From positions 1,729,879 to 1,793,878 of the forward strand of contig MU057801.1 of the NCBI GenBank assembly GCA_013265495.1: DNA of 64,000 nt. Direction: 5' to 3'. Below, piece after piece: positions 1-64,000 of this stretch. The position numbers and the translations under genes were made by a program. Origin of the DNA: Vicugna vicugna. Its lineage: Eukaryota. The number at the start of each line of letters is the position of its first letter. Position 1 is the stretch's first letter. The notes below the pieces were generated by a model, which did no database searches, was not told where the DNA came from, and worked only from the letters and a program-made list of their open reading frames with translations.

Positions 1-514
1 ACTCCAGGTGGGATCTTATCTGGGGAAAATGGCCCCAGGAACCAGACTGAGCTAAAGGCGCTGCACGCTGTGCTAACCATGGACCCCTTCAGGCCTCACA
101 ACAGTGCAGCAGACTAGGAGCCACGGTTATTCCAATGCTAGGCATTTACAAACTGGGGCTCAGAAAGGAAAGGTGCTCCCCCCGGCCACCCAGCTAATAC
201 GTGTTGGAAACAGCGGCTCTTCCGCCATGACCCACGTCTCCATGCTCTTCAGGAGAGTGCGGCTTTTGGTGTATGCGCCCCGAGATTGGCGAGGATGCCA
301 AGACTGAGTTTTACTTGGTTGTGACACCTTGAAGGCTGATACTAAAAACGCTGGCTGCTCCAAATCTTCTCTACCCTGTGCGTATACAATTGTGTATTTT
401 TAAACCAAAATAAAGAATTTTGCATTTATGTCCTTTGAAGAGTCTCACATTTACCTCAGTGACTCTTTCCTCGGCCTTCTAAATGTCAGTGAATGTTTAG
501 CGGGACAAGGGCAC

Positions 515-690
515 ATCCAGGTTCAAACCTCAGTCCACAGTGGAGGGCTGTGTGGCCCTGGGCAAGTGACTGAACCTTTCTGAAGGCGGATTTCCTCCCC
601 GTGAGGCATCTCCTCGTGTGGCATCGTGTGAGGGCTGAGAGGAAGGTACTTGTGAAACACGTTGCCCTGCACTTTACACGCAGCGCCCCC
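515..690 (+). mobile_element. MIR SINE fragment
   Basis: ggttcaaacc...gctgtgtggccctgggcaagtgactgaacctttctg...tttcctc resembles the MIR core. Confidence 0.7.
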
Positions 691-2106
691 GATGTCTCTT
701 GCCGACACACGAGCTAGCTCTACAGCTGGGTATCTGAGCATCGCACACAGCAGACTCTAGGTCTGTGGTCTGTGAGCCATTCGTCAGGTGAACTGCTCCC
801 AGAGGCAACAGGCTTCCCAGGGGAGCCGGCACTTTCCCTGCATACTTCCCTTCACCTAGGGGGTCAGCTGACACAGCCTTGTGATCAAAGGCACCCTGAT
901 CTGTAGGGGCAGGAGCGTCACTGCCCGACCACAGCCAGGTGCTTTCTCTGGGTGGTGTAAATGGCAGTACACTCTGTCTTAAGCCCCTTGGCCATCTGAA
1001 TCAGCACTGCATGAAACATGATAAAACAAGTGTGTCCATCAATGTGAACAGGAAGCTCAGAGCTGGGAGAAGTGAAAAACCACGAGCTTGTCTTCCACGT
1101 CCAGAAGTGACCTCTTGCACAGGACAGTCAGCTGCTATTACCCAAGACTTTGAAAAACATGAAAATGGCTCCGCAGCGGGAGGGCTCCCTGCAGACTGCC
1201 TGGTGCTTCTAACCCCCAACAGGACGTGACCACTACCCAAGGATCCGGCTGTAAATGCCTGGGAAGGCTACTCCATTCGCAGTGAATAATTTGCCCGATT
1301 CATTCATAATTATTCACTGTCAACTGGGCAAATTCGGGTAAGTAAGCTCTGATGGAAGGGATGAGTCGTCCTAGGAAGAAAGCAATCAGCGAATCAAAAA
1401 GGCAGGGGAAGAGCCTGGACTTGCGAAGCCATAGCCAGTCTGGGCGTAAGACGGCTCAGAACAGACTGCCCATGGTCCAGTGTGCATCTTACGGTTCTGG
1501 CTGGCCAGGCAGCGTAACGACATGACTATCATTTCCTCTCCGACTTCTCAAGGTCTGTAGAATGAATGGCACCAGCTTGGAAGAAGGTATTGGAGACAAC
1601 AGCAGAGCATCCTTTTAAGGAATTCTGTATCCACAACGTTCTCAGTGGCAGAGAGGCTGATACCGGGTGGGAAAGCAAATACACACACAAACCCCACAGG
1701 AACATAAGTGTCTCTGAGTTGAAAAGTGACCCAAAAGGGGCAAAATCAGAACAAGAACAGGTTTGAGAAAAATATCAGTCCATTTATTTAAGTTACGTGG
1801 TCTCTTTTGCATACATGAAAGAGTGGCATATGATAAACTATGTGCATAAAAGTCTTTAGAATCTCAGTAATTATAAAAGTCCTAGAGAGAAGAAATAATT
1901 GCATCAGATTCAATTGGTAATATGTTTCCTTTGGCGGCACATGAGATTATAGAGCTTTTAATCATTGATGACACTTTATAGTCAGTAAAGTAAGGTACAT
2001 ATATATTCTTCTTTGTAAAAATGAAATTATATTTCTTATAGCCTGCTTTTAAATACTGAACAAGTGCTTTTTGAATTGAATCAAATTAACAACAGGTGTT
2101 AAAACA

Positions 2107-2485
2107 ACAGCAAACCTGTTCATCTATTTTATATAGAGTGGTTTGTATCTGCTAATCTCAAACCCTTAATTTAGCTCTCCTCTCCCCTTTCCCCTTTGTT
2201 AATCATGAGTTTGTTTTCTATGTCTGTGAACCTGTTTCTGTTTTATAAATAAACTCATTTGTACAATTTTTTAAGATTCTATATATAAGTGATACCATAT
2301 ATTTGTCTTTCTCCATCTGACTTACTTCACTTAGTGTGATAATCTCCAGGTCCATCCATGTTGCTGCAAATGGCATTATTTCACTCCTTTTTATGGCTGA
2401 GTAGTATTCCATTGTATAAATATGCCACAACTTCTTTATCCAATCATCTGTCAACGGACATTTAGGTTGCTTCCAAGTCTTGGCT
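2107..2485 (-). mobile_element. L1 3' fragment (ORF2 C-terminus/3'UTR), inverted part of a 5'-inverted insertion
   Basis: Minus-strand ORF WIKKLWHIYTMEYYSAIK...MPFAATWMDLEII matches the L1 ORF2 C-terminus and is followed by cetartiodactyl-type L1 3'UTR. Confidence 0.92.
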
Positions 2486-2615
2486 TATAATAACCTATAA
2501 TGAGAAGAATACATGTTTGTGTGTATGTAAAAGTGAATCACTGCCATACACCAGAAACTAACACAATACTGTGAATCCACTACACTTCACTCAAGCACAC
2601 ACACACACACACAGT
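2486..2615 (+). mobile_element. L1 terminal 3'UTR plus (CA)n-converted tail, non-inverted part
   Basis: tataataacctataatgagaagaa...tgaatcactgccatacaccagaaactaacacaatactgtgaatccactacacttca is the extreme L1 3' end in + orientation. Confidence 0.85.
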
Positions 2616-3879
2616 AAAACATGTCTGGCTAAGTTCATTCACTGGAATGTGCAGGGACCGCTCCCTGGCTGTCCACCTCTCCACTGAGAGTTACTGCAAA
2701 CCCTTCTCAGACGGTGCCAGGCAGGAAGTCAGAGGAAAACTGGTGCAGTCTTATCGTCTGTTAGCCTGAGAGGGCGTCCTGGGGGATGCATATCCGGCCC
2801 CAGCTTCTGCTTCCTATTTCTGAGGTGGCCCAGGCCTCTGCTTCCCTCTGCCTGCTCCCCGGACTGAAGGCCCCAGCACCAGCGGCGCCCGCTGGCTTCC
2901 GAGCGGCCAGCGCCACTCCCCCGGGCAGGGCCGTGGACGTGAGGTCTGCCCCGGAGCATGTGGGCTCGCTGGGTGAATTCCCACAGGTGGGGGTTACTCC
3001 CAGGGAGTTCATTCTAAACCCCAAGAGCATTCTTTGCCAGAGGCACCTTAGGAAAATAGGTGACCCCGGGGTCGCCAGCCTTGGCCTGCAAGTTCCTTTC
3101 TGAGACTTGTTTTTGAGAGGCAGAGGGCGGTGGGAAAGCGGAGTGCGTGTGCACATGCCCGGCTGCAGCGCCGTCCGCCCTTTCTGTGCTTACAGGCTTG
3201 ACAGTTTAGGGCTCGAGACCTAATTTGCAGGAGCCTCAGTTTCCCTACTTGGAGCCAGGGACATCCTGCCTCTTTTGCAGGTGACGCTTAAGGATCCAGT
3301 GAGATCCTGCTCAGAAGCTCGGTCTCCATGCAGAGGGAGAGCCTCAAAGAGTTCCGGCCGCTGGGCTTCGGAAGGAAGGAAACTCGAAGGCTGAGAACAG
3401 TCGAGGGCTGTGCGTTTGCAAAGGCTGGGAAGCCCTGAACGGCCAGTCCAGCCCACGCCTCCCGCCCCAGTCCCAGCCGGAGAAGTGCAGTTCTGACGCA
3501 GGCAGGCGCTCTCAGGAGAGCAGGGGCAGAGCCTGGGGGCCACGCGGGGCTGGAGACGGGCTTTGGGCCCAAAGTTCCCTCAACATCCTTTGTAGAGTTC
3601 TCCTCCGTGTCGTAGAGTAACCACGAGTAACCTCTGACTCGCTGAATGTGTTTAAACATCTCAGCCTGATGGAGTGTGGCTCAATGCCCGCTTTGGCCAA
3701 AGCCAGTTAAAATGGAGAGCTTAAGCTGTGTTGTCTTAAATTAGAATTTCAGAGGTAAAGCTTAGGGCAAGATGGGAATTCAAATTTAAGAAACCGAAAG
3801 GAAGAATACCAAGCAATCAGAGGACAACGCTTCGTCTTTCACGGGGCGGGGGTTCGTCATTCTCTTGCACAGCCAAGCA

Positions 3880-4740
3880 CACCTGGCAAGGTGAACGGCG
3901 CTGTCTCTTAGCGCCACGCTTTTCAAGCTACATGGACACCTGGCTTTGCACGAGAGGCTCCGGTGAAGTCGCCGTCGGCACCCGCGCAGCGCGCTGTGTC
4001 CGGAGCTTCCCTCGCTTCCGCCGGAACCGGAGCTGCGCCCGGAGCACGCGGGGCTGGTAAGCTGTCTGGCTCTGACACAGAACCCCCACCGTCCCCGGCG
4101 GCCACGGCCCCCCTGCCCCGCCCCCGACCCGGGCCCCCCCCGCAGGGCGGGTCCTGGTGCCGGACAGGGCGGAGGGACTCTCGGGCCGGAGGCTCGGTGT
4201 GNNNNNNNNNNNNNNNNNNNNNNNNNNNNNNNNNNNNNNNNNNNNNNNNNNNNNNNNNNNNNNNNNNNNNNNNNNNNNNNNNNNNNNNNNNNNNNNNNNN
4301 NNNNNNNNNNNNNNNNNNNNNNNNNNNNNNNNNNNNNNNNNNNNNNNNNNNNNNNNNNNNNNNNNNNNNNNNNNNNNNNNNNNNNNNNNNNNNNNNNNNN
4401 NNNNNNNNNNNNNNNNNNNNNNNNNNNNNNNNNNNNNNNAGGCCCACCCCTCCCCCGCGTCTGAGCAAGGCTCTTCTTCCACGTGCTGGTTTTCAGATCA
4501 ACTTGTTTTGTCAGCTATACACCAACCCCTTCTCGCTCCTGCTCGGCAGTATCAGGGCACACGTGCGTGCCTTATGCTGGGTGCCATTTTCCTCAGACAG
4601 TGAGATCAAGGACGGGGAAAGCCAGAAGTGCCCGCCGGAGACGGGGGTGGAGGGGCGCCCAGAAGCAGCCGCGCTGCATCCCGACCGCGTGCGGGGGCAC
4701 GGGGCCTACCCACGTGTACATTCATGGGACTACACGCCAG
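3880..4740. promoter_or_regulatory. CpG island (interrupted by a gap); possible promoter of a + strand non-coding transcript
   Basis: Dense CpG, GC boxes and ETS-like ccggaa; candidate donor CTG|gtaagc after 4056. Confidence 0.6.
4202..4439. other. Assembly gap (N run)
   Basis: Ns inside a GC-rich island. Confidence 1.
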
Positions 4741-5229
4741 AAAAAAAAGTCTGTTTTCCTATACGTTCGTTTAAAAAGAAAAGCTATTAAATCTTTCTCA
4801 TGTGCTAGAAAAATATAAAGGAAAAACACTTTTTCCCCAAAATTTTTGCAAAAGGTTAAAGAAAGTTACCTGGCCTGAGTTCATGTAAGTCTTAGAAGGA
4901 TGACTCACATGGAAACTGCAGATGAAAAGCCAGCACATACGGTGGGGTGGGGGAGTCCCCTGACAGCCGGGCCAGCCAGGGCTCTGAGGACAGTAGCTGG
5001 GGGTCCCGGAAGCCCAGCAGGTCTCCGGGTGCCGGCCCCTCGCCCCGCAGCGGCGCCGGGAGAAGCCGTGGCCCGTGGTCCACCCTGGCTACACGCTCCA
5101 AACACTTCAAGGACTTTCAGAGCGTACTCCCGCCCAGGCTGCCCCCAAGATTGAGCATATCGGAGACACTGGGACCGACTCAGGCATCCATATTTTTAAG
5201 TTTCCCAGCTGGCCAGACATTCAGCTGAG

Positions 5230-5520
5230 TTGGAGAAGCCATGCGCAGGAGCAGAGGCAGGCGCAGGCCCTGAGTCCGGCCAGGCCAGGTGCCCAGAGGA
5301 TGCGGGCGAGCTGGGCAGGGGCACTGGGCAGGGGGGGTCCAGTGAGCACAGACAGACCAGGCAGGAGGCCCTTCCAGTGCCCAGTCCCCAGGTGAGGGTG
5401 GGGCAGCCTGAGGTGATGGTGGAGCTGGAGCGAGGCCCACAGGTGGGGAACCTGAGCAGGTGAGGTCCACCTCGGAGCTTGCGCGGTCCAGCCAGGAGGG
5501 AGCGGAGGGAACGGTGGGTC
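5230..5520 (-). mobile_element. L2 LINE fragment, GC-shifted
   Basis: gacagaccaggcaggaggcccttccagtg...ccaggtgagggtggggcagcctg...gtgatggtggagctggag resembles antisense L2. Confidence 0.5.
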
Positions 5521-7789
5521 AGGGGGCCCCTCCAGACCCTCAGCGGGACTCCTGGGCCTGATTTGTGTTCCGTCGGCAAATTGATTTAGTGTCGCCATCC
5601 ACGGTGAGACCCAGAGGGCGCGGGCAGGAAACTCACCTGAGCAGCAATAAACAGCCCGGCTCGTGGGGCCCGCTCTCCGCGGGAGCAGGCTCGCCTGTAA
5701 TGACCTCCAATGTGGAAAGAAAAAGAACATTCACATCCTGACTCTAAAGTTCTCTCCTCGCCCCGTGAGTCAGTACATAAACTTTGATTCCGACGTTGGC
5801 AGGACTGTCAGCAGCTCGTATGTCACGAGCAGAGCGCCGAGGCTCCCCGTGCCCGACGGCGGCTGCTTCTGCCGCCTTCCCCGGGGGCCGGCGCCTCCTT
5901 CGTGAAACCTCAGGGGCCCGGGCAGCGCGGCCGAGGGGAGAGTGCACGCAGCACAGACCTTTGCCTCAGGCCCTGATCGTGGCGGAGCGGCGGGGCCAGG
6001 CCGGTCGCTGCCTCCCACTCTGGGCACGTGTCACAGGTGGCCGTCTGCACTCCTCTCAACGTGGGTCACCTCAGCCCCTCGAGGCCAGGGCTGCAGCTCG
6101 CAGGGTCCCCGCTGACAGCCAAGCTGGGAGCAGCCAGAAGATTAGCCAGGATCAGCAGACACAGATGCAAACGACAAATAAAGTGGAAGCAGGAGACAGG
6201 TGGCTCCCACTCCTCCTAGGGCCATAGCTGCTCCTAACCCAGCTCTCCTCCTGAGCTCCTCAGATCCTGGCGCTTCCTGCCGCAGGGCTTGAGGAAGAAG
6301 GCCTTGGGGTGGTCAAAGGCCCCGGGGTCCGCAGGCCGAGTCCCCGTCCCTCCCCGCCCACCTCTTGTGGGCATGGTCCTCCCAGTAGGGACAGTCAGTG
6401 CCACCACCGGCGCCCGTGACGTTAAGACAGAACTCCACACCGCCGTTAACGAGTTAAACTCACTCACACAATATCAGCTTCACCACCTAAAACCAGGCCC
6501 GTCCTGACGCGTCGGTGGGTGACAGGTTAGGGAGCAGGGACCACGGTGTGGAACGCACACTCCGCGTCCCCACTGAAGAAACCCCCCACCCACAGCCCCC
6601 TTGAAGGGCCAGGTGTACGATGGTCCAGCGATGGTCAGGTGGGGCTGGAGTAACCAGAGGTGTTTGAAGGCCTTGGAGTCTCATTATAATTGACACAGCC
6701 GGCGTTTGGTGCTAGGTAGTTTATGAGGATGAAAATGAAATTACAGGACATAAAATATTAAAAAACTAATCAATATTGTATAACCAGGAAGCCTGGGAAT
6801 TGAAGGGACTTCTCACGTGCTCCGTTTGAGGCCTGAATGCCAGGGTTCGGCACAGGCAGAGAAAGCTGGAGTTCAGGTTATGCCCATGTGACCTCATCCA
6901 AGGGGGACCCTCCTCCCCGAGCCTGACATCCCAGACGCAGACTGACTTCTGCCCCTGCCCCGTCTCCCTCGCGTGTGCGTCCTCACTCTCTCTAATGGCC
7001 ATGTACAGTGAGCGGCCAGCCTGGAAGGACAGAGGATTGGCTCATCCTGGATCAGCTCAGAAGTTCAGCCTAACTCCAGGGCTGCCCCTCGCTCAGCAGA
7101 GGCTGGCCCTGGGGTGCATCATAGCCCAGCGCTCCCACTGCCCATGGGTGTTAATCCCAAGGGTGCTTTCTAAAAAGATGCCCCAGTGTGCTAATCTCCA
7201 CCTTGAAATCTGTCTCCCGTGACCCCAAACCACAGCAGATGCAAAGGGATCAGGGTGCTGATGGAGTTGGTGAGGCCAGAAGAAGGGACACTGGGAAAAT
7301 CTGGTACCAAGTGGTCCCATCCACCAAACCCAAGGGTCAGCGGAAGGAGCTGATCTGGAGGGGATTTGCTGGGTTTGGTCTCAGGCATGTTGCGTTTAAC
7401 TCTGAAAGACCTAAGGAGCCCACGGGATTCGGTGCCCCTAACGTGAGGACGACTGGCTTTACCCACTTTTGCAACAGCCCTGCCCCCGTGGCCACAGACT
7501 GGGCTAGTCCTTGTTCATAACCACGGCCGGGGGTCCGAGCACCCTCGGGAGGATGTGCTACTGGAGAGGAAGAGTTTTGTCTCCTCTGGTCCTGGAGCCT
7601 CTGATGGGAGCCCCTGACCTGCAGGGGCCGAGTGTGTAGGGGGGAGAAGAAAGACCACACCGAGGGATCGTGAGGAAGCCCCAGTGCGCCCAGACCCTGC
7701 CGTGTCCGCCTGGCTCTCAGGCCGCCCTGTCGTCTGCAAGCAGGTGGAATTCCAAGGTGACCCCACATCCCACCCTCTGGTGTGCAAAC

Positions 7790-8739
7790 CCTGTGTGGTC
7801 CCCCCAGGTCCCAAGTGGAGTGGGACCTCAAATACGGCAGGAGAGCACCCCTGTGATTAGTTTACGTTATCTGCAAAGGCAGAGGGGTGGTCTCAGCTGG
7901 GATTATGTCACCTTATATAAAACCTTTTCTTTTTAAAAAAATTATTGAAGTGCAATTGATGTACAACATTAGCTTCAGGTGCACAGCAAAGTGATTCAGT
8001 TGCACAGGTGCATGCATATATGTTTTTTCTTTTCAAATTCTTTCCCACTGTAGGTTATCAGAAGACACTGAACACAGTTCCCTGTGCTGCACAGCAGGTC
8101 CTTGCTGTTTCTCTGTTTTATACGCAGTAGTGTGTGTCTGCTAATCCCAAACCCCTAACGCACCCCTCCCCGCCCTTTCTGCTTTGGTGACCATAGTTTG
8201 TTTTCTACGTCCATGAGTCTGTTTTTGGCCTGTAAACATAGTTTGTGTCATTTTGTTTAGGTTCCCCCTGTAAGTGATACCCCATGATACCTGCCTTTTT
8301 CTGACCTACTTCACTTAGTGTGATCATGTCTAGGTCCAGCCATGTTCCTGCAATGGTCTTACTATACGACCCCATCTTAGCAGACTGTGGAGGGTCATGT
8401 GTTAGCCTTGAAGAAACACACTGCCCTGCTGTGGAGACAGACACCCCAAGGTGGCCTCAAGTTGCTGGAAATGGTCCCAGTGCACAGCCATCCAGAAAAC
8501 ATGGACCTTAGTCACACAGGCAGGAGGAACCGGATTTTGCCAACAGCCCGAGTCAGGCTGGAAGAGGGCTTGGAGCTCCAGGTGCAACTGCACCTGGCTG
8601 ACACTTGACTTCGGTCTGGTAGGTCCCCAAGCAGAGGACCTGGATTCCTGACCCACGGGCACTGGGAGTTAGCAGAAGTACGTTTCCCTGAGCCACTAAT
8701 TTGTGGTTGTTTGTTACACAGCAGCAGGAAACGAATACA
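7790..8739 (+). mobile_element. MaLR (MLT1-type) LTR split by an L1 insertion
   Basis: 5' part cccctgtgattagtttacgttatctgcaaagg; 3' part gctgacacttgact...agccactaatttgtggttgtttgttacacagcagcaggaaacgaataca is a typical MLT1 end. Confidence 0.75.
7930..8356 (-). mobile_element. L1 3' end fragment nested in the MLT1 LTR
   Basis: Antisense L1 tail (attgaagtgcaattgatgtacaacatt...) through cttcacttagtgtgatcatgtctaggtcc. Confidence 0.88.
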
Positions 8740-10984
8740 CTGTCCCCACCACGTCTGTACCCAGGAGACTCCACTTTCCCTCTTAAATTTACACGAGTCA
8801 ATTGTCTTCATTCTTCAGTGATGGGCGTTTGGGAGATGAGCTGACCATAGGAATATAGAGAAGCAAGCAAGCCGGCAGCTAGGGAGCTAGGAGCTCCGGG
8901 GAGACAGCACCTCCGCGGTGCGTGATGCTGCTGCTGAAAAAGACCTGAGCGTCCCACCTGGAGGAGGCCGAGCGGATACCTGCCTGGACCCAAAGAAACA
9001 AAAATGACCCACAGGTCATTTCCAGCCACGAAACAGTGTGTGTGTGCCCTGACTGAGTGCAGATGAGGGGAGCCTCCTTCAGTTGCTACTTATGGGCCGG
9101 GGTGGAGGCAGGCAGGGTAGGGGCAGGCGGGGCGCCCACGAGGCTCTGTGGGTGGTGTGCCGAGCGTGGGCTCCATCCCCGCTGTCACTGTGTTACCTGC
9201 CCTGCGTAAGGAGAAACGGGATTCTGCATTCAGAGAACGCTGGCAGGAGACCTAGGAGTGAGACAGTCCAGCCCCATGTTCCAGTAACAAGGAGAAGAGA
9301 GCTGGAGGGCAGGACAGCAGGGCCGGACTTGAACTCAGCTCTCAGGGCGGGGCTCCGGGACCCCCACACCTCCTCCCCCCACCGCACACCGCGCCCCTCG
9401 GGAGGCGGGCGGCACGTGTGTCTCTGAGAGCTCGGGCCTCTTGCTCTGATGGCTGTTTGATGGAGTTCTTTTATAGAGCTATGCTTTATTAAACTAATTT
9501 TTAATGTGATTCAAAGCCCCAGTGTGAAATATGAGAAGAGAGTCATAAACCATCTTGGGGGGAAATATTAGGGAAAGTGTGGCTGTTGTAAAATTCTTTC
9601 TAGGGGCGTAGGTTCCCGAGGGGAAGGGAGGTGGGGGGACGGGGCCCCTCCTGCCCCATCGCCTCCCTGTTGGATGCTGTTCTAGGAAGGAGCAAACTTC
9701 TGGAGCATCTTCACGGTGGCTCTACATGACCACACACCAGAACCTCGTGTGAATTTATTTAAAAACATGATTATTATTCCATAAGTCAGGGTAGAGTCTT
9801 GGTAATAATCTTTGCCAAAAATCTCCACGAATGCCACGAATCTTGCCAAGGGATCCGGCAGAAGTCGAATCAGGCATTTGGATCCAGCTGCCAGACTTCA
9901 GGAAATACGGTGGAGGGAGGCGTTGACTGTGTCGCGAGGGCGCAGCCTGCCAAACGCAGACCGTGGAAACTGCGGGCCCCACAGCCTGCGTCCTTGGCGG
10001 ATAAACTGAAATAATAAAAAAAAAAAAGGGTGGGGAAGGGACTTATAAATCAGAAGGGACTTAAACGACACTTCAAGTTTGAAACAATGTGAAGAAAGAT
10101 TTACTGTCAAAGTGAGACGAGGTGGGTGTTTGCAGGGAGACGGCTGAGCCCGCACGGGGACACGGGGCCCCAGCCACGCTCTGCTTCTTCACTTGGGTCC
10201 AGGCACAAGGCCGCTCCCTCAGCTCGCTGACTTTCATTTGTTTTGTGTAGCTTTCTGTATTTGTGTTTCATTTTACAATAAGAAGTTGAGAAGAACCCCC
10301 CCCCCGAGGTGGCTGTGATTTAGAAGTAGAGCATCTTTGCCCGGCCACGCGCCAGTCTTCACACCAGGGACGCGCACGTCCCCTCCAGCTAACTGGAACG
10401 GATCTGGGGGAGCACACTGAGTTATGTCCACCTTATAATTCAGGAAGCTGCACCCCAGCTGCGTCTTGCTGGTGTTACAACTAAATGTTGTTGAAAACTC
10501 CGGTTTTGCTGGAGGGACGCTGTGGGCGGGGACCGGGTGAAGAGGCTCAGGCTAACCCCTTCCTCTGGTGCCACAGCATTCTAGAACACAGGAACCAGAG
10601 CCTCCTCGGAGGCCACCGGCCACAAACACCCCTGCACTGCTCAGCGAGCACGCTCAAGCCCGGAGCAGACCTAGCGCACAGCTGGCCGCGCGGACGGTGC
10701 ACGTGCCCCAGGCTCTCTGACTCTCCAGCTGGTGCTTAGGAAAAGGAACTTCCGTTTCCTGACCCCTGAAAATGTCTTCCCCTTTACCTACATGAATCCA
10801 TTTAATCCTCCGCCACCTCGTAGAGGAATAATAATTGGAGCTCAGGGCGAGGGAGCATTCCCAGTCGTGGCTTGAAAGTGACAGGGCTGGAATCTGATCC
10901 GTGACCCCCGTATCTGTTCTGAGAGGGCTTGTCCGGCCTGTGACCCCCAAGGAAACCGTCCTGATAATGGGCTGGTCACCCCCC

Positions 10985-11804
10985 TGATGCCCGAACCCCA
11001 GACCCCCAAGGGGTGTTCTCTGCTCTCCCAAGGGCCTGACTCCCGGCTTCATCAGCGGGATTCCTTTGCCCTCTGGCTGCTGCATGGATTCAGGCAACGA
11101 GGGGCTCTAGAGAGACCAGAGGGTGGGGAAGGCAGAGCGGGCGGGGTGTTTCTCCCACTGTGGTCTCTCCGCTTCCGTGCAGACCCGGACCGGGTCCTCA
11201 GTTGCACCCCCAACCCCCTTCAGAGGCAGAAATGGCTTCCCAGGCTGCCTGTCCCTGGAAGCCCCCACCTTCCCTCTGTGTTCCCTGAGCTGTGCACACA
11301 CTCTGGCAAAGAGTCACATCATTAAACTCTTTCATCAAAACTGTTTTGGGTATTTTTCTGAAGAAAGCAAAGACACTAACTCAAAACGGCACATGACCCC
11401 CACGTTCCCTGCAGCATTGTTTACAACGGCCAAGACACAGAAACAGCCCAAGTGTCCAACCAAGTGATGGGGGAATGGATAATGACGATGAGGTGTACAC
11501 GCACAATGGAATATTACTCAGCCCTAAAAAAGAATGGACTCTCGCCTTTTGTGACAACATGGACGGACTTCAAGGGCATCCTGCTCAGTAAAGTGAGTCA
11601 GACAGAGACAGACAAGCACCATTCGGCCTCATTTATATGTAAAATCTAAAATTTGTACATTGTGTGTGTGTGTGTGTGCACGCGCGCACTCTTAGATGCA
11701 GAATGGTAGTTACCAGTGGGGACACTGGGAGAACACTTTTTTGTTTAAATGAATTGAAAAACACTGATTAGAAGTCACTTTCCCACCAAGACCCAGACTG
11801 ACAC
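10985..11804 (+). mobile_element. ERVL LTR33-like LTR interrupted by an L1 fragment
   Basis: ttcctttgccctctggctgc...ccagagggtggggaagg...ggggtgtttctccc...cattaaactcttt, resuming after the L1 as ttcccaccaagacccagactgacaca. Confidence 0.65.
11345..11730 (+). mobile_element. L1 ORF2-end/3'UTR fragment with (TG)n
   Basis: Translates TPTFPAALFTTAKTQKQPKCP and TMEYYSALKKN...FVTTWTDFKGILLSKVSQ. Confidence 0.88.
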
Positions 11805-12849
11805 AAAAACCGACCACACACAGAGACGAGGGAGCATCCATCTTAGTCCACAGTCTCAGGGATAAAAGTCATGTCATTTCTCTTTTACATCTTTTCTCTG
11901 TTAAACCCAGCTCTGGGATGCATGAGATTGGCTGGCAGGACACACCCTGTAAGATTTTACTGAGCTCTCTTCACCCCTGAGTCTATATGAAAAATTCAGG
12001 GGTCTGATGCTCAGCAAACTGTTCTGTAAGACCCCTCTGTCTTCAGGGGATGCTGGTCACCTCTGTGACCCCACTGTCCAGTGCACATGGACCCTTGAAG
12101 TCTGGAGGTCCTGCCACGCTGGGAGCTCGGCCATTCTGGGCCCCAGAGCTCAGGTCCGGCCCCTCAGGTGTCCCCTCAATCCTGCTCTGGTCTCCAGAGG
12201 TCCTGTCATGTCCTCAGGGCCATCCAAGGGAGAGGACAAGGCCTCACCACCCAAGAAACCCTGGGTGTCTTTCCCCTCTGTCTCAAATTGCACACCCAAT
12301 TTTGGCCCTGAGTCCACATCTCTGGAGTCAGGAAAGATCAGGGAGCTAGGCCGTTTGCTTGAGCAGGAGAAGACCAGGAGAAGAGAGGAAAACACAGCGA
12401 CAAGATGCAGAAGAACGGGGTATCACGCTTGCAACGCCGTCAGAGCCCAGAAACCCGAGTGGGCTCCTCACTTCCTTGGCGAGCGCCAGGGGACCGGACA
12501 GACCTCACTGCCCTGGAAACCGGTCTCGAAGGAGAACGGCAGCCGATGGACCCTGCAGACCCTCCGCGGGCAGGGCAACACGGGAGTCTGGGTGCTTCCA
12601 GCTGCGCCGAGATGCAGCTGCCGTGCAACTTTGCGTGCGTTGAAGGCGTAGAAGGGATGGTTTGGTGCACTCACACACGGCGAATTCTGCTGCACCCAGG
12701 CAGCGGCCCCGCTAAGGGAGGAATCACCTCTTGGTGCCAATTGTTTTGTCATAATTCCCTGCAGACCCATGTGTTTTCACTCTGTGAATCTTTGCATTTG
12801 CACGTCTGCCTTCCTGTGCCAATGAATACACAGCTGCTCCAGTGCGTCT

Positions 12850-13010
12850 CCAAGAAGGGCCCCCGCCAGGTGCTCCATGAATTATTGAGGCACATTTAAA
12901 AATACAGATTCCTGAGCTTTTCTTTCCACTGAATCAAAACCTTGCAGAGTATGGAAGAATCTGTTTTAAACAGACTTCTGGAGTGACTGCTATCTGCAGT
13001 TTGTGTGGAT
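12850..13010. mobile_element. MER5A-like hAT-Charlie fragment
   Basis: ttaaaaatacagattcctgagc...actgaatcaaaacc...gaatctgttttaaacag. Confidence 0.55.
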
Positions 13011-14346
13011 AGCCATCAATTTGTCACACTGGAACGTTCCAACCTGTGTCTTACGCCAGCGTCTGAGTTACTCAGCCTGTGTCCTGCTGGGGGACGTGGA
13101 GGCGAGCTCTGATTCTTCTCCGTGATGCCGTGTATATCACATGTAACATCATATATTGTTTTCTTCGGACAGATTCCTGAAAGGTGGGGTGCTGGGTGCC
13201 GGGCTCCTAGACACACGCAGGTGCGGCTGGAGGTGCTGAGATGAGGGTGCTGGCTGACAGCTGAGCAACTGACTCAACCAACACCCTACTTTGCCCCAGA
13301 CCCTGTGCTGCCCACCCGGGCCGCCAGCCCTGCACCTGCCGTGCTCAGAGACGGTCCCAGCTGACCAGCCTGGCGGGTGGTCTGGGTGGCTGCCCACGGA
13401 TGAATCTCTGTGGGGAGGACTCGGGAGGGAGCCATGTGGGGAAGGGGAGCTGCCCCCACCGGGACCCCCAGGGCGGCTCACAGTCCAGATGGGACTCAGG
13501 CAGGTGGGTTTCACAGCCCTGCCTTCCCTTCCTCTGGTCAGAGGACCACGACACCAGGTGCCGGGGCCATCATCCCGGATGGCACTCTGTCTCAGCCTTG
13601 AGTTCCTTGCACTGCAGCTGGGGAGACAAAATTGGAGACCAGGGAAATAGGGAAGGAGCCAGGACCTCCTGGAAGGTCACAGAGGGAGTCACCAGAAAGG
13701 TGGTGTCTTCTGTTATCCAAAAGGGAAACTTTTTAAATTATGAGAAGAATACAGAGTTACAAAGGGATACACAGAAGCACAGGGCAGTCTCAGAAACCCA
13801 GCACTCCCGCCGTCCTCTAACACAGCCACCACGGTGTTCTGGACTCTGAAGATTCGTACTAGAAAGGTGCACACGTACGTCGGCACGCAGCGAGACTGTA
13901 CTCCACCGTCCTTTCAATAAACCGGTTCTCATTCAGCAGCCGAGCACGGGCGTTTCCCACGCCGGGGCATGGACGGCCCCTGCCCAGAACGGTGTTCGTG
14001 GCCGTGGGGTGGTCACACCGCAGGCGGCCCGGGAGGTGGCTAAGCTCGGCTCACACCCTCGCTGCAGGCCGGGGCGGGGTCACGGGCGACGAGGCCGGGC
14101 TCTGCCGCGCCCTGCCAGGTGCCCCCCCGCCCCCCCCCACCCCGGCTCCTGTGTGTCCTCATGAAAACCTAGCACCGTAATAGGTTATTCCAGAAAACCT
14201 GGAATGCAAATACCAGGAAAGCTCAAGTTACCCATAGCCCTGCTAGCGCTGTAGCCAGACACTAAAACTGGAGAAACGCTTTCCTGAAGAAGATTCCAGG
14301 CGTCAGAGCTTGGCCAAGCGGGAGCCACCTCTCAGGGAGTTGGCTG

Positions 14347-14380
14347 CTGCCGCCCTCTCGTGGCAACTGGAGGTACTGCA
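14347..14380 (-). promoter_or_regulatory. CTCF site with core and upstream (U) motif
   Basis: Minus strand reads TGCAGTACC-tccag-TTGCCACGAGAGGGCGGCAG, matching the U motif, spacer and core consensus. Confidence 0.75.
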
Positions 14381-15369
14381 CCAAGGAGACCCTGGAAAGC
14401 TGGGAACTTGTTCTGTTACTTGCGGTCCATCCAATCGTGGTTGTGAAACCCCCGGGTCTTTGAAAAGGTGCTAAACGTTCTCATGATTAGAGAGGGCTTA
14501 ACAGAGTGGCATGGCATAGAGCCAGGGAGTCATGCCTCAAACTGCACCGCTGATTTTTGTCTGGAGCCAGCGACGGCCATTTTCAGAGATCCACGCTGCT
14601 GCTGGCAGCACAGAGACACGCAGCACTGAGAGTCCACGGGCGCTCACCCGGCAGCTACACGCCAGGGGTCGCGCCCGCCCCACGGCCTTAATGCCCCGCT
14701 GTCCTCCAGGCACTCTGAGCTGCAGTCCGGGAGGGCCTGCGAACACCCACTGCTGCCCGGTTAATTTCACTCCGGCGGGGAGGCCCGGCAGAGGCTTTAC
14801 GTGGCCCCTAGGAAACGGCAAGCTGACATCTGAGGGGGCATCCTGGCTGCCCCTTCCAGGTTCAAAAGCCCGAGAAGCCCTCACTTGAGTCAGAACAACT
14901 CCAGCCACTTAACGAAAGTGGCAACAAGGTGCTGAGGGATGTCGGATGGCTGCCAAGTCCGTACCCAGCTCACGCACACCAGGGCAACTGCAAAGTTGTC
15001 CCCTGACTACTTTCGGAGGGAAAAAAATGGGTCCCAGAAAAGAAGCAAATGTTTGTCTTTGGGTGTGTTCACTCTGCCTCAAGGACGTGTGGATCATTTG
15101 TTGGGTTGGGACCTGCACAATTGTCTTGAGATGCTGGGCAGGTGGGGGTGGGAGAAGCTTGGAGCTGCACGGCCCTCAGTGGTGGGGGGAGCAGAGGACC
15201 CTGGAAAGATGAAGAAGGAAGACGAGGCCGTTGAGAAAGGCGGGTGAGGAGGGGTGGGGGGGAGAGGGGAAGGAGGGGGAGCAGGGATGGAGGCAAGGGA
15301 GCAAGGGTGGAAAGTACTAAACTTCCCCAGTTCAGCAGGCCTATGGAGATGTGTTTCCTCCCCTGAGAG

Positions 15370-15740
15370 CACTGTTCACCTGTCCCTGTGGCTTCTTTGC
15401 TGAACTAACTCATCCATCAGGTCTTAGCTTGAACCTCATCCCTCCAGAGCCCCTCCTGGTCTCCCCAAATCCAGGCACATGGCTTCTCCTCTGGGCTCCA
15501 CTAACATCTCGTACTCCTCCCAAAGTCTTAGTCCCACTCCGTGCAGTTTCCGGTTTGCTGGACGGCATCCCCTCTCAGGCTCCAAGCCCTGAGCAAACGG
15601 AGAGGAGGGGGCTCCTTCCAGGGCGGCATCTCCAGCGTCTACACCACAGCGCCACCTCCAGCGTCTACACCACAGTGCCACCTCCAGCATCTACATACAC
15701 CACAGCGCCCTTATGACATGGAGTCAATGAGCGCATGAAC
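15370..15740 (+). mobile_element. L2 3' fragment
   Basis: actcatccatcaggtcttagcttgaacctcatccctccagagcccctcctg...catctccagcgtctacaccacagcgcc resembles the L2 3' end. Confidence 0.55.
15630..15710. repeat. Tandem repeat, 26-bp unit x3
   Basis: ctccagcgtctacaccacagcgccac repeated three times; the third copy has a 4-bp insertion. Confidence 0.9.
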
Positions 15741-15845
15741 TTTTGGGTGGATTACCAACAAATACGTAATGAATCATGAATTACTAACCTAATAAAATTT
15801 AATTTTTATGCTTATTATTTGGGATGAAAATGCTCTTCATCGTGA

Positions 15846-15940
15846 CTAAATGTCTACACAGGTAGTGACAGTCTGATTCAGGTCACTTGGACAAAATTGT
15901 GTCAAAACTGCACCACAACTTGGCAACTTCCAAATCACTG
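15846..15940 (-). CDS. Candidate terminal coding exon (exon C) of an unrecognised gene: (S)VIWKLPSCGAVLTQFCPSDLNQTVTTCVDI*
   Basis: Acceptor tttgtcttatcag| (NAGNAG); phase 1 continues the exon B frame to TAG; ATTAAA at 15803-15798 follows. Confidence 0.35.
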
Positions 15941-16212
15941 CTGATAAGACAAACTCAGGCTTGTCTATGTAGTTCAGGTTTTTCCTCAACCAGGGAAAAG
16001 CAGGCCGTGGGTCCGCGCATGTGTGCACCGCGCTGCCACGCCGGGCGCTGGGAGGGCAGGCCTGCGGGACGGGGCGACTTTTATTCCTTCCTTTACGACC
16101 TGTGAGACTTAGCCATGTGCCTTTTACTGTCAATAAATGTTTTCTGAATTGAAACCCAGATCTAAGTCTCTGAAACACAAGATTTATTTCATTAAAAATG
16201 TATATATTACAG

Positions 16213-16440
16213 GGAATAGTGAGAAAAACACAAACTTCGAGCGCAGACGGACGGGGTTCAGGTCTGCTACTTGCCAGCTAGAACCATTGGCAAGTTGCTT
16301 AACTTCCACGAGCTTCAGGTTCACATTCTGCATCTTGGAAATAGTAGCTTCTACTTTGTAAAAGTAACTGGCATGGGAAAAGTGATTGCTAAGGTGTGTG
16401 GACTTTATTACGCAGCACATCATGTGTAATTATTGTCATT
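16213..16440 (+). mobile_element. MIR SINE
   Basis: ggggttcaggtctgctacttgccagctagaaccattggcaagttgcttaacttcc... Confidence 0.65.
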
Positions 16441-17325
16441 GTTAACATTGGTAACTTGATGGTCAAGATATTCTGACTTCGAGGAGTCCACTGCACTTTC
16501 CCTCATTGTACCTGCAGGATTTGGACGTGCAACCCACTCTGCTGGTCCCTGGGAGGGCTGAGAAGACCCGCACGGGTCACTCAGCATAGAACAGATGAGG
16601 ATGCTGGGCGCCGAGGGTCCTGGTCACTAGGGAGCACCAGGTGTCAGCTGCGGGGTTTCTGCACCGTCCTCCAGCTCCAGGGTGGGGAGCAGGGAACATG
16701 GCACCCTTCCTGGCGAGCCCTGGTCCCTGCGCATCCTGCAGACTGGCTCAGTGTTTCACCCCCACTTGGCTGGGGTGAATAGGAAGTAACCCCCCCATAT
16801 AATGAAACTGCCATTCTTGGCCACTGGTTCAAGCGCAGACTTGCCTGCACGCGTCTCCGCTTCTCCCAGCGACAGGCTGCCCCAAGGGCCCCTTTGGTGA
16901 TGCCTGCACTTCAAGATCAGGCAACATTTGGAACTGAAGACGTCAAACCCTACAAGATTTTTTTTAAAGAGGAAAATGAAGGTGAACGTACACATAGGTA
17001 ACATTCTGCCAGAAAGTAAGTCCAAACCCTTGGCCGATTCCATCATTGGAAGAAACAAGTCAGGGGAGGCTAACAGCAAAACCCATCCCCACAAGGGCCT
17101 TTCTGTTCCGTTCCTGACGGCAGCCTCGCGCAGAACCTCCACGGCCGTGGGGGCAAGTTAATGGTGTCTTTTGTGAAGCCGCTCTGAGAAGGAGGTCCCA
17201 GGCTTGGGGCTGGCATCCCATCGTCTGTGTGGGCTGCAAAGCCAGAGACAAACGTGCACATCTCACCCCAGGCAGAGGGTTCACTTTTCCTTTGATTTGA
17301 ACAAACAACTCGTCAGGATACTCAC

Positions 17326-17437
17326 AGAAAACACTCATTGAGATTTGATCAAAATACGACATAGTTGACTTAATCCCATCACTACAAACGGAGCAGAGCG
17401 ATATAATCATTTGATAGACAACAGCCTGGATACGTGC
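17326..17437 (-). CDS. Candidate internal exon (exon B, 112 nt): ARIQAVVYQMIISLCSVCSDGIKSTMSYFDQISMSVF
   Basis: Acceptor ccatgttttcag| and donor TCT|gtgagt; only the phase-0 frame is open across the whole exon. Confidence 0.45.
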
Positions 17438-18199
17438 CTGAAAACATGGATTATGTTTATAAATAATAATTATAATAAATAATTATTCAGTTTTACTGTG
17501 TGTTAGGGTTTGCTTGCTGTTTGAACATTGCAAACATGATATAAAGCTTAATTTTCTGCTCGCTACGTACCAGGTTCCCTGACATCCGTGTCATATTTCA
17601 CCATATGATTTTATGTTACACTTTCCATTTCTCATCATCCAGAATTTGTGCTTCTGGTTTCTCCTTATCCAAAAATTTTAGCTTTCACTGATTTCTAGCA
17701 TTCCCTCTACTGTATACGTATGAACAAAATTGTCTTTTTCCTCAATGATGAAAAGAACTTTTTTACTCTTTTTCGCAAAAATAACATGCTTACATGGCAA
17801 AGCTGAGCTTTTTGTCTATATGTGCAATCTTTTTAAATTTGTGGGTTAACAAAAAATTGTCTTTATTAGAAGAATCAAACTGTGCTTTCTCATGTCAGTT
17901 GAAGTGGTGACCCCAGTGCATTGCTCTGGGACAGGGAATAACCTTCCGTATGAAAAATAACTAAGCCAGTCCACATGGTGGTGAGCTGCAGATCCCTCCA
18001 CCTCCCTGCTGCACGTGAATCTGCGCCTCGTAATTACTGAGCGCAACAATCCCGGAGGGTTTTGTTTGTTTGTTCGTTCATTTGGTCCTTTCGCAGCCAC
18101 AGCGGGCTCCGCACATCTCCAGGTGGGCCAGCAAAGTGTGAGACCAAAGCTCCAGGTCCCGGACCCTCAAGCCCGCGGCCACAGTAAGAGCAGCCTGCT

Positions 18200-18630
18200 T
18201 GGCAGGTGAGACCCTCCCCCTTTCTGGGCACACTGATTGGACCAGGCAGAAGCACGTGACCCAGGCTGGGCCAATGAGCTGCTTCCGTTTGCAGCCCACG
18301 CAGCCCGCGGGGGGAGCGCGGTCTGGAGCCGCAGGTCCGCCTCCCGCCTGCAGGTCCGCGTGGGCGACAGGCTGCAGGGGTGCTGCGCTCACGAGGGGCG
18401 GCGGATCAGAGGCGTATCCGCTCCCCGGGAGGAAGTGTGAGCCGCCCAGGGAGGCGGGGCAGCAGGGCTGAGGGGCACACTGGACGTCCCGGGCCCCCGT
18501 CGGCGCTCGGCGCTGCGGCTCGTCCCAGCCTGGAGTTCGGGCCCGCCTCCTGGTGGCCAGGCCCTCCTCTCCTTCCCAGAGCTCCCCACTGTCGCTTCTG
18601 CTGTTGCTAATCCGAGGAGCCTTGACTACA
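18200..18630 (+). mobile_element. ERVL LTR16-like LTR, GC-shifted
   Basis: tgattggaccaggcagaagcacgtgacccaggctgggccaatgag hallmark; ends cttctgctgttgctaatccgaggagccttgactaca. Confidence 0.6.
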
Positions 18631-19349
18631 AATCACAGTATTAATATTTTTTTGAAATGCAGAGATTAAAAAAAGGTTGTAAGATTTAAAAATGATTAAC
18701 AGCTGGCCTGGGATTTGAGGGGTCGATGTTGTGGAAGTAAGAAGACCGGGAGGGGTTTTCTCTTGACGCATTCGAGCTCCAGTGCAGCCGCACTGACAGC
18801 GGCTCTGTGCCACCACCCTGTGGGGGTGCGTGCCACTCAAAAGATGAGGCATCACAGAAAACTTCTTTTGAAACCGATTATATGTTACCATGTAGAGCAT
18901 CCAAAAATAGAGACCACTGCCGCCTTCCGGGTTTGTATATTGTGGTTTTGCAGACGGAGGAGATGGGAGAAGCATCTCCAGGGAACGTGTTCTGCATCTG
19001 CCCAGGACCTGGCTGTGGACAACCTCACAGAGCAAGGACGCCACGCCGCCCTTGGTGTGAAGGTGCTCGTCGGCCCCGCTCTGTCTCAGTGAAGCAGGGC
19101 CTGGCTCTCCCTTACAGATGGACACAGCCCTGTAAGGACCAGGGGTGGGTCACGGAGACACAGACTTATTAGAGAAAGAACAGAAACGTTATGAGCTTGG
19201 CACTCATCAGAGAATCCTGGACTTTGGTCCTAGAGGCGAAGGTAACAGGTTCATAAAAAAGTGATCTTTGAGGCAGCCATCTAAAAAAAACAAAAACAAC
19301 AAAAAATCAAAAACAAAAAAACAGCTTTTTTTTTCAGTACAAATGTAAA

Positions 19350-20230
19350 TGTTCACTTGCGCGACGCGGCCTTCAAACGCTATTCCAGATGTTTCCACTC
19401 CGACACAGAGAGGGCCTCCGCCACGCAGGACAGCTGCCCCCGGTGCCATCGAAGCGCAGAGCCGGAAGCCTGGGCCGCCCCGGAGGCGGCAGGCCTCGCG
19501 GGGCCGTCGGGCTGTGTCCCCTGGCCGGTCGGCCACACCTGCACACGTCTGTTGGTGAACGTACATCTCACCAATAAAACAGCTGGCTAATAGAAGGTAT
19601 TTGAAGGCAATTTAGACTAAAAGAAAACCAGGGGCCTGATGTGTGTAAATACTATCACGTGGCTCACGTAACAGGAAACTCTTACCTGAAGAACACACTT
19701 TTTTATTCTCACAAAATTCTCGAATTGCTCGGATACGCGTGGTCCTAAAGAGCCCTCGGCCGGGCCGCTCCGCCGGCGCGGCTGCTGGGCGCCGGCTCGG
19801 CCTGGCAGCGCCCGCTCCGTGTCGGCTCCGCCAGGCAGGCCGCGCGGCGCGCCTCGGGGCCCAGAGGCCCTGCAGCCCCGGGTCGGCGGTTAGATCCGCG
19901 TGACGGCGAGCCTGGGGGCGCAGGGGGCGCGGCGCGGCGTTTGCTCTTGGCGCCCCCGGCCCCTCGGCCGCACGGGTGGCGGGGCCGCCTGTGTCTGAGC
20001 TGACACTTGTGCCGTCTTCCTCCTGCTCCGTCTTCATCCGAGTTCCCGGCAGGACGGTGACGGCGCCGCCGCCCAACCGCGCGGAGCGCAGGGCGCGAGG
20101 GCAGCGAGTGGAAGCGTCTGTGTGCAGACCGTCTTCCCGTCCGCGCTCCCCCCATTCAGCGCCGGCGGCCTCCGGGCGGAGCAGCGTCTGGCTGCTTCTC
20201 CACTGATGAATTTTCCAAACGCCGTCAGTG
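19350..20230. promoter_or_regulatory. CpG island; probable promoter/first exon of a minus-strand transcript
   Basis: Very dense CpG at 19740-20180; strong minus-strand donor at its left edge. Confidence 0.7.
19686..20037 (-). CDS. Candidate first coding exon (exon A), ATG MKTEQEEDGTSVSSDT... to donor CAG|gtaaga
   Basis: ATG at 20037-20035, frame open for 117 codons + 1 nt; near-consensus donor at 19686/19685. Frame assignment is uncertain. Confidence 0.35.
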
Positions 20231-22149
20231 GCCGGCAGTTAAATGTCCGTCCGCAGAATTATAGCAAATGCAGCTTGGATCACCGCTGTTTTTTTTCTTT
20301 TTCTTTTTCCAAACTTGCGTGTTTACCCTTCTTCACCTTGATTCCCTAGAAGAGTCAAACGTCGGGCACTGAGGTCGAGCCCGAGGAGGTGCTGCCCCCA
20401 TGAGCTTTCTGCTGGTCGTGCTCAAGGTCAGTGTCTGATATTTCCTTTGTGTGACGCAGCGCCTCTTAATAAAACCACAAAGAAGGGTTTGCCCTGAGCT
20501 TTAAGAGGTCCAGGCAGCTGCAGTGTTCCGTGGAGAGAGTATTATTCTATTTGCATGCGTCTGGTGAGAAATAATTGTGACGCTGAGGCTCCCAGCACCT
20601 CTGAGATGGAGGGAGGGGCGCCCCCGCCGGACGACGCAGCGGAAGGCACTTAACGCCATGCTGTCTTGCTCGTACACCCTGCTCTCCAGAAAGATGCTGT
20701 AAATTAAATAATGGGCACAGGTAGCGCCTTGAATTCCAGGAAAATCAAAACGTTGCAGCTTTGGGGTTTGATTTTTTTTTCATCTCACAGTATCTAGTGA
20801 ATAAAACCAGCTTTTCCTTTTTTAACTAATAAGCAAGCTTGTCATCTTTGGAGGAGGCAATCTCTGCCATTTGGCGCAGACGAGCGCTGGTCAGGAACTT
20901 CAGTAAGTAAGCTGAGCGTCTGATGGTTACACACGAAAAGGCATTTGACTCCAAACAGTGTGTCGCGCTGCCCAGCAATCCAGCCTCCACTAAATAACCA
21001 AAATACACAAATTGAAATAAAGTGAAATTCTTTTTCCAGAGTTAATGAAAGGTTCCTGTTTGTGAATGTTGGGCTTTGAAGTCCAGCCCTCTCCGACAGC
21101 ACCAGGAATCCACTGGTGATTTATGAGTATTTGGACAAGTGGCCACCAGAGCCCTGCCTGGTGGACAGCCGACCTGCCCTACCTATCCGGGGGGCTCCCC
21201 ACAGCCCGGCCTCCGGCTCCCTGCCCGCAGCCCCACCTGGCTGGGCCCCTGGTGGGGGCCGAATGGGCAGCGCGGTCTGGCCTGGCCTCCTCCCTCCTCT
21301 GGGCCCCCTCGGCTGCCCCCGCCCTCACACGCTGCTCCCTCCCTGCCCCTCTGCCGTCACCCCGGACCAGACAAAGCCCACTTTGCCTGCGTGACCAGGG
21401 TCAGGGTTGGACTGGAGAGGCTCTGCCAGACCCTTCCAGGATTTCCCAGGTGGACGGTGGCTCACTCCCAATCCACAGAGTGGCTGGGCTTCCTCCCCGT
21501 CTGTAAGCGCGCTGCCCGTCCGAGGAGAGGACCCGGCCTGGAGCGGTTCAGACTGGCAGAAGCCCTGGGGGCCAGAGGGCCCCACTGAAGCGAGAGCCCC
21601 CGGCGGCCTTAGGGGCTGGAACAGTCACCGTCACACGGGTGGCGTCCGAGGCAGGGCCTTGGCGTGGAGGCGGGCTGGGCTCGGAGGTGGCCTGCACTGG
21701 AGAGTCCGAGCGGCCCCCCCCCCGCCCCCTCTGCGGCTCACAGAGCAGAAGCACGAAGCCCACCAACCGCGGTGCGCTTGTCAAGGCCCGTATGTGCCCC
21801 TGGGTTGCTTTCTTTCCTTTTGGTAACTTGCTTGGAGGCCTGCTGGTTCGAAGACCCGTAAACGTGGCCTGGCACTGAGGAGACACGGAACGACCCCCTT
21901 TGTCCTAAAGACGACTCTCCTGTCTTTTCAGCCTCTGTCTGGCTTTCCGTGTGCCCGTGGGGCCTCTGACCTCGGCCAGCTGGCACCCGGGGAACATTTT
22001 TGCCCGTCTCCCTTTGGTGACGAGGCTTCCAGATAGAAAGAACGCCCAACACAAGGCCCGTCGTCCAGGGCCCCGCGGTCCCACTGGAGATAAAAGAATA
22101 AGCGTTAAAGAAGCGCGTGCAAGGCCGCAGAGGCCCCGGAGGAGGGCAG

Positions 22150-22330
22150 GGGGCTGACCCCTGGTCAGGGCCTTCAGACCCTGGTGTTGTCACTTACTCA
22201 CTGCATGGCCTTGACACAGCTGGCAACTTCAGGAACCTCTGCGCCTCGGCGCATGTCTGGAAAGTGGAGCTAACACAGCAGCACCTGGTCTCACAGGTCA
22301 GATGTGGAGCCCGGGCTGTGCCTGGTGCTC
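22150..22330 (+). mobile_element. MIR SINE fragment
   Basis: gtcacttactcactgcatggccttg...aacctctgcgcctcgg...tctggaaagtggagctaa. Confidence 0.6.
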
Positions 22331-22426
22331 TGGGACACACGGGACACGCAGCCGCAGCCACCTCCACCAGGGCATCCTGCAGTCGTGGAGAAAGGGCTCG
22401 CCCCGGGAAGGTGCCGCGTGGCCGGG

Positions 22427-22544
22427 GGGCCGTGGGCCAGGCAGGCCTGCATAGGGAGGCCTGTCCCCTGGGGACATGCGGACGAGGGCCGTGGGCCAGG
22501 CAGGCCTGCATAGGAAGGCCTGTCCCCCGGGGACATACAGACGA
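22427..22544. repeat. Tandem duplication, 59 bp x2
   Basis: gggccgtgggccaggcaggcctgcatagg...ggggacatgcggacga at 22427 and 22486, differing at about 4 positions. Confidence 0.92.
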
Positions 22545-25121
22545 GCAGGCGAGTGACGCGTCCTCGCCTGCCTTCGTGCCCCGGCGTTATATCCAGCTTT
22601 CTGTCTTACGGGAACATGCCCCTCGCTGAAGGGGAGAAGTGAGCGCACCCCCACGTTTGGTGACATGGTTAAGGCCAGGTGCAGCCCTGCTGCGCACAAG
22701 GCCCTGAAGGAGACGGAGAGACAGAAGAATGCTGCTTGTTTAACTTGAATGGAGGATGAAGGAAAAAGTGATCTGTAAATAGTTCAGAGCCCTGTCATTT
22801 GGCTGAAATTCATTTCCAAATACAACTCTGCCCAGATCCAGCTTGGCGTTCCCCTCGTGCCCTGCGGCCCTCACCCACTCTTCCCCAGACCCACCCAGAG
22901 GCGCCAGCACCTTCCCCAAGGCAGCGTGAAGACAGGCCGCACCTTTGTGTGTCCCTGACCGAAAGCACATGCCCCCTTAGAACTGACCGCTGGGCGGCAA
23001 GGCCGGGCTTTCGGGTACGTGAAGAAAGCAGCTTGTGGCTGACTTGCGAATGTGCTGACTGTAACTCTCTCGACAGAATGAGAGCAAGACACTTGAATCT
23101 GAAATTGTTTGGAGCACTGGAGCCTGAAATTTGTGTTCCGTGACGCCAAATATCTAGAAAGAAAGAACTTTCCAGAACAAAGGGACGCTTTTTCATTCAT
23201 ATTAGACAAGGTGAAACATTGCTGGGGATTCCTCGAGACGTGGGTGAAGGAGCAGGAGAGGCGGCCGTGGTCCGAGGTGGACGTTCTGCCAAGGGAGGGC
23301 GCATGTAGACGCCGTGCTGGCCTCTGCTCTTTACCAGATGTTTTGTCTGGCTTTGCTTTCAGTGCAAAGGATGAATTCTTTCAAAACCCTCACTGCTCTC
23401 CAAATGAGATGTGCGAATGCCTCAAAATCTCTGCTTACTCAGCTGTTTCCGCACAAGGTACCTGGAACGCCTGTCAGAATTTTTCCTCTCGATGCGTCTC
23501 TGCTCTCCCTTTTACTGCCATTTCTGTGGATTGTGCTAAGAGAGAAAGGGGAGGGTGGAGACGCAGAGCAGGGGGTGCCCCCGGGTACCCTGGTGTTTCC
23601 ACAGGCACCCAAGCCCAGCTCGATGGAAGGATGGGGTGAACTCTGCGGTGGCGTACTCGGCACCGGAGCATCCAGCACCGAGAGCATCTGCACGCGCAAC
23701 TTGCCTCCCAAGATCCTGTTACTCTTCACTGGGACAAAGAGTGGGCCCAGTGTGGCTACAAAGCACAACTTCTCTGCAGAAGAAAAATCTGCAACTGCCC
23801 TTATAAAGGGACTTGTCGAATTTAAGAAGCCTGGAAAAGTGAAAATCTTAGACTGGCGGTTGGAATAGAATCCTGGAACGATTCGCACAGCTGGTCACTG
23901 AAGGCATGAGTGTGAGTGAGTCACCTCGAAAGAGAAACGGAGAGAGAGATGGCGGCCCCAGACTGAGTCGCAAGGGTCTCCAAAGTTCAGAGTTCGAGAA
24001 GGTGGTTTATCCTGGTGTGAGATACAACAATTCAACAATCCCTAAAATGTCCGATACACGTCGCGGCTGTGATAGAGCAGCGGGCGGAGGCGGAGGGCGG
24101 GAGGGTGCAGCCAGCGTGGCGTCAGGCTGCGCGTGCGGAGGGGAGGGGAGAAAAGCGCAATTGCAGGAGCCCTGCCCCTTCCAGGCGTGTTGAGGCTGGT
24201 GAAACTCTGCTGTCGGAGTAAAATGCTCGCCTGCAGGACGCAAACGAGAGCCTCCGGCTGGGTGTCCCTTCCCGAAGCAGAATTCATTTCTAACCGTCTT
24301 TACAGCCTCCCTAGAAAAGGCGCTCAGAGGCTTTGGAGGTGAGCAGCGGACCGTCACGTTCCCGACATCCCAACAAGTGCATCCTCAGCTGCGCCAGCAT
24401 GTGACCAAGGGCACGGGCCGCGGTTCCTTTACCAGGGGACTTCAAACTCTGTGGCAGTGTTTGTCTGCTAAACACCAGATGCCTCTGAGTCACAGTGGCT
24501 TTTATTCTGGAACTATGTACCAAAAAAATTTTTTTTGCACAGATTGGCTGAAAAGCTTCATGATGTCCCGAAGATATTTTTGCCTTCGTGTACTCACAGT
24601 TTGAACCCCATCTCTCCTGAGACATTAGCCTCTCCGTATGGCTGCAGAGAAGCCCGTGCTGGCCTGTTACAGTCACAGTTTGTAGCTCACACCGTCTGCA
24701 AGCCTGGACACGTGTGCTGAGGCTGGTGCTCGCCGTCCCTGTCTGGAGAGATTCCGTGTCATGCTCTCCTGCGGCCAGGGAAGACTACCCTATTGACACA
24801 CATGCTGGTCTACCTCCTTCTGACGATTAACTAGCAAAATAAGCCACACACTGTTCCACGTTGGCCTCTGTCCTAACTTGATGTGGAAGGGACGGCCAGC
24901 TAGAGGAGGACTCGCTGCACGACGTCGAGTCAGCCCCCCAACGTGGACCACCTGTTTGTAAAGGATGAGCCACGTGCATTTGTGTTTCCAAAAGCCAGCT
25001 GTATGTTTCCCCAGTCATACCTCCAGCTGCACATCTGGGGAAGGACTTCCTGGAGGCACCGTCCTCCTCATTGGCGCCTCAGCCTGTCTATCCATCACAG
25101 ACCGGGTGGAGGCTTATTTAG

Positions 25122-25175
25122 AAATACAGAGCCTTACTGTAACTCAATTAAAAATTAAAAAAAAATACAGAGCCT
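25122..25175 (+). mobile_element. Ultra-short retro-insertion (28 bp, A-tailed) with 13-bp TSD
   Basis: aaatacagagcct [tactgtaactcaattaaaaattaaaaaa] aaatacagagcct. Confidence 0.7.
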
Positions 25176-26304
25176 CTGGTGTTTCCTATCCAAGACGTCT
25201 GGCCCAGAGCCCAGGAATGTGGATTTTTAACCGGCTTCACTGGTGCATAGATGCAGCACGACAGTGAACAGGTGGGATTTTCCAGAAGGTGGGGTCAAAG
25301 CAGAGGAAGGACGTCTCTGGTGGGAGGCGTCTGCAAGTGACGCCGAGTCCCAGACACTGGCGAGAAATGGAGAGTAAGTCACACTTCTGACCCCCTGTGC
25401 AGTCACTGGTCACCGTAGTTGACCGGATTTGATCCTTGGTCCCAGCTGCCAGGACGGAGGTAAAGAGGGTTCCCCACAGCCCTCAGATCCATGCCGGCCG
25501 GAAAGTTAGAGCGGGTCTCCTAGGGCCCTGCGGCGTCTCCCCGGGTGTGCCGCCACCAGGCCCCGTGGGGCGGCTCACCTCTCCGCCCATCAGTTTGGAC
25601 TTAAAACCCGAGTCCATCCTCTGCGCGGGTGGAAGCAGGAGATGTGTCAAGGTGGCCTGAGTCAATCTTCATATGTGGACGCGGCCTGGAAGGACGTGTT
25701 CTCCTCATCTTCTCACGTAGGATCTCCCTGCCTCGTTGAGCGGGTTTTGAGTCATTTGAGTGGAGAACCTGGGATCTTTGTCCTGGGTGGTCCAGGACTG
25801 ATGGGCTGGCTGGGGCCCGCCTGTGAGAAGTGCACTCTGCATTGTTCTGATGACCCCCCCAAATCACCACGTGCATCTCCTCCAAGACGGGGGTTGTCAC
25901 AGTGTGGCCCATGGACGCCCTGCATCTCCTGAGCGGCGGCTAAAAACCTCTCCACTTTGGATCCTTCTCCCTGCCTCCTTACCAGGATTTCTGCTGCTCT
26001 CTGGAACCTGTGTTTTTAACGGTTTCTCCGGATGAGTCAAATACGTGATAATGTTGTGAAGCTCAGGCCCTAGTTACAAAGACCCAGAGTGAAGAAAGCA
26101 GCCACCTGCCACCTTTCACCACGTCCAACTCCGGGAAACCACAAAGGATGCCCTGGAAGGAAGTGCCCCCCTCCCGTGTGGACTGGTAGCTCAGGTGTGT
26201 TGCTGCCAAGTCTGAAGCCGCCACGCCCTCCGGTTTGCTCATCTCAGTAAAAGGCTCCTCACGGGCGTCCTTCACGCTTGCTGACGCCAACACTCAACAT
26301 TAAG

Positions 26305-26527
26305 AAGAGGAGGGGAGGGGTGAGTCGGGAGCTGGGGAAGAGCGGATACACAGTCTTGTGTGTAAAACAGATGATCCACAAGGTCCTGCTGTAGAGCGCA
26401 GGGGACTCTATTCAGCATCTTGTAATAACCTGTAACGGAAAAGAACACACCCTGTAACCGAATCACTGCAGCTGGTACGCCAGAAACCAGCGCAACACTG
26501 GCAATCCACTGTACTTCAGGGAAAAAC
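26305..26527 (+). mobile_element. L1 terminal 3'UTR fragment, GC-shifted
   Basis: acaaggtcctgctgtagagcgcaggggactctattcagcatcttgtaataacctgtaacggaaaagaa...tgtacttca. Confidence 0.85.
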
Positions 26528-29500
26528 ATTAAGCAGAAAACTCTGCCTGTTTTATCTGAATTCCATCCTTTCTTACCACCTCCCCTGCCTGGGCCACAGC
26601 GAGCGCCTCTGATGGTCTCGCAGCAGCCAAAGTGCTCTTTTTGAAACAAGTCAGAAAAAAAAAAAAAAAGGAAGGAAGGAAGGAAGGGGCCATCCACGCC
26701 GTGCCGAGGGCCGCCTCCCCGCTGCACCAGCATCCAGCTGCACGGCAGAGCCCACCCGGCCGGAAAAGCCCCAGTACTTTCCCTCTGGATCTGTGGAGGA
26801 GAAGTTTGCTGCGCTCATTCTAAATGTCTGCCAGACGCACCCCCAGCCAGGGTTAAGGGTGAGCCCCTCTGTGATGAAGGCAAGCAAACCTCCAGCCGAG
26901 CGTTTAAAAGCAGAAAGCGCGTCCGCGCCGTGCGGGCTTCTCCAGCGCGTGTGCCTGGAGGAGACGCGCTGAGTCGCTGGGTGTGAAGCCCAGCTTTGCG
27001 GGAGCACTGCCGACCCCGCGCCCTGCGGTTCTTACACCATTTACACCTCGCCCATCAGCAGAGAAAGTTCTGATTTCTCCAAATCCTAAAGAGGAAATGC
27101 TCAGAAGGAGGCAGGGAGTGAACCAGAAGCAAAAGGGAAACCAAGAAAAAGAAAGCGAGGGGATGTGTAAGCGGGCCTTACCTGCGAGCAGGTAGCGCTC
27201 CAAGCGCCTCGCACGCCCGCCGGCTCACAGGGGCTGGTCTCTGCCACTTTCTTGACCCTTAAATGAGTTGCTCAAGCGAGAGCCCTGACGGCTGGCCGCA
27301 GCCTCGGAGCTGTGCCGCTTCAGGGCCCGGGACCGCCCAGAGCTGGTGCTGCGGCTCCCTCCTGCCGTGGGCTCTCGGGGGTAACCTGGCGAACACCCCC
27401 GTCCCTCCAGCGTCTGTCAGCTGGACGTCTTAGAAGCAGCATCACGTGTCCAATGGAAAGGACTCCGTCCAGCACCTTCTGGGCCCCTGGAAGAGCCAGC
27501 AAAGCAGGAGGAGGAAACACCGAGAGGACCTCTTAGGTCCACTAACAAGGGCCAGGCTCTTCACAGCAGGTCCAACTCCACAGCCCGACTCAGGCGCCTC
27601 CCCGAGCTCAGTGGCTGCCGCTTGCACAGGACATGATATGCATGGAAAGAGAAGGGGAGCCTTCATCTCAGGAAAGTTTCTCATTTCACAGAGGAGGAGA
27701 TCGAGGCCCAGAGATGTCCCATGACACAAGCAGAGCTGTGGGGCCTGCAAGCAGTGGGCCCGAGATCCCCACGGAACTTCACAGCCAGCAGCACCTATCA
27801 GGTGCCTACTGTGTGCATCGCCTGGGCCTTCAGGTGGGACGGGAGTGTAAGGGCGTCTAAATCGTGGCCTTCTGTGAGCTAATCTCCCCAACCACACACG
27901 AAAGCTCTGAGAACACGGAGCACGGTGGACACTCTTCTCCCTGACAGAGGACCCGGCGATTATGTAGATGAAGTTCAACGTGCAGACTGTCGCCAGCCGT
28001 CTGTCCTGTGTGAGATCCCACCACCCTGAGTAAATCCTTCACAACCTAGAGACTCCGGGTGCCACGTCTCACCTGCCAGCCCTCGTGCCTTGGGTGAGGC
28101 TCTGCCTGCAGCCACAGGGGCCCAGCTCGTGACCGCCAGCCCTGCTTGACCGTGGCCAGTCTCAGGGTTGGCAGCTGTGGTCTCTAAGGGTTAACTGGGG
28201 AAGCAGTGTGGATTCCAGGGCCCACAGGAGACTTCCAAGAGTCACTCCTTGCAGGGCCAACGCCAGCACAACATCTGGTGTGCACCTGAACAAATCCGGG
28301 ACGCTTCCTCTTCAACATCATGTAAATTCTGCACCTTGACTCATGGCTGTTAAAACCACTGCAGTGAGAGCGCCAGCGAGCATGGCCATGTTCCCTTCAC
28401 GAGGGAGGGAGGACACTCCCAGGGGAGCGGCGTGGAGCCGTCCCCCAGCCTGCACCCGGTACGGCCGCCCCTGCGAATGGCTCTATTCGGTGCACTCACT
28501 CATTTTGGAAACCAAGTTCTCCACCTGGAGACTGGAATTTGGTTTTTCTCTCCTTCTTTCCCCCTTCCAGACTCAGTTTCCCCACTAAAGACACATCCCA
28601 CCCACCCTGCCCACCGACTGCCTGCCCCCCTTCCTCCTGCTTCCACCTCGTGTTGCTGAGCAGAGTTCTTTCACCTGCTTGTCCCCAGTCCTGGCCTCCA
28701 GTCACCTCCCCTGCGTGAGGGGCAAAGCCGGGACTGCTTTACGCTGGAGGTGAGCAGACTCCACGAGGCTGTCTGAACGCGCAGCCCTCCGTGCAGACGG
28801 AACAAGTCAAGCCCCAAGGCTCCCGCTGCTCCCAGACCGGCTGAGGGTCCTCCCTCCTCTGCTTCCGTGGGCCCCTTCCCCTCGCCACAACCCCGTGAGC
28901 TCCAGCGCACCAGCCTCAGGGAGGCTGTGGTGGTGCAGTCTGGGGAAGCTGCCCTCCCCTCGCCTCGCCCCTCTGCCCTGGCGTGAGCACGACTTTCTCT
29001 CTGCCCTTCCTGGCTCTGCGCAGCGCCTCGTTACAGCTCCACGCTGGAGACATAGACGCTGTCTCACTCTGCCCACCCCCCCAAGCAGACCCCGAGACAA
29101 GGATGCTAATGCCAGCCCTTGACTTGGGAGGCAACTCCGGGCATCACTGGTGGGAGGTGGAGGTGGGAGGGAAGCCCATGAAGGCAGGGGCTGGAGTGGT
29201 CCTGCCTGGGGACGGTGGGCTTGCAGAGTGGTCCCACCAAAGAGCACGGGAGCGGTGCGTTCGTCGGCCAGCGCCAGCACGAGCTCCCCGGCATCTCCAG
29301 CCCCTGCAGCTCTCCTCCCAGCCCCGGGCCCCCGCACCCCCGCACTCAGCCCTGCCCTTCCTCTGTGACGTTCCCCTCCCCTCGCCTCACCCGCTCCGCT
29401 CCCTCGTCCACAGCCTGACTTAACAGATAGCCCGAGTTCTCTTGTTGAGTATCAGCCTTGCTGTGGGGCTCACCCAGAGCAGGAACGTGCGGTGCCCTTC

Positions 29501-30110
29501 ACCACACGAACGTCAGAGACCGTGATCACTGCTGCTGCAGTCGTAGGGCAGGGACGGCGTGATTCCTAAGAATTTCAACCGGAGAGAGCCCTCTGCAAGG
29601 AAACAGGCAGCCTAAGGACCATCAGCTCGGGGGTGATGGGAGCCCCGGGGGGAAGCCGTCACCGGGCAGTCGGCGCTGTGACCACAGGACAGTGTGGCTG
29701 CCTCGCCCCTCACTCTCCTCGCTGCTGCTTGGTGCAGATTTAGGCTCTGCTGTCTCTGCATGGTCAGAAACATCCGTCCTTAGAAGGTCTCTCTGATGAG
29801 ACGGGCCTGGGTCCACGCAGGTCTCTTTAGTGGGACAGGGGAACACGAAGGCCCGGGTGGGGGAAGGGCATGTCCTCACTCCAGGAATCAAGCCCCGGCC
29901 CACCAGGGGAGAGTGGACGGTGCCCCTCGTGCTGGGCCTGGCCGCCCCTCCAGATCAGATGACCCAGACTTTGAGGGGGGCCTGACTGGGAGACCACCTC
30001 CTGGGGCAGGGATCAGGCTTCCTGAGGCAGAGAGTAGACTTCCACGGGGGTACTTCAGTAGTGAGGGGTCCAGAGAGCCCCTCCCCTCCTTTCCCCCTCC
30101 CATCCCCACC

Positions 30111-30574
30111 NNNNNNNNNNNNNNNNNNNNNNNNNNNNNNNNNNNNNNNNNNNNNNNNNNNNNNNNNNNNNNNNNNNNNNNNNNNNNNNNNNNNNNNNNN
30201 NNNNNNNNNNNNNNNNNNNNNNNNNNNNNNNNNNNNNNNNNNNNNNNNNNNNNNNNNNNNNNNNNNNNNNNNNNNNNNNNNNNNNNNNNNNNNNNNNNNN
30301 NNNNNNNNNNNNNNNNNNNNNNNNNNNNNNNNNNNNNNNNNNNNNNNNNNNNNNNNNNNNNNNNNNNNNNNNNNNNNNNNNNNNNNNNNNNNNNNNNNNN
30401 NNNNNNNNNNNNNNNNNNNNNNNNNNNNNNNNNNNNNNNNNNNNNNNNNNNNNNNNNNNNNNNNNNNNNNNNNNNNNNNNNNNNNNNNNNNNNNNNNNNN
30501 NNNNNNNNNNNNNNNNNNNNNNNNNNNNNNNNNNNNNNNNNNNNNNNNNNNNNNNNNNNNNNNNNNNNNNNNNN
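30111..30574. other. Assembly gap flanked by pyrimidine-rich low-complexity sequence
   Basis: N run with (cctcc)-like flanks. Confidence 1.
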
Positions 30575-32962
30575 CCTCCCTCCCCTGTTCTCACCCCTCT
30601 GTACCCCACTCCCTCCCTCCTCTCCCCACTCCCTTGCCTGTGTCTCCTGAGAAAACCCTCAATCAGTTACTCAAACCAGGATCTCCACCTCTGACTTTCC
30701 TTCCAGGAGCCCAGCTGAGACAACTTTCTGCATCAGGAAGAGCTGCCTTTCATTCTGAGACGTGAGGACTGGCCCTGCCTCCTCTCTGACATTGTGACTT
30801 GTAACCTGAAGTCACCCCAGGGCTGTCAGACATGCTCGTGGTTGTGAGGACTCTGAAGAGGTGATGTGGTGGAAGTGCTGGAAGAAATCAGTGCGGCCTC
30901 ATGTTTGTGGCGCAGAGTGGGGACCAAGCTGCTCCTCGGTGGCAGGTGGCCTTGGGGGCCAGTCCCTGGGAAGCCAGGCGTGAAGGAGGAGCCGTCTGCA
31001 GGGACTGACACGGGAGAGTCAGGACCGAGCCTTCCACCTGCCGCCCTGACTCAGGGCCCAGCGCCCGGAAGGAAGCTGTTGGCCGGAGAACTCCCGGCTA
31101 CGTTGCCAGGAGCCCAAAGCTAGAGCCCACACCCCCACACGCGGCCGGCAGTGGGCTCCCTGGCCCACCAGGCTCTGACGCCGCCATTGGACTGCGAAGT
31201 TGGCAGAACGATTGTCACTCCTGGTGATCACACCAGCCCCGCAGCTTGGTCTCACCTGCCTTGCCAGGTTCCCGCGGGCAGAGCGCTGCTGACAGGGCGG
31301 GTGGCGCTGGGCGTGGGACGCCTGTGGATGCAGACCTTGCCCCCACCCCCACGTCCATGCTTTACAGCTGCCCGGCCAGTCATGAAGGGATGACACCAAT
31401 CAAATAGCGTTGTTTTCTTTATATGGTGCCAAAAATGGCATCTCCTTTTATGTTTTGTTCAAAACTGGCCCATGAATTCGCAACAATGCGTCTCCTTTGA
31501 ATGTATGTGGATTCACATCGCCAGCAGCAGCAGCGGAAAAGATAAGTATTTTGACACGTGTTCTTTTTAAATTCTGAAGATCTGGGATGCCAAAGGCAAA
31601 ATGCGCTCAGAAACGGATGGGAACATGTGACGCCAACATGCGCGTTCTGGCCTCTGGGCCTGATGCTGCTGCCCGAGCACACTGTCCTCTCTCCTCTGTC
31701 CTCACTGCCCCCTCCTCACCAGAGCACCCCTCACGTCAAGACTTCGAGAAGCACCGTCTGGTCATTCCACCCTGAACACTCCCCCCTCGTCGGTCACCTG
31801 TTAGCTGCGCTGCACTGGGTATTTAAGAACACCACAGAGGGAAGGCGCGAGCGGCGGGGCCGGCCTCTCAGGACCCGCTCAGACCTGCCCAGCACGTGCG
31901 GTGATTCCGGGTGATTTCTTCTCGCGCCACCTGACCTGATGCTGCGGCTGCGTGTGACCGTGTGAAACGTGGTCTCGGAAGCCGACTCAGGAGACACTCC
32001 GTGTGCGTCTCTCCTCCCTGCGCCCGCGCCTTCCTCATGTCACGCGTTGTCCTTTGTACAGGGGTCTGTGTCGTGGTTTCCAGCTGTAACAAGCTGTTCG
32101 GGGGCGGGGGTCCAAGCACAACGTGCGCCCAGGAGGCCCCCGGAGGGCGGAGAGCTGAGGGGGAGGGCCGGGGGCTCTCAGGGGTGACCAGGCAGGTCAC
32201 TGCTGTGGGCGACCGGAGCTGACTGCTGCGAAGCTCCGGAAAGCGGTATGAAACACGCGTCTCAGTTTCCCAGCGGGAGGGGCTGCGGCTGGGGAGGCGG
32301 TGCTCCGCCCCCTCAGTCACTGGTCACCGGCTGTCGCCGGCCACTGCTCTGCTCTCAGCCACCTCTCGCGGTTCCAGGGGGAGACCCAGTAAGGAGCTGC
32401 AGCCGTCGGCTGCTGGAGATTCTGCCCGAAGGTGACCCCCCCGAAGGAAATGGCGAGCATGTCAGGACCTGCTACAGGTGCCTCTGGCTGAGAAAAAAGC
32501 TTATAACGAAAATAAAAAAATATGACTGGCTCCAAGATGAGGTGTTGGGGGTAAACACGGAGCCTTCTGTAACGCATGGAGCTGGCGGTGGTCCGCGGCT
32601 GCCGACAGGGCGGGGGAGGCGCGGTCCTGCAGCAGGCATCCTACGTCCGTCGGGCTAGAGGACGTCTCTGCAAGCCTGCGCGCCAGACCGCCTACAGCAC
32701 AGAAGGCCTTTTACACCGTCACTTACACCCCTGTCGGCCTCAGCACCTTTAACACACGTGTGTTTGCGTCTGTGTGTGTATAGTCCTGTAACAGGCTGAT
32801 TGTGAGAGCTCCACACAGAAAATTTCCCCAGATTGTCACAAGGAAACGGACAAGCACACACTGAGGACGGCAAAGGGTGACACAGTGACTCCCCACCCTT
32901 GGCGGGGGCGCTGTTGGAGAGTGGAGCGTGAGCGCTGCAGGGCAGTGAGCGAGGTGAAGGGC

Positions 32963-33452
32963 NNNNNNNNNNNNNNNNNNNNNNNNNNNNNNNNNNNNNN
33001 NNNNNNNNNNNNNNNNNNNNNNNNNNNNNNNNNNNNNNNNNNNNNNNNNNNNNNNNNNNNNNNNNNNNNNNNNNNNNNNNNNNNNNNNNNNNNNNNNNNN
33101 NNNNNNNNNNNNNNNNNNNNNNNNNNNNNNNNNNNNNNNNNNNNNNNNNNNNNNNNNNNNNNNNNNNNNNNNNNNNNNNNNNNNNNNNNNNNNNNNNNNN
33201 NNNNNNNNNNNNNNNNNNNNNNNNNNNNNNNNNNNNNNNNNNNNNNNNNNNNNNNNNNNNNNNNNNNNNNNNNNNNNNNNNNNNNNNNNNNNNNNNNNNN
33301 NNNNNNNNNNNNNNNNNNNNNNNNNNNNNNNNNNNNNNNNNNNNNNNNNNNNNNNNNNNNNNNNNNNNNNNNNNNNNNNNNNNNNNNNNNNNNNNNNNNN
33401 NNNNNNNNNNNNNNNNNNNNNNNNNNNNNNNNNNNNNNNNNNNNNNNNNNNN
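32963..33452. other. Assembly gap flanked by purine-rich sequence
   Basis: N run. Confidence 1.
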
Positions 33453-33635
33453 GAGGCGGAAGAGTCATAGTGTGAGAGGCCAGGGCAGGAGGGGGAGCCA
33501 AAGTGTGACTCCGGGAGCTTTGACTTGGAGCCAGAGGGACGTGCATTAACCGTGTGACCTCGACCAAGGGAGTTAGCTTATCTGGGTCTCACCATCTACA
33601 TACAAGCTATGGAAAAAATAATGGCGACTTCGCAA

Positions 33636-33832
33636 CAGCCCTGCCCGATAGAAACATTGGAATGATGGACATCTGTGCTGTCCAGCCCAGTCGTCACCCC
33701 CACCTGTGGCCATTGAGCACGTGATACCCGTCTACTGAGACGGAGATACGGAATCTCACCTTTCATTCAATATCAATCAGTTTAAAGGTAAGTGACCTCC
33801 GGTGCCCAGCGGCTGCCATGCTGGTGGTGCTG
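33636..33832. mobile_element. MER3-like hAT-Charlie element (MIR fragment immediately upstream)
   Basis: ctgcccgatagaaac...aatgatgga...tctgtgctgtcca...cacctgtggccattgagcacgtga. Confidence 0.7.
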
Positions 33833-36183
33833 TTCAGAATGTGGTTTTGGGGATTAAATGAAGCAACAGAGCTCCGTCCACCCTGCCCCGTGGCATCGAT
33901 CGACGCTGATTGAAAAGTGCCTCTTGAACAGAAGTGTGTTTGATTTCAATGGGGCTGCTGCCAGCCACGCCCGCTGTCCGTGAGGACTTTGCTGGCAGAA
34001 CTCCAGCTCCGTGACCGATCCGGCTGGTCAGAGATGAAATGCGGATGGCAGCCACGAAACGGTATGAGATGTCTTAAGTTTAACCCAAACCGGGGGCAAG
34101 AACTGTCTCCAAAGCCAGAGAAGCAGGACTCAGCAGATGACCCAGAGGACAAGAAGGAAAGGCCATGGTGTAAAGCGAACAATCAGTGGCTGAAAGCTAT
34201 TAAGTTCACTCTTCTAGTTCAAAGGGTCTGAAGTGGCAATTTGTCAGGGAGCTGTTGTCACTTTAGATGCCCTGCTTGCTCTCTTTGAAGCCCTGATTGA
34301 CTGCAGGAGGCTGGCCAGATCCTTCTGGAGGCAGGATTTCCACAGCTGAACACACTTATGTCATAGTAAAGACAACTATTCACAAATGTCATCGACAAAA
34401 GGGGAAAGAGTGTGAGTTTAGGGAGGAAACTGTGCTCAGAGCGGTCCAGGTGATGGGCGCCGTGACTCTGCACAAGGCCGCACAGCCAGATGGACAGTGT
34501 CAGCCACTCGAGTGTGTTGATCCGAGGCTGGAGAAAGTTCTCCGTTGGCGCGCCAACAGCGAGACAGACTTCAGCTTGCAAAGGATCATTTCTCTGCGCA
34601 AACAACCAACCGAGAGTGATCAAGCGAATTAACACGGTACCATCTCTCCAGCCAGCAGAGGTGGGGGCTGGAAGCACATCTTTTGCCAATTGTCTCGGAA
34701 AATAGGTGCAAAGGCACGTGTGCTGCTGGGAAGCAAGGAAAGGCTTCAGCAGAGACGAAGCAAAGGAAAATCGGCCAGTGTGAGTGAGCGGGGCAGCGAC
34801 CCTGCCCCGACACAGACTTCCCTCTAGAAATGCACGCACAGCATGGAGAGTGGGTGGGCGGAGCCCTGGGAAGCATGTTCACATCAGGAAGAAGCATTTG
34901 CAAATTAATTTGCTATCTGAGGTCCAGAGCCTCCTTATTGCAGGTGGAAGTGTGCCCATCGGTGTTTGCAGACGGGGCGTGCACGGTGTGGTCCAGCCCA
35001 AGTGTCCGCAGGGAAGGTCAAACCAAAAGGTTCGGGCTGACAGGGACACAAGCTGTCCTCACAGCCCAGTCCCTTCCTGCACTCTCACACACCCTGTGGC
35101 CCTGGCCACAGCAGGGTCCCAGGTAGAAGTGTGGCGGGTGGTGCAGTTGGTAGAGACGGGAGCCGAGGGTCCCCGAGGAGAGTGCCAGCGGGGTGGACCC
35201 CTGCCAGCAGCTGGGGGCCAGATGTCCCTGCTCTGCAGCCATAGAGAGTCACCACGGCAGGAAAAAAGTGATGTCTGCGTGCAACGTGTGGGAACCAGGC
35301 TAGGCGCGAGGTTGAGGGCAACTCACCACAGGCAGGGAGGGACAGATGGGGAGGAGGTGAATCCAGGAAGGGTCTGGAGGGCCGGGCTGTGGGCTTTCCA
35401 CAGCCACGCCCCCAAGGACAGGAAGCCAGGCAACCACACGTGTGGAGCACAGGCGCATCCACGCCCAGTTGGGGCTCTGTGTTCAAAGCCCCCCGGGGCA
35501 TCTCGCCCCCCCCCCCGATGTGAGCGTGCCGGCCGTGTGAGCGCCCGGTGGTCTGCGTTTCCTCCCACGGGTGTGTGTCATGGGGCTCCAGCGGCACCTG
35601 CTCTCCCAGAATCAGCCAAGAAGTCAGCACCCACCTGAGATTCGTCCGAATCACTCCGACCAAAGGAAATAAACGGCCACGTGCATCAGCATCAGACGTC
35701 AGGTGACCTGAAGCGAGATCCCGTTAGCAGGCTGACGCGATATTCGGGGGAGGAGGGGAGGTTCTGATGCGGACAAGCTCCTTGGTGCTCATTCATTCCG
35801 GCTGGGAAACACCTGTCTTCCAAGTCAGAGAAGGCGATGGGACATGTTCTTCCTGGAGTCTTCGCTCTCTTTTAGGCAAGGAAGTGTCTTATACTGTGAG
35901 GCCAAGACACCTGGACGGGGTTTTAAAGACGGCAACTGACGGATGCACACAGACCAGCAGATGAGTGTGGCCCGACGCTCCGCACAAGGCTCCCCATTAA
36001 AGAAGAAAGCGGTCACGTCACCCAGGTTAAAAACGTAAAGCCCTCACGGGATCAACGGAGACGCCTTTTGTTATTATTAACTTAATTGTGATAAAATACA
36101 CACAAAGGTGGGAACACATGAAATACAGATAAAATGTGCCATCTTAGCCATTCTGAGTGTGCGGTTCAGTGGCACCAGGCGCG

Positions 36184-36432
36184 CAGGCGGCCCTCGGGCT
36201 CGCCGCAGGGTCTGCTCCAGCCCCGCCACAAAACAGCGAAGATCATCATACAGCCAGCCACACGAGCCGTTCGGCTTCCCGGTGCAGAAAGGCTTACGGT
36301 TACGCGATACTGCAGTCTGTCACGCGTGCGATAGCGCTATGTCTGAAACGAGTAAATACCTTAATTAAAACGAATTTATAGCCAAAAAATGCTAGCCATT
36401 GTCTGAGCCTTCAGAAATCGCAGTCTTTTTGC
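36184..36432 (-). mobile_element. Tigger1-like DNA transposon end, strongly GC-shifted
   Basis: caggcggccctcgg...gggtctgctccag...ataccttaattaaaa...aaaaaatgctagccattgtctgagccttcag...gtctttttgc follows the Tigger1 terminal sequence. Confidence 0.75.
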
Positions 36433-36574
36433 AGCAGCAGCAACAGCAGGCCCTCCGCCGCATGCCAGGTGACAGTGCTCTCGTCTTTGGTGCAGCAGGG
36501 CAGACCATCCCACTGTGCACGGCAACACGCGGAAGCATCACGTGGTGTCCACAATGCGGGCAGGGGAGCCGGAG

Positions 36575-36738
36575 CTCTCCAGCTCAGTGCGTCAGGGCCC
36601 CCAGGGTCTCGTGTGTTCACAGAGATGGCGAGTTTCTGACGCAGCAGGTCTGGGGCAGGGCCTGAGGATGTGTATTTCTCAGGCATTCCCAGGTGACCCT
36701 GCTTGTCTGGACGTCATGCTTTGAGAACCACTGCCTTA
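36575..36738. mobile_element. MER5A-like element
   Basis: gagtttctgacgcagcaggtctggggcagggcctgaggatgtgtatttctc...ttcccaggtga...ctttgagaaccactg. Confidence 0.75.
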
Positions 36739-36781
36739 GATGAACTGTTTTTTCTGGCTACTCTTATGGTGGAAAAAAGTA

Positions 36782-37287
36782 CCCTCACACCAGCCAGAAC
36801 GACCATCACTGAAAAGTCCACAGATGAGAGATGCTGGACAGGCCATGGAGAACAGGGAGCCCTCCTGCACTGCTGGTGGAGATGGTGCAGCCGCTATGGA
36901 GGACGGTACAGAGGTTCCTTCAAAACCTGAAAATAGACCTACCATGTGATCCAGCAATCCCACTCCTGGGCATATATCCAGAGAAAAATAAAATTCAAAA
37001 ACACACCTGCACCCCAATGTTCACAGCAGCACTATTTACAACAGCCAAGACATGGAAACAACCCAAATGTCCATCAACAGATGACTGGATAAAGAAGATG
37101 TGGTATATTTATACAATGGAATACTACTCAGCCATAAAAAGAATTAAATAATGCCATTTGCTGCAACATAGATGGATCTGGAGATCATCATTCTAAGTGA
37201 AGTGGGCCAGAAAGAGAAAGAAAAATACCATATGACATCACTTATATGTGGAATCTAAAAAGAAAAAAAGGACACAAATGAACTACT
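36782..37287 (+). mobile_element. Relatively young L1 fragment (ORF2 C-terminal remnant and start of 3'UTR)
   Basis: VQPLWRTVQRFLQNLKIDLPCDPAIPLLGIYP...TCTPMFTAALFTTAKTWKQPKCPSTDDWIKKMWYIYTMEYYSAIK is the L1 ORF2 C-terminal domain. Confidence 0.95.
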
Positions 37288-38048
37288 TATTGTTCATAAC
37301 TAAGATGACTGATTTCTTGAACATGTGTGAGCACACCTGACTGTCCTTTATGACTGGATTACCGCCTTCTGTTGATTCTTATTTTGTGGTTGGCTTCAAT
37401 CCTTTGATAACTATGTAAGTTTAAAAAGCTAAAGTTCTGATCTGTTCTTAGAAACAACGATCAGCAGACATATATAAACTGAGAAGAATGTGCAGCACAC
37501 TGTGTATACACATTTACATGCAATATAATGTGCATGTGCAGTCGAACTGTAATAGTTCTACCTAATAAAACTGAAAAAGGAAAAAAAAAAGAAAGAAGTA
37601 TCGACTGGGGGTGAAGTGGACCCTCGGTTCTGCCCACACATCTGGAACTATTCAGACAGGAAAATCTCTACAGCTTTTATTGAAAAGGCCTTTGATTATT
37701 GTTTATTTCTTATCATAATTGTGATTTTTTTCCCTACTGCTTCATAAATGGAGCCTCCTGATTAAATTAGGTTTTGGCAAGAAGAGAGGGGTCTTCTCTG
37801 ACCTTCGGCCAAACGTTTCCCTAAAACATAATGCCCACTAGACAGTTTCATCCTTGTTCCTTTGAAAGGAAAAAGGAATAAGGGTTAGAGTGAAATCTCT
37901 GTTTCCCGGTGAACCCACGCCAGCTGCTTGTGACCGGACTCCTTCTGAAAAGGAAGCAGAGTGAGGAATCTGGTCCAGAGTCCTGCTCGCAGCAGACATT
38001 CTAGGTGTCCGCTCCCCAAACCTAGGTCCACTCTGGAACAAAAGAAAA

Positions 38049-38195
38049 TTTTTTCTTTTTTTTTTTTAGTTTAATTTTTGCGGGGAGAGGTGATGAGGTT
38101 TTTGTTTGTTTACTCATTTGCTAGAGGCCCCGGGGGCCGAACCCCGCGCCTTGTGCTTGCTGGGCGTCTGTCTGCCACTGAGTCGCTCCCTCCCC
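38049..38195 (-). mobile_element. tRNA-derived SINE (camelid Vic-1-like), GC-shifted
   Basis: Reverse strand ggggagggagcgactcagtggcaga...gcacaaggcgcggggttcggccccc...agtaaacaaacaaaaacctcatcacctc plus A-rich tail. Confidence 0.7.
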
Positions 38196-38229
38196 TGACG
38201 AACTCCCTTCCCTCCCCGCTGTCCATCAG

Positions 38230-39085
38230 CCTTGCAGCATCATCTCCGAGTAATGGGCTGTGCCCGCGGTCATCCTTTGGCCTCTCTCGGGCCCTCAGGA
38301 GCCCTTGTTTGTGTAGCGAGCATCGCAGTCCTCTTCAGCCTCCCGAGGACCCGTGCTCTGGCCGCGGCCTGCGGCCCGGTGGCAGGAACTGCCTTGCTGC
38401 TGCGGGAATCTCCCCGGGCTCTGGCCCGTGTTTCCACACCCTCAGGAGCTTCACTTTCTTGAGTGCAAAGTGCTGCGGAGGACGAGGTGGCCGCACTGAC
38501 CTCCGTGGCCACCAGCACAGACCCAGAGCGGAGGAGACCGGCTGGCAGCCTCCCGAGTGTGGTCCACCCGCAACGGCGGACTTGCACCCCAGCGTCAGGA
38601 GATGCTCTCTGGGAACAGGCGTGGAGCCCGGGGCCCCTCCCTTGGAGACCTCACTCGGCCTGAGCACACGGAGCCCTGTCCCTTCTCCTGGGACAGCCTC
38701 ACCCCGGAAACCTGCGGGCAGGCCCCCTCACTTCCTTTGAGTCTTCACCCAAATGCCCCCTTCTTTCCTGCATGTTCCGCCCAAAATTGTACCTGCCCCC
38801 ACCTTGTCTCCAGTTCCCCCTCCTGCTTTATCTTTGTCCTTTTCGGGGGTCCCCCCTGAAGACGCTGCTGGTGCCACTGGGTTTACTTTGTTCACTGCCT
38901 GTGCTCACACACACAGAAGCCCACGTCTGCTCGGCTGTGGTGTCCTGGGCACGTGTGCCCGTGCCTGGGGCACAGAGGGTGCTTCCCAGTGCACACCGAG
39001 CGAGCAGGCGTGCGAGCGAGGGAATGAATGAGTGAGTGAGGGAATGAGCGAGTGAGGGAATGAGTGAGTGAGCGAGTGAGTGAGT
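38230..39085 (+). mobile_element. L2 LINE fragments ending in a (TGAA/TGAG)n tail
   Basis: gtgcctggggcacagagggtgcttccc...gaatgaatgagtgagtgag is the L2 3' terminus with an expanded tail. Confidence 0.6.
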
Positions 39086-42019
39086 GGAGCGGGGGAGGGA
39101 AGGTGGGAGTGGAACCCACTCGCCATTGTCCCTCCTACCTGCGGGCATGCCCCCGGTACATCCACTTTCTGAAATTGGTTATCTTAGAACTTCCAAGTCC
39201 ATGCACTTGCCCCAGAAGACACTGGGCACCCGGAGGGACCACTGTTGCACTGTGAGGGCGTCTGGTCTCTTAGTCTCAAAGAGCCTTCCAACCATCGCAT
39301 TTCCTGAGCCTGCAGGCACTTAGATGGGGCATCGAGCCCGGCCTTCTGTTCCACCAGTCTGTGTAAACCAGAATCAGACCTCTTCTGTCTAGCACAGAGG
39401 GGCTGCCTAAGGTTCTGGGTGGGGCTGGATCCCCTCACACAGCAAGCTCGGTCTCTTCCTACAATGTCAGACTCAGTGTGAACGTAGCCCGTCCGCTCTG
39501 CTGGTCATCCAGGTACACAATGCGACCCCCTTGTGTTCAGAGCCCCCAGCAGTCCACGCGCTTCGTCCTCGCAGCCGATCGGCGGGGTCCTGTAACCTCC
39601 CTTTTCAAGATGAAGAAGCAGGCTCAGAGAAGTTACGCAGCTTTCCCGAGAACGTGTGGTTAGCAAGTCGGCTGGAAGACAGGTGCGCCTGGCGTCAGAG
39701 CCCTCTGTCCTCTGTGTGGGCTCTGAGCCCAAGGCCAGCTCCCAGGGGACTCTGGAGGACGCTCTGGAAATGACTGATCTGCGGTAAATCCCTTTGGACT
39801 TTCTCGCAGGCCCTGTTTTCAGAAGGATGGGCCGCGTCCACGCACCCTAAGCCCAGAAGTCCGCCTTTCGGGAGCCTGCCTGTGGGCCTGTGCTGGAAAC
39901 CACGGCACAGGTCCAAGGAGAACCTCCTCCCCTTTTCACTTTTCCAGTGAGATGCAGGGCCTGCATTTTTCACACTGAGCATGGCCAAGGGGCCCCGAGT
40001 CACATCTGGGTTTCCACACAGCCTCCCCTCCATGTGCACAAATAAAATAAGGGATCGCCAAGGAGACAGCTGTATACACAGTCACCTTCGTGGCCAGACA
40101 GATATTTATTTGCTGTTGTATAAATGAGGGAAATTTGCACTCGGCCCTGAATACTTGGCCACCCCAGTCCATCCTTCGTGCTCCCCAGAGATTCCTTCTC
40201 TGAGAACGGCCACAGTCCGTGACTCTTGATTCTGCTTTCCTGGACGGCCCGGCCCCGTCCCCGGCCCAGGAGGATCTGTTTTGCACCTGCCCTGGGGCCT
40301 CGTAAGGTGCTCCGGCTGTCAGAGAAATCCCGGGCGCCGAGGCCAACGCAAGTCTTCCGTGACAGGGAGGAAGTGCTTTAAAAGGCGGGTGATCTATCCT
40401 GTCACACTTGGTTTTACGGGACAGCCCCTGAAAACAGACCCTGGGTAGTGGGGCTCGCTCGAAGAGGTCAGCCCATCTCCCTGGGCTGAGGGTGGAAAAG
40501 ATGTAAAAACACAGCAAGGATGTCAACCAGGAACGTCAAAGTCTGCCCCGCGGCTTGACCGCACACAGGACGAAACGCCGGCGGAGAAGTGTCGGGCTCC
40601 TGCCCGCCAGCCATGGACGCTTGGTCCGCGGGCTGTCGGGGCCACGGCAGGCAGGGTAGCCTCAGTGGGGTCTTGCCGCGAGACAGTGAGAGCTGGAATT
40701 GCTCCCGACCTTCTGGGCAGTTACTTGTCTTGCCTAGTTTATATTTTAAAAGTGAAATATTTTAATCCAGTCCCACTTAACTGCAGAATTTCTAGAACTG
40801 GTACAAGCGATGGCATTTTACGAAACGCCTCGTTAAATCGGCTTCCCGTGCTGGGCACCGGCATCCACGTGCCATGTTGTCAGTAGCCCCGGGAGCCACG
40901 GAGGGGCTGGGCGCGCTGGCGGACGAGCTGGTGGACACACTTTTGAGCCCGAGAAGCGAAATGAGAGAGAAACACGGAGAGACCACGTGGCACCAGGACT
41001 CGGGTCTCAGTCTCCGCCCTCCTGGGGACACTGGCCCCGGTGGCTGCCTGCCTTGTGTCATGGAGACGCTCTGAGGCTGTCAGCGGGCGACATGACCGCT
41101 GGGGTTGACGACACCATTTCCACTGCTCTGCCTGGGGATTAAGCTTTTCTTTCTCGGGCTCGTCTGTGGTGCAGGCCGCAATTTCGAAAGACCGTTTCTT
41201 CTCACGGACCCTGTTGTACAAGCACATGCCACGCGCCCCTTCCTAACTTGCCAGCCTCCTCCTCGCAAAGCCCCCAGGATCGTCAGCCACCTTTGAGCCT
41301 AATTCCCGCACCCACAGTTCCTCTCTCACCGCCTGTGCTGTTTGACTTTAGACCCCCCGTTTCTGCCCACACCGCCATCCTGACTCTGAGCCGAGCCTTG
41401 GCCCACGCAGGGCTGGAGTTCCCCACGCTCTAAGGTGTCTGCCCAGAGGACCGCCCGCAGGCAGCCTGGGTGGCGGGACGGGGGGGTGAGGGCTTTACGT
41501 GCGACCACCGGGGTAAGCAGTGATGATTCAACAGATGACACATGGGAATGGATCCCCCACATCCTGCTCAATTTTTGAAGGTCCCCTGAGCCATGACAGC
41601 AGCACGTGGACCGCACAGTGGGGGCCATGGAAGCAGAGGTCCTTCCCCACGGTCAGCCCATGGATTCTAAAGTAAGGACACCTGTGTTTCAGGTAGATTT
41701 ACCTGGAATAATACAGCTAATGCATTGGGAAGGGCAGGGACTGGCACCCAGGGCCTCGCCGGGGAGGGTGCACACCGTGAGCCTTGTCTGCGGCGGTGCA
41801 GGCAGACCTGGGCGGTGGACGTCGAGAGGCAGCGGTGGCTGTCGGTTGGCAGGTCTCCTCTTCACCACCCAGATAAAGACAAAGGCCCGCCAGTAGCGTG
41901 GGGGTCTCATCTCATTCCTCCTAGTCCAGGTTTTCTCGAGAGTTTCACTGCACAGAAACGTGTCCCTAACACACAGCATGCAGTGTCAGGTTCACTGAGC
42001 TTTAGAGAAGTGAAGCCCC

Positions 42020-42275
42020 ACTGTGTGTGCTGCGCAGCAGGACCGTGCTGCTCATCTGTTTTATCTGCATAGGGTTTGTCTGCAAATCCCAGCCTCCTAA
42101 TGCATGCCTCCCCCTTCTCGCTTTGGTAAGTGTAAGGTTTTTTTTTTCTGTGAGTCTGTTTCTCTTTGTAGATGAGTTCATTAGTGTCTTCTTTTCTCTC
42201 TTCTTTTTTTGATTCCACACATGAGTGATGTCATGTGGTATTTTTCTTTCTCCTCCTGGCTGACTGCACTTAGAA
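42020..42275 (-). mobile_element. L1 3'UTR fragment
   Basis: tgtgagtctgtttctctttgtagatgagttcattagtgtc...gattccacacatgagtgatgtcatgtggtatttttctttctc. Confidence 0.85.
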
Positions 42276-43076
42276 GGCCTAATCTGGGGGACACTGGTGT
42301 CTCTGAGCAGCACGAGCAGCCGGCCAGGGCAGGACCTTCGCCGTGCCCCGAACACTGCCCTCTAGTGTCCGAACAGCGGACGCCGCCGAAGCCCTCGGCG
42401 CTGGACCGGCCATCTGTGATCTGCGCAGAAGTTCCTGGTCCCGTGGTCTCGGCAGGGAGGTGAATCCGAGCAGCTGCAGTGCTTCTGGTCCCTCCCCTAC
42501 ACCACTCAGGGCGCAGTCTCATGCCACCGACATTTCGGGAACCACTTGTTTACCTAAGTGACCCATGAGGCATCGTTAGCAGAAATCGGGAATCTGAGTG
42601 ACCCTCTGCAAACACACGGTCGTTTGGTCCCCCGCCCCCCGCTCTGGAGATGAACTCTGCGCAGGAGGCTCCTGGTACTTCTAGACGTTGACCAAGCACT
42701 GAGCAGCACCTAAAAGCCGACTTTATAAGTAGTGCAGTGAAAAGTAGACTTGTATTCCATTTTTTTAAAATTTCAATCTGTTAAAAGAAAAAACAAAGAA
42801 GGCTGCAGCAGGCAAGAGAGCGTCCTGCAGCCCACGTCAGGTGTGAGAAGGGTCAGGCGGCCCTTCCGCAGGTGGGTTCATGTTTGCTTAGAGGTTCTCT
42901 CAAATTGTTATATACATATTAGTACATTCATATCATCATATTCAGTATGTTATTTGAACTATCATGACTCAAATTATTAGAATTTAAAAGATTAAAACAT
43001 ATGAAAGTTTAGTGTGACTGTGAAAGGGATTTTGTAAAACCATTTTTGTTCCACCCTTCTCTCCCTTCTAAACCTT

Positions 43077-43170
43077 CACGCACACACAGACACACACACA
43101 CACACAGACACACACAGAGACACAGACACACAGAGACACAGACACACAGAGACACACACAGACACACACA
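43077..43170. repeat. Compound (CA/GA) microsatellite
   Basis: cacacacagacacacacagagacacag... over about 94 bp. Confidence 0.95.
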
Positions 43171-44399
43171 GGAGTTCACGGTTCCACTCTTGAAACAAGA
43201 GTGTCAGAGTTTTCCGGGTTTCTTTTCTGTGTGTGTCTTTTCCTCCAGGACACGGCGGAGGCGCCAGTCCCTCGGGAGTTACAGCTGGGCGCGCACTGAG
43301 TGATGGAGATTATCTTTCCCCTCTTTTTAATCATGCACCTAAATACTGGTGTTTCTTAAACTGGGAGCCAGAAAACAAGGAAAAGGAAAGCATTCCTACG
43401 GAAGAGAATCCAGCGTCAGCTCGGAACGCACACAGGGAGGCATTTTCAGAAGCCAGCCACTCCTTCCCGGTTGAGACCGGAGCTGCCGTCTTGACAGCTC
43501 GCGTTTCCCGGAGCGAACCGCTTCCCCGCTGGGAGGCTTGTCGCTAAAACTGCCGGGGTCAGTGCGCCGCCTAACGGTCATCGCACACACTGCAGCCCAC
43601 TGGGAAAATGCGGGGGGAAGCCACGGAAATTGCCTTTAGCAGCTGTGCTCTGACTTGAGTCAGGCAAGGCTCTTAGGATCCTAAAATTTGCTATTTATCC
43701 TAAACACCCGTTCACTTTTTATGGAAAAAGTATTATCCATGGCTTTCAAGCTCTGTCCTTTACTAGACCATCTATCGAATTAGTTAAGAAGTCCCAAAAG
43801 AGCCTGCTCAAGTCTATTTCTCTTCTTTAGTTACTGGTGTGTATTTGAAAGGTCTGTCGCAGGGGCAGAAGGACGGCGCCCCTCAAAGCAAACTAGGCCT
43901 CCCGGAGGCAGAAGCAGCCCCAGTGCGGGGGCTGCCCAGGGGGCCTCACTCTCACGGAGGACACCTTCAGAGCTGACAGCGCCACTTCTGGGACAAGCAC
44001 ACACGTGCGTCCTGCAAGACGCCCTCAGTAGGATGCACGGTCACTTCTCTTACTTTCCTGCTCCCCAATGGAACACACTGGGGACATCCAAATTAAGTGA
44101 CCTTCAGCAAAGTGCCTAATACTTTTCAGTGCATCAGGGCCTAGAGACGCACACAGACCCTGAGACAAGGTCCACTTCAAAGACATCTAAAGAGACATGA
44201 CACGTGAGCCCAAGCGCGGCTGGGTCTGGGCTGGGGAAGCAGCCCAGAAGGACGTCATTCAGACAAGGGATGCCATTTGAAATTGGACCCTGGACTGGAT
44301 GCCAGCGCCGCGTCAGCGCTCAGCTCTCTTGCTTTGGCGGTAACGCCTGGCTGTGTGAGGAAGTTCGTGGTCTTGGGGGACACACACCTCGACTGCAGC

Positions 44400-45220
44400 T
44401 GTCGGGGCTGCACCCGCCCAGGGCCCCGGGCGTGAGCTCGGGGCCGGAGCCCTCCCCGCTGCGCCGGCGCCCCGAGCCCGGGCCCTGCTCCCTGCCCTCG
44501 CCCGCGCCCGCCTCGCACCCTGACGCCTTGACGTCTGTGTCAGCACGGGGGAGACGGCTCTTCTCCCGCCTGTTCTGCTGACCACCCTCCTCCCAGGGAT
44601 GCCCCGAGGATCAAAGCGGGCAGAGCCGCGCAGGCAGGGAGGCGCGCGGGGAGACGGCGCGGAACCCGGGCCTGGCGAGGGCGTGCGGGCCGCGAGGGCG
44701 CGTGTGCACGCCCCCAGAACGGGAGTCGGGGCCGAGGACAGAGCCAGACCTGGTCACCCGCGCCCTGTGCGCCTGCGGCCGCCCTCGGTCCCCTGCACGC
44801 ACGCGGACTTTGCAGCCACCGGCCGAGGCGTCGCAGAGGGCGCGGCGTCCCGGGGAGAGCGGGGCTCCCGCGTGCGCGGCGACGCCCCAGGCCAGCGCGG
44901 CGGGCCAGCCCGTGGGCTTCTCCGTCCCGGACGCGCCCGAGGGATCGCTGCAGGAGCGCGGCGTCTGGAACATTCGGGCGTGGGCTGGCGGCGCCTCCCG
45001 TCCACTGCCCGCGCGCGCAGCCCTCGGCCTGTGTGTGCACCGCGCGGGCCTCGGGGTCCTCCCGCGTGTGTCGTTCAGCCCCGCGCGCGTGCCCCGGGGC
45101 GGACGCGGCCCGGGCGGCGCGGTGACTCCCGGTGACTCCTGCAGCCGTGAACGCGGCCCTCGGCGCGCGAAGCCCCGCCGCGGCCTGTGACGCGGGTCTG
45201 GGGCCGGCTGCCGGCATCGC
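44400..45220. promoter_or_regulatory. Orphan CpG island, partly built on a MIR relic
   Basis: Extremely CpG-dense, no convincing exon; MIR-like layout at about 44950-45070. Confidence 0.6.
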
Positions 45221-46157
45221 TGTACAGTCTGTTGTATCTGTTACATTTGTGAGCCCCACACGGTTGTGTTGAATTTAGTTCAGATAGAGAATAACGATTT
45301 TCTACAGAACACTTCTAACAGTTTATCATTTAATGAAACAAGATAGTGTACAGGGGAGAGTCGGGGGGGCAGAAGTGAGGGGCAAGTGGGGACGGGGGGG
45401 GGGAGGAGAGGGAACGAACCCAGCCCTTGCCCCACGGCCGGCACAGCGAGTGACCAGACTCAGGAGTGGCCACTGGTCGCCCCCACCTGATGGCGCTGCA
45501 TCCCTGGTGGTCCTTGCTCATGTGACAGAGGACCTTCCGGAAAGTCCACGCGCACGGGGCTCTCTCCCACCTGCCGCCGCCAAGAGGAAACATCCGCCCC
45601 ATCTGTCCATCACAACCACTCCCAGATCCCAGGGGGTGCCTGACCATGTTACCCTTGCTTTGCTTCCGGCCTGTCTTGGGATCTGTTGCTTTCTCAGCCA
45701 AAGTGGAATGGGTGAGAATTCTGGCCGTGGCCCGGCCGCCCGTGCAGGAGGGCGGTGGGGGTCACAGGCCTGGCTGAGTGCAGATCTGACCCCACCTTAC
45801 TTTACAGCTGGTATGATGACCGTCATCAAGATGCGCTGCCTGGAGCCCGGTCTAACCTCGGTCACCGCTTGGCTTTACTCTTGTCTGGCAGCTCAGCCAG
45901 GAAGGTGTCCAGGTCCGTTCGTCCATCCTTCTGTAGCTCGAGGTCCTGGGCAGGGTGGGAGGGACCAGCCAGACCCTTCGGGATGTGTTGGAGCCGGCGG
46001 TCCCTTTGCCGAGTGCACGGACCTCTGTCACCTCTTTCAGTAGCATGTAAGTCTGCCAGCATTTGACGTGCGGCGTGTGGTGTTTGGACTTTCAAACTTA
46101 GAAGAGATATCTGACTAAAAAGGAAATAAATAAAGTCCCATCAGAAATCTCATTTTT

Positions 46158-46292
46158 CCTGCTTTCATTTACCTTTTGGGGGGGGGGCCATAATTAGGTT
46201 TAGTTGTTTATTTATTTTAATGGAGGCTCTGGGACTGAACCCCAGACCTCGGGCATGCTAAGCACACTGTACCACTGGACTACACCTTCCCC
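46158..46292 (-). mobile_element. tRNA-derived SINE (camelid Vic-1-like) with 9-bp TSD
   Basis: Reverse strand ggggaaggtgtagtccagtggtacagtgtgcttagcatgcccgaggtctggggttcagtcccagagcctccattaaaataaataaac; ctcattttt at 46149-46157 and 46293-46301. Confidence 0.85.
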
Positions 46293-49200
46293 CTCATTTT
46301 TTAGCTCCAATTCAGTCATCCAAGAAATACCTACTCAGGGTCTACAGGGTTCCAGGGTTTGCTCTGGGCACTGGGGACACAGCAGAGAAAAGTAGGCCCC
46401 CTCCTGGCCCGGCACAGACATCCCAGGGGAGGGTTATTAATACCAGAAATGAAGTTTATTGGATGAAAGGCATGGCTTCACCTGGCTCCAACGAAGGGTC
46501 AAAATACCACAAAACGTCTTGGTTTGGCTTGGGGACTTCACTGCACAACCGGTGTTTCGCAGCTGGCGTCCGGTTGCTTGATCGATGTCACGTTACTCCT
46601 GAGGCTTCGTTGCCTCCAGACCCTCACGCTGGCCGGAGCGAGGGCAGGGCTACGCTGCTTTCGGACGAAGGTCTCACACACGCCTGGACCGTCTCGATTC
46701 CAGTTTCTTGCAGTGAAGTAGGAGGCGCTGATTTGTCAGAGTTGGTTCCACTACTTTCTCATGTATCAGACCACGGGGAGAGCAAACCCATACTCTGCGC
46801 GTGTGGAAACCGCCTCTCAACACACGTGCCCACCACGCGCTCTATGCGCCCTCCGCTTTGTCGGCACGATGACACACATCCAGCTGGAGAGGCAGGTGGG
46901 GCACCCTCAGAATGCTGACGGGGAGTTGTCACCTGGTGGCTCTAAAGGAAAAGTTATTGGCAGCCACCTCAGTATGAATTGCATTATTAGTGTCATTACT
47001 CATCAGGTCAGTTCCAGCTCAAACAAGTGTGATTATTGGCTTTAGCCATAGTTCTAGCAACATAAGTTTTCATAGTCCGGGACGTGAGAGTAACAGAGAA
47101 GACGCAGCGCAGGCCCAGACGTGGGCCAGGACAGTGCCGCTCAGAGGCCTATTTCATTATTTTGCGCTTTTCAAATCAAGTGGCAGTCCCCCTCCACCTT
47201 CACCTCTTCCTCTTTCTCCTGCCCTTTCGAGGCCATTAATCTCCTATTTTCAGATTGATTTTAAAAAGCAGCCACAGCGCCGGTGCCCACCCTCATTCCA
47301 CGGCTGAAGTGATTTCAGTTTCCTCTAAAACATGAGATTCCTCCCTGGCCGCGTATTTACTATGCACAGATGCAGAAGGAGAATTACTCAAGTTTTGCAA
47401 TAAAAATCAGCTTGGCTTTGCGAGCACCTGCTTTGCGCCGTTTAATAATGCCAAGCTCCCTGCTTCTGGGCGCTTCTGTTTACTCTTCTGCAAATTATTT
47501 TTGTTCTCAGTTGACAAAGATAAATGATGAGATTAATATATATTGAAGAAGTCTCTGCGAGCAGGATGCCGGCCCAGAGGAAGGGTGGGTTATTTCCCTC
47601 AGGTAAGGCAACACAGCAAACTGGATTAAGAGTAATTTGCTGTGGGGCTTACTGATGATCTCCATCCATTAGTGGTACACCATTTATGAAAATTGCTTTT
47701 TCTTAAATAAAAATTAGAATGACTTCCATCCCCTTGTCAGGACGGAGCCAAGATGACGGCACCTTCCCTCCAGGGAAAACAAAACATCAATGACAAGGTT
47801 CAGACTTTCGATTTAACCTCAAAGCAATCTCCAAACTGTGGAAAGTGACAGTGAAAAAAAACTCTGTAGCGTTAGGAACTTCCATCTAGCAGGTTCAGGG
47901 TTACTGTTGTCCAGTTAGAGCTGAGGACTAAGGAAAAGTTATCTGTATGGACAACGGGTAAAGTGCACTGCAATGTCTGGTGTCTGTTTCTAGAATTACA
48001 CAAAGCTCCGTGATTTCAGTAGAGGTTTTGCAAAATGACTTTGGTTTCAACATTACAGAATCTTTCTGAGTTCTAAAAGCTATGTTTTCAACCAGCTGAT
48101 TCAAATTCCATCTAAATATCTCTGTTATCCTGGCTTCTGCAGCGTCCAGCCCGGCCTCTTGTTCAGCTGGTCTGATGTGCAATGAGCCCATATTTGTGCT
48201 CTCGGCTGTCCTATGACAGAGCATGTCCCCCTTGTTAGAAATGCACTCGGTTATTGTTGAGCCTAAAGTAAATGTTAAGACTTTTTAACACGTGGACAGT
48301 TTCTAAATGCGTCGATAATCAAAATGAAAGAAGTCAAACATGCTCAGTGCTTATGACTAAGTTTGGAAATGGTTCCCGGTGCCTGGGCAAAATCATTCCC
48401 CTCTATTTCCAATTTGCGCATTAGGCTGGAGGTTGACATCAGGCCAACATCTTCAAAGAGAAACAAAAAGAATGTGGGGACGGGCCCTGCGCACCAGCCT
48501 CACACCAAGCCTGGCTTCACCAGGATCAAAGGCAGCTGTGGGTTGGGTACAAGACTACATCCTGGGTGGTTGCGAAGTCATGGCTCCGCTGCAAAGAGAA
48601 CCGGGGTGTGGATCCCACACATGATTCAGAGAGGAGAAAGGAAGACGTGTGTGTTCCGGGCAACTGGGTGAAGTTAGAATCGCATGTTCCTGCCCCAGGT
48701 TAACCCACAGGGACTCGGGCTTCTCCTGAAACGAGAAAAGCTACCAACCAGATGCATTTTAAAAATGGAGACTCTAAAGCTGTCCCCGCCCTGACACCGG
48801 GATGGGCTAGGGTTGCCAAGTGTGACCTCAGTGGTTCCCTTGGTCGAGTGGGGACACTGGTTGGCAAGAGCACCTTGGCAGGGGCGATGGGGCCCTGCAA
48901 GCAATGCCTGGTTCCTGCCTTTCTGTGTTTGTCCAGCTCACGGACACAGAATCTCCCAGGCCACGCACGTTGGCCCTGGCGCTTGGACCTGGGTGAGCAT
49001 CGGAAACACAGCTCCGTGAGAGGGACCCGCCAACACGGGGACTGGACGGAGGGATTCACCGGACGCCAAACCTCGCAAAACTGGGCTTAGCTGGTTCTGT
49101 ACCTTTCATGGCGCCGAGCAAACGGCGTTTTGGTTGAGCCTCTGGAATGTCCCACCAGGGCAACTCCCCTGGGCCCCCGGGCGTCGGCCTCGTCCCACAC

Positions 49201-52200
49201 CGTGGTCCACAGCTGAATTTTCTAAAGCCATCCTCGGAGATTTTCTCAAAGTCCATGTGAGTCAGGAAACTTCACGTTGGCTGAAGGCTGGTGGCTGACG
49301 GACAATGTCGCTCAGGATCGGTCAGGCACGCAGTGTCCTCACACCCACTGTGTTCCCCCTGCCCAGAATTACAGAAAGCAGGGCCAGTTCGTGCGGCATT
49401 TACACAGCATCTTGGGATGGACAGGAACAGAGGGCCAGAGGCTCGCTCAGCTCAGAGGCACCGACTGGTTCCCTCCACTAACCTTCTGTAAGCAGTCAAA
49501 CCAATTCAGAGTCTTCTACCCAAGACACGGGAAGTCTCTCAGGGTGCTTACCTGTGCAAGCAGGAGCCTGACAGGAGGAGTGAGATTCAAAGCAGAGATC
49601 AGTCCCCTCCAGGCCCCAGGGATCCCAACACTCAGTGGCCAAACGTGGTCATGGAAACGCGGGTCCCCTGGGAGCACCCTTGTCATGACAACGCCTTACA
49701 TTCTGGGGATGCACTTCAAGTGGGAGTTCCTCCAGGAGGCCTATTAATGTTGGTTGAAGGAATGAGTGATTAATCAGAGCATCATCTACAGTTGGGGTTC
49801 AGATCAACTCAGGGACAAGACTAGGGGGATACGCAGCCAAAGGAGCCCCAAAAATCACACCCGTCAATGGCTGAGCTGCTGAGGGGCAGAGGCCATCAGA
49901 AGGCAGGGTCTTGATTATGGGGGAGAATGACTTTAAAAACCCTTGGCCAGGGCCCCCCGAAAGGCAGGGCTCGGATGCCTCCTGGTTCAGATCATCGGCT
50001 CTGTCGTCAGCGTTTTCTGTATAAAACAGAGACGCACACCAGCGGGTGTTCTGCACGTACCCAGTGTGCGAAAAAAGGCTTTGCCCGGGATGGAGAAGCT
50101 CCCAGCAGACCCCGTCTCTCCAGGTGTGGTTTCCTGCATTGGTGTCTGTACCTACCCTCTACCCTCCTGCGCTTGGCTTAGAAAGGTGCATCCCTAAAAA
50201 GCGAAGTGCGCTGTTTTGTCTTTCTGCTGGTTTTTGCTGTTTGTCTTCCTTTCAAAGACTGTTCTAGGCCCTTGTCCCCCGACCTAAGCTCTCTCTGTTC
50301 TCAGTTTGACTTGGGGGATAAATGTTTTGGTTCAGGAATCACTCTGTGTTACCTCAAGGTGGGCACCTTGATTTTTAACAACTGTTTGAAGATCAGCTGA
50401 GGTTCCAGGACTCAGTCTCTCCATATTACAGGAGGGGAAACCGAGGCTCGGAGCAATCCAGCCCCTTGTCTTCCTCCAGTCTCCCCATTTCTGTCCCCTC
50501 CCCCTCCCCTCCCCAACACTGTCCCCTAGAGGCACTGGATTGAGAATCAGACGTATGGTCCCTCACCTTGTGCCCACTTACAAAGACGTGTGGCCTGCAC
50601 CAGGCTGCCTAAGCTCCCTGAGCCTCAGTCTCTCCATCTATGAAATGGGGAGACTCCTCCCCCAAATGCTTGTCCACGCACGTTTCCCACGCCGACTGTT
50701 GGCCCATCCGGCTCTCTCTCTGCTTTTTCTCTGAATGAGGTTTTCCAAGCACGGTAGAGTCCCGGGTCCCAGCATCCCGCCCGCCTGCCTTCCGTGGATC
50801 TCAGAGTCAAGATGACCGCGTCCTCAGAGTCCAAGCTCTCCTGTGGTCCTCGCGGCCTCACCGCTCAGGCCGTCTCCCCACCAGCAGCACCGGCAGCACC
50901 GAGCCCGCATGTTAACCGGAGTGGGACACGGGTGTGAGCGCACAGAGCGGAGAGGCTCTGCTCGGATGCTGCCGTTTTCTCCCCATCAGATCCCAGGAGC
51001 TTCTGCTTGCACGGCTGCACTCAGCCGGCCAATCCTCTGCCCAGTTCATCCTGCTCACCCCTCAGTGTTCCCCTGCCTCCTCCTCCGGGGAGCCCGCTGA
51101 GACTTGTGTATCTTTTGGACACACTTGGCAAAGCTGTAATGAATTCAGGACCCCAGTCCCAGCTGCTGCCACAGGGCAGAAGTAACCCATCCTCCCCGCA
51201 GTAACACACGACTCCCTGGCCTGGGGACGGGCTCACACCCGCATTCACCACGCACACCACCGCCTGTATGAAACAGGATGTTCTAAGGCTGTGAGGACAA
51301 GCTGCAAAGGGCTTTTCTCATATTTAAGGACAGCACTAACAGTGACTTCTGTCCGGCTACGCCCCATCCTTGGGCACACGGGGGGCACCTGGCCCTCCTC
51401 TGTGGCTCCACGTGTGAATAGAGCCACATGGGCTGCAGACCAGGAAGAGGCTTCCACTCACCCCATTTAACATCATGATGTGTATCAGCGAACAAGCCTG
51501 CTGACAACTTAATAACAAAAATCATAATCGAATGAAGTCACAACTCTCCCGTCACCACCTCCAAAGAGGCCGCGTGGCGGGGAGAGGGCGCCGCCTGTGC
51601 GTGTGGGGAGTCAGCGCTTCTTTGGGGACCCGGGATGCTGGTCACCCCCGTGGGCCCTGCGTCAGTGCCTCCCCACCCACCCGGGCAGTAGCATCACCCG
51701 AAGAACTTCCACCAGGCGCGAGAGCCAGGTCCTGCTCCCGAGGCCCCCATTCCGCTGGTCTGCGGCGGGGCCAGGAACTCCCCAGATGACGTCAGCGTGC
51801 ACACGCCACCACCAACCCTTGCTCTGTACTCCTGGAATCCTGGTGGGAGGGGGCTAAGGGGAGAGAGGATGGAGGCCCAGAGAGGTTAAGTCACTCACCC
51901 AGAGGTCACACAGCTTAAGCAGTGCCTGAGCCAGGACAGCCCCTAAGAGGCAGGATCCTCACTCACCCTGCTGCCTCCTCGGGCTCCCTCTGCCCCTCAT
52001 CTCTCCCCTTTTCTGCTGGGCACGTGTCGTGTGGACACTGTCCTGTGAGCTCCCCGAGTCACATGATGGAAATCCAGCCCCACCGAGTGAAGAGCAGGGA
52101 CCTCGGCCGGGGTCGTCAGGGTCAGCGCAGAGCCGGCTCCCCCAGGGCAGGGAAGTGAGGTCTCCCCCACAGCGGGGAGGCCCCCAGACAGCAAGGGAGT

Positions 52201-52389
52201 CCCTCCCGGTCCCTCTGCCTCTCCAGACACAGACCTTTGATTGCACTGGGGGCCGCAAAGTTATAGAAAATCAGCTTCCACTTTGTGTCCCTTCCACCCG
52301 CCCTCGGCAGTGCCGCAGAGTGCAGCTTGGAGGAGCCACTGCCCACCTGCACTGCGCTGGCTCCCGGTGCCCACGGGACAAAGCCTGAC

Positions 52390-52990
52390 TCTTAGCCGGA
52401 TGTCCATCTCTCTCCTCGGGCCTTAATGCCCAGTGTCCTGCACACTAATCCATTTCACAGAACTTGGGTGCTGCCAAGCCAGTCTATTAATTATTCCCAA
52501 ATTAATCATTTCCCAGCATCCCTTGCTCACGTCGTTTCTCGGGATTTGGAAACATTAACTCTCCACTAGCAGGTCTCTGTCCTTCACCTTTCAGGGACCC
52601 TTTAAAGGCCACTGTCTCCACCAGACATCCTGCTCTAGACAGTGACCCTGACCCAAATCCTTCGATTATTTGTCTGTTGCTGCCCCAGGGCCTTTGCATT
52701 TGCTTTGGTTCATCTTTCTCATGAACAGCTCCTTCTAAAGTCTCCTTCCCCCGCCCCCAGGGACAGTCTTCCACCTCCTGTTTTACCTCCTGCCTGTGCA
52801 CATCACCACCTGAAGTCACCTTGACCTTGTCCACATGTGTGTACCTGCCTGGCCCTACTTAAATGTGGACTCCAAGTGCAGGACTTCCTCTGTCTTGCTC
52901 AAGTCTGTCCCCCCAGGACCACGCGTTAAACGAGCGCACAGGGGTCTCAGCCAATGGCACTGCAGTGGACTAGCGCGTGGATGCAGTGAT
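52390..52990 (+). mobile_element. L2 LINE fragment
   Basis: ccccagggcctttgcatttgct...aaatgtggactccaagtgcaggacttcctctgtcttgctc...gtccccccaggacc. Confidence 0.6.
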
Positions 52991-53396
52991 TTGTAGCCAC
53001 TGTTGCCGGACACACTTCTGTCCCGGACGATGCCCTCTGGGCTTGTCATCCGGCCCACGCCTGGTTTCTGCTCAACACCTGGGGTGATGTCTACCCGTCA
53101 CCTCCCCCGGTGAGCCCCTCTTCTCACCAATTGGATGGTAAATGCGTTCAGCGACGGGGCCTTAGACGCCCGACTTCAGTCGTGAGCCGCAGGGCTCGGG
53201 AAGCAGGGGAGGCTGCTACGGGGCCCCTCCCTGTGGTCCAGGAGGCCCGCCCTGTGGTTTACGGGGTGAGAGACAACCTGCTCTTGCCCAGCGTGAGGAT
53301 GGGCTGTTTTGAAAACAAAAGCAGCTGTTGTGTCTGCAATGACATTGCGTCACAACACTTTATACATTAATCTGCAAAATAAATCACAGGTGAGGG

Positions 53397-53596
53397 CAGG
53401 GATCGGAAACTACGACCCCTGGGCCCAAGGCACCAGCCACCTGCTGTCTTCTGGTGCAAGAGCTAAGAACAGATTTCGTGGTTTTAAATGGTAACATTTT
53501 AAACGGCGATTTAATCACACAGCTGATGTTCCTGAATTTTCCCTCTTGCCCCTCAGTTTACTCGCAGGTTCTTTAAGGAAAGTTTCCCAACCCCTG
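53397..53596. mobile_element. MER58-family hAT-Charlie element with terminal inverted repeats
   Basis: cagggatcggaaact...gagctaagaa...ttttaaatggt...aaagtttcccaacccctg. Confidence 0.75.
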
Positions 53597-56500
53597 GTTC
53601 AGAGGAAATTTCGTCTTCCAAAAATTTTACAAACCAATAAGTGGCTGTTTTGTGTCGTTGCTCAGGGTGACGTGGATGTGTGTATGACACACTCGCACAG
53701 GACAGAGACGGCTAACGCTGCAGGGAGGGGGTTTGCTCAAGGAGCAGGCTGTGCACCGCCGGACAGGGACAAGCTGTGAGGTCAGCAGGCAGGTTCAGCA
53801 GCCGATGAGGGTGGGGGACCCTGTGCAGAAGGGGACGATCCAGTCCTGTGTGCTCGTGGCTGAAAACGCCTGTTGAGACATTCCAGCTCATTTTCTCTCA
53901 TCAGTATTAAGAGCGGGCTGTTGAGGTCTCCCGTTTAATTAAGCAGGATGTCAGCATCACCACCCTTCCCATCAAATCAGCACCTGCGGGTTCCCTGGAC
54001 CAGCTGAGGACCCAGCTCTTCCTCCAGCCGCAGGTCTGCGCGCGTCCACTTGGAGGCACCGTGGAACCATGTCTGCGATCAGAGCAGGCTAAAACAAAAT
54101 CAATAAACCAACAGTATCTCCATCCCCAGCTCAGGCTGAATATAACTTCTATCTGCATCACCTGCCCAAATCTGTAATTTTTGCAAATACTATAGTAACA
54201 ATGATCTGATGTTTACATTATTGAGAACGAAGGGGTTTCAGGTGAGATTTTTCCAGCCAGAGAGAATTAGACTTAAACGCTGTCCCCTTTCAGGTCAAAG
54301 GACTCGGAGGACTGGTGACCTGGGGAAGCTGGGAGCTCGGGGGCCACCACCTCACTGTCTCTGAAAGGAACGCACATCACAGGGGACTGGGGCTGTCAAC
54401 TGTGTTTCTGCACCACATGGACACCTAGTCTGGAGGAAGAAACCATTCTGAGTGGCTTCAAATTCCCTGGGAGTCACATGCAAACGGTGTCCTTCTGATA
54501 AGAAAACTATTCTTGTCATCTGGTCCTTCGTGGCCTGGGAAACATCTACTGATGATTAGGACCCTAATTTTTTTATAGGTCTTTATCATTTTTCTGAACT
54601 TTTCACTTGCGTGTTTCATTTTATCTCCTATAACATACCCGGGCTAGTATGGGGTTGAAATGAATGTCCCCGAATTAAATGGTGCACTTTATGACGTCTG
54701 GCCCAGCACTGCCTGTCCCTTGACTGCCTTTCAGAGGCTGCGTTAGTTTACTTTGAACATCTGTGCGCCCTCCTTTCAACAGCACCGTCTTTCTGAAATA
54801 CACGAAGCGTGACCGTGTGATGGAAACAGATGTCGCTGGGCTGTTTGGAGCCATCAATCGTTAGGACCTAAAGCCCTTGTGATGCACCTGGTTCTGAGAA
54901 GCTCCCCAAGAGCGAAGGTGGGGCACTCTCCTTGGGGTCCTCCTGCATTTTCTGACACAAAGACAAACATCACCAACTCCATTTAGACCATATCCTGCTA
55001 CTGAGCGATCCCTCCACCTGCGTCCAGGCTGACAGGCTTGCATTTCTCCTCCCGGGTTTGAACAAATGTTACCAGTACCAGGGCTTTTAGAATTATTACC
55101 AGACAATAATTTCGCCAGCCCTCTGGGTTTAGCAAACAATACTTGGGGTTAGCCCGTTCTGATCTCCCGCTAATCCAGGATAATTGCTTGCGGTTTCCTG
55201 GGGAATCTGAGCATCTCAAAGCCGGATTCACCGAATGGCTCTATGGGACGGGGTTTGGGGGCCGTTTGGCCTCGACCAGCAAACCTGTTTTTAGCAGAAG
55301 ATCTATCGCAAAAGTACCTCTTCCTTCGATGACTACCAATGGCCAACTCCCCGTAAATCAGGTGCATTTACTGGGCAAATCTGAGGTGCTGTTTCACAAA
55401 CTCCCCACATCCTCCCTCCACCTTCCCTCCCATAGCGTGTCCTTCCTGTTAGATATCTGGTCAACCCTGGCCAGTGGCCGGCAAGCTTGGCTCTCTGCTG
55501 CGGGAGGATTTGAGTAGGTCTGAGGGGCAGGGGCATCCCTGGGCTTGGCCTCGTGGTTTCTGGGACGGAACATCAGGGTTTGTCCCCTCCAGCCCCGGAC
55601 CAGTGGACACAGAAAGGTGAGGGGCACGGACAGGACCTCATGAGGGGTGTTAGTCGGAGCAGTGAGCTTTTCGGTTGGTTCAGAGCTTACTTTCCAGAAG
55701 TAAGGGGCGTGAGTCTGGCCTGTTCTCAGTGTTGTCTCACGGGGCACGTTGATTCCAGTCCTCCGGCCCTGAGGACTGAATGGTGACCACACACACACAC
55801 AAAGCTGCTGCTCTGAGGAGCTGGGTCCCCTGTGAGGTGGCCACCGCCCCGATCGGGCAGCTGAGGACGCAAGGGCTCAGGGAGGGGTGACAAGACCCCA
55901 ACGCCCGCGGAGCCCGAGGGCCACGCCCGGGCTGAGTCTGAGCCCGCACTTGGGCGCCTGGGCTCTGCCCTCAGCAGCGTCAGTGCTCGGCCAGGCGCGT
56001 CCCTCGCCTTCAGGCCCTGATGCGCCCAGGGCAGGTCGGTGGAGAGAGGAGAAAGGGTCCCGTGGGGCATTTATGCAGAGACGATTCCAGAAGGGCACGG
56101 AATCGTCCAGAGGCACCTGGGGACAGCGGCTACCTGGCTCTGTCTCTCGCTCTTTAAACCTCTGGGAGTTTCGATGGATTTTGTCAACCTATAGATCACA
56201 GAATTTTTATCTTTTAAGTTATAAACTACCCTGGGGGGGTTGTTATGTGTGGCTTACTGAGCATTAAAGAATGTTTGCTTCATACCAGACCACAGGCTGC
56301 TGAGGGCCAATGTGTTCCCTCAAGTTCTGAGCAGGGACCCCCGGTGGTCTTCCCTCTGATCTGCCGCCACAACGGAAGCCATGAGACCGTAGCAGGACGT
56401 TACAAAACAGCCTGCAAGCTGAAGTGTTCAGGAAAGCAGAAATACATGAAAATCCAACAAAAAATGTGGTGACAGCCCGGGGTTCTTTTGCCAAATGGAG

Positions 56501-56646
56501 ATGTAATTGTATCCCTGGCAATGGTGTCATTTAGAAATTTCTTTTAGTCAGTTTCTTTCATATTTTGGCGTCACTGTTTTTTCTTATTTGTTTTCAGGTC
56601 CCTAAGGTGACGGACGTGTGAACAACTTAGAACACTTGTACTGGTG

Positions 56647-56665
56647 GGGCCACCAGGGGGCGTGT
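56647..56665 (+). promoter_or_regulatory. CTCF core motif
   Basis: GGGCCACCAGGGGGCGTG is a near-perfect match to the core consensus TGGCCACCAGGGGGCGC. Confidence 0.7.
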
Positions 56666-57400
56666 TAGCCCAGCAAACATCCGCGAGGTCCAGGGCCGGC
56701 ACCACCGTGCACTTGGGGAGGCGGGTGAAGAATAGGGACTTCCCTTTGAGACCGATTGAGGGTAAGTAAAGACGGCGGTGAGCACGTCAGGTGTGGCTGC
56801 AGGGAGATGAGGAGGGGGAGGGTAATTCAGGAAGGGAACTCTTTGGCTCAACGCAGCCAGGTTGTGCCTGTCTTCCCTCTGTGGCCCACAGGTGAGGTGG
56901 TGGCAGAGGCCGAGGAGGGGGTGGCCTCCTGAGACCTTAGGAGGGAGGCTTGGCCCTCCCCCTCCACTCCCAAAGGGGCAGCGATCTAATGAGAAAATGG
57001 CAGGGCTGTGCTTTGTGCTGAGCGGCTCCAGGCTGGCGGCCACCGGACCACTCTCCGAGGACCTGGCCTTGAGGCTCCGCCTCTTCAAGGGTAAATCCAG
57101 GACGGCCAGGGCGGAGCCACGAGAGCCCAAGTCACCACTCTTGTTGCCTCTTTGCTGAGTCCGATGGCGAGGCACTGGGAGATGAGAGGAGAGATGCAGT
57201 GTTAAGTCCAGGAGAGTAATGAGATGGGGGCTTCTCACCTCAGGGCTCCTTATTCCTGTTGCTCAGTCCTGCCTTGGGGGGTGCCCCATGGGGCTCTGCA
57301 GAATCACCGAATGGCTGCCCCAGCTGCTTCCATGGTCTCTGGTTCTGCTGAATGCACCAGAGAAGGACTGGCTCCCTTTCCCAGGACCCCCTCCCCTGGT

Positions 57401-57470
57401 CAGCATCTCCACCAGCATCTCCACCAGCATCTCCCACCAGCATCTCCCACCAGCATCTCCACCAGCATCC
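57401..57470. repeat. Minisatellite (cagcatctcc[c]ac) about 6 copies
   Basis: 12-13 bp unit directly visible. Confidence 0.93.
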
Positions 57471-58174
57471 CTGGGCAGAGCCTCTTCACCCCAGCAGTGG
57501 CAGCTCCTTCTTAGTGGCAGCTGAACCCCATTTGCCACTTTCCACCACTTCCGGAAGCTACCCTGTCCCGCCCCCTCCCAGCCTCCCACACAAGCTGCTT
57601 CTCCTCCGAGCTCCCGGAAGGTCAACACAGCCTCTTCCTGGAGGCACCCCGGCCCAAGGGGGCAGCCGCCTCTGCTGTTGTGACCTTTGGCACCTCAGGG
57701 CCCCCCTTTGCCCTTTCAGCTCTGTGTTAATAGCACTAATTCTCTCTATCAAGCTGCCACGGTTTGCTTCTCGGGCTGACCCGCGCTCTGCCCATCGCCT
57801 GGCAGCCCGTCGAGACTGCAGATAATTTGAGCTTCAAGTGTGAATTGGAGGAAATGTGGAAAAGGCAGGAGCAGAGCTAGAAGTGGGCAGCAGCATCCTG
57901 TTAGAGTGAACACGCACTCCAGACGGGGAGGAAGGACGAAAACCTTGAGGACCCGAGGTGAGTGTCGGCAGGTGGGGCCTGGCCCACCGAGAGGTCGGGG
58001 GTGGAGGGGGCGCTGATTCTCACGGCACTGCCTTCCCTTCCGGACCTTTCTCCCCCTCAGTATGCACCTGCTCTCGTCCCCGGGTAGCACCTCCCTGGAG
58101 AATGACGTCTGGGTCATGGTCACACCAGATACAACCCGCTGACAAAACTTTAATACCTCATACAGAAACTTGCA

Positions 58175-58440
58175 TTTAAAAATTACCTCCAGGACTGAAA
58201 TCCCCAACCCGGACAACGCCGAGCGCTGGTCAGGCTGTGCAGCAGCAGGAGCCCCCTCCCCGCCGCGGGGTGGGCGCCCATCGTCCGGGCCCCTCCCAGA
58301 CACACCGGCCGCGACGGCACGCGGCTCTCAGGGCCTCCCGGCGCCAGCTAGCGTAAAGTGAGCCATCACACCAGCTGCTATAAATGCTTACTCTCCGGGC
58401 ATGACCGCGAGCACATGAAGGTCACACTTTACACCAGACG
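58175..58440 (+). mobile_element. Old L1M ORF2-end fragment converted to CpG-rich sequence
   Basis: aaatccccaacccggacaacgccgagcgctggtcaggctgtgcagcagcaggagccc parallels the recalled L1M aaatccaaaacactgacaacaccaaatgctggcgaggatgtggagcaacaggaactc. Confidence 0.65.
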
Positions 58441-59500
58441 CTCAGTTTAACGCCCTCCTAGCTGCCACCTAACACACAAACGCGCAAACACCCAACCCCT
58501 CAACCCGGCAACTTCCTGCTTCATTCAGAGCAAAGCTTCAGCACAGATGCTCTGTGAGGTCAGGGCCACCCCTTAAATTCAGCCAGGGGCTCATAAGGAG
58601 GCAGCCTCCTGCAAGTCCGACACCAGCCTGTCTCACAGAAACACAACGCGAGCCACAAAGGCAACACGTAAAGTGTGTCTGCACAGTTGAGCAAACACGG
58701 AATGTCTGCCCAAGACCATGGTTCTGAAAACGGCGAGATGTCTGAAAACACATGGCAGCCCTTGATTTCTGTCCTTATCTCAGGGCCCCCGCCGAAGGGG
58801 GAGCTGCCGCTGTCGACCGAGCCTGAGAGCCGGCAAGGTCTGCTGATCCCCACGGCTGCACCATTGGACCCCGGTGGCCACACACTGGATTGGCCGGCAA
58901 TTTTTATGACCTGATACTTCTTACTCCATTGTGACGTTAACATCTGTTTCCAACGTAGTTCATGCAAGATCCTTGGAGCAAGTTCTAGGTCAGCCAGAAG
59001 AATTTAGATCACATCCCCTGTGACTCCCTAAATCAATGCATTATACTGCAAACTGGTGGGCTGTGCTGTCTAACTCAAATGTGGAATTAAGAGACCATCC
59101 CGTCTCGGAGCTCTGACTGGTGGATTTCTGCACACTCACCTTTCTTCGCTTCAGGTTTTATCATCTGACAAGTGGGCGTGATATCCACCTGGCGCGTACG
59201 TTAAATGCAATAATCTAAGAGAAGGTTTTGGTTCGGTGTCAGGCATGTGACGGAGTCTCAATAACTATTATTTTCCCTTCTCGCCCCAGACACACACACA
59301 CTCAGGCACATGCACAAACTCACCTGCACACACACTTACACATACACACTGCTCACATGCATGAAGACCCATATACACCGAGTGAAGACAGACGAGGACG
59401 GCGGCCCGTGACACCACCGTGCACATGTGGATACTTCAGACAGCACTGGGGACAGAAGGAACATGGATCCAGATATCAAAAACCTGGTTCTTTAAAAAAA

Positions 59501-59997
59501 TTTTTTTTTTAATTGCAGAACACTTGATTTACAGTGTTGTGCTAGTTTCTGGTCTACAGCATAGGGCTCAGTTGTACACGTACATATATAGATTCTTTTT
59601 CATGATAGGTTATTACGAGCTATTGAATACAGTTCCCTGTGCCACAAAGAAGGCACTTGTTGTTTATTTTATATGTAGTAGTTGGTATCTGCTAATGCCA
59701 GACTCCCAATTTATCCCTCCCCCCCTTTCCCATTTGGTAACCAAAAGTTTATGTTCTACGCCTGTGAGTCTGTTTCTGTTTCATAAATAAGTTCATTTGT
59801 GTCATATTTTAGATTCCACATGTAAGTGATATCATACAGTATTTGTCTTTCTCTGATTTACTTCGCTTAGTATGACCATCTCCAGGTCCATCCATGTTGC
59901 TGCAAATGGCATTATTTTATTCTTTTTCATGGCTGAGCAGTGTTCCACTGCATGTGCGTACCACGCCCTCTTTACCCAGTCACCTGTCGATGAACAG
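59501..59997 (-). mobile_element. L1 3' end including T-tail
   Basis: Antisense tail, then ttgatttacagtgttgtgctagtttctggt...tccaggtccatccatgttgctgcaaatggcattattttattctttttcatggctgag. Confidence 0.92.
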
Positions 59998-61819
59998 ACA
60001 CCTGGCTCTTACCCCCCTGCATTGCTCTTTGCTGTGTTGTCTGCTGTGCAGCACAGAATGCTCTGGGCCCAGTGTCCTCACGTGCAAGGTGAAGGCATGG
60101 AAGATAGCTGCAGCTTCCGGGGCTGGAAAATTGTTCCTGGACAAACGTGAGCAATGGCTTCAGAGTCTGAAGGTCTTGAGTTCCAGCCCAGCGTCATCTG
60201 GGGTAGCTCACTCATTTGGAAGCCCTGCTTTCTCCTCGGTGACAGTGGAGCATCTGCCTGCCCCGGTGGGTCTTTCTGAGGATTAAATGAAATCCTGAAC
60301 ACATCTAACCACTCTGACATCCAACAGAAGGACAGATGGCACCCCCAGGTGACCCTCCCACTTCTCACACAGACGCCCCACTCCCTCCCCAGACAGGGAA
60401 GCAGAAATATCCCTGCCTCCTCTGGATGAACTTCACACTGTGTTCAAACATTATGTAAGGTAAAAAAAAAAAAAAAAAGAAGGAAACCGCTCACGCCCAC
60501 TCTGGTACACCTTGGTGTTTGCCATTATTAGAACAGCAAACTGAATGCTATTGATTCAGAGGGTTTGTGGTTTACCGACCTGGGGCGGCTAAGTTCCTCT
60601 TCCTCCCCCCCGTGACTCATGAATACACATCAAATCCTAAATAGTTTATTTACCGTTTGAACAGTTTTTTGCTTCTTGTCCCAGTTCCCTTTGGGCAGAT
60701 AACCTGGATGCTTCCCGGACTCACAAAAGCAATGCAAGGAAAGAAATGCTGTTTTAGAATAAAGGAAGACATAAGACCATGAATTTTATTGGGGGAGGGG
60801 GACCAAAAGACCCTCAGTAGAAGGACTTACATGAAAAACATCTCAGTTCCAATTTATGTCCCAGTGTAATGTACCTTTCACTCCAAAAGTGTCCCAGAGT
60901 GAATGAGAAATTATACAGTAACTTCACTCAGAAGCGGGGCGCTCGCTTAGCTGAGGCTGAGACAAAGATGGGGGAGAGGACGGGGCGGGACTCTGGCTTC
61001 CCAGTGGCGGGTGGAGGGGTTTCTTGTGAGCTCTGCCAACCCGCCTGCTCCATCAAGATGTGGTCCTGGGCCAGCAGCGCCACCTCCAGGAGCTCGTCCC
61101 CAAAACAGAATCTCAGACCCCACCCCCAACCCACTGAACCAAGACCTGTGTTTTAACAGGCCCTCAGGAGATCCCGAGTTCAGCCCAGCCAGAGAGCAGC
61201 TCCCAGGGACCCCACCGGGAGCACGTGGGCCTGGGCTTCGGGACTTCATCAGCCGTTCCCTGGAAGTTACGGGATAACTTTCCCAAAGCCTTGGGGTGAG
61301 AGGACCTCAGAGTTGAAAAGACCTTCCCCCAGCATGGTTAATGCTGAGCTTCCTCTGAGGGACCCCACCTGGAGGCCCCACTGTGAGTACCTGGCCCCCG
61401 GGAAAGGCTTTTCAAAGGTACTTCCTCAGGGCAGGTTGGAACTCGGTTCTCCAGAAACACCACTTCCTGGCCCACTGCTTACATGATGGAGCCACTCAGA
61501 GAAGAGACAGCGTCCCTCCTCTATGAAGGTTTTTGGGACACTCAAACAACTCCCAAATTTCATCTCATATTGGTTCCTTCCTGAAGAGCCCTGGTGGGTT
61601 CAGAGCCCCTCCGTGGAGGAACAGCACCCCTCGGTGGCCGGGCCGCAGGAGACCACGCCCGTGGGAGGAGACAGCGTTACCTTCATGGTCTCTGATGTGC
61701 TGAGGCCCTGAGAAGTTATAATTATCTGCTCGTTTCCCAGGATGCCCAGTGGAGACCTGAGGCCGGCTGGACCCTGGGCCTGGTCCTTACCTCCGACTGT
61801 TGAAGACGAGTGTTCACAT

Positions 61820-62405
61820 GGCAGGAGGTGGGACAGGAGGGAAGGGGACAGGGCATGGCCATTCAAGAAATAACAGCAGTTAAGTCCCAGACGGAGGGAG
61901 ATTCAACTCCAAACTGGCCTTGGGGCCCAGTGACCTTGAGCTGCATCACACGCTCATTGTAATGTATTAACACGGTAAACGGCGCTCCCACGGGCGCCAT
62001 GACAGTTCCAGGGCCGACCATAAAAGGTCAAAGAGCGGGCGGTGGCCCAATTCCTGGGAATCCAGCCCCTTCCCTGAGGAGGTCGGCATGGTCCTCCCAC
62101 TTGTTGGCATATGAAGCTCCCGAGCCCGTAAAAACTAACCGCCCCGCACCTCGGGGCCGCGCTCCCTTCTGTGTGAGACGCCGCACTGGGTCTATGGAGT
62201 GTGTGTTCTGAGCTCCCCCCACCACGCCGCATGGCCTGCCCCTGCACTCTGAAACAGCCTGCGCTCTATGGAGTATGGATCTCCCTAAATTAACCCCTAC
62301 CTTTACTCAGCTGCGGCTCCTGTGCGATGCCGAGGGCCAGCACCTGACGAGGCCCATTCCAGGGGCTCCACCGAGCCCTGGCACACGGCCCTCCTCTTGC
62401 CCCAC
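61820..62405 (+). mobile_element. MER41-like ERV1 solo LTR (cetartiodactyl type)
   Basis: gcgccatgacagttccagggccgaccataaaaggtcaaagagcgggcggtggcccaattcctgggaatcc...aaaaactaacc...tctatggagtgtgt. Ends are approximate. Confidence 0.75.
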
Positions 62406-62596
62406 ATTCGTTTTCCTGTATCAGCAGGGCTGAAGTCAAGGGTTTGGGTCTCCATCAGCAGTAACCACAAATCTTCATGAAACAAGTAGATTCCAGAGAC
62501 ACCAGCTACAGCAGAAAATGCCCAGACCATAGGCGCCGACCACTGAGAAGACACAATCTACCCCGAAGGTGGACCATAAGCCTGCAAATGTCAGCG

Positions 62597-62919
62597 CAGT
62601 CAGCGCCCTGTGTCTGTGGGTTCTGTATCCATGGATTCAACCAACTGTGGGTAGAAAATATCCTCCCGCCTTCCAAAAAATATTCCAGAAAATTCCAAAA
62701 AAGCAAAACTTGAATTGCTAAGCTGACAACTATTTACAGAGCATTCACGTTACATTAGCTATTGTAAGTCATCTAGAGAGGACCTAAAGTATACTGGAGG
62801 GTGCGTGTGGGTTGTACGCGAACACTGTGCCATTTCACACGAGAGACTTGCGCCTCCGAGGGCCTGGGTGTTGGCAGGTGTCATGGAACCAATCTCCCGC
62901 GGGCACCATGGGATGACTG
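62597..62919. mobile_element. MER2/Tigger2-family TcMar DNA transposon
   Basis: cagtcagcgccctgtgtctgtgggttctgtatccatggattcaaccaac...caactatttacagagcatt...ggaaccaatctcccgcgggcaccatgggatgactg with terminal inverted repeats. Confidence 0.8.
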
Positions 62920-63639
62920 TGTATCACATAAACTTGTGTGGTGTCCCCAGCAACACTTCTGAGAACTGAGAAGGTAAGTCTGCACGATCTCCAGGCAGCC
63001 AGCTGAGCTTCCAAGCTGGCTGGTAATAGTAACGACCAGCCAGTGGCTGCTCCTCAGGTGCCTGACTCACTCCGCGGCTCAGGGCAGCAGGGCAGCGCCG
63101 CAAGTCCAGGACGGGCTGCCTTCCAAGTCTGTCTTCCTAACGATGGGGTGACACGGCGCCCAGACGCCTCAGTGGTGCCTGCGGACAAGCTAGCACACCT
63201 GGGTGAAGAATGGGGGTAAAGAAGGAAAGAACAGCAAGAAAGAGCAGCTAGCTCCCTTTTACCCCATCGGAGTAGGGTGGACCCAGGATTTCAAACGCAG
63301 CAATGAATGGCTTAGGTCCAGGTTCTTCTCTGCCACCACAACACGGGTTGCAGTAGTTGAGTCATCCTGAAGAGGTTACCGTATGTTTGGTGTGGCCTGA
63401 GAAGGCAGATACACGTGTAGTGTTTTTGAAATACTTCCCTTGGAATGGTTAAAATCGCTAGTCTTTGTTTTTCTCATGGCGGTGTCCTAGAAACGAAGTC
63501 CTTTTGCACGCAACAGGGGGCGAGGCTGGCCTGGCTTTAAATTCTGGCTCTGCCACTTGCTAGCTTTGTAATTTCGAGCAGATAGCGAACCTCAGTCTGT
63601 CACCTTTAGAATGGACTCACGAGCACCAGGTTCGGAGGG

Positions 63640-64000
63640 GGCCGACGGCAGAGGCGGGTAAACTGTGCCGAGAGCAGGAAGCACTCGGCGCAAAACAAGA
63701 AAGGAAATTAAATGCATGAGATAAAAAGGCAGGATCTGTCAGTCTGGAGACGGAATTCCAAGGCGAAGACGCATTTTCACGCCCTTTGGGCTGACGTGGG
63801 GGCGGGGGCTGGGCTGCAGGCGCGCAGCCCCGCTCCGCTCCTTCCCCACGGAGCCGGCAAGAGGCTGCGCGCGCAGCCGGGGCCCGGGAGGCAACGGCCG
63901 GGGCCGCGCCCTGCGCGCGGCACATCGCGGCCAGGGAGCCCGAGGCTGGGCGGGAACGGAGCGCCGCGCGCGGAGCCGGAAGGGGGCGGCGCGGCCGCCG
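63640..64000. promoter_or_regulatory. Edge of a CpG-island promoter; the gene lies beyond the window or is unidentified
   Basis: CpG-dense; GC boxes, NRF1-like palindrome ggctgcgcgcgcagcc (63863-63878) and ETS ccggaag near 63976. Confidence 0.75.

Follow-up and report, generated by a model that had tools for sequence, protein, structure and literature searches.

Does the CpG island near 20 kb of this sequence open a gene on the minus strand, and if it does, is the product a protein? The initial annotation had proposed a three-exon gene (exons A, B and C) starting in the island, with a Cys-rich peptide read in one frame through both junctions, and had offered a small-protein gene, a decaying unitary pseudogene and a spliced lncRNA as possible interpretations. 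Here we examine these proposals using the whole 64-kb stretch of DNA (hereafter the window), the assembly to which it belongs, and RNA contigs from a close relative. Coordinates of all features are collected in Table 1.

Table 1. Features at and around the CpG island, in window coordinates.
Feature	Position	Strand	Remarks
CpG island, containing E1 and the first part of intron 1	~19400..20300		200-nt windows 19400-20199
Exon 1 (E1)	~20288-19686	-	encloses the proposed exon A; 5' end approximate
Intron 1	17234..19685	-	2452 nt, GT..AG; encloses the proposed exon B
Exon 2 (E2)	17093..17233	-	141 nt; acceptor ctttgcag|CCC, donor CTT|gtgggg
Intron 2	16950..17092	-	143 nt, GT..AG
Exon 3 (E3)	16845..16949	-	105 nt; donor position uncertain by 1-2 nt
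Intron 3	16627..16844	-	218 nt; GC..AG in the window (gcaagt...ccctag)
Exon 4 (E4)	16492..16626	-	minimum extent; X2 record 9 ends at 16492
215-codon ATG ORF of spliced E1-E4	16577..20037 (genomic span)	-	ATG at 20037, stop ends at 16577
Proposed exon B	17326..17437	-	motifs present; RNA support absent
Proposed exon C with TAG and ATTAAA	15798..15940	-	motifs present; RNA support absent
Intron of a separate spliced antisense RNA	18206..18953	+	inside intron 1 of the minus-strand transcript

The locus and its copy number

Over the four 200-nt windows of the island, GC content ranges from 0.52 to 0.81 and the CpG observed/expected ratio from 0.80 to 1.18. The locus is single-copy: the region has no self-match elsewhere in the 64-kb window, and the 2.03-Gb assembly returned no second copy beyond 40-nt simple-sequence matches, in agreement with the earlier statement that the proposed exons lie in unique sequence. 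An exact 29-base pattern taken at the E1 donor, used to look for orthologous DNA, matched 0 records in metagenome_contigs. Rfam found no family at gathering score anywhere in the window, and in particular no known snoRNA or miRNA family in an intron, an outcome that speaks against the locus hosting small RNAs or belonging to a known lncRNA family.

The search for protein families took in 377 stop-to-stop ORFs (75 aa or longer) from the whole window, together with 39 shorter plus-strand ORFs between 33.4 and 38.2 kb. Only two Pfam matches emerged, both below threshold: Cathelicidins at 34297-34629 on the plus strand (18.6 bits vs a cut-off of 21) and Keratin_B2 (16.3 bits vs a cut-off of 28.7). 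The cathelicidin candidate was dropped, PDB sequences giving no cathelin match; the assembly holds 20 cathelicidin matches, all of them on other contigs. The stretch around the CpG island is without recognisable protein-coding exons.

A spliced minus-strand RNA in a close relative

The RNA evidence consists of contigs from three runs of two studies (X1, X2 and X3), all from a relative 95-99% identical to the window; two of the three runs carry a reproductive-system label. These contigs have neither strand nor reliable ends, and the strand of the transcript was read from the splice dinucleotides alone. They contain a spliced minus-strand RNA that begins in the CpG island, where the initial annotation had placed the gene start, and that uses the donor at 19686 exactly, joining it to an acceptor at 17233. 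The proposed donor and exon A accordingly belong to a real first exon. Each run has one contig on 19686-20282, ending 6 letters further, at a depth of 73.7 in X1, 161.4 in X2 and 38.5 in X3, and the joint 19686|17233 is present in all three. The skipped segment has CT..AC ends on the plus strand, with CAG|gtaaga as donor and tttgcag| as acceptor on the transcribed one.

Further downstream, E2 is covered by contig pieces at 17092-17233 in X2 and X3 and at 17097-17233 in X1, whose contig stops at 17097 and hence lacks the intron 2 joint; this joint (16948|17092, the cut moved by 1) is present in X2 (depth 161.4) and X3 (38.5). A contig piece at 16847-16948 represents E3, which has tcttgtag|GG as acceptor and CAG|gcaagt as donor, and within which the relative has 3 extra nt behind 16908. 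The last joint, 16627|16847 with one letter between, occurs in X2 (161.4) and X3 (7.8), and is compatible with exon ends at 16845 and 16626, provided that 16846 is substituted in the relative; the donor dinucleotide of intron 3 is known from the window, the relative's RNA showing the exon junction only. One 984-nt contig runs through E1-E4; the relative's RNA is both spliced and longer than 200 nt, as is expected of an lncRNA. Contig depth is 0-11 over the introns vs 38-161 over the exons. These contigs establish transcription and three junctions in the close relative.

Beyond the first donor, the splice sites are weak. The high-depth contig of X1 ends at the E2 donor, that of X3 at the E3 donor and that of X2 at 16492, and the breaks at the E2 and E3 donors suggest alternative downstream splicing. 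Below the minimum extent of E4, low-depth contigs (records 1, 8 and 12; depth 3-11) lie over 16213-16573, and a candidate polyadenylation signal AATAAA is found downstream, at 16188-16183. A donor at 16512 (CAG|gtacaa), considered as a possible end of E4, was ruled out, the X2 contig being colinear 20 nt past it.

The proposed exons B and C

Every motif listed in the initial annotation is in the sequence: CAG|gtaaga with 19686 as the last exon base, ttttcag| before 17437, TCT|gtgagt after 17326 (a 112-nt exon), tcttatcag| before 15940, a TAG at 15848-15846, and an ATTAAA at 15803-15798 with T/GT-rich sequence behind it. Both proposed junctions also keep the frame open, and our translations of the three exons agree with the peptide then given. 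What stands of the three-exon model is the donor and exon A, while its continuation to B and C is unsupported, the donor joining 17233 instead; the two junctions put forward as a check (19686/17437 and 17326/15940) do not occur in any of the three runs, where no joint touches 17437, 17326 or 15940. Depth is 0 over 17234-17488 in X1-X3, the depth in the bins 17211-17411 and 17412-17612 coming fully from pieces that end at 17233 or start at 17489, and it is 0 over exon C too (bins 15603-16205 in X1, X2 and X3, with E1 at 38-161), although zero depth over these exons is no proof of their absence, contigs showing presence only.

The chain was also compared with the rest of the window. Using a crude splice-site matrix, exon B scores 8.6 at its acceptor and 5.5 at its donor and exon C 7.4 at its acceptor, and the sites actually used score lower; by the same matrix, exon B is equalled or surpassed by 111 candidate internal exons in the window, 44 of them with an open frame. 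An open three-exon chain of equal quality, complete with stop and poly(A) signal, follows 16 of the 44 strong donors in the window (36%), so the pattern is not above chance. The frames of B and C are in fact open well past their proposed borders (stop-to-stop ORFs 17060-17482 and 15846-16277). From the upstream stop to the donor at 19686, exon A lacks an ATG in its frame; the chain reaches its first ATG in exon B. Within the exon A frame the relative also shows an insertion of +2 at 19824/19827.

Searches with the peptide were equally unrewarding. Against 1.84 billion representatives, the exon B peptide had a sole match, to a tandem-repeat protein with 7 of 17 residues identical, which we regard as spurious; Pfam recognised no family in the ORFs containing exons B and C; and in the window's own assembly the pieces of the peptide matched themselves and nothing else at E<=1. 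For the exon C peptide, homology was covered by this own-assembly search and by Pfam on its ORF. The Cys-rich peptide, with no in-frame ATG in exon A and no credible homologue or paralogue in these searches, is best regarded as not made from this locus, and exons B and C as splice-like motifs with open frames that arose by chance, B inside intron 1 and C downstream of the gene.

Coding potential of the E1-E4 RNA

The spliced RNA carries a 215-codon ATG ORF, which crosses all three RNA-supported junctions and is intact in the window's genome. In exon-wise dinucleotide shuffles, 215 codons were reached in 43 of 1000 and the 282-codon open frame in 26 of 1000, which puts the length of the ORF at most marginally beyond chance. 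A shorter ORF of about 93 codons starts in E2. Compared with the window, E1 of the relative has gaps of -1 (20136), -4 (19934) and +2 (19824/19827), and these 7 letters are all the gap letters reported for the E1 piece, which leaves a net -2 within the 215-codon ORF; at 19722, moreover, CGA becomes TGA in the frame read on into E2. Judging from these differences, the frame appears not to be conserved in a relative about 96% alike. Errors in the assembly of the GC-rich window could also account for the E1 indels, which would then not be species differences. Substitutions inside the ORF look neutral, with 11 non-synonymous vs 5 synonymous changes among the 16 listed.

Exons differ between the two genomes at 38 of 977 positions (3.9%), or 11 of 380 (2.9%) for E2-E4 alone, and non-exonic sequence at 95 of 2836 (3.3%), a figure in which overlapping pieces of different runs are counted separately. 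On this comparison exons seem to diverge as fast as introns, which shows no sign of exon constraint. Homologues of the E1 part of the ORF were sought without success among proteins of near length and among longer ones, as were those of E2 in the ORF frame among longer proteins. Pfam assigned no family to any of the 150 ORFs between 1 and 25 kb that measure 75 aa or more, a set that takes in E2 in all three frames. The transcript carries no conserved ORF or protein-family signal, conservation having been assessed for ORFs above about 100 codons.

Discussion

The interpretation that best accommodates these results is that a Pol II gene at this locus makes a spliced and most likely non-coding RNA with the chain E1-E4; we would put the probability of this interpretation at nearly four in five. 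According to this model, transcription would start at the island's upstream edge (about 20.3 kb) and run along the minus strand, and E1 would be spliced through CAG|gtaaga to E2, then to E3 and to an E4 reaching at least 16492, using GT-AG sites for introns 1 and 2 and, in the window, GC-AG sites for intron 3. With its promoter island and every splice site intact, the window's own species probably expresses the same RNA. This RNA is presumably non-coding, and any function would be exerted in cis, through transcription or promoter activity, not through a protein. Among the interpretations offered initially, it is thus the spliced lncRNA that agrees with a spliced minus-strand transcript leaving the CpG island via the donor at 19686.

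Several features liken the locus to spliced lncRNAs with CpG-island promoters, either as a lincRNA or as a member of a sense-antisense pair: its first exon lies in a CpG island; it is multi-exonic and canonically spliced, with weak downstream sites and signs of alternative splicing; and it is single-copy, with no conserved ORF, exons that diverge at the intronic rate, and an overlapping antisense spliced RNA. It differs from them in that our searches of the 64-kb window turned up no protein-coding partner gene. A study of GC-AG junctions (PMC7242645) reports that these are enriched in lncRNA genes (3.0% in human and 1.9% in mouse vs 0.8% in protein-coding genes), that they are weak sites associated with more alternative splicing, and that they are biased toward the first intron. 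Set beside this study, intron 3 (CAG|gcaagt...ag) is alike in being short and in belonging to a gene with signs of alternative splicing, and unlike in being the third intron.

Among the alternatives, the one that deserves most consideration, in spite of being unlikely, is that the RNA is an mRNA, either for a young lineage-specific protein made from the 215-codon or the E2-start ORF, or from a gene that begins with E1-E4 and has its conserved coding exons further on, below 16492 or outside the region examined. The passage of the long ORF across three junctions, at a length that few shuffles reach, speaks for it, and the contig ends at the E2 and E3 donors and at 16492 leave room for more exons downstream; the same ORF, however, is frameshifted and stopped in the relative, with substitutions that do not favour synonymous changes, it has neither a homologue nor a Pfam family, and its exons diverge at the pace of introns. 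That the 215-codon ORF itself encodes a very young, species-specific protein born de novo on an lncRNA seems to us very improbable. It does resemble de novo or orphan ORFs on lncRNAs, being intact here, without homologues and disrupted in a close relative, but the neutral look of its substitutions and a length barely past chance set it apart. Were the ORF shown to be translated, the locus would become a candidate for de novo gene birth.

We also consider it improbable, if somewhat less so than such a birth, that the RNA is confined to the relative and the window's species is silent, or that the island gives only unstable promoter-associated transcripts. All the RNA evidence is, to be sure, 95-99% alike and not identical, and the raw-read run with the label of the window's species (X18) is tiny (256 million letters), placed 0 reads and amounts to no test, but the window has the CpG island, the strong donor and every other splice site intact. 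Least credible of all is the use of the chain A-B-C in a tissue that was not sampled, as a small Cys-rich protein or a decaying pseudogene. In its favour one can cite its open frame, crude-matrix scores above those of the sites actually used, and the inability of contigs to show absence; it is largely refuted by the silence of exons B and C, with no joints, in three runs of which two are labelled reproductive system, by the missing ATG and the insertion in exon A, by the frequency of equally good chains in the window, and by a peptide whose only outside match is spurious. As for a unitary pseudogene, a transcribed and spliced locus without an intact conserved ORF would resemble one, but no residual similarity to any protein or family was found, and nothing therefore marks the locus as a former coding gene; no parent or orthologous protein is detectable and the assembly has no second copy, as regards both unitary and processed pseudogenes.

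The preferred reading, a non-coding spliced RNA, adds to this CpG island one probably non-coding transcript and an antisense partner, and little beyond annotation. It does illustrate how reading by eye can fail, as the strong first donor was real and the best-looking downstream motifs, open frames included, are unused. The antisense partner is known from the joint 18196|18945 in X3, at depth 6.6, with a loose end agreeing in X1; after a 9-nt shift its intron reads CAG|GTGAGA...TTTTGCAG| and measures 748 nt, 7 of the 9 shifted letters being equal on both sides.

RNA evidence for a spliced minus-strand transcript

This locus is best read as the source of an ordinary spliced RNA that lacks a conserved ORF. 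The initial annotation had proposed a three-exon minus-strand gene candidate (exons A, B and C) with a cysteine-rich peptide, taken to be a small-protein gene, a decaying unitary pseudogene or a spliced lncRNA. A spliced RNA is indeed found, but neither the A-B-C chain nor the small protein is supported. RNA runs were chosen from those in which 5-17% of sampled words occur and aligned to positions 15000-21000. In three contig runs, two from one study labelled reproductive system (X1 and X3) and one from a second study (X2), the contigs are 95-99% alike to the window, a likeness that points to a close relative as their source; a raw-read run labelled as the window's own species (X18) had 0 reads on this interval and provides no test.

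One contig per run lies on 19686-20282 (depth 73.7 in X1, 161.4 in X2 and 38.5 in X3), and in all three runs the proposed first exon and its donor at 19686 are truly used, the donor joining 17233 instead of 17437. The 2452 nt skipped end in CT..AC on the plus strand and so read GT..AG in minus-strand orientation. Two further skips are shared by X2 and X3. The first covers 143 nt, from 17092 to 16950 (GT..AG after moving the cut by 1); the other leads from about 16845 to 16626, leaving out about 218 nt, and reads CAG/gcaagt...ccctag/ in the window's genome. A single extra letter at this last joint is compatible with the relative having a substitution at 16846, the border being uncertain by 1-2 nt. 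All four exons, E1 to E4, are present on a single 984-nt X2 contig. Over 17234-17488, with exon B inside, RNA depth is 0 in X1-X3, because the depth of bins 17211-17411 and 17412-17612 is wholly accounted for by pieces ending at 17233 or starting at 17489. Depth is likewise 0 in all three runs in bins 15603-16205, which include exon C, and none of the joints touches 17437, 17326 or 15940. The case that exons B and C are unused is strong but not absolute, as contigs may miss rare forms.

Exons of the minus-strand RNA and of the antisense RNA, in window positions
Feature	Position	Strand	Length
E1	about 20288-19686	minus	about 603 nt
E2	17233-17093	minus	141 nt
E3	16949-16845	minus	105 nt
E4	16626 to at least 16492	minus	at least 135 nt
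Antisense RNA (contigs)	exons up to 18205 and 18954 to about 19590; intron 18206-18953	plus	

The high-depth contigs break off at different points: the E2 donor in X1, the E3 donor in X3 and 16492 in X2. In X3, moreover, depth is 7.8 at the E3-E4 joint versus 38.5 for E1-E3. Together these observations suggest that the downstream part is alternatively spliced. Low-depth contigs extend to about 16213; the sequence has an AATAAA at 16188-16183. On a crude splice-site matrix built from approximate frequencies, the sites used beyond the first donor score 7.2, 1.5 and 2.9 (acceptors), 3.0 (donor) and 5.8 (GC donor); the annotated sites that are not used score 8.6, 5.5 and 7.4. GC-AG junctions are described in one report as enriched in lncRNA genes (human 3.0%, mouse 1.9%, vs 0.8% in protein-coding genes) and as associated with weak sites and alternative splicing (PMC7242645). 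A low-depth X1 contig over 15000-15100 indicates transcription about 700 nt beyond the ATTAAA of the initial annotation.

Neighboring RNAs

A second spliced RNA, on the plus strand, is indicated inside intron 1. Its joint, reported as 18196/18945 (X3 depth 6.6, with a matching loose end in X1), becomes a 748-nt intron with canonical GT..AG ends, CAG/GTGAGA...TTTTGCAG/, when moved by 9 nt, 7 of the 9 moved letters agreeing on both sides. Contigs on 18950-19588 end beside a plus-strand AATAAA at 19573-19578. Just upstream of E1, a contig on 20315-20962 (depth 23-25) probably represents a separate transcript, since it is seen in X1 and X3 yet is missing in X2; the plus strand there has an ATG at 20401, followed by 9 codons and AAG/gtcagt.

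The annotated motifs and chance expectation

The motifs themselves were read correctly. On the minus strand of 15700-20200 we found the donor CAG/gtaaga with last exon base 19686, both borders of the 112-nt exon B (ttttcag/ ahead of 17437 and TCT/gtgagt past 17326), the exon C acceptor tcttatcag/ ahead of 15940, the TAG at 15848-15846 and, ahead of a T/GT-rich stretch, the ATTAAA at 15803-15798; translation of the three pieces reproduces the open-frame peptide. The CpG island was confirmed at about 19400-20300 (GC 0.52-0.81, CpG o/e 0.80-1.18), as was the uniqueness of the sequence: within the window, self-blastn with 15700-20400 had 0 further matches, and the 2.03-Gb assembly holds, besides the locus itself, just four 40-nt simple-sequence matches.

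The pattern that these motifs form, however, is no more than chance, because exon A has no ATG in its frame between the upstream stop and donor 19686 (the earliest in the chain would fall within exon B), because the frames of exons B and C run through the proposed splice sites as parts of stop-to-stop ORFs of 140 codons (17060-17482) and 143 codons (15846-16277), and because chains of equal quality are common. In the G+C-rich 64-kb window, 117 stop-to-stop ORFs reach 120 codons or more, and 111 internal-exon candidates on its two strands equal or exceed the exon B scores at both ends, 44 of them with an open frame. Among 44 donors scoring at least 9, 16 (36%) have downstream of them, within 6 kb and at thresholds equal to those of the annotated exons, at least one three-exon chain with an open frame terminated by a stop and AATAAA or ATTAAA. 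Homology searches lent the peptide no support. A full HMMER pass over 1.84 billion representatives matched the exon B peptide (37 aa) once (E 2.4e-4), to a 1257-aa tandem-repeat protein whose repeat fits 7 of 17 residues over and over again, and which we treat as spurious; in the assembly that contains the window, the peptides of exons B and C (30 aa) match only themselves at E<=1.

Coding potential of the spliced RNA

When joined by coordinates, E1-E4 hold in the window's genome a 215-codon ATG ORF (ATG at 20037, stop ending at 16577 in E4), nested in a 282-codon open frame. Such lengths are marginal evidence of coding, since 43 and 26, respectively, of 1000 exon-wise dinucleotide shuffles reach them. 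On the boldest reading the 215-codon ORF would be a species-specific de novo protein, which is very improbable. The relative's RNA argues against coding. Its E1 differs from the window by -1 at 20136, -4 at 19934 and +2 at 19824/19827, and as these 7 letters are all the gaps reported for this piece, the ORF is left with a net change of -2; a change at 19722 also turns CGA into TGA in the frame continuing into E2, with no ATG between this stop and the donor. The 16 listed substitutions inside the ORF comprise 11 non-synonymous and 5 synonymous changes, in a list that omits most differences in E2-E4 and four to six more in E1. Exons show no more conservation than non-exonic sequence, with 38/977 differences (3.9%; 11/380, 2.9%, in E2-E4 alone) and 95/2836 (3.3%) in ten non-exonic pieces, overlaps between runs being counted separately. 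Searches with the E1 part of the ORF, among proteins of near and of longer lengths, and with E2 in its frame yielded no homologue; Pfam recognized 0 families among 150 ORFs of at least 75 aa at 1-25 kb, covering all E2 frames and the ORFs containing exons B and C, and Rfam, run over the whole window, no family at gathering score.

Because the ORF is broken in the relative, we infer that the E1-E4 RNA is non-coding. Pol II would transcribe it from the CpG-island promoter and, as island and splice sites are intact, it is presumably made in the window's own species too; its putative function would most plausibly be in cis.

Other features of the window

Pfam recognizes no coding exon in any of the window's 377 ORFs that reach 75 aa or more. 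A sub-threshold Cathelicidins match at 34297-34629 on the plus strand (18.6 bits, cut-off 21; profile positions 49-89; 111-codon ORF) is unconfirmed, with no cathelin match among PDB sequences and the assembly's 20 cathelicidin matches lying all on other contigs (C8709, C7119 and C6026), and is probably due to chance or a decayed relic. Three runs of N, either gaps in the assembly or withheld sequence, break the window at about 4100-4400, 30100-30600 and 32950-33450. A second, stronger G+C peak at 44000-45300 (GC 0.69 in 44001-45000), with ORFs of at least 200 codons open in all six frames and no Pfam-recognizable exon, is likely a further CpG island or promoter.
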